Shown one piece after another: positions 1 through 40,883 of a stretch of 40,883 bases of DNA. The stretch covers positions 1 through 40,883 of the IMG/VR virus record IMGVR_UViG_3300048851_000077; one strand, given 5' to 3'. Each line of letters starts with the position of its first letter. Position 1 is the first letter of the stretch. The notes beneath the pieces were generated by a model. It did not search any database and was not told where the DNA came from. It saw nothing but the letters and a program-made list of their open reading frames with translations. The DNA is from a virus (lineage: Duplodnaviria; Caudoviricetes). A program made the position numbers and the translations under genes.

Positions 1-127
1 TCCTCCCGGTTTGTCTCCACCTCAGCCTTGCGGCCCCGCTTGAGTTCCTGCGGATTTCGCCCTCTGGCCCGCGCGACTTCGGCTTCGTCGGCAAAGCCCG
101 CCTTAACCAGCAGCTCCCACGCCGATG
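1..127. repeat. 127-bp terminal direct repeat (identical to 40757-40883); circular-contig overlap
   Basis: Exact identity of the first and last 127 nt; the portal reading frame continues across the join. Confidence 0.95.
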
Positions 128-1430
128 CTTCATGTACGGGGTTAATCCAGGGCATGACCGGCCCTTGATAGATCGCGCCGTAGACCGTGCGCGGGTCGAC
201 GTCGCCGGGCACTTTGATAACCCCGCTGACAATCGCCATCTGCAACCAGCTGCGGTACACGCGGCGGCACCAGCTGTCGATAAAGTCGTGCTGTAGCTGG
301 TCGTAACCCAACTGCGACTCGACCAGCTCTTGGCGCTGGGCCGAGTACGTGCCGTCATAGCTACGCGACAAGGTGGAATACCCAACACGCGCGCCGGCCG
401 CGACCGCCTTCAACTGGCCGTTCCTGAAGCCTTCCAAGAATGGGTTGGGACGATTGCTTTCGATCATGCCGACGTCTTCACCCGGCATCAGGGTGTCAAT
501 CACCATGCCCGGGGCAATCGGAAAACTGCGCGCCGCTGGCAACCTGCCGTTGGCATCTGGCGTCGGGGCCACGTAGTCGTCGGGAACCCCCTTTTTGATG
601 TACATCGCCAATGCCGCACTAATCCGCGCCGCGACCCGCTCGCTTTCCTCGTAATCCTTGATATCTGCCAAACGCATCATCACCGCGTGTAGCAGCGGCT
701 GGCCTCGGTTCTGCCCGATGCGTTTGCGATACGCGACGTGGATCATCTGTTCGGCCGGAATCCGCTTGGTGTCCTGTGCCAAGGCCATGCCCAACGCGCC
801 GCCAGGATGCTGCTTAAGGACGTGGTAGGCCTTCACCCGTCGCCAGCTATTGCGCTCGATGCCCTGATAAATCCCCTTGGCAAGGTCAGTCTTGTCCCAA
901 GGCAACAGATCCGGCTCCATCAGCTCCAGCGCATAAGGCACCGCGTGCAAGTGCTCATAGTTGGGCACCTTGCCGCGCAGCTCTTGCGCCAGGGATTCGC
1001 CGTCGCGCAGCCAGGTGCGGCACATCACACGTTCCATCATGGGTCGGGACAATTCGCCCGACGCCTCGGGACTGATCGACCATTCGGCCCACTGCCCTTT
1101 AACCTCGGCGGCGAACTCCTTGTGAATCGATCCGGCGTAGTCCAGCGGAATGGGCTCGACCGAGATACCCGAGCCACCGACCACCCGTTCCTCCAGGCGG
1201 TCAAACAGCCCCGTGACAATGTCGTGGTCTTCGTCGAGTTTGCGGCTCTGTTCGCGCAACGACTTGCCCGCATACTGCAACGCGACGTTGGCATCGCGCG
1301 GCTGCTTTTTCGCCTTGTGAGTTCGGCTGACGTGGGCCGCCTCAAACGCCTGAATCACGTTTCGTGCCCGTAGCCGCTCGGCCACTATCCCCGGAAACAG
1401 GGGGGCCAGCACCTTGTCCAGCAGGTTCAA
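1..1430 (-). CDS. Lambda-family portal protein, N-terminal part (TTG start 1430; continues across the origin to stop at 40618; ~522 aa)
   Basis: Manual translation (LNLLDKVLAPLFP...AGFADEAEVARARGRNP); lies after terminase and gpW; absent from the ORF track because it wraps. Confidence 0.9.
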   Translation of the reverse strand, partial: MNLLDKVLAPLFPGIVAERLRARNVIQAFEAAHVSRTHKAKKQPRDANVALQYAGKSLREQSRKLDEDHDIVTGLFDRLEERVVGGSGISVEPIPLDYAGSIHKEFAAEVKGQWAEWSISPEASGELSRPMMERVMCRTWLRDGESLAQELRGKVPNYEHLHAVPYALELMEPDLLPWDKTDLAKGIYQGIERNSWRRVKAYHVLKQHPGGALGMALAQDTKRIPAEQMIHVAYRKRIGQNRGQPLLHAVMMRLADIKDYEESERVAARISAALAMYIKKGVPDDYVAPTPDANGRLPAARSFPIAPGMVIDTLMPGEDVGMIESNRPNPFLEGFRNGQLKAVAAGARVGYSTLSRSYDGTYSAQRQELVESQLGYDQLQHDFIDSWCRRVYRSWLQMAIVSGVIKVPGDVDPRTVYGAIYQGPVMPWINPVHEASAWELLVKAGFADEAEVARARGRNPQELKRGRKAEVETNRE

Positions 1431-1639
1431 GGGAACTCAGCCAAGGAATAACCCCGGCTCCCCGCCGCTGCCGCGTTTTGCGCGCGCAGCTTCTGCTCCC
1501 ATTCCTGCCGACCCGCCCGAATTGCCGGCAGATCCGACATGACCGCCTTGCGACCGTTGAACATCGTTTCCTGACCGAACAGCACCGCCTCTTCGGCTTC
1601 CAGGTACTTGTCGATCATCCTTTGGGCATCTACAGCCAT
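1427..1639 (-). CDS. Head completion / head-tail joining protein (gpW-like), 70 aa
   Basis: Small ORF between terminase and portal, overlapping both; YLEAEEAVLFGQ motif. Confidence 0.75.
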   Translation of the reverse strand: MAVDAQRMIDKYLEAEEAVLFGQETMFNGRKAVMSDLPAIRAGRQEWEQKLRAQNAAAAGSRGYSLAEFP

Positions 1640-3720
1640 GGGTTGCCTCCGGGTTCAAACCACCCCCCTGACTCGGCGGGCTGTGCAGGTAATGGCGCAG
1701 GCGCAGCCAGCGGAACCGGGACCGCTGCGGACAGCGGCTCAGGCTCGGCGCGGGGCACCGGCTCAGGGGTTTCTTGAGAGGGAACAGGCGGAACGTGCCA
1801 TGCACCCGACGGCAGTTGCTGGGCCAGCAGGTCCAGATTCATGCCGAAGCGTTGTTGCGTGATGCGTAACGCGGCCAGCGCATAGACAAAACAGTCGAGC
1901 GCTTCGTTACGGCGGCCGCCGGCATCCCAGCGCTGTACGCGCCGATGCTTGACGATCACCCACTTGCGCCGCTCTGCGGTCAGTTGCCGCAACTCATCCT
2001 CGCCGCACAACTCATCATTGGCGGGCAAATGAACGCAGCCAGGCACACGCACACCGGGCGCGTCTGGCTGGATCGTCAAGCGGCTGTAAATCAGCTCCTT
2101 GGCGTTATCTGTGCCGACCTCAACCAGATAGACCCGGCCGCCTTTGACCTTTGTTTTCTTACGCGGCCATGTCGCAATCGGTTTGCCGTAGGTCGAGGCA
2201 CCAAACACGGGAATAATCCAGTTCACCCCGTGTTTGATGCTCTCTTCGCGCACCTCGTCCGAGTAGTGGCCGCCTTGGTCCCAGCACGCGCGCTCCAGCG
2301 TCATGACGACGCCGTCTTCTCGGACGAACCGTTTTTTCAGTTCAAGGCCGACTTTCTTGCGCAACTCGACGCTGGCCGGATCGCCTTGCAGAATGAACTT
2401 GTGAATAAGCCACGATTCTTCGCCGGCCCCAAAACCCCAGAATCGACCCTCGTAGCGGTCGTCTTGGGTGTCGATACCACCAAAGATTGCGACCACCCAG
2501 GCCGGCACCTCGGGATACACCTCGCGGCGCGCTTGGAGCTGCTGCCACTCCAGCTGCTCGCCCTGATCCTCTTCCCAGGCTTCGCCCAACGTGGTGTTGA
2601 TGAACGTCTTGAGCTTGCCCCGATCCTTCTTGATCTTGACCCACTCGCTGACCACCTCAGCCCAGGTCACGAACTCTGAATAGGCTGTCCAGATGTGGAA
2701 AGTCACCGAGCGCGGCGGCTTCATCGGCTGGTCTGCGCGGGTAAACCAGTCCATGCCGTCCCGCGTCCAGATTCCCGAGCGCTCGCAGATGTAGCGGCCG
2801 GTTACCGAGGCGCTAATCATTTGGTGATATTCAAACGTGCAGCCCAGCCCACCCTCGCAGGCGTACCACGCATTTTTGACAGCACCAAGGTCGTCGTATG
2901 ACCATTTGATACCGAACGGCGTCTCGGGGTCGCCCCATTTCAGATGCTGTTCAGTGCCGCAATGCGGGCACTTGATGTTGAAGCGCAGCAGGTGCGGGGA
3001 GTCGTCCGCCGCCCGCGTGATCTGGCAGCCCTCGCCTGACGTTTCTTCACCCTCAACGACCGGAACAATCGTCGTGGGGGTCGAACCGCGAATCGACTTT
3101 TTGAACGTGGCCCCTTCCAGGCGCTTGTCACCCAGGATCGTCGGGGCACCCTCACCCTCGATATCCGCGTCGAACTTCGACAGCTCGTCATAAATCACTT
3201 CGTCCGGGCTTTTCTCCCGGTAGTTCTTGGCAGCCGTGCCGCCCAGACACCACAGCATTTTGGCGTTATCGAAACGCTTTTCATCGAGCGTATTATCTCG
3301 ATGCTTGGTGCCGTACCAAGGGGCCAACGCTCTCAGCACAGGCACGTCGCGGATCATCCCTTCGATGTGCCGCTTCATCATGCCGTCCGCGTCACCGTCA
3401 GTCGGGCACCACGCCAAGACGTTCCGCTTTTTGTGCTGGATCTTGTAGCCCATGTTTGCCATGAGCATCTTGGTGTAGCCGACCCGTGCCGATTTCAGCA
3501 CGTTCACTTCGGCTATCAGGTCGTTGCCCATCGCGTTGAGAATCGCGACCTGAAACGACGCCGTGGTCCATTTGCCTTCTTGATACGATGACTCGGACGA
3601 CATGTAGAAATGTTCGTCGGCCCATTCCACTGCGGTTAACGGCGGCTCTTTGTAGAGCCCATCAAGCCCCTTTCGGATGCTTTCAGTCAGGGCCGTCATC
3701 CAGCTTGGAAAGGAACTCAT
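1630..3720 (-). CDS. Terminase large subunit, lambda gpA family
   Basis: KSARVGYTKM Walker A, YDELSKFD Walker B, CPHCG zinc motif, GIDTQ nuclease motif, RNEALDCFVYA C-terminal motif. Confidence 0.97.
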   Translation of the reverse strand: MSSFPSWMTALTESIRKGLDGLYKEPPLTAVEWADEHFYMSSESSYQEGKWTTASFQVAILNAMGNDLIAEVNVLKSARVGYTKMLMANMGYKIQHKKRNVLAWCPTDGDADGMMKRHIEGMIRDVPVLRALAPWYGTKHRDNTLDEKRFDNAKMLWCLGGTAAKNYREKSPDEVIYDELSKFDADIEGEGAPTILGDKRLEGATFKKSIRGSTPTTIVPVVEGEETSGEGCQITRAADDSPHLLRFNIKCPHCGTEQHLKWGDPETPFGIKWSYDDLGAVKNAWYACEGGLGCTFEYHQMISASVTGRYICERSGIWTRDGMDWFTRADQPMKPPRSVTFHIWTAYSEFVTWAEVVSEWVKIKKDRGKLKTFINTTLGEAWEEDQGEQLEWQQLQARREVYPEVPAWVVAIFGGIDTQDDRYEGRFWGFGAGEESWLIHKFILQGDPASVELRKKVGLELKKRFVREDGVVMTLERACWDQGGHYSDEVREESIKHGVNWIIPVFGASTYGKPIATWPRKKTKVKGGRVYLVEVGTDNAKELIYSRLTIQPDAPGVRVPGCVHLPANDELCGEDELRQLTAERRKWVIVKHRRVQRWDAGGRRNEALDCFVYALAALRITQQRFGMNLDLLAQQLPSGAWHVPPVPSQETPEPVPRAEPEPLSAAVPVPLAAPAPLPAQPAESGGWFEPGGNPWL

Positions 3721-4237
3721 CTAAAAACCCCGGTAGACGGTCGGCCAGCTCGACCGCCTGGTTACGCGTAACGGCCACCTCGCGTTGCACCGCCTCAAGG
3801 TGACGGGGCTCGATATCCGGGCACTTGCGCTTGACCTTCACATGGATGGTGTCGAGGGTTGAGCCGAGCGTGGCGCTCAACTTGCCCAAGGCGAACAGGC
3901 AAAAATCGACGGGAACCAGCTTCTTGGCCCTGACCTGATTTCGCATTGCCTGCGCGTCGGCCTGCTCAGTGGTCAGGCGCAATTTCTGTTGCGCCTGCTT
4001 GTACTCAATGAGCGGGTCGAGCGGATTGCCTTCATCGTCGACAGGTTGATCTTTCGTGCCCTGATGTTTCAGCCGGTTAGCCAACACCGATTTGGCGTCG
4101 TAGAACGCCTCTCGGCCGATCCTTGCGACCGGCTCGACGCGCCATTTATCAAAGGCTTGCACGGATATTCCCAGGCTCGCCGCCATGCGCGACTTGTTCA
4201 GCCAGCCAGGCTGCTGGGTGATGGACTTGGTTGTCAT
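3683..4237 (-). CDS. Terminase small subunit (Nu1-like)
   Basis: N-terminal wHTH (LNKSRMAASLGISVQAFDKW), coiled coil, directly upstream of gpA. Confidence 0.9.
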   Translation of the reverse strand: MTTKSITQQPGWLNKSRMAASLGISVQAFDKWRVEPVARIGREAFYDAKSVLANRLKHQGTKDQPVDDEGNPLDPLIEYKQAQQKLRLTTEQADAQAMRNQVRAKKLVPVDFCLFALGKLSATLGSTLDTIHVKVKRKCPDIEPRHLEAVQREVAVTRNQAVELADRLPGFLDEFLSKLDDGPD

Positions 4238-4261
4238 GATTTAAACAACAACCTCGATTCA

Positions 4262-4345
4262 AAAATGGGTCATATGTAGCGAAACAGCGGGGCTCGAATT
4301 ACCCCCAATGGGGGGGTATGCCCGGGAGTACCTTTTGGGAAAAGG
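4262..4345 (-). other. Putative cos packaging region
   Basis: Intergenic just upstream of the small terminase, as in lambda; AGGTACT resembles cosQ GGGTCCT and is followed by a G-rich cosN-like stretch; nick site not determinable. Confidence 0.45.
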
Positions 4346-4383
4346 GCAAGCAATTTCGTGGAATTTTCAGCATTTTTTGCCCC

Positions 4384-5106
4384 TCATTTCGCGGACAGCA
4401 CAGCAGCCGTCATGGCCTTCTCGCCCTCGACTGGCAGATGGGTATGCACCTCGCGATTGGCGATACCGAAGAAGTCCAACAACGACGAGTACGACGGGTC
4501 CTTACCGAACGCGAACAGCATGTTCACCGAACCCCGCTTCTTGCCTGTACGCTCTGCAATACCGACAGCATTGGCACCTTTTCCCAGTACGAAGAACCGC
4601 TTGCTATTGGCCTGACTGCGCCTGCTGCCTGTACTGTTTGAATACTTGTCACGCTGGGCACCGAGGCCCGAAAGGATCTTCTGCATGCGTCCGCGACTTA
4701 CGTTGCCACTCGCATCAAGCTTCATCCCCTTGCCCGGCATGAGAAACTGGCCCGCAGGCAGGATGCCCCTTGCGGCCAACAACCCCTCGCTACCCTTGTG
4801 CTTGCGCCTGCCACCCATGACCTCAGGGAGTAGCCACCGTGTAGGGGGCTGCCCTTTTGAGGCATAGTCTTTGACCCACACCCGAGCCTCCAGCCGCCCT
4901 TTCTTGGCGTACCGGATGAACAGGCTGTTCAGGGTCCAACGCGTGGGCCGGTCGAATACGGCCTTCATCGCCTCGACCTCGGCCCGCTCCACCAGGGCGG
5001 CGGTCTTGTTCAGCGCCGTGGCCGTGGCGAACGGCAATTGCCGCTTTTCTAGGCTGCTCAGCTTGCGACTCAGCAGGGCCGCGCCTTCCGTGGATATCCT
5101 CAACAC
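4384..5106 (-). CDS. Conserved phage protein, minor tail Z / neck-like
   Basis: QLPFATATALNKTA...FDRPTRWTLNS motif typical of genes preceding cos in such phages; GAGG RBS. Confidence 0.6.
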   Translation of the reverse strand: MLRISTEGAALLSRKLSSLEKRQLPFATATALNKTAALVERAEVEAMKAVFDRPTRWTLNSLFIRYAKKGRLEARVWVKDYASKGQPPTRWLLPEVMGGRRKHKGSEGLLAARGILPAGQFLMPGKGMKLDASGNVSRGRMQKILSGLGAQRDKYSNSTGSRRSQANSKRFFVLGKGANAVGIAERTGKKRGSVNMLFAFGKDPSYSSLLDFFGIANREVHTHLPVEGEKAMTAAVLSAK

Positions 5107-5318
5107 TGGGCGACCTCGCTGATTGTTTGAATTGGGCCGGTTACGTTTTCCGGCGTCCCTTGCTGTCGGGACCGCGCTCAGATGGCACGGCGGCCGCTTA
5201 CGGGGTCAGCAGCGAACTGACGCACTCCGGCTCCGTAATTCTCTCGACGGAACAAGCGCCCTCTGTCTTTACGCGGTCGAGGGATAGGACGCCCCTTACG
5301 GCCGGGGAGGCCTTGTGC

Positions 5319-5726
5319 TTACTTCATGGCGAAAACTCCCAAACACCAGCAAAACAGCACGCCCCAAATAACGATTTGAGCCACTGTCCAAAAAACTTTG
5401 TCAGGCCGATACCCCTTTTTGAGCGCGGGGCAGCGCATTGGCGGCGGCTCAGGGGGCGGCGGCTTGACCGGCTGGTGTTCCGCAACCCAATCGGCCATTG
5501 CCTCGGGGTCGTGAATCACCACCAGGTCAACAATGGCGGTTGGCTCGCGACGATGCTGTGAGTAGTCGACGCCTTTCACCTCGACCCGCTCCACCTTGAC
5601 GTTATGGGCCGTCAGGTCCAGCCCGGCAGCCTTGGCAGCCGCCTCGGACAGCAAGGCATTAAGGGCTGGACCGTCCAGCAGGCAGCGCACCGCTGTTTCG
5701 TTCGTGCGCTTGGGAATCACCTTCAT
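5319..5726 (-). CDS. Hypothetical membrane-anchored protein (Pro-rich linker, C-terminal TM helix)
   Basis: AGGGG RBS before ATG 5726; C-terminal hydrophobic segment VFWTVAQIVIWGVLFCWCLGVF. Confidence 0.6.
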   Translation of the reverse strand: MKVIPKRTNETAVRCLLDGPALNALLSEAAAKAAGLDLTAHNVKVERVEVKGVDYSQHRREPTAIVDLVVIHDPEAMADWVAEHQPVKPPPPEPPPMRCPALKKGYRPDKVFWTVAQIVIWGVLFCWCLGVFAMK

Positions 5727-5751
5727 AAGCCACCCCTGTGAAACGTCAGGA

Positions 5752-6318
5752 TCAAACACCGGGACTGGCGGCAGCGGTACGAGGCTCAAGCATTGCCCGC
5801 GCATTTTGCATAAGAGCATTCACCTGCACTCGCATCGCGCTCAGCAGATCCCGCTGCGTCACCACCCCATAACGTCCATCCACGCAGACCAGCTCTGCCA
5901 ACAGCTCAATGAGCGAGCTGAAATCCTTGGTTGGACCATCACCAATCCGCGAACCAATCTGGTCGAACAAGGCGCGCAAACTTGGCTCAGGCGAATGGCA
6001 AACCGGCGCAGGGACCAAGCGGCGGTCTTGCTCGGCAACCAGCGCTTTCAGATGTTGAGCCAGGCTGTGCGCGACATCATGGTTATGGTCCCGCACAGCA
6101 TGAATCGCTTGCGAAACCGCATGAATCGCTTCGGGCAGCTCACGCGGGCCCGGCTCGCTGCACAACAACGCCTCTCCGGGCTGTAGACCAGCAACGAATG
6201 CTTCAACAGGCATAGGAGTTGGCAGGCGGGCTTGGATGGCTTCGCGAATCGAAGCCGCCAAGGCCTCAGGATCGGTGCCGCTTGGTACATTGATGGTCAC
6301 ATTCAGATCATTGCGCAT
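5752..6318 (-). CDS. Hypothetical protein, 188 aa
   Basis: Co-oriented in the late operon; GGGAG RBS; overlaps the o-spanin end. Confidence 0.6.
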   Translation of the reverse strand: MRNDLNVTINVPSGTDPEALAASIREAIQARLPTPMPVEAFVAGLQPGEALLCSEPGPRELPEAIHAVSQAIHAVRDHNHDVAHSLAQHLKALVAEQDRRLVPAPVCHSPEPSLRALFDQIGSRIGDGPTKDFSSLIELLAELVCVDGRYGVVTQRDLLSAMRVQVNALMQNARAMLEPRTAAASPGV

Positions 6319-6610
6319 TGCTGGCTCCCTCGTTACGCGTCACAGACGCAGCGGCGTCCTGTTTTTGAATGCAGTCCAGCACCTGAACGGCGCAGACCGT
6401 TAAAGCGGCCTCGGTTTCATCCAAAGCCGCCGTCATGTCTTCGTTATGGCCCAGGGCTTGACGACCCGGCAGTGGGCAGGCCACTAGCGGGCACAGGTGC
6501 GGCCGATCCTGCTCGCCAAGCAACGGGATCGGTAGTGGCTGGACGGGCGTACCGCACGCCGAGAGCAACAGGAACAGGGGCAGCGAGATAAGCCCGTACT
6601 TGATCGTCAT
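6308..6610 (-). CDS. o-spanin (Rz1/LysC-like lipoprotein)
   Basis: Lipobox LLSAC, Pro-rich, CPLVAC...CAVQV motif; overlaps the i-spanin. Confidence 0.85.
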   Translation of the reverse strand: MTIKYGLISLPLFLLLSACGTPVQPLPIPLLGEQDRPHLCPLVACPLPGRQALGHNEDMTAALDETEAALTVCAVQVLDCIQKQDAAASVTRNEGASNAQ

Positions 6611-6896
6611 TGCGCTTCAACTCCGCGAAGTCTTGCCGCCACTGGGCGGCCTGCCCGGTTAGCAACTGTTGGGCTTTCTGGGTCTGGACGCTGATCTGGT
6701 CCAGCTTGGTGTCCAGGGCTCGACGGTCGGCTATCAATTGGGCTTGCTGCCCATTGATTGCAGTCAACTGATCAACCCGCTGCTGCTGGGCGGCCGCTGC
6801 TTGCTCCAGGGCATCCAGCTGCATGCGGGCACGATCCAGCTGCCACAACGACAAAAGGCCCACAAGCGCAAGCACAAGCCAGCCGTAACCATTCAT
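6444..6896 (-). CDS. i-spanin (Rz/LysB-like)
   Basis: N-terminal TM (MNGYGWLVLALVGLLSLW) plus coiled coil; AGGGG RBS. Confidence 0.85.
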   Translation of the reverse strand: MNGYGWLVLALVGLLSLWQLDRARMQLDALEQAAAAQQQRVDQLTAINGQQAQLIADRRALDTKLDQISVQTQKAQQLLTGQAAQWRQDFAELKRNDDQVRAYLAAPVPVALGVRYARPATTDPVAWRAGSAAPVPASGLPTAGSSSPGP

Positions 6897-6997
6897 ACGA
6901 ATACCCCTGCTGTGCTGGGCACCAATGCCAAAGAGGCCGCGACCATGACCACAGCCAGACTGATAAGCGCTGCACTTGCAGCGGTGTGACGGGTCAC
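6893..6997 (-). CDS. 34-aa hydrophobic peptide MTRHTAASAALISLAVVMVAASLALVPSTAGVFV
   Basis: GTGA overlap with the endolysin stop and ATGA overlap with the i-spanin start; single TM-like segment; fills the gap exactly. Confidence 0.6.
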   Translation of the reverse strand: MTRHTAASAALISLAVVMVAASLALVPSTAGVFV

Positions 6998-7521
6998 AGG
7001 TCGTACTCGCATACGGCCTGCTCAATCGCCCGGCGCTCGATGATGCCCCGGCAGTTGCTACCCGCCAGAGCGCAGTCCTTGCCAGCTACAAATCGCCATC
7101 GGGGCAACTGCCCGCAGGCGGCCCGATACTCACCTGCCCGCACGAGACGGGCAGCGGTCGAACCGCAGTATTTCGGGCCGCCGACGTTGAACGCGAACAT
7201 GCCCAAGCCCGCCTTGAACGACTCCGGGGCTCTGGACAGATCACCCGAGCATTTGTCGACGTCGCGTAGTCCGATTTGGATGGCCTCGGCGTTGCGGCGG
7301 GCGCAGCCGTCCGGCGTCTCTACGTCTCCCAGCTTCACGCCGCGAGTGATGCCCGCACAGATCGTCGGCACACCACCCGAATCGAGATAGGCGACGTAAC
7401 GCTGGCCCTCAACAACCGGAATCCCGGCGTCCATGATCTGCGTAGCAGTGCCACCAGCGGCCAGCACTGCAAGGAGGACGGCCGGAATAATCCGGTTCGC
7501 CACTTTGGCCTTGAGGCTCAT
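6994..7521 (-). CDS. SAR endolysin (GH24 lysozyme)
   Basis: E-X8-D-X5-T catalytic triad (EGQRYVAYLDSGGVPT); Ala/Gly-rich N-terminal hydrophobic anchor; GGAGG RBS. Confidence 0.92.
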   Translation of the reverse strand: MSLKAKVANRIIPAVLLAVLAAGGTATQIMDAGIPVVEGQRYVAYLDSGGVPTICAGITRGVKLGDVETPDGCARRNAEAIQIGLRDVDKCSGDLSRAPESFKAGLGMFAFNVGGPKYCGSTAARLVRAGEYRAACGQLPRWRFVAGKDCALAGSNCRGIIERRAIEQAVCEYDL

Positions 7522-7715
7522 TCCGACGCCTCCTTGCCACCCTTGCCCAGCCATTTGGACCAGATATGCCACCCGATCAGCAGCAGGCCGTAAACGATCA
7601 TCACGAATGAGGACACGTCGGAAAGGGGGTATCCGAAGACGTTGGCCGCTGCCGCAGCAGCGGGCGGCAGCGCGGCGATGCGCTCCACCAACTCAGGGGC
7701 GGCAGGGCTAGTCAT
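7518..7715 (-). CDS. Holin / pinholin
   Basis: 65 aa with a hydrophobic helix and basic C-terminus; first gene of the lysis cassette; GGAGA RBS. Confidence 0.8.
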   Translation of the reverse strand: MTSPAAPELVERIAALPPAAAAAANVFGYPLSDVSSFVMIVYGLLLIGWHIWSKWLGKGGKEASE

Positions 7716-7731
7716 GGCTTTTCTCCAGGCG

Positions 7732-7762
7732 AAAAAAAACCCCGGCCTGTGTGGGCCGGGGT
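7732..7762 (-). terminator. Late-leader intrinsic terminator (tR'-like)
   Basis: CCCCGGCC-cacaca-GGCCGGGG followed by T8. Confidence 0.85.
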
Positions 7763-7820
7763 AAAGGGAATATTTGGCTGTGCATCGTTACCGTGGCGGA
7801 ACAACACCACAATGGAGCGA

Positions 7821-7881
7821 AAGATAGGGGAAACTATCAGGCTTGTCAACAAAATGTGTAACGGTTACACCTACGGTGTAA
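7821..7881 (-). promoter_or_regulatory. Late promoter (PR'-like) with two repressor-type operators
   Basis: TTGACA(7849-7844)-17-TATCTT(7826-7821); GTCAAC-N5-GTGTAA at 7845-7861 and TTACAC-N5-GTGTAA at 7865-7881. Confidence 0.8.
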
Positions 7882-7896
7882 TTTTCGCGAGCCTCC

Positions 7897-8352
7897 TCAC
7901 AGCGCCAAAGCATCCTCCGACCGAGCCAGCAGGCACAGGCGCTCGCCTCCCCACACTCCAGCGCAGCCCCGTGGTAGAGGCTTCTGGCAGTTCTTGCAGA
8001 TCCGTCCGGCTAACTTGCCCTGCTCAATGCGCAACTTACGAACATCGTTGCGAATCAGCGTTTTGACGTACTCGGTTGCGGTATACGGCTCACCCTGAGA
8101 GCCACGGCCCGTGCGGCCTTCGTCCAGTTCCGCACGCTCGTATGGGCTAAATTTTAGTTCCAACTCCCCAACCCCGGCCGCTTTTTCGCGTTGCCGCTGG
8201 TCGCGCTTGCGCTTCGCCTCGGGACTCAAGCCGCCTTCGTCAGCTGCGTGACCCGTCACAAGGCCGTTTTCCTTTGCAATCTCAACACTGGCCGAAATGG
8301 TGGCCGCGCATTTTTCGGCGCTCTCGTGGCGTTCCAGGGCGTTCTCGGTCAT
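7897..8352 (-). CDS. Putative DNA-binding protein (basic helix + RHH-like region + C-terminal Cys4 zinc motif)
   Basis: GAGGA RBS before MTENALER; AKRKRDQRQREKAAGVGELELKF...YTATEYVKTLIRND...CKNC...C...C. Confidence 0.7.
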   Translation of the reverse strand: MTENALERHESAEKCAATISASVEIAKENGLVTGHAADEGGLSPEAKRKRDQRQREKAAGVGELELKFSPYERAELDEGRTGRGSQGEPYTATEYVKTLIRNDVRKLRIEQGKLAGRICKNCQKPLPRGCAGVWGGERLCLLARSEDALAL

Positions 8353-8392
8353 CAAAACGATCCTCTTATAGAATGGATTGGGTAAAAGGGCT

Positions 8393-9664
8393 TCAAGCCA
8401 GCCAGCCCGAGGGGTCCAGCGATACGGGCTTGGCGGCGCGTCTTGCTGCTGTCTTGCTGTGCAACGCGTCAAACCCTTGGGTGTCGAGCCAGCTATGCCA
8501 CTTGTCCAGGGCTGCGCGCTTCAGGGCCTCCCCTTGCGATTGGAAGTAGGTTGCCTCCAGATCCGTAAGCGCGTGATTCAACAGCAGCTTGGCGACCAGA
8601 CTGTCGACGTTCAGATCCGCCCAGGTCGTGCGAGAGAGCTTGCGCAGGTCGTGACTGCTCCACTCGCCATTACCGAGACGACGGAAAATCTCAAAGGACT
8701 GACCCCGTGACAGCGGTTTGCCGGGCTGCTTGGGCGACGGGAACAGATAAGCCCCGGCGTACCCCTTGGCTTTCTGCTGGTTGCGGTAGCGGGTCAAGAT
8801 GGCGATAGCCTGAGTGGTCAACGGTATGCGATGGTCGCGCCTTGATTTGGTGTGTGCGGCCGGAATGAACCACTCTCCCCCTGCGCTCAAACTGAGGTCT
8901 TTCCACTTCGCCAGGCGGGTTTCGCTGATCCGCGAACCGTGGGCCAGCATCATGGCTGCGAACGTCACGTCTACCGGCTTGCTGTCGTACTGGTCAGCCC
9001 ACACGGCCAACAGATCCACCACTTCGACGTGACGCAAGCGCGCGCCCTTGGGCCGGATCTTCTCTTTGCTGAAGTCGCCGAAGGTCACCCGCTCGATAGG
9101 GTTGATACGGATCTTTGACAGGCGCAGTGCCCGCCGAAAAGCGTTTTGCAGGACACCAAACACCGACTTGATGTGTGACAGGCCGCACTCGGCTTTCATG
9201 GGCCAGATCAAACGGTCGTCGATACGCGCCTTGTCCAGGGCATCAAGGCGCAGCGCACCGAGGCGCGGCAACAGATGGCAGCGAATGGCAGACAGAGTGG
9301 TCGCCCGACGCGTGCGGGTCAGGCCTCGGTCCAGCTCGACCCGGGCGGCAAACCACTCCAGCAGCTCGGCCACGGTTTCCCAGCCGTCCACAGTCGCTGC
9401 ACTGGCGGGGTCGACCGTCAGGCGCGCCATGACCCCGGGCAGGCTATCGAGCATCAGTCGCGCCGGCACATCCGGCCAGTTGCCGGCCTTTTTCCAGCGG
9501 CCGCCACGGTCGTATCGCACGACATACCAGCTGCCTCGCGCTCGGTCCTTGCGATACCGGAAGCGCAGCGGGTGCCGGGGGTCTTTCAGCTCAACGACGC
9601 GCTGATCGGCGGCATGCTTCTTTATAGAGGCATCAGAGAGTTGAATCTGCAAAGTCTTAGACAT
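8393..9664 (-). CDS. int: Tyrosine recombinase / integrase with N-terminal arm-binding-type domain
   Basis: Catalytic R (HGSRISE), K (HTKSRR), HxxR (HDLRK), H (LLNHA) and Y (EATYF) all present. Confidence 0.92.
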   Translation of the reverse strand: MSKTLQIQLSDASIKKHAADQRVVELKDPRHPLRFRYRKDRARGSWYVVRYDRGGRWKKAGNWPDVPARLMLDSLPGVMARLTVDPASAATVDGWETVAELLEWFAARVELDRGLTRTRRATTLSAIRCHLLPRLGALRLDALDKARIDDRLIWPMKAECGLSHIKSVFGVLQNAFRRALRLSKIRINPIERVTFGDFSKEKIRPKGARLRHVEVVDLLAVWADQYDSKPVDVTFAAMMLAHGSRISETRLAKWKDLSLSAGGEWFIPAAHTKSRRDHRIPLTTQAIAILTRYRNQQKAKGYAGAYLFPSPKQPGKPLSRGQSFEIFRRLGNGEWSSHDLRKLSRTTWADLNVDSLVAKLLLNHALTDLEATYFQSQGEALKRAALDKWHSWLDTQGFDALHSKTAARRAAKPVSLDPSGWLA

Positions 9665-9784
9665 ACAGGCAGGACTCAATAAAGCGCAGTCAAAACCTGC
9701 GCGAGCTGAATCGAGGCAAGCCGAGCCCGTAAGCGGTCACTTGCCTGATCAATAAAGTTGAAAGTCGTTATGCGTAACGCTTGG

Positions 9785-9958
9785 TCAGTAGTCGCCTATT
9801 TCGGCCTTGGCCCAAATGAGCCTGACTGTTTCCAGCGCTTGAGCCCGAGTGCAGGCGGCGCCTACCATGGGAAACGGCGGCCAGCCTGGCACCAGAACAA
9901 GCCAGGCCACCCGCATCGGCTCAGCCACCGATCGAGCTTGGCGAGACATGATGATCAT
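9785..9958 (-). CDS. Small hypothetical protein
   Basis: Co-oriented with the early operon; start uncertain (9958 or 9949). Confidence 0.45.
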   Translation of the reverse strand: MIIMSRQARSVAEPMRVAWLVLVPGWPPFPMVGAACTRAQALETVRLIWAKAEIGDY

Positions 9959-10616
9959 GGGCCCGGCCTTGGATGACCGTAAAACTCGGGGTGCTGTCGG
10001 TATGCCACGCGAAGCCATCCAGCAACAGAGCCTGAGCCTCAACGAATAGGCCAAGCTGCTCGGTGTCCAACTGGAACAGCTCGTCGGCCTCATCGCCGAC
10101 AGCCGCATAGGCTGCCAACCGCACATCCTCTAGTACCGAGGCGCCGCTATACAGCCAGCTGACCAGAGGGGTTGCCACCTCATGGGTTTTGTACGTCGCC
10201 TGCCCGTGGTCCCGCGCGTCCCTCTCGCCCTGCTCAGCCACGAGGGAACGGCGCTCAGACCAACCCTTGAGCCCGCCTGAGTCAGCATGTGAGTAGCGAT
10301 AGCGCGCAGGCTTTGCCTGATGTTGCTTTTGGGCCACCTCACCCAGGCCGGCCAGATAGCAAGTCATTGCCAGGGCAGTGAGCGGCTTCGCATAGGCCGC
10401 GCAATACAAGCCCGGGGCCTTGAACTGCGCAACACGGTAGAAGCCCGCTGGCCCGCCGTGCAGATCCAGGCTTTTGCGTATACAAAGCCTTGATTGATCT
10501 GTCAGCGGGTAAAGCGGCTCCAGCGAGCTAACCACACAAACGTCGAAGCCCAAGGCAGAGCCGGCTTTAACGATGCACGAATTAACGAAACCGTTAAATA
10601 GCGGATGATTCATCAC
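9921..10616 (-). CDS. Hypothetical protein, 231 aa
   Basis: Long ORF translationally coupled to the upstream gene. Confidence 0.7.
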   Translation of the reverse strand: MMNHPLFNGFVNSCIVKAGSALGFDVCVVSSLEPLYPLTDQSRLCIRKSLDLHGGPAGFYRVAQFKAPGLYCAAYAKPLTALAMTCYLAGLGEVAQKQHQAKPARYRYSHADSGGLKGWSERRSLVAEQGERDARDHGQATYKTHEVATPLVSWLYSGASVLEDVRLAAYAAVGDEADELFQLDTEQLGLFVEAQALLLDGFAWHTDSTPSFTVIQGRAHDHHVSPSSIGG

Positions 10617-11038
10617 AAGTTCCTTAGCTGTTCTTCAATAGCTGCGCGAGCCGCCGCAAGATGACGGCTGTAGGTTGCGTATCCGATGCCCAGGCACAGA
10701 GCCTTATCGAGCTGCTTTGCGCCCTCTAAGTCGTAATTCCGAATTCCACGGCGCTGAAGCACTTCCCAATCGCCCACGCCATACTCCAGCCGCAGCACGT
10801 CGGCCCGCAGAGGGCATTCCTGAAACATGCGGTGTACGCACGCTTCGATGCTGCTTTCCAGCTCGTCACCCGAGCCGAAAGAACGGCCACCAGACCCGCT
10901 AAACATCAGCTCGCCCTTGTTGTCGATCAGGCGGGCCAGCATCGACTTACCGGCCGGGGCTTCGCGACCGTGGTAGCACCAGGCAGCCCACAGCTCTATT
11001 GCGCGATCAAGGCGGTTGTCACTTTTTCGCCGTGCCAT
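10613..11038 (-). CDS. Late-gene antiterminator (Q-like)
   Basis: LDRAIELWAAW N-terminus and C-terminal HTH (KALCLGIGYATYSRHLAAAR); fits with the PR'/tR' arrangement downstream. Confidence 0.7.
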   Translation of the reverse strand: MARRKSDNRLDRAIELWAAWCYHGREAPAGKSMLARLIDNKGELMFSGSGGRSFGSGDELESSIEACVHRMFQECPLRADVLRLEYGVGDWEVLQRRGIRNYDLEGAKQLDKALCLGIGYATYSRHLAAARAAIEEQLRNL

Positions 11039-11045
11039 CGAACGA

Positions 11046-11279
11046 CTACCCCCCGGCCTCGGGCCGCAGCTGGTAGCCGTTGCGGTCACGCTTGCATGAC
11101 GGATGCTTTAACCCTTTGGTGCAGACGCTGACGCCGAATACCAACTCGGAGCGAGTGCAGGCGGCACACCCAAGCCCGCGTATCTCCTGCGCCTCGACTA
11201 TCCGGGCCGGATCGCCGTAAGCGTATTGCGGCATCACCCGGAACACCGGCCTACTCACAATCGGGCACCCGAGCCGCAA
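11046..11279 (-). CDS. Small Cys4 zinc-finger-like phage protein (probable start 11234)
   Basis: YGDPARIVE...CAAC...C...C. Confidence 0.6.
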   Translation of the reverse strand: MRLGCPIVSRPVFRVMPQYAYGDPARIVEAQEIRGLGCAACTRSELVFGVSVCTKGLKHPSCKRDRNGYQLRPEAGG

Positions 11280-11724
11280 TGCGGGGGGAGTTACGGCTGG
11301 CAGCCAGGCGCGCCAGAATCATTTGCGAATAGGCTTCCAGCGGCTCAACCACATGCGCTGGAACGTCGGCGCGGGTCGACACCATAGGATCGGCACGGCG
11401 GATAACCACGTCGCGGGACGGCTCGCCATACAGGTGCCATACGCTGCCACCCTCAGCACGAACCAATTCGGCCTCACTCTCGGTCAGGCATTGCGTCAGA
11501 ACCAGCCCCAAACGGCGTGAGCGACCGCGCAAGACCTCGCTCAGCAACCGCGCACGGCGCGAGGCAATGCGCTCGACCAGAGGCGCCGCCCAGCGACCCG
11601 GCAACGCGGGTACGTCCTGCGCATGCACCACCAGACCGCCCGAGCTGCTAGCGACCAGAATTTCGGCCACGCGAATACGCTCGGCATGGGTTCCGCCAGA
11701 TAAAGCAATCAACATCACGCGCAT
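11251..11724 (-). CDS. Hypothetical protein, degenerate dNMP-kinase-like
   Basis: IALSGG N-terminus and ESEAELVRAEGGSVWHL resemble phage nucleotide kinases but there is no intact P-loop Lys. Confidence 0.5.
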   Translation of the reverse strand: MRVMLIALSGGTHAERIRVAEILVASSSGGLVVHAQDVPALPGRWAAPLVERIASRRARLLSEVLRGRSRRLGLVLTQCLTESEAELVRAEGGSVWHLYGEPSRDVVIRRADPMVSTRADVPAHVVEPLEAYSQMILARLAASRNSPRIAARVPDCE

Positions 11725-11738
11725 TCCTCTACCCGCCG

Positions 11739-12326
11739 TCAGCGACGGGCGTTCTCAATCTTGAGTTTGCGCACAGCCTTTATGTGTTCGTGCAGGGCGG
11801 CCGGGGTCGGCGCCTGCCTCGCTTGAATAGCCAGCTCTATGGCGGCCTGAATTTCGGTCACGGTGACGTTAGTTGCGCACCAGTGCCTGAATAATTGGGT
11901 TGTCTCCGGCGCATCGACGACATAGCCGGGCGACGTCAACTCTTGAACAAACCAGTCGCGCCACTGGGCGGCCTCGCCGAACAGCTCGGGATAGGCTGGA
12001 CTGAATGACGATTTAACGAAATATTGGTCGGGATTCGTAACCGTGACGCGTAACGGCGCGCCCGGCTCGCTGATCGGCTCGACAGTCAGCCATTCGGCTT
12101 GCTGCAAATACGCTAGGAAAGGCATCAGCGCGACATGCCCGAGCTGTAGGGCTTCTTCCCAGTCGCTGACGGCCAGTGCAATTGCACCAGTCGAGCGCTC
12201 GGGGCTGCCAGCCAACAACTCAAGAAGCTTGACCATTCGCCCCATGCCGGCCAGCCCATGCCGCTGCTCGACCTTCTTCACCTCAGGTCGCGCGGAAAAC
12301 CCGGAATCGAGGTTAAAGACTGTCAC
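11739..12326 (-). CDS. Putative replication-associated protein (replisome-organiser N-terminal-like)
   Basis: Directly downstream of cro; EVKKVEQRHGLAGMGRMVKLLELLA motif. Confidence 0.5.
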   Translation of the reverse strand: MTVFNLDSGFSARPEVKKVEQRHGLAGMGRMVKLLELLAGSPERSTGAIALAVSDWEEALQLGHVALMPFLAYLQQAEWLTVEPISEPGAPLRVTVTNPDQYFVKSSFSPAYPELFGEAAQWRDWFVQELTSPGYVVDAPETTQLFRHWCATNVTVTEIQAAIELAIQARQAPTPAALHEHIKAVRKLKIENARR

Positions 12327-12579
12327 GACGCAGGCCTTGGGCGCGCTCGGCGGCCTGCTGAAATGGTCCGTAGATGCCGTTGTAGTCGACGGCGCCGCCG
12401 GACAGAACGACGATCTTCATGGCGGCAGGAAAAGCAGGCGAACGCTCGCGGCGATACCAGGAATAGACGGTGCGGGGATTCTCATCGAGCAAGACAGCAG
12501 CAGGCACGACATGGCGCATGCCTTGACGCAGAGGGGTTTTAGCCTCGCTGACTTGATCAATCCAACTATTGAGGTCCAC
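12313..12579 (-). CDS. cro: Cro-like HTH regulator
   Basis: Divergent from cI; HTH AAVLLDENPRTVYSWYRRER. Confidence 0.8.
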   Translation of the reverse strand: MDLNSWIDQVSEAKTPLRQGMRHVVPAAVLLDENPRTVYSWYRRERSPAFPAAMKIVVLSGGAVDYNGIYGPFQQAAERAQGLRRDSL

Positions 12580-12594
12580 GACAACACCAGAGAA

Positions 12595-12674
12595 TTACAC
12601 TATTTGTGTAACTGTAGATCAGTATCGCGGCCCGGCTCAAGCGGTTTTTTGCGTTCCATACACTTTAAGTGTAT
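12595..12674. promoter_or_regulatory. Immunity region operators and cro promoter
   Basis: Palindromes TTACAC-tattt-GTGTAA 12595-12611 and ATACAC-tttaa-GTGTAT 12658-12674; minus-strand TTGAGC-18-TACAGT (12640-12611). Confidence 0.8.
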
Positions 12675-12747
12675 TTTTACACATATTGAATTGATGATCT
12701 GAATCAGTGTCACAAGCCCGACGACAGCCGCTTTATAGAGAGCCGAC

Positions 12748-13410
12748 ATGAACGACCTGCAAAAAATCATAGGTGAACGCATAAGGCAGGCACGCGCCGA
12801 ATCCAACCTGACGCCTGACGAGGTTGTCGACCGCATCAATGCGATGGAAGGCGGCAAGATCACTCGTACTGCCTATTACAACTGGGAGCTGGATTACCGG
12901 GCCCCAAAAACCGAAAACATCCTCAGGATGGCCGCAATATTTGGCAAAACACCCGCTTGGCTGAACGGCTACACCAGCGAAGACGGCACCCAGGTTAGAA
13001 CCAATTACGTGACCGCCAATAGCCCGACCCTGACCACGGCGAGCGGCACATTCAAGGTTCACCAGGCATGCGGCAATAGCGCCTATCACACCGCCTACCT
13101 GAAACAGCGCGGCCTCGATCACAACAAGCTTTTATCAATCCAACAGCTCGATTCCTCAATGTCGCCGCTGATTGAAGAGGGCGCCGAGGTGCTGCTGGAC
13201 TGTTCCAGAATCAGCCCCAAAGGCGTCGACCTGTTCGGCATCGTCGTGGGTGAAAACATCTGGATTCGCCGCATTCGCGAAGAGCACGACGGCACCTTTA
13301 CCATTCAGGCTCAAAATCAAAACGAATACCCAGACAGGCATCTGAGCCGCGAGGAAGTGGACGCCATGAACATCGTAGGCCGCGTCGTAAGGATCTCTAC
13401 CGACCGATAA
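12748..13410 (+). CDS. cI: CI-like repressor (XRE HTH + S24-like C-terminal domain)
   Basis: N-terminal HTH; DSSMSP and IVGRVV S24 motifs; catalytic Lys position reads IWIRRI. Confidence 0.9.
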   Translation: MNDLQKIIGERIRQARAESNLTPDEVVDRINAMEGGKITRTAYYNWELDYRAPKTENILRMAAIFGKTPAWLNGYTSEDGTQVRTNYVTANSPTLTTASGTFKVHQACGNSAYHTAYLKQRGLDHNKLLSIQQLDSSMSPLIEEGAEVLLDCSRISPKGVDLFGIVVGENIWIRRIREEHDGTFTIQAQNQNEYPDRHLSREEVDAMNIVGRVVRISTDR

Positions 13411-13446
13411 ATACTGGCATGGGGCCATGCATTTTGCTGTTGTGCA

Positions 13447-13463
13447 TTCCACTTTATGTGTAA
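13447..13463. promoter_or_regulatory. Repressor operator downstream of cI
   Basis: TTCCAC-tttat-GTGTAA, matching the immunity-region operators. Confidence 0.7.
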
Positions 13464-13501
13464 CATTACACGTACACATTGGATACGCAAGGCCCATCAC
13501 C

Positions 13502-13762
13502 ATGCAGCAAGGTAGCAGCACGCAAGAAGTCACCCTCGGCAAGAATCCTTCCCTTCCCGACGCTATTTCAGTCGAGCGCAAACAGATGCTGGCTACAGCT
13601 CTTGGTGGCGCGGCGTCCATGTGCGCGGGCATTTCCGCTATAGCCACCCTTTCGCTCAACGAGGGTGAAGCAACGCTTGAGAACGTCGAGGACATTAACG
13701 CCTTGGCGAATGAGCTGCGCCAGAAGCTGCTCACGCTTCAATCAGCCATTTTCTCAGCCTGA
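13502..13762 (+). CDS. Hypothetical protein, ~86 aa
   Basis: ORF after the operator; start uncertain. Confidence 0.5.
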   Translation: MQQGSSTQEVTLGKNPSLPDAISVERKQMLATALGGAASMCAGISAIATLSLNEGEATLENVEDINALANELRQKLLTLQSAIFSA

Positions 13763-13798
13763 TAACGCCCTCTCCTACCGCGCAAGGAAGCACGAACC

Positions 13799-14215
13799 AT
13801 GACCGCTCTAGCCCATATCGTTGGCGATGAAGTCATCGGCCAGCCCGGCCAGCATCTGTCCCATCGAGAACTACATGTGCTTGTCCGGCTGGCCGACGGC
13901 GTCCCGACCGCCACTATCGCAAAACGTCTGAATATCGACCCCATAGGCATGCGCCAGGTTGAGTCGGCCATCATGGCGAAGCTGGGCGCACGCAACAAAA
14001 TGCATATGATCACCCGCGCTTTTACCTTAGGCGTCCTGATCCCGCAGGCCCTGTGCATGCTGCTGTGTCTCGCGGCCATCCTTGAAGCAAACAGCGACTT
14101 CACTCGGCCGGGCCGCCAGCGCCGCGACCGCACCCTGACCGAAACTTCGCGCAGCCTGCGCAATTCCACTTCTCCAGCAGGCGGCCCGCCCCTACGCGCT
14201 ATCGCCCTCGCCTGA
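13799..14215 (+). CDS. LuxR-type HTH protein with C-terminal hydrophobic segment
   Basis: LSHRELHVLVRLADG...IAKRL...MAKLGARN LuxR HTH; AAGGAAG RBS. Confidence 0.8.
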   Translation: MTALAHIVGDEVIGQPGQHLSHRELHVLVRLADGVPTATIAKRLNIDPIGMRQVESAIMAKLGARNKMHMITRAFTLGVLIPQALCMLLCLAAILEANSDFTRPGRQRRDRTLTETSRSLRNSTSPAGGPPLRAIALA

Positions 14216-14222
14216 TCGCTTC

Positions 14223-14317
14223 TTTAATTCGTTATTCCGCTAATTCGTTTTCGGTTGCTTACGCACTGACGCCCGCCTATACTCGGCGCCACGTAACGAA
14301 ATAACGCATTAACGGAT
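14223..14317 (+). promoter_or_regulatory. parA promoter flanked by 8-bp TAACGNAW repeat arrays (parS/operator candidates)
   Basis: TTGCTT(14255)-17-TATACT(14278); taacgaaa taacgcat taacggat at 14294-14317; inverted array at about 14223-14250. Confidence 0.75.
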
Positions 14318-14330
14318 TAAAGGAGAAAGT

Positions 14331-14975
14331 ATGGCTATCATCTTCGGCGTGCTGTCGCAGAAAGGCGGCCCAGGCAAATCAACGATTGTCCGCGGTGTTG
14401 CCGTGGCCCTCGCCCAGAACGATTGGTCGGTCAAGATTGCTGACTTTGACCTCAAGCAAATGACGTCGACCGAGTGGCTGCGTCGACGGCTGGCTAACAA
14501 CATCACCCCGACCGTCTCGGCCGAACCGTTCGCCAGTGTTGCCCAAGCGCTGCGTGATGCAGAACGTTACGACGCCATCATTCTGGACAGTAAGCCCGAG
14601 GCCAGCATGCTGACCGCCGATATCGCCAAGGCGTCCGATCTGATCATCATTCCAACGGGGCTGGCTACGGACGATCTGGCACCGGCGGTCGCACTGGCTG
14701 ACGAGCTGCGCAGTAAGCAGGGCATCCCCGCCGAACGCATCTTGTTTGTCATGAACCACGTCGGTGATAGTGCCTTGGAGCTTGAGGAAGCGCGTCAGTA
14801 TTTAGCCCACAAGCCCTACCAGATCCTTGACGCACACCTGCCCGAAAAGGTTGGCTACCGGCGCGCCATGGACACCGGCCGCTCGATCAGCGAAACGTCC
14901 TATAAGAGCCTCAACGAGCAGGCCGAGTTGGTACTGCAACAGATACTGACAAAAATAGACGAATTAACGAAATAA
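14331..14975 (+). CDS. parA: ParA-family partition ATPase (short, type Ib)
   Basis: Deviant Walker A QKGGPGKST, DFDLKQ, ILDS motifs; AAGGAG RBS. Confidence 0.93.
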   Translation: MAIIFGVLSQKGGPGKSTIVRGVAVALAQNDWSVKIADFDLKQMTSTEWLRRRLANNITPTVSAEPFASVAQALRDAERYDAIILDSKPEASMLTADIAKASDLIIIPTGLATDDLAPAVALADELRSKQGIPAERILFVMNHVGDSALELEEARQYLAHKPYQILDAHLPEKVGYRRAMDTGRSISETSYKSLNEQAELVLQQILTKIDELTK

Positions 14976-14996
14976 CGTGTTAACGTAATGACGTAC
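14957..14996 (+). repeat. Five tandem 8-bp repeats (centromere-like)
   Basis: agacgaat taacgaaa taacgtgt taacgtaa tgacgtac. Confidence 0.75.
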
Positions 14997-15016
14997 AACA
15001 GATCAGGATTTTAGCC

Positions 15017-15268
15017 ATGGCCGTAACAGCACCGAAGAAACCCACCCGCGCTACCAAGGGCACCCCGCCCGAATCGCCTGCTGCAACCCTGACTGGCGGT
15101 GGCATCACGTCCAAACCGTCGAGCAGCGATCAAGTCGCCCTGAATTTCTCTGTTCCAGCCGAATTCCGCAAGGAATACAAGTTGGCCGCCACTCAGAACG
15201 ACATGGCAATGGCTGACGTGCTCAAGGAATCGTTTCAACTGTTCAAAGAGAAACACGGCATGCAGTGA
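15017..15268 (+). CDS. ParG-like ribbon-helix-helix centromere-binding protein
   Basis: Flexible N-tail plus VALNFSVPAEFRKEYKLAATQNDMAMADVLKESF RHH; directly after parA. Confidence 0.85.
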   Translation: MAVTAPKKPTRATKGTPPESPAATLTGGGITSKPSSSDQVALNFSVPAEFRKEYKLAATQNDMAMADVLKESFQLFKEKHGMQ

Positions 15269-15355
15269 TTGCACGCCAGGAAAGGATTGAGCGCCAAGGT
15301 CTTCGACCTCCTTGGCGCTCGATGACACCCCGAAACCCCGCTAAAGGTAAACGAC

Positions 15356-15499
15356 ATGTCAGAACAGGACTATAACACCCTGCGTGCCCGGCCACTATCC
15401 GAACTCAACCGGCTACCGGCCATTCAGGTCGCTTGGTTTCTGCGCCGCTGCACGCCCAGAGTCAGGGCCGCCATCAACCAGGTGCGGCATCGCCGCTGA
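15356..15499 (+). CDS. 47-aa basic small protein MSEQDYNTLRARPLSELNRLPAIQVAWFLRRCTPRVRAAINQVRHRR
   Basis: AAAGGT RBS, upstream hairpin at about 15288-15320, own terminator. Confidence 0.6.
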   Translation: MSEQDYNTLRARPLSELNRLPAIQVAWFLRRCTPRVRAAINQVRHRR

Positions 15500-15506
15500 A
15501 CACCCA

Positions 15507-15530
15507 GCCCCGCCCAAAGCGGGGTTTTTT
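15507..15530 (+). terminator. Intrinsic terminator
   Basis: GCCCCGC-ccaaa-GCGGGG-T6. Confidence 0.8.
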
Positions 15531-15663
15531 GTGGCCGGTGTGGGGCCAAGTGTGGGACAGGCCGGGCGAAACGACGGAAATATCCCGTGATTACTGGCCG
15601 AACGTCCCACATGTACGCGGAGGGGTTCTCCGCGTACAAAAGATGACGACAAATTGCGGGCAG

Positions 15664-15696
15664 AAAAAACCCGCTTTGGCCGAAGCCGCAGCGGGT
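15664..15696 (-). terminator. Terminator of peptide B mRNA
   Basis: ACCCGC...GCGGGT followed by a T-run on the minus strand. Confidence 0.75.
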
Positions 15697-15746
15697 CTGA
15701 TCCCCGGTCAGCTCCTATTAAGCGAGCATTCCGGCTGAATTGGCTT

Positions 15747-15839
15747 TTATTCGCCTTTCCATAGGTCGCGGATGATTTCGTAAGCGATGTGAATCGCGAA
15801 CCGGATCATCAATCCTTTCAGTATATTTAGCATTTTCAT
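15747..15839 (-). CDS. 30-aa amphipathic peptide B (MKMLNILKGLMIRFAIHIAYEIIRDLWKGE), candidate type I toxin
   Basis: AGGGA RBS, own terminator, leader contains the complement of the sRNA B 5' end at 15906-15924. Confidence 0.7.
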   Translation of the reverse strand: MKMLNILKGLMIRFAIHIAYEIIRDLWKGE

Positions 15840-16220
15840 ACCAAGGTCCCTGAATCGACCTTACCCCCAGCGCTTTTCCGGAACACATGGCGGCCTTCGG
15901 GTGTGCGTCAACACTTCCTGTGAGGTTCGGTCAGGTTAAAGGGCCGCAGGTTAAATCCGCGCGGATTACTAGGCCCGCGCCCTTGGTCCAAAATCGTTAG
16001 AGCAACCTGGCTAAACACATCACGTTTCACATTCACGCGGGGCCAGTCTAGCGAGGTTGCACAGCGGGTGCCATCACTTATTGCAGTCAGACTGACGGGA
16101 TTTTGGGCGACTTGGAAAGGGGGGAACGCGTGCCCTTTACCGCCATACGCTTTGTAGGTATCTGTCAATTTATCTAATAAAACGCTTGCAAAGTCGATTT
16201 ACGTTTGTAAACATCATCAC

Positions 16221-16310
16221 ACGTCAACGCTTCCTGTGAGACGGTAGAAGGGCCACTAACCTGACTATCGAAAGAACAGAAAAAACCGCCCTACTAAGGC
16301 GGTTTTTTTT
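16221..16310 (+). ncRNA. sRNA B, candidate antitoxin for peptide B
   Basis: TTGCAA(16186)-17-AAACAT promoter; starts with CGTCAACGCTTCCTGTGAG; CCGCC-ctactaa-GGCGG-T8 terminator; no RBS-led ORF seen. Confidence 0.72.
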
Positions 16311-16440
16311 CGCCTGGAATTTACCGCTCCACGCGAAACACCCGCCCCACAGCCGCTCTAGATACATGCCCACAGCCGATAGACTCACCCAGGTGCGCGC
16401 AATGGGCCGAACCGCGAGCCCACAGCGCTTTTGCGCGGGC

Positions 16441-16473
16441 AAAAAAAAACCCGCCGGACCGAGGTCAGGCGGG
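16441..16473 (-). terminator. Terminator of peptide A mRNA
   Basis: CCCGCC-tgacctcggtcc-GGCGGG-T9 on the minus strand. Confidence 0.8.
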
Positions 16474-16482
16474 CGTGTAGCA

Positions 16483-16566
16483 TCAAGGCCAGTAATGATC
16501 GCGGAGCCGCGACAGGGTGTCATATACCCGGTACACATCCACGATGAGCCGCCATAATTTTTTCAT
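16483..16566 (-). CDS. 27-aa amphipathic peptide A (MKKLWRLIVDVYRVYDTLSRLRDHYWP), candidate type I toxin
   Basis: Strong AGGAGA RBS, immediate terminator, leader contains the perfect complement of the sRNA A 5' end at 16632-16649. Confidence 0.75.
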   Translation of the reverse strand: MKKLWRLIVDVYRVYDTLSRLRDHYWP

Positions 16567-17065
16567 GGCAACTATCTCCTACAGGGCCAACCTCAGCACG
16601 GTTACCGGAACCGCCGTGCCTTGGGGAAGCAGTCGAACGCTTCTTGTGAGGTGACCAATTCGTGGGCCCTTGGGCTAGTCCGGCGCGGGTTCTCAAGCCG
16701 CGTCACAGGGTCCGACCCATGCGACAAGCTGGCTGGGCCAAGCTAATCGCATGCGCTGGGTAACTTAATACCCCAAAAGCGATTCTTGACCAAACGATTC
16801 GACGATTATTTGAAAAATCTTTTGAAAACGATGCGTTAGGCTAGACAAGGTCGTGTTTTATCTATATAACGTGCGCCCCGTTTAACGAGCTCAAGTCATT
16901 TTCTATTGGTCTATTGAAATAAAGAACCAATAATACAAATTTTCAAAGTGAATAATTGCGCGTTTTGAAGAAACATCGCTTTTTGGTGCTTCATATTCGC
17001 TCATTCGCTTAAGAAGCCAATAATATTGTATTTACAAGTGTTGATTTAGGACCTACAGTCGGCTC

Positions 17066-17163
17066 GTCGAACGCTTCTTGTGATCTATACGTCACACTTT
17101 GCAAGGCGGACCTGCCTCACAGGCTCGCCGAAAAAAACCGCCCTCTCAAGGCGGTTTTTTTTT
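17066..17163 (+). ncRNA. sRNA A, candidate antitoxin for peptide A
   Basis: TTTACA(17031)-17-TACAGT(17054) promoter places +1 at the start of GTCGAACGCTTCTTGTGA; CCGCC-ctctcaa-GGCGG-T9 terminator. Confidence 0.78.
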
Positions 17164-17467
17164 GCCCCGCCGTTGGCTCAAGGCGGGTTATAACTCTATG
17201 CGGAACTCCCGCACACCCAGTGACGGGTCACGCGGCAGCCTACCAGAGTTGTGCAAGGCGACAGGCACCGCCGAAAAAGCGTTGCGCGTCCGGCCTGCCC
17301 AGCATCAAGTCGCGGGGTGGTATTAATTAAAGTTCGTGACGCATCACGCGGTTACTGAAACTCGTCTTCACCCAACGCGCGGGGATCGGCGCTCCGGGCA
17401 TGGCTAGGCTTGCGTGACAGTAGCGCCGTGGCATCGACTACAGATTCCGGCTGCCCGACAACAGTCA

Positions 17468-17755
17468 TCACAGATACGCCCGAGGTTGCCTTGATCCGCC
17501 GCAGCAGGTTCTCGCAATCCCCTTCGGTCTTGCGTGCCAGACCGTCACCCTTTTTTCGTAGTGGGGCAGGTTGGTCAGCAGCTCCAGCCAGCCGACGCAC
17601 TCGCTCAGCAACTGGTCGCGGGACAGCACCGCGCGGCTCAGCTCGCCGGCCTCCCGCGCTTTGTTTTTCCAGGCGGTAGTCATGGCTTCGCAGCGCCCTG
17701 TCAGCATGGCGTTTTCTTCTTGCAGGTCTTGGATCTGCTTCGGGGTCAGGGTCAT
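17468..17755 (-). CDS. Hypothetical coiled-coil protein, 95 aa
   Basis: AAGGA RBS before MTLTPKQIQDLQEEN. Confidence 0.55.
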   Translation of the reverse strand: MTLTPKQIQDLQEENAMLTGRCEAMTTAWKNKAREAGELSRAVLSRDQLLSECVGWLELLTNLPHYEKRVTVWHARPKGIARTCCGGSRQPRAYL

Positions 17756-17916
17756 AAGAATCCTTGTCAGGGTGGATACGCCGAAAACCGGTATATGGAG
17801 TGGTGGCATACCGGACGTAGGGGGTCTGGTCGCCAGACGTCATAAAAATGGCCCCCACACCGGCGACAGGCGCGGGGGCCGATTGAACATAGGACGCGTT
17901 ATGGGAACGGGCGGTT

Positions 17917-18117
17917 TTACCGGCCGTGGTTGAACGTTGCCGGGTTCACGGTTGGCCTCGGTTCACGACCTTTCATCTTACCCAGCACGTACACCACACC
18001 GCCGTATTTCTCGCTTTGCACAAACCCGAGCAGCTTCCATCCTTCCTGCTGCAACGCTTTATTCGCCGCGTCTACGCTGAACTCTTCCCTTACTTGCTGC
18101 ACTTCATCTAACTGCAT
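17917..18117 (-). CDS. Hypothetical protein, 66 aa
   Basis: AAGGAG RBS; downstream hairpin with T-run at about 17845-17880. Confidence 0.7.
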   Translation of the reverse strand: MQLDEVQQVREEFSVDAANKALQQEGWKLLGFVQSEKYGGVVYVLGKMKGREPRPTVNPATFNHGR

Positions 18118-18212
18118 CGGCCTTACTCCTTGTGTTTGTGCCGTAATGGCTTCGCCAGCCTATCGCATTCAGCGCGCCATGCCTGATTTTGGTCGCAGGG
18201 GCTTGCGAATCG

Positions 18213-18959
18213 TCAAGGCTTACGCTGACGCGCGTATGTCAAAAACGGTTCCAGGTCATCCGCGCACAGCAACGGCGCTACCCGCACAACCTCTTCATGG
18301 GGCCAGTGCCACCAGGCAATGGCAAGCAACTCGGCCCGGACTTCCTCGGGCAAGCGGTAGCGGATGACCTTGGCCGGTACGCCGCCAACAATGGCGTAGG
18401 GCGGCACATCGCGCGCGACCACTGCGCCGGTAGCCACGATGGCCCCGTCTCCAATCTTGACGCCGCTCAACAAGGTGGCGTTGGTGCAGATCCACACGTC
18501 ATTGCCAATAATCACATCACCGCGAGACGGTGGCTTTTCGGCAGCGGCCATGGACGGCAGGAATTCTGTAAACGGGTAGGTTGTGCCCCAATTGGCGGCA
18601 TGATCCCCGCCCAGCAATACACGGGCAGTCGCGGCTATCGAGGTGTAGGCCCCAATTTTCAACGACGTGCCATTAAAGAAATTTTGCACCACCGGTATGC
18701 CATAAGACCCCCGGCCTATCTCAAACTTGGGGTACTTCAGCAGGAATTCGGCCCGACCCCTTTCCTCTCTGGGCAGCTTACCGATCAACTTTTTAGCGAG
18801 TCTTCGTTGCTGACTTTTTGCCGCCGAGCGCCCTAAAAACAGGCGAGCCGCACGCACACGCAGTGACTGATGAACGGCTTGCAGCACGTCCAGCACGGGA
18901 TCGTTCGCCCCTGCCACGGTCGCGTTCGCTTGGTCATTACGGTAAGACTTTTCTTGCAC
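18213..18959 (-). CDS. CatB/Vat-related hexapeptide-repeat O-acetyltransferase (start uncertain)
   Basis: [59 protein letters not shown] motifs. Confidence 0.9.
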
Positions 18960-19142
18960 TTCTAAACCTTAGCCATCAATGGCCGTGGATAATGGTATGG
19001 CCCACTACTAGGCCGAGTTAGTTCCACTTTGCCCATAGAGCACAGGTCGCCGCAACGGTCTGTCCGATTTTTTTCCAAGCCCGGCCAAGACCGCCAGGCA
19101 TGTGCCAGAATACTGGATATATACCCATGTAACTGGTGCGCC

Positions 19143-19421
19143 ATGGCCCAACCTCTCCCCCCTTTCGAGCCTGTCAGCCTCAACGAACTGCGCCGGATCT
19201 GGGCCACACACCCTCAGCCCGATATCCGCCGCTTGACCTTGGAAGTCGAACGCTATCGGCGTCTACTGGTCGAAATCGACCGCCTGTATATCACCGTGCA
19301 TCAGGCATGGCGTGACGAAACCGGCGGTGAGCTGGTGGCCTTGCACATGATGAAGCAGCTCATGTTCACGGAACGCTTTCGGGTGAACCCTACCGGGCAA
19401 CCGTGCGCAGATGACGTATGA
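19143..19421 (+). CDS. Hypothetical protein, 92 aa, preceded by a near-consensus SOS box
   Basis: MAQPLPPFEPVSLNELRRIW...; CTG-gatatatacc-CAT at 19113-19128. Confidence 0.65.
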   Translation: MAQPLPPFEPVSLNELRRIWATHPQPDIRRLTLEVERYRRLLVEIDRLYITVHQAWRDETGGELVALHMMKQLMFTERFRVNPTGQPCADDV

Positions 19422-19479
19422 ACGCGACCGCGGACGCTGCCAAATCGGCTGTGTCCGTAGGTGAAAGCTATGACAAATG

Positions 19480-19905
19480 CTATGCCGCCGCTTCAATACT
19501 CAACGTTATGCGGCGGCCCAGCAGGCTCAACGCCCGTTCAACCTGTTCGATTTTCGAGGTATGCAGAAAATCGACCAGTCGGTCTACCACCTGCCGCGTG
19601 CTGCCCATACGACGAGCCAGCTCAGCGCGGCTGACCCCTTCGTCTAACAAACTGTTCCACAACATGACTTTGGCGACGGTCAAGGCGGGCAGGTGCAGCG
19701 GGGTCATACCCTCAGTCAGCGGTGACGCCTCGGGGATCTTGCGACGCTGATCAACGTACAGCGAGAACGTCGATTCCATGCCGTCCAGGGCATCGGCAAA
19801 TGCCTCTTCAGGCGTGTCACCCGAGGCGTTCATTTCCGGAAGGTCTGGGCAGGATACCCACGCGCCGGTAGGTTCAATGTGCAGTTCTAGCGGGTACTGA
19901 TACAT
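19480..19905 (-). CDS. hicB: HicB antitoxin with C-terminal HTH
   Basis: VSCPDLPEMNASGDTPEEAFADA; C-terminal SRAELARRMG HTH. Confidence 0.92.
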   Translation of the reverse strand: MYQYPLELHIEPTGAWVSCPDLPEMNASGDTPEEAFADALDGMESTFSLYVDQRRKIPEASPLTEGMTPLHLPALTVAKVMLWNSLLDEGVSRAELARRMGSTRQVVDRLVDFLHTSKIEQVERALSLLGRRITLSIEAAA

Positions 19906-19938
19906 AAGCGGCCTCATCTGGTAGAGGAACAGCAGGCC

Positions 19939-20121
19939 TCAATCCTTGAGGCCCAACTGTTTAATCATCGTCTTGCGTAACCCTTCGTGCATTTCCTTGC
20001 TGCCGTGGTCCGCAAAGATGGTCGATTTGCCATTCAAAAACACCTTGAAATGACTGCCTTTGGCGGGTTTGAACTCCGCGCCTTGGGCCTGCAACCATCG
20101 CCGAAACTCGCTGCACTTCAT
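19939..20121 (-). CDS. hicA: HicA mRNA interferase toxin
   Basis: MKCSEFRRWLQAQGA...KGSHFKV...IKQLGL; directly upstream of hicB. Confidence 0.92.
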   Translation of the reverse strand: MKCSEFRRWLQAQGAEFKPAKGSHFKVFLNGKSTIFADHGSKEMHEGLRKTMIKQLGLKD

Positions 20122-20157
20122 TTCTGTCGTCCTTGCCCGTTTCGGTAGAGCCATTAT

Positions 20158-20193
20158 GCAACACATATGTTGCCTGAGCAACACTTGTGTTGC
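20158..20193. promoter_or_regulatory. hicAB operator pair
   Basis: Two palindromes GCAACA-cata-TGTTGC and GCAACA-cttg-TGTTGC upstream of hicA. Confidence 0.7.
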
Positions 20194-20230
20194 ATTTATT
20201 TTGTAGCTGCTTTCCGTTACGCGTCACTCT

Positions 20231-21760
20231 TTATTCGCCCGGCTGGGCCCGGTAATCGGTGCAAAGTCCGGCACGATGCAGGCGCTCGGTCAGAATCTTG
20301 TGAGACGCGAAAGCCGTGTTGCGTTCGTTTTCCAGCAATGCCTGCTCACGCTCCAGACCTTCCACCTTGGCCGCCAGCACTTTCAAAGCCTCAACCGCTC
20401 CCACATGCTGCACCTGACGGCGGACCTCGTCGGGCAAGCCGTGCGTACAAGGCCTGGCGATGCCCCGGCCCACATTCTTGAAGCGCTCCTTGGCACAGCC
20501 CCCAGCTGATTCCGAGCCGCCGAGCTGCCACTCTTCCGAATCACGCTTGTACTGCCGCACAAAACCGGCCGGACTGCTCAAGCGCGGCTTGGCCTGCGTC
20601 ACGTCCAGTAGCTCGTACAACTCCAAGGTCACCGACAGCAGCATCTGATACCGGCAATTCAAAGCGGACTTGTCGTTGAGCGCCTTGCCCAACAAATTGC
20701 GCAATTGAGGATCTTCGGGGTAAGCCTGCTCAGGCGGCGTAGCCGCTACGAGCCGCTCATTACGCTGCGCCCAAGCCAGCAGGCTACGATCCCGAAGCGG
20801 CAACAGCTGCGTCACCACCTCGTCATAAGTGGGCTCTTGATGGATGCTCGCAAGCCGTCGCAACTCGCTTTCGAACTCGATGCGTACCGCATCAAATTCG
20901 CTGCCTTGTACCAACCCGTCATCGTGAATGACCCGCACGCCGCTGTCGGGCTGGGTCGCCCCGGGCTCGCGCAGCTGCATGATCAGCGCTTTTTCCGCTT
21001 CGGTCAGAATGACCGGCTTCATTTGCCGAGCCTTGCGCCGCTCGCGTAGATCCTTCTGGCGCTGCGCCGGGGTGCGGGGCACCTTGGCGGCAGGCGCATC
21101 GCCGAACATCGCCAGCTGCCCGTCCGGGCGTACCCCCGCCAGCGCTTCAGACAACCACGTCGGCGCCTTCTTGCCGCGCAAGCTCTCCCCGTATTCCGGC
21201 CTGATGGCCTTGGGCTTACCCTCGCTCGCCATGATGGCCTGCGCTTTCAAACGGACGGCCTGCTCTACCGTTTTGCCCAGGTGCGCGGTAACCGTCAGCG
21301 TGTCCCAGCGGTAGCCTGTATCGCTCAGAAACGGCTTATCCAGATCCACTGCGTGAAACGTCACAGGGTGATGATTGCCCAGCATGTTGGCCGACAGCTC
21401 AACACGAGCCCGCATGCCGTCGACTTCCAACAGGAACTCGCCCGACTGCCCCCAGTGCGGCACCTGCCCCGGCGCGGCGGCGACTGCGCGGTCCAGCACA
21501 TGGCCGGCGCTGTCATCGTCACCTTTGCAGCCAAAAAAGGTATTCCCGTTAAGCACGTACACCAGCGCTTCAAAGGCCGTTTCGGCCTCGTCCAGGGCGG
21601 CGACATGGCCGGCCAGCACGGCGTCGTGGTAGTGCTCTGCCGCTTTGCGCGCCAAGAAGGGAAAGTCGGCCGGGTCAGTCTCGGCCAGCGCGACCAGTTG
21701 CGCCAGAAATTCCGGGCGCTCTTCCCGGGGCAGGTCTTTTGGGGCGGATTTACGGGCCAC
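20231..21760 (-). CDS. KlcB-like protein (IncP kil/kor family), 509 aa
   Basis: YHDAVLAG...LNGNTFFGC...AAAPGQVPHWGQSGEFLLEVDGMR...HAVDLDKPFLSDTGYR resembles KlcB; adjacent to a KorC-like gene. Confidence 0.7.
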   Translation of the reverse strand: MARKSAPKDLPREERPEFLAQLVALAETDPADFPFLARKAAEHYHDAVLAGHVAALDEAETAFEALVYVLNGNTFFGCKGDDDSAGHVLDRAVAAAPGQVPHWGQSGEFLLEVDGMRARVELSANMLGNHHPVTFHAVDLDKPFLSDTGYRWDTLTVTAHLGKTVEQAVRLKAQAIMASEGKPKAIRPEYGESLRGKKAPTWLSEALAGVRPDGQLAMFGDAPAAKVPRTPAQRQKDLRERRKARQMKPVILTEAEKALIMQLREPGATQPDSGVRVIHDDGLVQGSEFDAVRIEFESELRRLASIHQEPTYDEVVTQLLPLRDRSLLAWAQRNERLVAATPPEQAYPEDPQLRNLLGKALNDKSALNCRYQMLLSVTLELYELLDVTQAKPRLSSPAGFVRQYKRDSEEWQLGGSESAGGCAKERFKNVGRGIARPCTHGLPDEVRRQVQHVGAVEALKVLAAKVEGLEREQALLENERNTAFASHKILTERLHRAGLCTDYRAQPGE

Positions 21761-21804
21761 GATGATTCCTCAAGCAATAGACAGGCGTCATTCGCCACAG
21801 GAAA

Positions 21805-21839
21805 ATCATAGCATCATACGTTAATTCGTCAATCCGTTA
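21805..21839 (-). promoter_or_regulatory. Promoter of the klcB-like gene overlapped by three 8-bp repeats
   Basis: TTGACG-16-TATGAT with extended -10 TG; repeats taacggat tgacgaat taacgtat. Confidence 0.75.
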
Positions 21840-21846
21840 TTTAACG

Positions 21847-22263
21847 TTATAGCGGATTCTTTACTGTCTCAGGCGGAGCCAACCCGGCATAAATGGTCAG
21901 CAACCGCCATACGGCATACGGCGGCTGGCCGTCGCCCCCTGCCCATTTGCGGATCTTGACCGGGGAAACGCCGACCAGCGCTGCCGCTCGGCTACCGCTC
22001 AAGGCAGCCACCCGCAGAAGCTCGCGAAATTCGTCCACGCTGGGCGGCGTCCAGGTCGACGCGTACTGATCGAACAGTCCCGGCCGATCCAGCCCCAGGT
22101 CGGTTAACAACTCTGAGCGGCGCAGCGTGCGCGGCGGATCGGCCTCGATGTACAGGTCGGAATCCATTCGCAGCGCCTCACGCATGGCATCCTGAATGGT
22201 GCTCGCACTTGCCGCACTAACAGCCCCAACCCGGTCGACCAGAAAAAACATATGCAGCTCCAA
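21847..22263 (-). CDS. KorC-like HTH repressor with N-terminal extension
   Basis: WTPPSVDEFRELLRVAALSGSRAAALVGVSPVKIRKWAGGDGQPPYAVWRLL resembles IncP KorC. Confidence 0.7.
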   Translation of the reverse strand: MELHMFFLVDRVGAVSAASASTIQDAMREALRMDSDLYIEADPPRTLRRSELLTDLGLDRPGLFDQYASTWTPPSVDEFRELLRVAALSGSRAAALVGVSPVKIRKWAGGDGQPPYAVWRLLTIYAGLAPPETVKNPL

Positions 22264-22313
22264 TGCAAAAACCGCCGAACTAAGTCGGCGGCATCCGTTA
22301 AATCGTCATTGCG

Positions 22314-22610
22314 TTATTCCAAGTAATAACGCACGCGCAATGAGGCGCCCTCATGCCAGTAGGTCCAGCCGTCAGGCGAAGACAATACCCCAACCCGGCC
22401 ATAATCATGACAGAGAAAGTAGCGCCGGGACTCAAGCCAGGCGCCAATCTTTACCAACAGCAGCCGGTCAGCGGCCGACGCGGAAAACTCTGGCACGCTG
22501 ACAATGTACTCATTGTCAGCGCCCCTGACGCGCCGGACACTCACCTTGTAGTTGAAATGGGATTGAAAGCCAGCCTTGAGCGACACCACGTTCGGGGCGT
22601 GTTTGGTCAT
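22314..22610 (-). CDS. Hypothetical protein, 98 aa
   Basis: GGAGA RBS; own promoter; terminator-like hairpin at 22267-22291. Confidence 0.65.
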   Translation of the reverse strand: MTKHAPNVVSLKAGFQSHFNYKVSVRRVRGADNEYIVSVPEFSASAADRLLLVKIGAWLESRRYFLCHDYGRVGVLSSPDGWTYWHEGASLRVRYYLE

Positions 22611-22661
22611 CGGTATTTCTCCGGAGTAGCGGTCTTGGCGAAGCGCCCGACCTTGGGTGCA

Positions 22662-22696
22662 ACTCTAGCATGTTCCGTTAATTCGTCAATTCGTTA
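22662..22696 (-). promoter_or_regulatory. Promoter near-identical to the klcB-like promoter, with three 8-bp repeats
   Basis: TTGACG-16-TAGAGT with extended -10 TG; taacgaat tgacgaat taacggaa. Confidence 0.75.
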
Positions 22697-22699
22697 ATC

Positions 22700-23299
22700 A
22701 CATGCGAGAGCAGGCCGTGCCCGCGAAGGCAGGACCGACCCCCTCCACTGTCAACCCGCCGCTTGCGGCGTACCAGGGCGTAGCCCGGCCCGTGAAGGCG
22801 CGAAACGCCGTTGCTGGGTGTGAGGGTTGGGCGCAGGCTTGGAACGGCGTGCAGCAACTGGAGCGGGGCTTGAAGGCGGAACCGGCTGTTAGGCTCGCGA
22901 CGTCCGACCCGCCGTGCCGTAGGCACGACTTGCGGGCGGCATAGTTGGTGCCCTTGGGCACCGAAAACCAACAGCTCTCGGCAAGGCCGAGGCATTAACA
23001 AGGCTACCCGTAGGGTGGCCGCAAGATTCTTAGAAGCAGTAAGGAAAAGAACACTCTCGACTTAATTCCACTTCTGGCGGACTTAATATCTCGGGCTCCC
23101 ACTTAATTTTTGCCTCGGCCGGCACGCGCGCTCAGGCGCCGGTCGCATGCTGTAGGAAAGGGCCGTTTTAGGGTGCGCTAAGGGCGCTCAGCTGGGGTTT
23201 TAGAGGGGCAGAAAGGGGGATCTGGAAGGGTAGGCACGGCAAAGCCTCGGAGCGCCCACAGTGAGGCGCCCGAGGCTTCGGGGTAGGGAAACGGGTGGG
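22700..23299. other. Putative replication origin region downstream of rep
   Basis: No credible gene; AT-rich 23020-23110 with ACTTAAT at 23060, 23081 and 23101; GC-rich hairpins at 22700-23020. Confidence 0.5.
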
Positions 23300-24307
23300 C
23301 TAAATTCGTCGGCGGCGAGCCGACCATTCCGGCTCGCTGATTCCGCCATAGTCGGCAAACAGGGCGCGGCCCTCAACCAGGCTGGGGCGGCGGCCCAGGG
23401 CTTCGGCTATGCGCGCGTTGACCTGCTCGGCGTGCGCTTTCCAGCTGTCCAACAACAGGTCATCGCTAGGCGCCAGGTTGGCGGCGGCCACTGCCTTGCC
23501 CAAGTTCTTGACGGCAGGCTTGGGAAAGAGCTGGTCTTTGACGCGCTTGCTGCGAACCTCGCTACTGAGCTTGTCATGCTCGGCCTTGGGCAAGATGCCG
23601 GCCGCAACAGCGCCGCCAATGTACTCCGCAATATCATCCGAGGACTTCTTGCGCGCCCGCGCCATGGCGGCCTTGGTGATGCCGCCCAGAACTTGCAAAA
23701 ACTTTTCGCTCACGACCTTGATCGCGGGGCGGCCGCGCTTGCCGTCCGGGGTTTCTTCGTACTGCTCATGCACCGTGAAGGCGCCTGCACGCTTGAGCTG
23801 CGACACATGGCGCCAGAAACGGCTACTTGCCACCGGCTTGGGCTGGGCAGGATCTTTGCTGGGTTTGGTCATGCCGCAGCGACGGGCCAGCTCGTCGAAG
23901 GGCGTCGGGCGAAACTCACCGTTTGGAGCATAGTTGCCCACACGCAAGGATTTCAGGTCGAGGTCCGCGATAATGGTCGTCATCACCAGGGCATGTCCCT
24001 CGCGGGCCTCGCTGCGATTCTGGCGGGGGGAACCATCCTGATTGGTCTTGCCTTCGCGGTAGGCCAGCAGCGGCAGGGAGGCAGGGTTAGCGAAGTAGGC
24101 TTGCACCTTCTCAATAAGCTGGGTCAGCAGTTTGATCCGGAAGCCGCTTTTGGTTTCCGGCAGCGCCAGACGCTCTGCCGCGAGCCGATGCGGGTCATGC
24201 CCGCACCGATTGCCAGAGCCTAGAAACTTACCCGGAAACGAGTAAGCGCATTTACCCCACATAACAGGGGGCAGGTCCGCGTCCGCGGATACCTCAACCA
24301 TCGCCAT
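23300..24307 (-). CDS. Plasmid replication initiator (Rep) protein
   Basis: RQNRSEAREGHALV...FDELARRCGM...FWRHVSQLKRAG wHTH...PAIKVVSEKF; antisense-RNA leader; near par and TA genes. Confidence 0.75.
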   Translation of the reverse strand: MAMVEVSADADLPPVMWGKCAYSFPGKFLGSGNRCGHDPHRLAAERLALPETKSGFRIKLLTQLIEKVQAYFANPASLPLLAYREGKTNQDGSPRQNRSEAREGHALVMTTIIADLDLKSLRVGNYAPNGEFRPTPFDELARRCGMTKPSKDPAQPKPVASSRFWRHVSQLKRAGAFTVHEQYEETPDGKRGRPAIKVVSEKFLQVLGGITKAAMARARKKSSDDIAEYIGGAVAAGILPKAEHDKLSSEVRSKRVKDQLFPKPAVKNLGKAVAAANLAPSDDLLLDSWKAHAEQVNARIAEALGRRPSLVEGRALFADYGGISEPEWSARRRRI

Positions 24308-24358
24308 TCCCTAGTGCTAGGGCTTGCTTATGCGGTGGTCAGCGAATAGACTCTCCCT

Positions 24359-24435
24359 TGTATGTAGGTGGAAGCCATATTCTTGTGCCGATCACCCAAA
24401 ACCCCCGAACGCCACATTCGGGGGTTTTTCTTTTT
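24359..24435 (+). ncRNA. Counter-transcribed copy-control RNA in the rep leader
   Basis: TTGCTT(24324)-17-TAGACT(24347) promoter; AAAACCCCCGAA-cgccaca-TTCGGGGGTTTT hairpin plus T-run. Confidence 0.7.
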
Positions 24436-24493
24436 AAGCCTGCCTAAATTCTAAAATTCTGTTTTTACAACGCCTCTCCGGGCGTAGGTGCGC

Positions 24494-24534
24494 AGAATAA
24501 CGCGCTCCGTTCGTTCAGTCCACTTTTTGTGTAA
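24494..24534 (-). promoter_or_regulatory. rep promoter with an overlapping CI-type operator
   Basis: TGGACT(24522-24517)-17-TATTCT(24499-24494); GTCCAC-ttttt-GTGTAA at 24518-24534. Confidence 0.7.
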
Positions 24535-24715
24535 TTTGGGATTCTGATCGGACGAATAGCAGCGCTTGCCGCAGCGTTTCCAGCTGCAACCATTCTCCTA
24601 CGTGCGCCTGTTCATCTCCGGATTTCAGGATGCACAGGTACTCACAGTAAAAATAAGCGGCCTCGATAGTAGACCTCAGGTCATTTTTGAGCAAAGGGTT
24701 ATTCGATGTATGCAT
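24515..24715 (-). CDS. 66-aa SOS-regulated small protein, candidate antirepressor
   Basis: GGAGAA RBS; consensus LexA box 57 bp upstream. Confidence 0.6.
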   Translation of the reverse strand: MHTSNNPLLKNDLRSTIEAAYFYCEYLCILKSGDEQAHVGEWLQLETLRQALLFVRSESQITQKVD

Positions 24716-24771
24716 GCCTGTTCTCCGGTTCCACTATGGGGCTGCCGGCATTCTATCGACAACTTATGATA

Positions 24772-24787
24772 CTGGATAGACATACAG
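24772..24787. promoter_or_regulatory. LexA (SOS) box
   Basis: taCTGgatagacataCAGta = CTG-N10-CAG, abutting a minus-strand -10 TATCAT. Confidence 0.85.
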
Positions 24788-24800
24788 TATTTGGCCGTGT

Positions 24801-25838
24801 TTATTGTAGGCTCACCACCTTCAATGGCCCTTTCTTTTTCTTGCCCTTGGCCGTGGCCTTGCCCTTCTTCCCGCCGTTGCATTCAACCGTAGTCGACCAG
24901 CCCGATTGCGTGAACACCTGTTCCACCGAATCAACCAGATAACTGCCGTCGACCTCCTTCTTGAACTCCTGCGCGAGGATTTCGCGCTCTGCAAACAGGT
25001 CCGTGCGTCCCGGCATTTCCAGGCGAACCCCGGCGGTCGAACGGTTGAACCCCGCCAGTCGCGCCTTGGCCGCCGCTTCGGCCGCGCTCTTGCTCGCGTG
25101 GATATGCCGGTCAGTATGGATCGGGGGCAGCCCCTCGCCGGCATCTTCATTGGCGAGCGACACGGTAGCCAGCTCGCCCTTTTTACCCTGATAGGAGGCG
25201 TTGACCGCCTTCTTCACATTGTCGTCACCGAGCCGGAATTGCCAGCGGCTGACGTCGCTGCGCTTGATGACCACCACGCCCAGGGATTTGCCGCTGGCAC
25301 TCTTGCCGCCCTGACGCGGGAGCACGATCAATTTGCCGTCGGCCACCTTGGCCGTGCAGTCGTATTGCTTCGCCAGACGCGTGATGAAGTTCAGGTCTGA
25401 CTCACTCAGCTGGTCGGCACGCTCGACAATGGTCTGAACCGTACATTCCGGTTTCCAGCCATTGCGGGCTGCAATATCGGCCACGATGCTGGCAAGGCTG
25501 ACACCCTCCCAGCTACCGCTCCGGGTCGTCTTGGCGCTGCTGCGCGTGTCGCTGGACTTGCTGCGCACGACAATCGTATCCGGCGGCCCTGACACCTCGA
25601 TTTCGTCGACCGTGTAGCGTCCGATCAACGCCAGTGGCCGCCCTTCATAGCCCAGCCGGACCTCCATTTTTGCACCGCGCGCCGGCAGCGACACAGCGCC
25701 GTCCCGGTCATCGATCCGCAATTCGAAGTCATCCGAGCTTTCACCCGGTTTGTCGATCGTGCGAATCAACAGCAAGCGGTCATTGAGCTTGGCCGAGATA
25801 TCGACGCCATCGGCAATGATTTGGAAGACAGGTTTCAA
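24801..25838 (-). CDS. Baseplate hub / late control protein (P2 gpD-like)
   Basis: KPVFQIIADGVDI...DQLSESDLNFITRLA; GGAG RBS before TTG 25838. Confidence 0.9.
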   Translation of the reverse strand: MKPVFQIIADGVDISAKLNDRLLLIRTIDKPGESSDDFELRIDDRDGAVSLPARGAKMEVRLGYEGRPLALIGRYTVDEIEVSGPPDTIVVRSKSSDTRSSAKTTRSGSWEGVSLASIVADIAARNGWKPECTVQTIVERADQLSESDLNFITRLAKQYDCTAKVADGKLIVLPRQGGKSASGKSLGVVVIKRSDVSRWQFRLGDDNVKKAVNASYQGKKGELATVSLANEDAGEGLPPIHTDRHIHASKSAAEAAAKARLAGFNRSTAGVRLEMPGRTDLFAEREILAQEFKKEVDGSYLVDSVEQVFTQSGWSTTVECNGGKKGKATAKGKKKKGPLKVVSLQ

Positions 25839-25914
25839 GGCAAACTCCAGGCACGGTAAAACCCCGCGCTGGGCGGGGTGGTTGAGGGGGTTGGGGTAAG
25901 TTGGGCGGGGTGAA

Positions 25915-26121
25915 TCAGTCCCAGAGCGAGACAGTTTCCTCAACCGTTGCGGCGAGGTCAGGCAGGGTAATCATCACCCCAGCGCGGAACGGCTGGGGCT
26001 CATCGGCCAACCCTTGATTGGCATCCAGCACCGCCTCCACGGTGCCCATCAAGTGGCCGTAATGGTGATGACAAATCGTGTCCAGAATGTCGCCATCAGA
26101 GGTTCTGCAAATCTTCGCCAT
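25915..26121 (-). CDS. Tail protein X (P2 gpX, LysM-like)
   Basis: RTSDGDILDTICHHHYG...VLDANQGLA...SLWD. Confidence 0.9.
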   Translation of the reverse strand: MAKICRTSDGDILDTICHHHYGHLMGTVEAVLDANQGLADEPQPFRAGVMITLPDLAATVEETVSLWD

Positions 26122-26941
26122 AGCGTACAAACTCCAGCGTAAAACCTTGCTTGCGCGGAATACCCCCTTGCAACAGGGCTTCTTGTTCCTCGTCAACGTT
26201 GAGCAGGCACCATGTACCCAGCACCTCGCCATAGCCCGTGGTCAGCAGCAACGGGGTCAACTGCTGACCAATGCTGCGCAGCGTGTTGAGCTGCTTTATC
26301 CCGCCTCTGAAGGTTGGGAAAATCGCCCCGCTGATGGTCAGTTTCTCGTCGCCGATGCCGACCGCCTGCTGTGCAGACCGGCGACCTAACCGCTCCTGCC
26401 CCGCCCAGCGGTAGGCCTCGGAGCGCTTCAGCTTGTCGAATGCAGCCGTGTCCAGATTGAAGTAATAGGCCGGGGTGTTCGGCGTGAGCGGCTGCATAAT
26501 CATCAAGTGCGGGAACGGCTTGACCGCTTCGGGTGCCGGCGTCACGTCAGGGGCCATTGAGGCGGTCGCAAAAACCGGCTCAGACCCCGGGCCGACCTTG
26601 GCAGCCAGCTTGTTGACCATCGACTTGGCCCGGGCCGCCTGCTCTCCCAGAACAGTGACCCGCTCCTGCACTGCGGCTACCGCGCGGGTGGCCTGCCCGT
26701 AGGCTGACAGCACCTGCCCGACCTTGGCTTGGGCCAGTCCAATAGCCCCCGTAATGCGCTGCAATTTGGCCCCGATCACCGGCCCCACGAATGGCACACT
26801 TTCCAGTTCGTCGGCTGCGCCGGTGATGGAGCTGATCGCCCCATTCACCGGACCCAACATGCCATCCACGTTTTTCCGTCCTGCCTCCCCTGCATCAACC
26901 AGGTACTTCAACCCCGATTTCAAGTTCTCTTCGTAGGCCAT
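26096..26941 (-). CDS. Tail protein gpU-like with N-terminal extension
   Basis: C-terminal YFNLDTAAFDKL...LTTGYGEVLGTW...FTLEF; follows the tape measure. Confidence 0.85.
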   Translation of the reverse strand: MAYEENLKSGLKYLVDAGEAGRKNVDGMLGPVNGAISSITGAADELESVPFVGPVIGAKLQRITGAIGLAQAKVGQVLSAYGQATRAVAAVQERVTVLGEQAARAKSMVNKLAAKVGPGSEPVFATASMAPDVTPAPEAVKPFPHLMIMQPLTPNTPAYYFNLDTAAFDKLKRSEAYRWAGQERLGRRSAQQAVGIGDEKLTISGAIFPTFRGGIKQLNTLRSIGQQLTPLLLTTGYGEVLGTWCLLNVDEEQEALLQGGIPRKQGFTLEFVRYGEDLQNL

Positions 26942-26950
26942 TTCACCCCC

Positions 26951-29800
26951 TTAGGACAGTGGGTCGTCCGTCATGCTTCGGCGGGCCACTTGCTGCCCAA
27001 GCTCGTTAAGCCGGCGCTGAATCTCCGGCATCATTTCGTTGACCAGCGCGTTGGGGTCTTTGGCGTCCCCCTGCACCACGATGTTGAATTGAGGTGCCAA
27101 GCTGATCGCCTGTTCTACCTTTGGCGCTGGGGGCTTCTCAGGGGCCGGTTTACTCAAGGCCGCCAAGGCCGACTCAGACCGTCCGCTTTCGGCCAACGAC
27201 TTGGCGACACTGTCCAATGCCGGCATCGGTGTTGCCGCGTTACGCGTAACGTCGGTTGCTGCCGGCGAATTGAAGGAAGCCCCCATACTCGCCAGCGTGG
27301 GCACTGCTGGCCCGGGGCGGGGCGTCATCAGTAGCGGGGTTGTCATCGGGGCACCAGGCGCAGCGGCGACCGTTTCTTCAGAACCACCAAACAGGGACTT
27401 GCCGACCATCCCACCCAGCGACTCGCCGCCCATGCCGCCCAGATAACCGCCAATCAGACCTCCGATAGCCGTCCCGATGATGGGCACAACCGAGCCGATG
27501 GCCGCGCCTGCCGCAGCGCCGGCCAACGTGCCCGCCATGCCGCCGGCAGCGTTGCCGTACCCTTCGGCTTTGTCCTCCTTGGAACCATCGCCCTGATACG
27601 TCTCCAGGGCTTTCAAGCCCGCTTCCAATATGGTGCCGCCCGGAATGGCCTTACCCAGCCCGCCAACCTTCGACGCCACCGAAGTGAGCCGAGTCCCGGC
27701 CGCGCGAATTCCACCACGCGCAGGCGGTGCCGGCGGCGGCACTGGCGGACGTGGGCCGGGCGCTGGTGGACCGCGCCGAGCATTGCCCGCCCCACGGCCG
27801 CGCCGGGACCGACGTCGACGTGATGCGGCCCCAGTGTCAGCCGATCCGCCACCCGAGCCGCCGAACTCAGCTGCGTTGGTCACAAAGACTTTCTTTACCG
27901 CGTCGTCGTCTTTGTCCTCACCGCCGGCGTCGATGGCCTCTGCAACGGCTGACAAGGTCGATACCGCTACGTCAGCCAGACCGCCGCCGGTTGGCTCTGG
28001 CAAACCTGCATCCCCGTCGGCCTTGCTGTCGGCGGGCTTTGCGTCCGCAGCCTTGCCCTTGCCCGCCTTGCCCTTGTACGCCTCCACGCTGGCCGCGACC
28101 GCAGCGGCAACCAATCCCGCGCGGCCTTTCTTTCCACTCGCCTTGTCATCCGCATCGTCGGCCGCATCGTCACCCGTAGCGCCCGAGCGCTTTTTGCCCC
28201 CCAGCGAGCCGCGCGCGATGTTCACAAGCCCCTTGGCCATCGTCACCGTGCCCAGCAACGACACGACGCCGGCAATCGCGGCACCCGCCCCAACCAGCCC
28301 GGCCGTCAGATTCGGCGACTCTTCGCTGATCCTGGCAATGCCGGTGGCTACCGTCTTAACGAACGTGGCGATTTGGTCAGTCGCGGGCCGCAAGGCATCG
28401 CCAATGCTGCGCATGGCATCGTCCATCGCCTGCCCGGTTTCGGCCCACTTCTGCGCCGAGGTTTCGCGGCGCTCTGCCAGATTCTTGTCGAGGATGCCCG
28501 ACGCGCTGCCTGATTGACTCTTCAGCTTCTGATACAGCTCTTTGTTCTGCATGTAGCCGGTCAGCGCCGCCTTGACCTGCATGTCCGCGAACAGATCCCC
28601 GGTACGCAACGCCGCTTCAAGCGACGTCATCATTTCCTTGGCTTTTTTCGGGTCGGTTTCCTTGCTGATTTTGGCAAGGCCCTCGTCCATTTCCTTGGCT
28701 TTCTTCGGGTCTTTGGTGCGGACGTACTTCTGGGCCAGCTCGAAGCTACTTTCCAGGTTCGACTTGCCGTTCTGAAGCCCTGTACGCATCGACTTCTCGT
28801 AGTCGATACCGGCCTTCTTGTACGCCTCGACCACCTCGCCCGAGCCGATTTTTTCAATCCAGTTCTTGAGGTTGTTGGCGGCTTCGTCCGAACTGCCTGC
28901 CGTCTTCATCTGCACTTGCAGCATGGCACCCAGCTGCTGCACCGCATCGTTTCCGGTAATACCCATGTTCGCCATCTTGGCGAGCAATTCCGGGAACCAA
29001 CGTGCCATGTCAGCCGCTTCAAAGCTGCCCGCCTGCCCTTGGAACGCGATAGCCTCCAAGGCCTTTTGCATGTCCTTGGGGTCGGTGATCTTGGCGTTCT
29101 GCCCGAGCGCATTAATCATCCTGGCAGTGTCGGTGCCATCGGCCCCTTGGCCGACGACAAACTTGGACGCCACAGGCGCATATTCCAGCGCCTGCTTAAG
29201 ATCCATGCCCGCACCGACCAGGGCATTGACCACACCGGCCACCTCGTTGCGGGCCATGCCCGTATCACGCGATGTGTCGATGATGGTTTTCGACATGGCG
29301 GCTTCTTCGGGCTTGTTGGCAATGCCCGCCTTGATCGCAATGTCTCGAATGATTGCGCCGTATTCGGCGCTGACTTTGGTAGGCACAACCATCGCGGCCG
29401 CAGCCGCACCCGTAGCCACCCCAGCGTTGCGCACCATACCGGCACCCTGCTGGAGCTGCCCCTGCCCGGTTGACTTCAACTGCGCAGAACGTGCCTTGCG
29501 GCCCTGTTCCTCATAGGCCTTGCCCAGGTTGCGGACCTCCACCCCCTGACGACGCAGGGAAGACAGGTTCGCCTCCAGCTTGCGGCGCAGGCCATCCGCC
29601 CCCGCCGACCCGCTTGCGTGAGCCTTGCGCCATTCATCCTGTAGACGCTTGGTTTCGCCGATGAACGATTGCAGCGTCTTGGCCTTGCCCGCGATAGTGT
29701 CGAGCCGTTTAACGCGGCCCTCAACGTCCTTGAACGCCGACTTCACGGACGAGCTGACCGCGCCGCCGATCACCAGTCCAATCGCTAATTCCTTCGCCAT
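26951..29800 (-). CDS. Tail tape measure protein
   Basis: 949 aa, Ala/Gly-rich, AANNLKN motif, position after the tail chaperone. Confidence 0.93.
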   Translation of the reverse strand: MAKELAIGLVIGGAVSSSVKSAFKDVEGRVKRLDTIAGKAKTLQSFIGETKRLQDEWRKAHASGSAGADGLRRKLEANLSSLRRQGVEVRNLGKAYEEQGRKARSAQLKSTGQGQLQQGAGMVRNAGVATGAAAAAMVVPTKVSAEYGAIIRDIAIKAGIANKPEEAAMSKTIIDTSRDTGMARNEVAGVVNALVGAGMDLKQALEYAPVASKFVVGQGADGTDTARMINALGQNAKITDPKDMQKALEAIAFQGQAGSFEAADMARWFPELLAKMANMGITGNDAVQQLGAMLQVQMKTAGSSDEAANNLKNWIEKIGSGEVVEAYKKAGIDYEKSMRTGLQNGKSNLESSFELAQKYVRTKDPKKAKEMDEGLAKISKETDPKKAKEMMTSLEAALRTGDLFADMQVKAALTGYMQNKELYQKLKSQSGSASGILDKNLAERRETSAQKWAETGQAMDDAMRSIGDALRPATDQIATFVKTVATGIARISEESPNLTAGLVGAGAAIAGVVSLLGTVTMAKGLVNIARGSLGGKKRSGATGDDAADDADDKASGKKGRAGLVAAAVAASVEAYKGKAGKGKAADAKPADSKADGDAGLPEPTGGGLADVAVSTLSAVAEAIDAGGEDKDDDAVKKVFVTNAAEFGGSGGGSADTGAASRRRRSRRGRGAGNARRGPPAPGPRPPVPPPAPPARGGIRAAGTRLTSVASKVGGLGKAIPGGTILEAGLKALETYQGDGSKEDKAEGYGNAAGGMAGTLAGAAAGAAIGSVVPIIGTAIGGLIGGYLGGMGGESLGGMVGKSLFGGSEETVAAAPGAPMTTPLLMTPRPGPAVPTLASMGASFNSPAATDVTRNAATPMPALDSVAKSLAESGRSESALAALSKPAPEKPPAPKVEQAISLAPQFNIVVQGDAKDPNALVNEMMPEIQRRLNELGQQVARRSMTDDPLS

Positions 29801-29838
29801 AGATGGCCCCTGTTACAGACGCATACGAACGTGGCGGC

Positions 29839-29979
29839 TCAATCCATGAGCCACCAGACCATGTCGTAAAACGGCATTGACTCAATCTCAGCCCGGGAGA
29901 AACCTGTCTCCCGGGCGAGCCGCTTGGCAACTGTGCGCAGTAGCGCAGGGTCGAACTTAGTCCTCGCCGACCAGGCGAA
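29839..29979 (-). CDS. Frameshift extension of the tail assembly chaperone (gpE'-like)
   Basis: Open +1 frame ending ETGFSRAEIESMPFYDMVWWLMD, a gpE'-type motif, with no clear RBS of its own. Confidence 0.7.
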   Translation of the reverse strand, partial: FAWSARTKFDPALLRTVAKRLARETGFSRAEIESMPFYDMVWWLMD

Positions 29980-30283
29980 AATAACCGGCCTGCACGCGCT
30001 TATAGTCCTTCACCTTGAGCCCTTGAATGTCCTTGAGTCCGACTTCGGCCAAGCTGGCAAACAGAATGTCGTCCAGCAGCTCATCATCGTTACCGGCCTG
30101 CTTCTGGCAGGCCCGGACCTCGGACACGCTTGGGGATCGCAACGTAATGCGGTCCAGCTTGATGCCGTTCAGGACCGCCGGCGTCGACAACGTGATGATC
30201 GCGTTTTCGTCAGTCACTTGGAGCCAAGCGGGTGTATCGCCAACTGGGCCGTTCAGGTTTGCAGCAGTGTTTTCAGTTTGCAT
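29957..30283 (-). CDS. Tail assembly chaperone (P2 gpE-like)
   Basis: ITLRSPSV...LFASLA...KDYKRVQAGYFRLV; between tube and tape measure. Confidence 0.88.
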   Translation of the reverse strand: MQTENTAANLNGPVGDTPAWLQVTDENAIITLSTPAVLNGIKLDRITLRSPSVSEVRACQKQAGNDDELLDDILFASLAEVGLKDIQGLKVKDYKRVQAGYFRLVGED

Positions 30284-30292
30284 ATTGAATCC

Positions 30293-30796
30293 TTACAGGC
30301 CCAGTTGGTTGCGCATTTCGGCAAGTTGATCCACGCCATCAATCACGCGGATAGAGTTGAGTGGATCGATCTCGTACATCACGTCGCCATCGATCTCCAG
30401 CTTGTAGTACGCGACGCTGACGCTGTATTTGAACTCGGCTTTTTCACCTGCCTTCCAGCCCCCCGGGTCAACTTCCTTGAGCATGCCGCGCAGGGTTGCA
30501 ATCACGCCGGTGAATTCCCCTTTTTGCGCTCTGAACGAACCCCGGAACGACGCGTTGAAGGCCATGCCGTCAGCCAGGCCGACATACTTCATAGCGTCCT
30601 TGCGCAGGCCGTTGGCCGTGAACGACGCTTCGAGCTTTTCCAGACCCATGTCCATGTCAATCTCGGCATCCATACCACCTGCACGGTAGGCCTCGGTTTT
30701 GACTGTCATCTTCGGCAGCGTCAGCTCGGGGATATCGCCGCGAAAGTTGATGCCGTCGATGAACAGGTTGGTGTTGAACAATGTTTGCGGAATCAT
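30293..30796 (-). CDS. Major tail tube protein (P2 FII-like)
   Basis: YRAGGMDAEI, YYKLEIDG motifs. Confidence 0.95.
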   Translation of the reverse strand: MIPQTLFNTNLFIDGINFRGDIPELTLPKMTVKTEAYRAGGMDAEIDMDMGLEKLEASFTANGLRKDAMKYVGLADGMAFNASFRGSFRAQKGEFTGVIATLRGMLKEVDPGGWKAGEKAEFKYSVSVAYYKLEIDGDVMYEIDPLNSIRVIDGVDQLAEMRNQLGL

Positions 30797-30808
30797 GAAT
30801 TGGCCCCC

Positions 30809-31993
30809 TTAGGCTTTGGCGTCGAGAATTTCAGTAACCCACTGATCCGTAACCTCGACCTCGAAAGTCGGGTTCTCAGCAGGTGGCACGTCGGTGAAAC
30901 GGATGCGCCAGAACGCCCGGCCCTCGCTCAACTGGCTGGCCGTGGTTTTTTCGGTGTCGACGTACACTTCGAAATTGATGACCGCGCCCTGATTTTTCAG
31001 GTCGCGCATGAAGTTGTTCAGGCCTTCGGTAACGTCCTTGATGTAGGTCTTGGTCAAGGAGCGGTCGACAGCCCACTTATGGCCGTACAGGATTGCGGCC
31101 ATGACCATGTCTTGCGTTCGCACACGCGTGACGAAGGACCATTTCGGATCGCTCGACAGCGTGCGGTTGCCCCACAGGCGGAAACCGTCGTCGCGAATGA
31201 TCGTCGCAATGAAGGCCTTGTTCAGCAGGTTGGCCCGGCAGGTCGGGTCACCATCCAGAAACTCCACAGCACGGGTCGTGCCGGTGATGCCGACAAACTC
31301 CTTGTTGGACGGCGACGCCCAGAAACCATAGGTCGCGTCAGTCCAGGCGAACAGGCCAGCGGTCCAAGCCGAGGCCGGCGCGTCGACCGTGGCATTTTTG
31401 GTCGTGCTCCAGAACTGCACGCCCGGATCGACCATGAACAGGCGCTTGCTGCCGAAGTTCTTGGCGTACGCCAAGGCAGCCTCATCGGTAGTACCAGGGC
31501 CGTCGATGATCGCGATTGCGCCGAGCTTGCCGGCAAGCGCATCCATCGCCGTGGCGACGGCTTGCGTACGGGAGTGGCCCGGCGCAATCAGCAGACGCGG
31601 CTGGGCGTTGAACAGGCTTTTGCCATCCAGCAGCGCCTGGAGCCCCGAGCGCTGTCCCGACGCCTTAACGCCACCAATGATGGCCGACGTCAGCTCGGCA
31701 GCGTCTGCGCCTTCCTGAACGCCTACAGCGATGATCACGGCCTTGGCGCGGGTGTAGATGGCTTGCGCCGCTTGAGCAATGGCCGAGCCTTCGCCAAACG
31801 CGGCAATGGCCTCGCGCTCAGTGGTCAGCAACACCGGAACGCCCGCCGTTGCGGAAGGGATACCCGACGCCAGCGGCCCGGGCGAGAACGTGTCGACCAA
31901 CCCGATGATCGAGGACGACGGCAGCGAGATCGTGCGTGCGCCAGTGTCCACCGGGGTAACAGTGACGCCGTGGAAAAAATCAGTACCAGCCAT
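30809..31993 (-). CDS. Tail sheath protein (P2 FI-like)
   Basis: FFHGVTV, PRLLIAPG, GFWASPSN, GFRLWGNRT, PPAEN motifs. Confidence 0.96.
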   Translation of the reverse strand: MAGTDFFHGVTVTPVDTGARTISLPSSSIIGLVDTFSPGPLASGIPSATAGVPVLLTTEREAIAAFGEGSAIAQAAQAIYTRAKAVIIAVGVQEGADAAELTSAIIGGVKASGQRSGLQALLDGKSLFNAQPRLLIAPGHSRTQAVATAMDALAGKLGAIAIIDGPGTTDEAALAYAKNFGSKRLFMVDPGVQFWSTTKNATVDAPASAWTAGLFAWTDATYGFWASPSNKEFVGITGTTRAVEFLDGDPTCRANLLNKAFIATIIRDDGFRLWGNRTLSSDPKWSFVTRVRTQDMVMAAILYGHKWAVDRSLTKTYIKDVTEGLNNFMRDLKNQGAVINFEVYVDTEKTTASQLSEGRAFWRIRFTDVPPAENPTFEVEVTDQWVTEILDAKA

Positions 31994-32092
31994 AAAGCGT
32001 TTCTCCAGAAACGAAAAAACCCCGCAGGGCGGGGTTGTGGGGTATGCGTGACGCGTAACGGGGAAAAGAAAACGCCCCGTCAGAGCGGGGCG

Positions 32093-32644
32093 TTAGGTCT
32101 TGGGCAATTCGTCTTCACTGACGCCCTGAAAAGGAGGTTCCTCCGGGGCCGGCGGCTCGTACACAAACGGCGAGGCGGGCGGTGTCGGCCACTCGAAAGA
32201 CGTGGGGTAGCCAGGCAGCGTGTCGAGCTGGGCCAGTCCCACACGATACAAACGCAGCGCATTGAGTTCAGCCTGTACCGCCGGCAAAAGCTTGATCTGC
32301 TGGTCTGTCGCCATTTTCAACGACACTGCGTCTTGCAACATATCCAGCGTCGCCGCCAGCTCGTTGATTTTGGTCGTGGTTGCGGCGGACATATCACCAC
32401 GTTGACACATCACCAGCGCCGCAATCATTTCAAGAGTCGGCTCCTGAATCTCGCCAAATTCACCGGCGACTGCCCGGTTATATAAATCCACACCATGCGG
32501 CTCTGTATCATTTGGCGAGGCGGCAAAAGGCATTTCACCGTATACGTCTTTATTTTCCTCGAACGTTACCAGCAATTGAATTGCAGTATGCTCAAGGTTA
32601 GTCCAGCGTGGTTGCCGGGCGCTTAATACTGTCAACATAGTCAA
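32093..32644 (-). CDS. Tail fibre assembly chaperone
   Basis: PFAASPNDTEPHGVDLY...LRLYRVGL...GYPTSFEWP; directly after the fibre. Confidence 0.85.
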   Translation of the reverse strand: MTMLTVLSARQPRWTNLEHTAIQLLVTFEENKDVYGEMPFAASPNDTEPHGVDLYNRAVAGEFGEIQEPTLEMIAALVMCQRGDMSAATTTKINELAATLDMLQDAVSLKMATDQQIKLLPAVQAELNALRLYRVGLAQLDTLPGYPTSFEWPTPPASPFVYEPPAPEEPPFQGVSEDELPKT

Positions 32645-32647
32645 ACC

Positions 32648-34693
32648 TTATGATACTCGTTGAAATAGGGTTCGCTCACCACTGGTGAACGCTCCATGAA
32701 CTCGCCATGTACCGACGTTAATCAGACCAGTTTGGTTAGATGCGCCGTCCGATCCACTGGTAGAGCTGTAAATCAGATTCGTCCCCGGAACCAAAGCCCC
32801 TTGGTTAATGGAGCCAATACCGTTAAGAACTCGCGCAAAGGCATATTGACCAATAGCACTAAGGCCAAGCGCGGCAAGTTTTGCTGAAAGGTTGTTATCG
32901 GAAATCAAATCTCCGATGTCCGTAGTGTCTACTTGGACACGAAGGCTACCCGCCCCGTTATAGCCTATGCGGAGTTTGTTACTAGTCATGTTAGGGCCGC
33001 CGCCCTGCTCTGTCGGCGTAAAGCCTAGACGGCGCTGCAAGTAATAGACTGTGTCGTCAGACGCCCGCCGCATATAAGGCAAATCGGCGTTGTTGCCGGC
33101 AAACCCCACCGCACTGATTGAATCAGCCGCCGCGCGCGTTGAGACTAATTGGTTAACCTCGGTTTTTGAGAAAGCATCAACAATGCCATAGGCCGCAAGA
33201 GTCGAGCCCCAGTTAGCTTTACTGTTCGGGTCAAAGTTGGATGCGTACCACATTCGGCCTTGGTCAGAGGCGTCTACAGTCACTTTCAGACCGTTGTCAG
33301 ACCAACCAATTTTAACCACGTTCTGAAGCTGCCCAATTCCCGTGCCTTGCTGAACTGGGTTGAATTCAAGTTTCGTTTGAAGCCAGCAGATATCAGAGTT
33401 ACTTGCGCGACGCATGTAAGGCTGTCCCAACACACCGCCGCTCAATCCAACATAACTGATACTGTCAGATAAAGGCCGTTGCGAGTCCCGCAGATCCGCC
33501 TCAGCTTTGGTGTAAGCGTCTGTGATGCCGTAGGCCGCAAGCGTAGAGCCCCAATTGGCTTTCCCGTTTGGGTCGAAGTTACCCGAATACCACAGATTGC
33601 CCATGTCTTGGCTATCGACGGTCGCTTTGATGTGCGTACCTGACCAGCCGATTTTTATCGGATTGCCCGACTGACCCACCCCTGTTCCTTGCTGCACCGG
33701 CGTGTAGCCAAGCTTGGTCTGAAACTGCGCGGTCCTGCTATCGACCTCGGCCTTGCTGTATGCATCGGTGATGCCATAGCCGCTCAAGGTAGTGGGGTTG
33801 CCCCCAGCTATCACCAGCCCGCGCCGGTCCACTGTGACCTGACGATACGTTCCAGGCACCACTCCATTAGGGCCGGCTACCCGCTCGAACGTCAGGGGCG
33901 TGGTAGAGAGCACGATTGGCGCGTCGGTCGTCAGCTGCCAGAGCGTATCGGCCTGCGTCGCGCCCTGCTCGACGCTGACCATGAGGCTGGGCGTTACTTC
34001 AAGGTTACTGTCGGCATCCGCTACCCGCGCCCACGAGCCGCCAGCAACCACCGAATAGATCCCGTTGTCCTTGGCGTCGAACTGGTTTTTCACCAGCACC
34101 CGGTCGCCCACGATGACCGATACCCCGTCAATCGTCTGCACCCCGGCCAAGGTGATTGCGGCGACCGTTGCAACTCGGACTGACTGTTTGGCGTCAAGCT
34201 TGTTGATTTCCTCAACAATGCGCTGGTCGACAAAGGCGCGGGTGGCGAGTACCACGGACGGGTCAATCTTCAGCTCGACATTAGCCGTACCGCTGACGAT
34301 CAAGTTCATTCGCACAGTCTGCGTGCGGCCCGATCCTTGAGCCAGCAACGGCTTGTAGCTGGGCGGGCAGTTGGCAACCGCCACCAGATCGCCCGACGAA
34401 TCGTACAAGCCGACTTCGCGAATCCACTTACCCCCGACCTCGGCCGGAATCACCAGCTCAGCCACGATGATGCTGGGGTTTGCAGGGTCTGGCTTGAGTT
34501 GGTTCAGCGGGGCTCGCCGCCACTCATTAATCAGCTTTGTTTGCAGCCTGTCCGGCACAGGGTCGGTGCCGTTTGCGTCGCCAATGCCCATTTGTGAAAA
34601 GGTCCAGGGAATCCCCAGGGCGTCGGCATTGGCCTGTTTCGCCTCCCCCACCGCCGTGAGGATCGCAAAGAACTGACTGTTCTGATCGATCAT
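32648..34693 (-). CDS. Tail fibre protein (P2 gpH-type N-terminus) with ~114-aa internal repeats
   Basis: ILTAVGEAK...GGKWIREVGLYD...SVVLATR; repeated TLAAYGITDA / PVQQGTG / KIGWS modules; AT-richer 3' end. Confidence 0.93.
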   Translation of the reverse strand: MIDQNSQFFAILTAVGEAKQANADALGIPWTFSQMGIGDANGTDPVPDRLQTKLINEWRRAPLNQLKPDPANPSIIVAELVIPAEVGGKWIREVGLYDSSGDLVAVANCPPSYKPLLAQGSGRTQTVRMNLIVSGTANVELKIDPSVVLATRAFVDQRIVEEINKLDAKQSVRVATVAAITLAGVQTIDGVSVIVGDRVLVKNQFDAKDNGIYSVVAGGSWARVADADSNLEVTPSLMVSVEQGATQADTLWQLTTDAPIVLSTTPLTFERVAGPNGVVPGTYRQVTVDRRGLVIAGGNPTTLSGYGITDAYSKAEVDSRTAQFQTKLGYTPVQQGTGVGQSGNPIKIGWSGTHIKATVDSQDMGNLWYSGNFDPNGKANWGSTLAAYGITDAYTKAEADLRDSQRPLSDSISYVGLSGGVLGQPYMRRASNSDICWLQTKLEFNPVQQGTGIGQLQNVVKIGWSDNGLKVTVDASDQGRMWYASNFDPNSKANWGSTLAAYGIVDAFSKTEVNQLVSTRAAADSISAVGFAGNNADLPYMRRASDDTVYYLQRRLGFTPTEQGGGPNMTSNKLRIGYNGAGSLRVQVDTTDIGDLISDNNLSAKLAALGLSAIGQYAFARVLNGIGSINQGALVPGTNLIYSSTSGSDGASNQTGLINVGTWRVHGAFTSGERTLFQRVS

Positions 34694-35295
34694 GAGTAGA
34701 TTTCCACCGTATCTATGGTGTGTATACGCCCGCCGCGCCAGATGTTGCCGGTGACTTCAATGTCACGCTGTTGCGGGGGATCTATGGTGATTTCGTCGCC
34801 GTCGTAGCAACTCGCACCGATGAAGAATTGGCCCGTGGTTTCAAGGCTGATATCGAGCCCAATCAGGTGCCGGGAGAGCGGCTTGGCGTCGTCGATCAAG
34901 TCCGTCAGGGTCGAATACATCTCGTCCGTGATGCCTTTATCCAATACGCCGACCTTGAGCGCGAAGGTGCCCGGCACCCCTTCCGGCACTTTCTGCCACC
35001 ACTCCACCACGTCAATCAGGTAACCCAGCGGCTCGACCACGCGACGAATCGCACCTAACGTGCCTTTGTGCTCATGGATGTAGAACGACGCGCTGATCGC
35101 CGCTCGCTTCACAGACTCCGACCAGTTCTCATCCCACCTGTCTACCGAACACTCCCACGCCAGATACGGCAGCAAATGCACAGGGCACGTCGCCGGGTCG
35201 TAAATGCTGCGCAGGGGGACAGGCGTTTCATCCGCCGTGGCGGCCTCCAACGCCCTCTCAAGGGGTGTACTGTTGTGCGGCAGCAAACTGCTCAT
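34690..35295 (-). CDS. Baseplate/tail protein I (P2 gpI)
   Basis: SLLPHNSTPLERALE...LLPYLAW...KGTLGA. Confidence 0.93.
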   Translation of the reverse strand: MSSLLPHNSTPLERALEAATADETPVPLRSIYDPATCPVHLLPYLAWECSVDRWDENWSESVKRAAISASFYIHEHKGTLGAIRRVVEPLGYLIDVVEWWQKVPEGVPGTFALKVGVLDKGITDEMYSTLTDLIDDAKPLSRHLIGLDISLETTGQFFIGASCYDGDEITIDPPQQRDIEVTGNIWRGGRIHTIDTVEIYS

Positions 35296-35296
35296 G

Positions 35297-36178
35297 TCAG
35301 CTACCCCGCACTACGCTAAAGCCGGTGCAGAAGGCCGCCTGTTCCTTGGTTGGGAAAATGTCTTGCCACCCCACCAGTTCAACGCGCCGCACGCCCGTGA
35401 TGTGCAACTGGGCATCGATAGCCGAACGCGCCACCTCGACCCCCAATCGCTTGCGAGGATTAATCCAGGCCCCCAGTCGATTGGTCGCGTCATTCAAGAT
35501 GGCTTCGTTTTCAGCCCCAACCCCCTCCATGTGCAAGATTGCCTCGATGCGATAAGGCAGCACCTGCGCACTTTGAACAATCAGCCGATCCCCCAGCGGA
35601 CGCACATCGTCATCGCTCAGGGCGGCTTTAACCGTATCCAGCAACTCGGCGTCAGCCTCGCCGCGGCCGTTCAATGCGAGGACAGTTACCACCACCGTTG
35701 ACGGCGAGGGACTTTCAGCGGTGGCGTCCGCAACCAGGCCCGACGCATTCCGGGCGTGCAGGATGTAGCTTTGCCGTGGCCCTGCCGTCGTCAGCCCCTC
35801 ATAGCGAAGCTGGATGCGCTCACGCAAGGCGTCGTCTACCTCCAACACCTCCAGCACCGGGGGCACAACCGTGTTATCTGCCGCTTGAACGACCAGTCGC
35901 TTGAGGTTGACCCGGGCGGCCAGCTGGTCCAGATCCTTGCGTTTGGAGAACGGCAGCAGCAGCGCCTTTGCCGCGTCGTTGACCCGCGCCCGATTGCTCA
36001 GCTTGCGGTAGGCAGCCTGCTCTAAAAGCTTTACCACTGGCTCACTTTCAAGCGGCGCGCTCCACGCTTCCCCCATGAGCAACCGAAAGTTTGCCAGTTC
36101 CTCGGCATAGATCTCTTCAACGTCCAGATCCTCCAGAACGTCCGGTGCCGGCAACGACGACAGGTCTACGGTACTCAT
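35297..36178 (-). CDS. Baseplate J protein
   Basis: DLSSLPAPDVLE, LESEP, TAGPRQSY, VRPLGD motifs. Confidence 0.95.
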   Translation of the reverse strand: MSTVDLSSLPAPDVLEDLDVEEIYAEELANFRLLMGEAWSAPLESEPVVKLLEQAAYRKLSNRARVNDAAKALLLPFSKRKDLDQLAARVNLKRLVVQAADNTVVPPVLEVLEVDDALRERIQLRYEGLTTAGPRQSYILHARNASGLVADATAESPSPSTVVVTVLALNGRGEADAELLDTVKAALSDDDVRPLGDRLIVQSAQVLPYRIEAILHMEGVGAENEAILNDATNRLGAWINPRKRLGVEVARSAIDAQLHITGVRRVELVGWQDIFPTKEQAAFCTGFSVVRGS

Positions 36179-36501
36179 GCAGTTATCTCCTTGATCTGGC
36201 TTTCGCCCAGGTACGCGAAGCGCAACCGGAAGGTGATTTTTCCGCCGACCACCGCAACGACCTGCACGCCCTCAAGATTTATTCGAGGCTCCCAAAGGCG
36301 TATTGCGCGGGCCGCCTCGGCTTGCACAGCCCCTTTCCAGCCCTCGTTGACAGGCAAGTCCACAAACCGCCGGATACCCGACCCATAGGTCGGGCGTATA
36401 CGGCGACTGCCCAGCGGCGTCGTCAAAATGTCTTCGAGAGACTGCAACACATGGCCGAGCCCACTCAGCGGCTGGCCCGTGCGCCGATCCATCCCGATCA
36501 T
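36175..36501 (-). CDS. Baseplate wedge gpW/gp25 protein
   Basis: DILTTPLGSR...YGS...WEPRI. Confidence 0.95.
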   Translation of the reverse strand: MIGMDRRTGQPLSGLGHVLQSLEDILTTPLGSRRIRPTYGSGIRRFVDLPVNEGWKGAVQAEAARAIRLWEPRINLEGVQVVAVVGGKITFRLRFAYLGESQIKEITA

Positions 36502-36506
36502 CTGGC

Positions 36507-36767
36507 TTACTCCAGGCGCTCAAAGTCCTTGTGGCCTTGAAGGAAGGCCGCCACGTTGGCATCGGCCGTCGTCACGCGGCCAGCGGCCACGACAACCGGG
36601 CGCTGATCGGGCATGAACAGAGTGCGCGAAGTAAATTCCTTGTCGCGAAACACGACCGCCTGTTGCGCCTGTGCAGGCGCTACATCAGGGCCCGTCGCCG
36701 CCTCCACGGCGATGGGGCTTGCAGCGTCCGCAGCGGCGTCTTTTTTCTTCGCGGTTGTCGTAGCCAT
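36507..36767 (-). CDS. Hypothetical protein between gpV and gpW
   Basis: GGAGA RBS before MATTTAKK; FRDKEFTSRTL motif. Confidence 0.7.
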   Translation of the reverse strand: MATTTAKKKDAAADAASPIAVEAATGPDVAPAQAQQAVVFRDKEFTSRTLFMPDQRPVVVAAGRVTTADANVAAFLQGHKDFERLE

Positions 36768-36824
36768 CGGCTTATCTCCAGGCATAAAAAAACCCGCACC
36801 GGGCGGGTCGATGAAAAGGGAAAA

Positions 36825-37385
36825 TCAGTGTTTGTGGTTGGGCGTGTTGCCGCCCGTGTCGATGATCTTGCCCAAACCGGTTATGTCACCCGTTACGCGT
36901 AACGTTCCGACTATCTCGGTCGGACCAGTCAGCTTGATCGCTGCCGATTCAACCTCGACCTGATCGTCTGTGACCTTCACGGTCGAGCCACCGACCTTGA
37001 TCGTGACCGTGCCCGAGGGCAGCTGAATATCGTAGGTCTTGGCCGCCCAGTCGTAGACGAGCGAGCCGCCGTCGTCGAACCGCCAGACCTCCACATGATC
37101 GCGGTTGTCTGGCTGGGGGCCTGCATCGCTGTACAGCCCAGGGACAAAGCGGCCAAGCGACGGGTTCCCGCTGGGACAGAACAATGTCCCGCGCTCGTTC
37201 AGACTGGGTGCCCGCCAGTGCCGCGCCTTGCCAGCCGCCAGCGCGTGCCAGCGAACCCAAGGACTCACCCATTCAAGCGCCTTGATGCGCACCTTGCCCG
37301 CGACCAGATCCACCGCCACGACGTCGCCTTGAGTGACCATCACCCCCAGCATCCGGTCATGAGCCTGCATTACCTCCCGACTCAT
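36825..37385 (-). CDS. Baseplate spike protein (P2 gpV)
   Basis: AAGKARHWRAPS, RFDDGGSLVYDW, C-terminal HKH metal site. Confidence 0.93.
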   Translation of the reverse strand: MSREVMQAHDRMLGVMVTQGDVVAVDLVAGKVRIKALEWVSPWVRWHALAAGKARHWRAPSLNERGTLFCPSGNPSLGRFVPGLYSDAGPQPDNRDHVEVWRFDDGGSLVYDWAAKTYDIQLPSGTVTIKVGGSTVKVTDDQVEVESAAIKLTGPTEIVGTLRVTGDITGLGKIIDTGGNTPNHKH

Positions 37386-37897
37386 GGCAGCACCACCTCA
37401 ACCTCGGTTTCGACTTCGGCCGGCCCGGGCAGTGGGTCCACTGGAACCGGCACAATCTCAGGAAAAGGCCACTCAGCCAGATTGCCGACGTAGAAGTCTT
37501 GCGTCCATGAGACGCCCCACACCTCGAAGGCGGCCAACGCCGGGTTGGTGTTGTCCGGCTCACCGAGCACGTCCTGAACAGCATCGACGAAGTCCAGATC
37601 CCAGTATTGGGCACGCAACAGGGTGACCAGCCGCATGCCCAACCACATGGCCGCCAAGGACGCATAAGGCAAGTTTGGGTCGACCAGAATCACCGCCTGA
37701 AACTTACCCCGGATGCATGACAGGCCCGTGCCGTTGTCAGGCCCAGGCACAAAACCCGTCATGCCGAAGAACACCGCCGGCAGATTGAAGCCGTCGTGCA
37801 GATCCGGGAACGCATCGACGACAACCTTTTCAGGCAAGGCCGCCTTGATGGTCTGGGTCATCGCTTGGTGTAACGCTTCCAGCTCGTTCACGTTCAA
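37382..37897 (-). CDS. Putative tail completion/terminator protein
   Basis: Position between head-tail adaptor and gpV; VWGVSWTQ motif. Confidence 0.6.
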   Translation of the reverse strand: MNVNELEALHQAMTQTIKAALPEKVVVDAFPDLHDGFNLPAVFFGMTGFVPGPDNGTGLSCIRGKFQAVILVDPNLPYASLAAMWLGMRLVTLLRAQYWDLDFVDAVQDVLGEPDNTNPALAAFEVWGVSWTQDFYVGNLAEWPFPEIVPVPVDPLPGPAEVETEVEVVLP

Positions 37898-38243
37898 ACC
37901 TCAGTTCCAAGCCAACCATGCCGCAGCCGTCCGGGGTGAGACGCACAACGACGTATACGCCGCCGCCCTCCTCATCCGGCAGATCCACGGTCAGCAGAGA
38001 GCCCTTTTTGAAGGCGGCCGCATCAACAGCGCGCAGGGTAAAGGTGGGCTGCGTCACTTCATCAGCGTTCGCTACGACCCCGATCTTGTGGGTGCCGCCC
38101 TTCACTTCCTGCCCGAAGTACGGCGAAAAGAAAGCCCCCGCCACCTCGGTGCCGTCTGCGGTCAGCGCTCGGTCGCCCAGCCGATCCACCAGCAGGGCGT
38201 CCATGCGGGCCGCCTGCTCACGAAAGCGAGCGGCCCCCATCAC
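37830..38243 (-). CDS. Putative head-tail joining protein (FII-like)
   Basis: Position after the DUF2190-like gene; PDGCGM motif. Confidence 0.6.
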   Translation of the reverse strand: MMGAARFREQAARMDALLVDRLGDRALTADGTEVAGAFFSPYFGQEVKGGTHKIGVVANADEVTQPTFTLRAVDAAAFKKGSLLTVDLPDEEGGGVYVVVRLTPDGCGMVGLELRFERERAGSVTPSDDPDHQGGLA

Positions 38244-38554
38244 TGAATCAACAGGAATTCAGCGAAGCCGTTGACCGTATCGCTGGTCAGCTTGCCGCAG
38301 TACACCGCGTCAGCCGTGGCGGCCGCGACAAGGCCGCCGTTCAGAATGCCGACCTTCTGGCCCTGCTTGAGGCCGGCGGCCGCTGGCACGGTCCACGCGC
38401 CGCCCGTGCGACCCACCAGCGGGGTGCCCTTGACACCCGATTGCAGTGGTAGGACCACCAGATCATTCACCGCCACCGGCACACCGGCCACCGCGCCGCC
38501 CGTTGGGGCAACGAAGGTCACCGTCTCACCATTACCCGCGTAATTCTTCGACAT
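38240..38554 (-). CDS. DUF2190-like capsid-associated protein
   Basis: MSKNYAGNGETVTFVAP...; follows the capsid gene. Confidence 0.8.
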   Translation of the reverse strand: MSKNYAGNGETVTFVAPTGGAVAGVPVAVNDLVVLPLQSGVKGTPLVGRTGGAWTVPAAAGLKQGQKVGILNGGLVAAATADAVYCGKLTSDTVNGFAEFLLIQ

Positions 38555-38633
38555 ATGTAATTTTCCAGATTGCAGAAACAACAAGCCCCGCACTGGGCGG
38601 GGCATGGGAAGGACCGCTTACAGCGGGCCGGAC

Positions 38634-40700
38634 TTATGCGCCGGTCGAGCTGGTCAGGCCGCGATAGTCCAGCGCGCCGGCGGCGGCATCGATACGCACC
38701 TTGGTGGCTACGCCGTCCGAGGTAAAACCCTCGGTCTGGTCGATGAAAGGCGTATCCACACCATTGAGGTAAGACACCTCCACAGTGTCGGCACCTTGCT
38801 TGCCGGCCAGATACCAGCCAGTCGACGACGAATCGTCCAGGCGAGACTCACCGATCACCTGCGCAAAGTTGCGGATCGGGTTGTCGACGCCGGCGTTGAC
38901 GTTGGCAGTGGGCACCGAAGCCGAACGGATGATCTGATTGGCCTTGTCTTCCAGGGCAATCGGCACCAGTACGAACCCAGGGCGGATGTTCAGGCTGCGC
39001 GCCTTGCCGTCGACGTTGCCCTTTTGCAACGCCATCGCCTGCTTGGCCGCCGACAGCGATTCGATGGACAGCGCCGAGCCTGCGCCAGTGAACAGGTTTT
39101 TACGGTCCGCGTGGAACAGGGGCTTGCCGTCGCGCATCTTGGTCGAGCCGGTCAGCACCGCATACACCAGATCGCCAATGGTGGCCTTCGCGGCCATGCC
39201 CATTTTCATGGGGATATCCTTCAGCACCGACATGTCGTCGTTGATGATCGCCTGACGAGTGATGCTGAAAATCTCGCCGTAGGTCGCCAGCTGGATGGTT
39301 TCGGCGCGGTCGCTGACCGTGATGTGCTTGTACTCTGCACCCGGACGCACCTCGCGCAATGCGGGGAACTCACCCAGGCCGACACGGGCACCGGGCTTGA
39401 AGTCGCTCAACTCGCCCTTCTTGGTCCACAGGTGGAAGGTTTCTTCGGAGCCTTCCCAGCCAGCCAACAGTGACTTGGCCGCAATATCCATCAGGATATT
39501 GCCGAAGTCGCTGGAGTCGTGGGTAAACGCCAGGCCGACCATTTGCAGCGGGTTATACGCCGCAATGCCGATGCCACGGTCTGCCAAGGAAGCGCGGGCC
39601 AGCTCGCGCAACGACATGTAGTTGTAGCCGTTGCTGGCTTCCATCTGGCCGTGCCCGGTACGCGCAATCAGGGAAGCGCGCACCGAGTCACCGACGATGT
39701 TGCCGTTACCGGAATGGACGTGGGACGCCGGCAGCACGCTACCGCTCGGCGTCGTGCCGCCACCCAGTGCAGCCAACAGCTTGGCGTTAGCCTGATCCGG
39801 CGTGCAGGTCATGTCATTGAGGCACGCGTTCATCAACTCCGCGTGCGCGGCAAAGCCACCAAACGAGGCGGTAATGGTGTTGCGGCGCGAGGCTTCGGCG
39901 GCCAGGACGCGAGCGGCGATTTCCGCTTCATTGATCGCGACTGGCGGGACGCTTGCCACCGGGGCCGGGGGTGTAGCGGGTGCAGCTGGGGGAGTCACCG
40001 AGCCGCGTGGGGTGAACAAAGCTTTGAACGAATCCGGCATGTTTTGGAATTCCTGCATACGATGTGAATTGATTTGTGCGAAAGCCTGTAACGGCTCCAG
40101 AATTTCGTCCGCGAAACCCATTTCCACGGCGTCCGTCCCGGTCATCCAGGTTTCCGCGTCTAACAGCGCGTGGACCTCTTCGGGCGTCTTGCCCGTCTTG
40201 GCGACGTAGGCTTGCACCAACGACCCCTCCACCTTGTCCAGCAGCTCGGCATAGCGGCGCATGTCTTCCGCGTCACCGCCTTGGATACCCCACGGCTTGT
40301 GGATCATCAGCATGGAATTGGCGGGCATCTTGATGACGTTGCAAGCCATCAAGATCACGCTACCCATCGAGGCCGCCAGCCCCATGACCGAGCCTTCGAT
40401 GCGCGCCGGATGCGTGCGCAACATGTTGTAAATAGCGATGCCGTCGAACACATCGCCGCCGGGCGAGTTAACCCGCAAGTCGATGTGTGACACGTCACCC
40501 ACCGCCTTGAGGTCTTGGGCAAACTGCTTGGCAGTAATGCCCCAAGCGCCGATATCGCCGAAAATCTCGATGACGGCCGAGCCACGTTGCGCGGCTGCCC
40601 GGATCGAATACCAGCTGTCAGTCGAGCTGCCCGCCCCCAGAATCGACGCCCGAGGGGTCATCAGAGGCGGCCGCTTTTGGCTTGCTGTTCGTTTGTTCAT
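38634..40700 (-). CDS. ClpP-type prohead protease - major capsid protein fusion (start 40700 or 40661)
   Basis: NSPGGDVFDG, AASMGSVI, MIHKPW, ETW protease motifs, then capsid motifs SSDFG, LSDFK, TYGEIFSITRQAIINDD. Confidence 0.95.
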   Translation of the reverse strand: MNKRTASQKRPPLMTPRASILGAGSSTDSWYSIRAAAQRGSAVIEIFGDIGAWGITAKQFAQDLKAVGDVSHIDLRVNSPGGDVFDGIAIYNMLRTHPARIEGSVMGLAASMGSVILMACNVIKMPANSMLMIHKPWGIQGGDAEDMRRYAELLDKVEGSLVQAYVAKTGKTPEEVHALLDAETWMTGTDAVEMGFADEILEPLQAFAQINSHRMQEFQNMPDSFKALFTPRGSVTPPAAPATPPAPVASVPPVAINEAEIAARVLAAEASRRNTITASFGGFAAHAELMNACLNDMTCTPDQANAKLLAALGGGTTPSGSVLPASHVHSGNGNIVGDSVRASLIARTGHGQMEASNGYNYMSLRELARASLADRGIGIAAYNPLQMVGLAFTHDSSDFGNILMDIAAKSLLAGWEGSEETFHLWTKKGELSDFKPGARVGLGEFPALREVRPGAEYKHITVSDRAETIQLATYGEIFSITRQAIINDDMSVLKDIPMKMGMAAKATIGDLVYAVLTGSTKMRDGKPLFHADRKNLFTGAGSALSIESLSAAKQAMALQKGNVDGKARSLNIRPGFVLVPIALEDKANQIIRSASVPTANVNAGVDNPIRNFAQVIGESRLDDSSSTGWYLAGKQGADTVEVSYLNGVDTPFIDQTEGFTSDGVATKVRIDAAAGALDYRGLTSSTGA

Positions 40701-40883
40701 TGGGCTGATTCTTCCCGTACATTTCGTGAAAGGCGTCCGAGCTGAACACCAGCCCTTCCTCCCGGTTTGTCTCCACCTCAGCCTTGCGGCCCCGCTTGAG
40801 TTCCTGCGGATTTCGCCCTCTGGCCCGCGCGACTTCGGCTTCGTCGGCAAAGCCCGCCTTAACCAGCAGCTCCCACGCCGATG
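40618..40883 (-). CDS. Portal protein C-terminal part (continuation of 1..1430)
   Basis: In frame across the circular join; ends ...SGGGQLD-TGA at 40618. Confidence 0.85.
   Translation of the reverse strand, partial: SAWELLVKAGFADEAEVARARGRNPQELKRGRKAEVETNREEGLVFSSDAFHEMYGKNQPNEQTNSKPKAAASDDPSGVDSGGGQLD
40757..40883. repeat. 127-bp terminal direct repeat (copy of 1-127)
   Basis: Exact identity. Confidence 0.95.

Follow-up and report, generated by a model that had tools for sequence, protein, structure and literature searches.

In the enterobacterial type I toxin-antitoxin pair timP/TimR, a pseudoknot formed by SL1 and SL3 is needed for translation, TimR binds SL2, and SL4 hides the Shine-Dalgarno (SD) sequence (PMC11228461, PMC13000454). 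Pseudoknot-gated toxin translation has been shown for both tisB and timP (timP: PMC11228461). The tisB/IstR-1, shoB/OhsC, zorO/OrzO-zorP/OrzP and dinQ/AgrB loci are characterized by divergent, non-overlapping genes, by an sRNA 5' end complementary to ~18-21 nt of a long 5' UTR, at a distance from the start codon, and by tandem paralogues with differing seeds (PMC4147584, PMC3919570, PMC8594479). In par(pAD1), which encodes Fst and RNA I/RNA II, two dispersed contacts are used, and a terminator loop and, on the toxin mRNA, a YUNR U-turn make the first kissing contact; the genes are convergent, and the loops are complementary through one shared bidirectional terminator (PMC7472228). Type I toxins are encoded by small ORFs of 20-60 aa on mRNAs of 150-400 nt (PMC8594479); they are usually hydrophobic and transmembrane, and some have been described as amphipathic helices (PMC8309996).

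The stretch of DNA analysed here (the window) is a whole virus record of 40.9 kb carrying a 127-nt end repeat, so the record is probably circular. Its genes encode a terminase, a capsid, a P2-like tail, a lysozyme, a tyrosine recombinase, a CI-like repressor and a ParA ATPase with a small partner, a content that points to a temperate phage or phage-plasmid, and we infer a Pseudomonas host from the location of homologues. Two modules adjoin the partition genes on their downstream side (Table 1). Judged by the leader profile, the two are paralogues of one unannotated family, whose modules each consist of a ~185-nt structured leader, an ORF for an amphipathic peptide of 27-40 aa and an sRNA of ~85 nt.

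It was concluded that the feature is real. Both repeat pairs reported in the initial annotation were present, the first being 19 nt long with a single difference that is a G-U pair, and the second 18 nt long without a difference. The module-1 repeat pattern occurred twice, compared with 0.00 times on average over 100 shuffles, and the pattern that located the module-2 pair also occurred twice, compared with 0.12 by shuffling; both are far above chance. The coordinates and translations proposed for both micro-ORFs were right, with the seed targets 66 and 65 nt 5' of the ATG; a CCGCC-N7-GGCGG-T-run hairpin was found at the 3' end of both sRNAs (fold z-scores of -3.6 for sRNA 1 and -4.85 for sRNA 2), and each peptide ORF was followed by a terminator of its own. 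A ribosome-binding site (RBS) had been claimed for each ORF as well; ORF 2 has an SD-like sequence, and the RBS of ORF 1 is weak and lies partly inside a hairpin.

Table 1. Features of the two modules in the window.
Feature	Position	Strand	Remarks
Intrinsic terminator of mRNA 1	15664..15696	-	Sequence; kept in plasmid homologues
Peptide 1 ORF, 30 aa, Arg-Asp motif, predicted single amphipathic helix	15747..15839	-	
Predicted hairpin over part of the ORF 1 Shine-Dalgarno	15843..15862	-	Family helix 7, 80.7% paired
3' strand of the leader-1 long-range (pseudoknot) helix, within a hairpin loop	15878..15884	-	
Seed target, leader 1	15906..15924	-	
5' strand of the leader-1 long-range (pseudoknot) helix	15955..15961	-	
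Leader-1 hairpin P3	15959..15980	-	Loop core 15967-15971 (UAGUA), complementary to both sRNA 1 loops
Predicted mRNA 1 promoter ATGGCA-18-TAGACT	16045..16074	-	Recurs in close homologues
Predicted sRNA 1 promoter TTGCAA-17-AAACAT	16186..16214	+	
sRNA 1	16221..16310	+	Seed 16222-16240; middle loop 16253-16259
sRNA 1 terminator	16286-16302	+	Loop 16291-16297
Intrinsic terminator of mRNA 2	16441..16473	-	
Peptide 2 ORF, 27 aa, amphipathic, Arg-Asp motif	16483..16566	-	SD-like TAGGAGA 16575-16581
Leader-2 hairpin holding the pseudoknot-helix 3' strand	16596..16619	-	
Seed target, leader 2	16632..16649	-	
Leader-2 pseudoknot 5' strand (16678-16684) and hairpin P3 (16684-16702), core UGAGA	16678..16702	-	
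Predicted sRNA 2 promoter TTTACA-17-TACAGT	17031..17059	+	Consensus scan
sRNA 2	17064..17163	+	Seed 17066-17083; middle hairpin 17111-17123
sRNA 2 terminator	17138-17154	+	Loop CUCUCAA

The distribution of the family was investigated by several searches. Twenty plasmid records were returned by blastn, of which 18 were from Pseudomonas or uncultured and two, from Vibrio, matched in the terminator only; modules were present in all five of the records that were opened. Three of five related phages linked by ParA carried one or two modules beside it. A 19-row peptide profile matched 106 of 401 Pseudomonas genomes at E<=0.05, the weakest matches being partly unverified. The 30 loci returned, 60 more stretches picked for diversity and the earlier loci were taken in and yielded 114 peptide hits, an upstream leader-profile match being found for all but four of the real ones; two fetched stretches (L096 and L122) gave no peptide hit. 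We left out three hits that lacked a clear start, a weak one (E 0.68), L082, where no sRNA was found, and the second copy in L060, with a truncated leader. In nine modules, the dropped L082 among them, the sRNA search had at first matched a paralogous leader or nothing credible, so it was refitted there.

The resulting set comprised 108 modules, some of them near-identical, from chromosomes, plasmids and phages of Pseudomonas; the TOL plasmid pWW0 is among the carriers, and tandem copies were observed at L114, L125, L131 and L061. The genes were divergent in 106 modules and on the same strand in 2. The neighbours, surveyed over 73 of the 116 flanking ORFs that were listed for 20 loci, varied among housekeeping spacers, prophage genes and plasmid par and umuDC-like genes. 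A class-wide search matched 13 of 401 genomes at E<=0.05, the strong matches being two that were already known and the other 11 (E 0.015-0.05) being taken as chance, and a family-wide search matched 12 of 301 genomes, whose genera were not given. No real match was obtained among GenBank phages by blastn or tblastn, nor anything among viral contigs in two exact-pattern scans. When the profile was run against 1.84 billion representatives, 52 hits were returned. The best of them, a 422-aa repeat protein, was rejected as a chance match; the 20 weaker short hits that were looked up were unnamed or 'hypothetical protein', those with a species name being from Pseudomonas. Relatives in public collections likewise were unnamed or called 'hypothetical protein'.

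The peptides had not been recognised as any named toxin in the initial annotation, and Rfam, Pfam, NCBIfam, PHROG and PDB sequences gave no family match; neither did PADLOC or the ESM Atlas, and in PHROGs three single-member hits (E 0.025-0.08) were recorded. In Rfam, 14 matches were returned at E<=5; OrzO-P (24.4 against 60 bits) and AgrB (20.6 against 40) scored far below gathering, at terminator level. At gathering, only ErsA/Pseudomon-1 and a tRNA beside two loci were found among 14 homologous loci. Rfam holds RyfA, and no homology to the timP (RyfA)/TimR RNAs appeared there (the 14 matches at E<=5 and the 14 loci at gathering) or in Pfam.

No description of the module family was found in the open literature searched, and four peptide motifs returned 0 papers there. 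Published sRNA catalogues exist for P. putida and P. fluorescens, and single family RNAs may already be catalogued without a function. The family motif was in no Pseudomonas row of the searchable Fozo 2010 tables (PMC2887945). The T1TAdb 'hok-sok' of DC3000 was rejected as a member, its peptide being a different one of 46 aa (PMC8790059).

Further, the contact between the sRNA and the leader was analysed. The 5' seed was complementary to the module's own leader, with a median target at -89 to -68 from the ATG, and 97 distinct seeds occurred across the 108 modules. Co-conservation of seed and target in homologues, set beforehand as a test, was observed: over 108 modules the duplex energies were -39.2 +/- 4.4 kcal/mol for cognate and -18.3 +/- 6.4 kcal/mol for non-cognate pairs, a contrast that is partly circular because the seeds were located by the best duplex. 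For 74 of 108 leaders no sRNA bound better than the cognate one, which ranked within the top three for 99. In the window, the cognate duplexes reached -40.3 and -33.1 kcal/mol and the crossed ones -25.9 and -25.7 kcal/mol; crossed pairing was also weaker in seven of the eight external co-located pairs, the exception being L061, whose module at position 1500 binds its own sRNA weakly. A one-base insertion is shared by seed and target in P. silvicola, and pWW0 has a wholly different seed, a target matching it and the same-strand layout.

Independent support came from both ends of the sRNA. In 103 of 108 sRNAs, a count made without a shuffle control, the seed starts just behind a promoter-like motif (loose TT[G/T]nnn-16..18-[T/A]AnnnT ending at most 10 nt from the seed start; 17-nt spacer in 77), and a terminator closes the RNA after 79-98 nt. 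The sRNA almost certainly regulates the peptide mRNA. The sigma70-like promoters postulated for both sRNAs fared differently in a consensus scan, which recovered that of sRNA 2 and missed that of sRNA 1; it gave 2 sites in 3 kb, where 1.3 are expected by chance, and is uninformative alone, so the promoter calls were based on family conservation. No convincing promoter candidate was found for mRNA 2.

The peptides of the family have 27-40 aa and a basic N-terminus, and Arg-Asp stands near the C-terminus in 80 of 81. A rough pairwise count in four clades gave pN/pS values of 0.13-0.49, indicating purifying selection, and AlphaFold predicted a single helix (pLDDT 85.6). None of 81 peptides reached a 19-residue Kyte-Doolittle mean of 1.6 (maximum 1.31; peptide 2, 0.15), and the hydrophobic moment exceeded that of 95% of shuffles in 41 of 81. 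The peptides thus appear amphipathic more than hydrophobic, which is the main doubt on their predicted toxicity. In size they fall within the type I range, as ORFs of 27-40 aa with their own terminator, and the adjacent complementary RNA of the 108 modules and the divergent layout of 106 of them are those of the type I class.

The amphipathic character also speaks for a reading in which the RNA control is the same and the peptide acts as a small regulator at the membrane surface (its target being, for example, a transporter, or a phage receptor with superinfection exclusion as the outcome), switched on when the sRNA falls. The near-invariant Arg-Asp suggests a specific partner, and many copies lie in ordinary chromosomal spacers, where an addiction role is not obvious. 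A regulator of this kind was nevertheless considered unlikely: the adjacent antisense RNA is a dedicated one, its seeds change fast and are specific to each paralogue, copies occur in tandem and no neighbour gene is constant, features typical of toxin-antitoxin systems (PMC3919570). We proposed that the modules are probably type I toxin-antitoxin pairs of an undescribed Pseudomonas family, in which both the toxicity of the peptide and its repression are predicted.

The leader structure was then considered. RNAalifold gave almost no structure for the first alignment, and the helices were therefore read by eye and tested. For this test 55 diverse leaders were picked from the 108; 81.9% of cells paired and slid controls reached at most 48.9%, the structure having been read from those same sequences, which favours it. 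Double changes were recorded for 24 of 31 pairs, and 0 of 500 shuffles were as high. The paired fraction was 95.6% for hairpin P3, 90.2% for the long-range helix and 80.7% for the SD hairpin. An unbiased covariation analysis picked P3, the long-range helix (-121..-116 / -43..-39) and the hairpin with its 3' strand, and two pseudoknot pairs were among the top MI-APC pairs. As the long-range helix crosses the neighbouring helices, it forms a pseudoknot, and the seed target is located between its two strands. This pseudoknot, the loop-loop contact described below and the breadth of the family had all been missed in the initial annotation.

Neither window leader contained P3 in its minimum-energy fold, and only 60 of the 108 folds computed for the family did. 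The pseudoknot-ready fold of each window leader lay ~7 kcal/mol above the minimum, and the pseudoknot helix would contribute about -5.7 and -10.3 kcal/mol if loop costs are left aside; these modelled values fit a switch and are no proof of one. The fold of leader 1 was no better than shuffles (z 0.0), and the SD masking was modest, with an unpaired probability of 0.30 against 0.36 overall and values below 0.35 in 61 of 108 leaders. Because the P3/pseudoknot-ready fold is not the minimum-energy one in either window leader, a loop-binding RNA could capture it, and the sRNA might then be an activator whose loop and seed binding stabilises this conformation and opens the RBS. Such activation is very improbable, as the near-perfect duplex of 18-22 bp between the pseudoknot strands, ~65 nt from the start codon, resembles those of the repressing IstR-1, OrzO and TimR (PMC11228461, PMC4147584, PMC3919570), and the anti-SD strand is not a pairing partner of the seed.

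A second contact with the sRNA was predicted at the loop of P3. The sRNAs have one middle and one terminator hairpin, and the leader loop cores were UAGUA (40 modules), UUGCA (15), UGAGA (14), UAGGA (12), UGGAA (7), UACGA (6), UCGCA, UUGCU and CACGA (4 each) and two singletons. The core, which was defined after data inspection, was complementary with at least 4 Watson-Crick pairs to the middle and/or terminator loop in 106 of 108 modules, the loop windows taking in stem bases (both loops 55, middle only 27, terminator only 24, neither 2). Against these 106, 10,000 permutations gave a mean of 33 and a maximum of 48. With one representative per 75%-identity cluster, 22 of 24 matched, compared with a mean of 7.7 and a maximum of 15 in 20,000 permutations. 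A control slid along the leader peaked at the P3 loop (0.94 against a median of 0.07). No intramolecular partner of the leader loop was found, the best bin being 0.23, and such a pairing was ruled out. In the window, UAGUA is matched by UACUA/CACUA and UGAGA by UCUCA/CCUCA. The AGG class cross-matched AGT-class sRNAs at 0.90, via stem bases. A match to neither loop was rarer than under independence (2 against 7; Fisher p 0.011), and the two sRNA loops thus seem to back each other up.

On a tree built with the loop columns removed, in which many nodes are weak and recombination is likely, parsimony gave about 23 changes of loop class. The near-identical L005 and L040 share the seed and differ in the loop on both RNAs. 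UAGUA-to-UUGCA switches occurred repeatedly, and the middle loop alone followed them; the largest clade has six leaders with UUGCA, which only the middle loop matches. In L054 the new middle loop is already there and the leader loop is still old, which suggests a stepping-stone route to a new loop. The order of the contacts is consistent with antiparallel binding, the 5' seed facing the downstream target and the 3' loops the upstream hairpin. The loop contact is seen as complementarity and covariation, and the pairing itself is predicted.

The loop complementarity could instead be a relic of an sRNA-gene duplication from leader DNA, or of gene conversion, beside a functional seed. Both contacts are direct repeats on the DNA of divergent modules, and loops are common to clades by descent. 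It is most doubtful that a relic would account for the matches, which are just 4-7 nt long with non-homologous flanks, switch together many times, as in L005/L040 and the UUGCA changes above, and are kept in the same-strand layout, there as inverted repeats. An antisense-controlled leader peptide for a neighbour gene (replication, partition or SOS polymerase) is scarcely credible, for even if pseudoknot, kissing loop and short ORF co-occur, modules follow parA in the window and three related phages, and two plasmid copies adjoin umuDC-like genes, each ORF has its own terminator, the downstream genes are often oppositely oriented, and the neighbours differ by locus. Control by pseudoknot and antisense RNA is known for IncI/IncB rep genes. 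Translational coupling to the downstream gene was also rejected.

Expression was sought in public RNA data. In a soil metatranscriptome, which belongs to a different study from the one that probably supplied the DNA, one 310-nt identical contig covered 15715-16024 at a depth of 73.6 and ran into adapter at 16024; several other short identical phage contigs of the same run had depths of 2-5.5. The contig lies wholly within the predicted mRNA 1 and stops ~14 nt inside its predicted start; mRNAs of the tisB/shoB/zor/dinQ group are activated by 5' processing, and contigs cannot map such ends. It is a weak hint of module-1 expression, from which strand, ends and level are not derivable and in which DNA may be present. 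The contigs over the modules concerned the module-1 mRNA only and have no bearing on module 2 or on the sRNAs; a third RNA run contained terminator-like fragments only.

The likeness to tisB and dinQ that had been suggested stood for the divergent layout, and the closest mechanistic analogue proved to be timP/TimR instead. The family and timP/TimR both have a long leader in which a hairpin sequesters the SD and a covarying pseudoknot joins an upstream stem-loop domain to a downstream loop, and in both the antitoxin site lies between the pseudoknot strands, some 50-65 nt 5' of the RBS (PMC11228461, PMC13000454). The family differs in the shorter, amphipathic peptide and in the predicted second, distal loop-loop contact of the sRNA via two redundant loops, which is not known from timP/TimR. 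With the tisB, shoB, zor and dinQ loci it has in common the divergent non-overlapping genes, the type of 5' complementarity and the tandem paralogues with differing seeds (PMC4147584, PMC3919570, PMC8594479). In contrast to them, it occurs in Pseudomonas, with 2 of 108 modules on the same strand, has no RNA or peptide homology to them in Rfam, Pfam or NCBIfam, and its peptides seem to lack a hydrophobic transmembrane stretch. One recognition domain was reported for zorO-orzO (PMC3919570), whereas two are predicted for the family modules. The toxin promoters of tisB and dinQ have a LexA (SOS) box; a LexA-like box (AT-rich CTG-N10-CAG, the one type searched) was present in 0 of 108 modules, and SOS control was therefore rejected.

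As in par(pAD1) (PMC7472228), two dispersed contacts are predicted, and a YUNR motif lies within the leader loop of 82 of 108 modules, counted without a chance control. Unlike the convergent par genes, whose loops match through the shared terminator (PMC7472228), the family genes are divergent or on the same strand; the predicted partner of the antitoxin terminator loop is a loop of the 5' leader, which is encoded elsewhere, and compensatory evolution is therefore needed to keep the two matched. The PXXXG motif of par/Fst-Ldr was absent from a 35-row peptide alignment, and no Pfam match was found. By sequence, the family belongs to none of the timP, tisB-group or par families. By analogy, the modules would work like divergent type I systems, most closely timP/TimR, with par-like kissing by a different anatomy.

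We proposed the following mechanism. A leader hairpin, partly supported, would lie over the RBS, and the long-range pseudoknot helix, which can form according to covariation, would give the translation-competent state, as in timP. One sRNA loop would kiss the leader hairpin loop beside the pseudoknot 5' strand, after which the free 5' seed would pair over ~18-22 nt between the pseudoknot strands and break the pseudoknot and/or trigger RNase III cleavage. If the sRNA were lost, through loss of the element or shut-off of transcription, the peptide would be made and, acting on the membrane as predicted, would stall or kill the cell. The differing seeds and loops would keep paralogues 1 and 2 from cross-neutralising, and the likeliest use in the window phage may be the maintenance of a circular prophage beside its partition genes. 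With slightly better than even confidence, we regard the family as a two-key lock on a pseudoknot switch, in which the seed acts together with a kissing contact made by either redundant loop and the spare loop drifts. Being free to drift, the spare loop would allow new specificities to arise by neutral steps, as in the sister modules L054 and L068.

When 339 P. syringae genomes were surveyed, almost all systems found were of type II, with a single predicted locus of type I (PMC8790059). A family matched in about a quarter of the sampled Pseudomonas genomes, on pWW0 and in temperate phages would therefore fill a large gap. It suggests that pseudoknot-gated toxin translation occurs also outside enterobacteria. 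The ~100 natural seed and loop variants may serve as ready orthogonal RNA switches and plasmid-maintenance parts for Pseudomonas. The redundant loop contact offers a testable answer to how antisense antitoxins may change specificity without a lethal intermediate. If the two-key lock is true, phages, plasmids and chromosomes could carry many orthogonal copies side by side.

A short inverted repeat, TTTAC-N3-GTAAA, was found between the -35 and -10 elements of the predicted sRNA-1 promoter. It was kept in two plasmid homologues and is a possible operator. A short direct repeat-like pair, two occurrences of GCCCACAGCCG, was also observed in the interval that separates the terminators of sRNA 1 and mRNA 2.

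The phage record, probably circular, also encoded partition, recombination and other genes (Table). The CatB/Vat-like acetyltransferase scored ~120 bits, far under the curated cut-offs of 300-350. No HicA partner of the HicB-like gene was identified among the ORFs scanned. No replication gene was identified in the record, where 20231-21760 was without a family match.

Table. Repeats and other genes of the phage record.
Feature	Window position	Strand	Basis or setting
Tyrosine recombinase	8393-9679		same record as the ParA/ParG-like pair
ParA with small ParG-like partner	14331-15268	+	phage record, probably circular
Inverted repeat	16200-16213		predicted sRNA-1 promoter
Direct repeat-like pair	16340-16385		between terminators
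Hexapeptide-repeat acetyltransferase, CatB/Vat-like	18213-18959	-	family profile score
HicB-like antitoxin gene	19480-19917	-	family match

Among the homologous loci, the plasmid modules of L001 and L002 adjoined umuDC-like genes (S24 peptidase and Y-family polymerase), and two copies of the module-bearing stretch were carried by P. silvicola p2. In pWW0 (NC_003350.1; L005, 1450-1945) and in L040, the sRNA and the peptide mRNA were located on the same strand with the sRNA upstream. The pWW0 module was not annotated in the pWW0 feature table and lay next to ligD and a type II pair (RelE/ParE).

The locus L114 (G317:C3:49156-51852) comprised a tandem array of three modules with all seeds distinct, directly adjoined by the ErsA/Pseudomon-1 sRNA and flanked by polA-like and dsbA-like genes. 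At another homologous locus, L061, the sRNA of the module starting at 1500 paired weakly with its own leader (duplex energy -18.7), and this leader fitted the sRNA of the neighbouring paralogue (-37.1). The antitoxin of this module is possibly decaying and covered for by that of the sister module.
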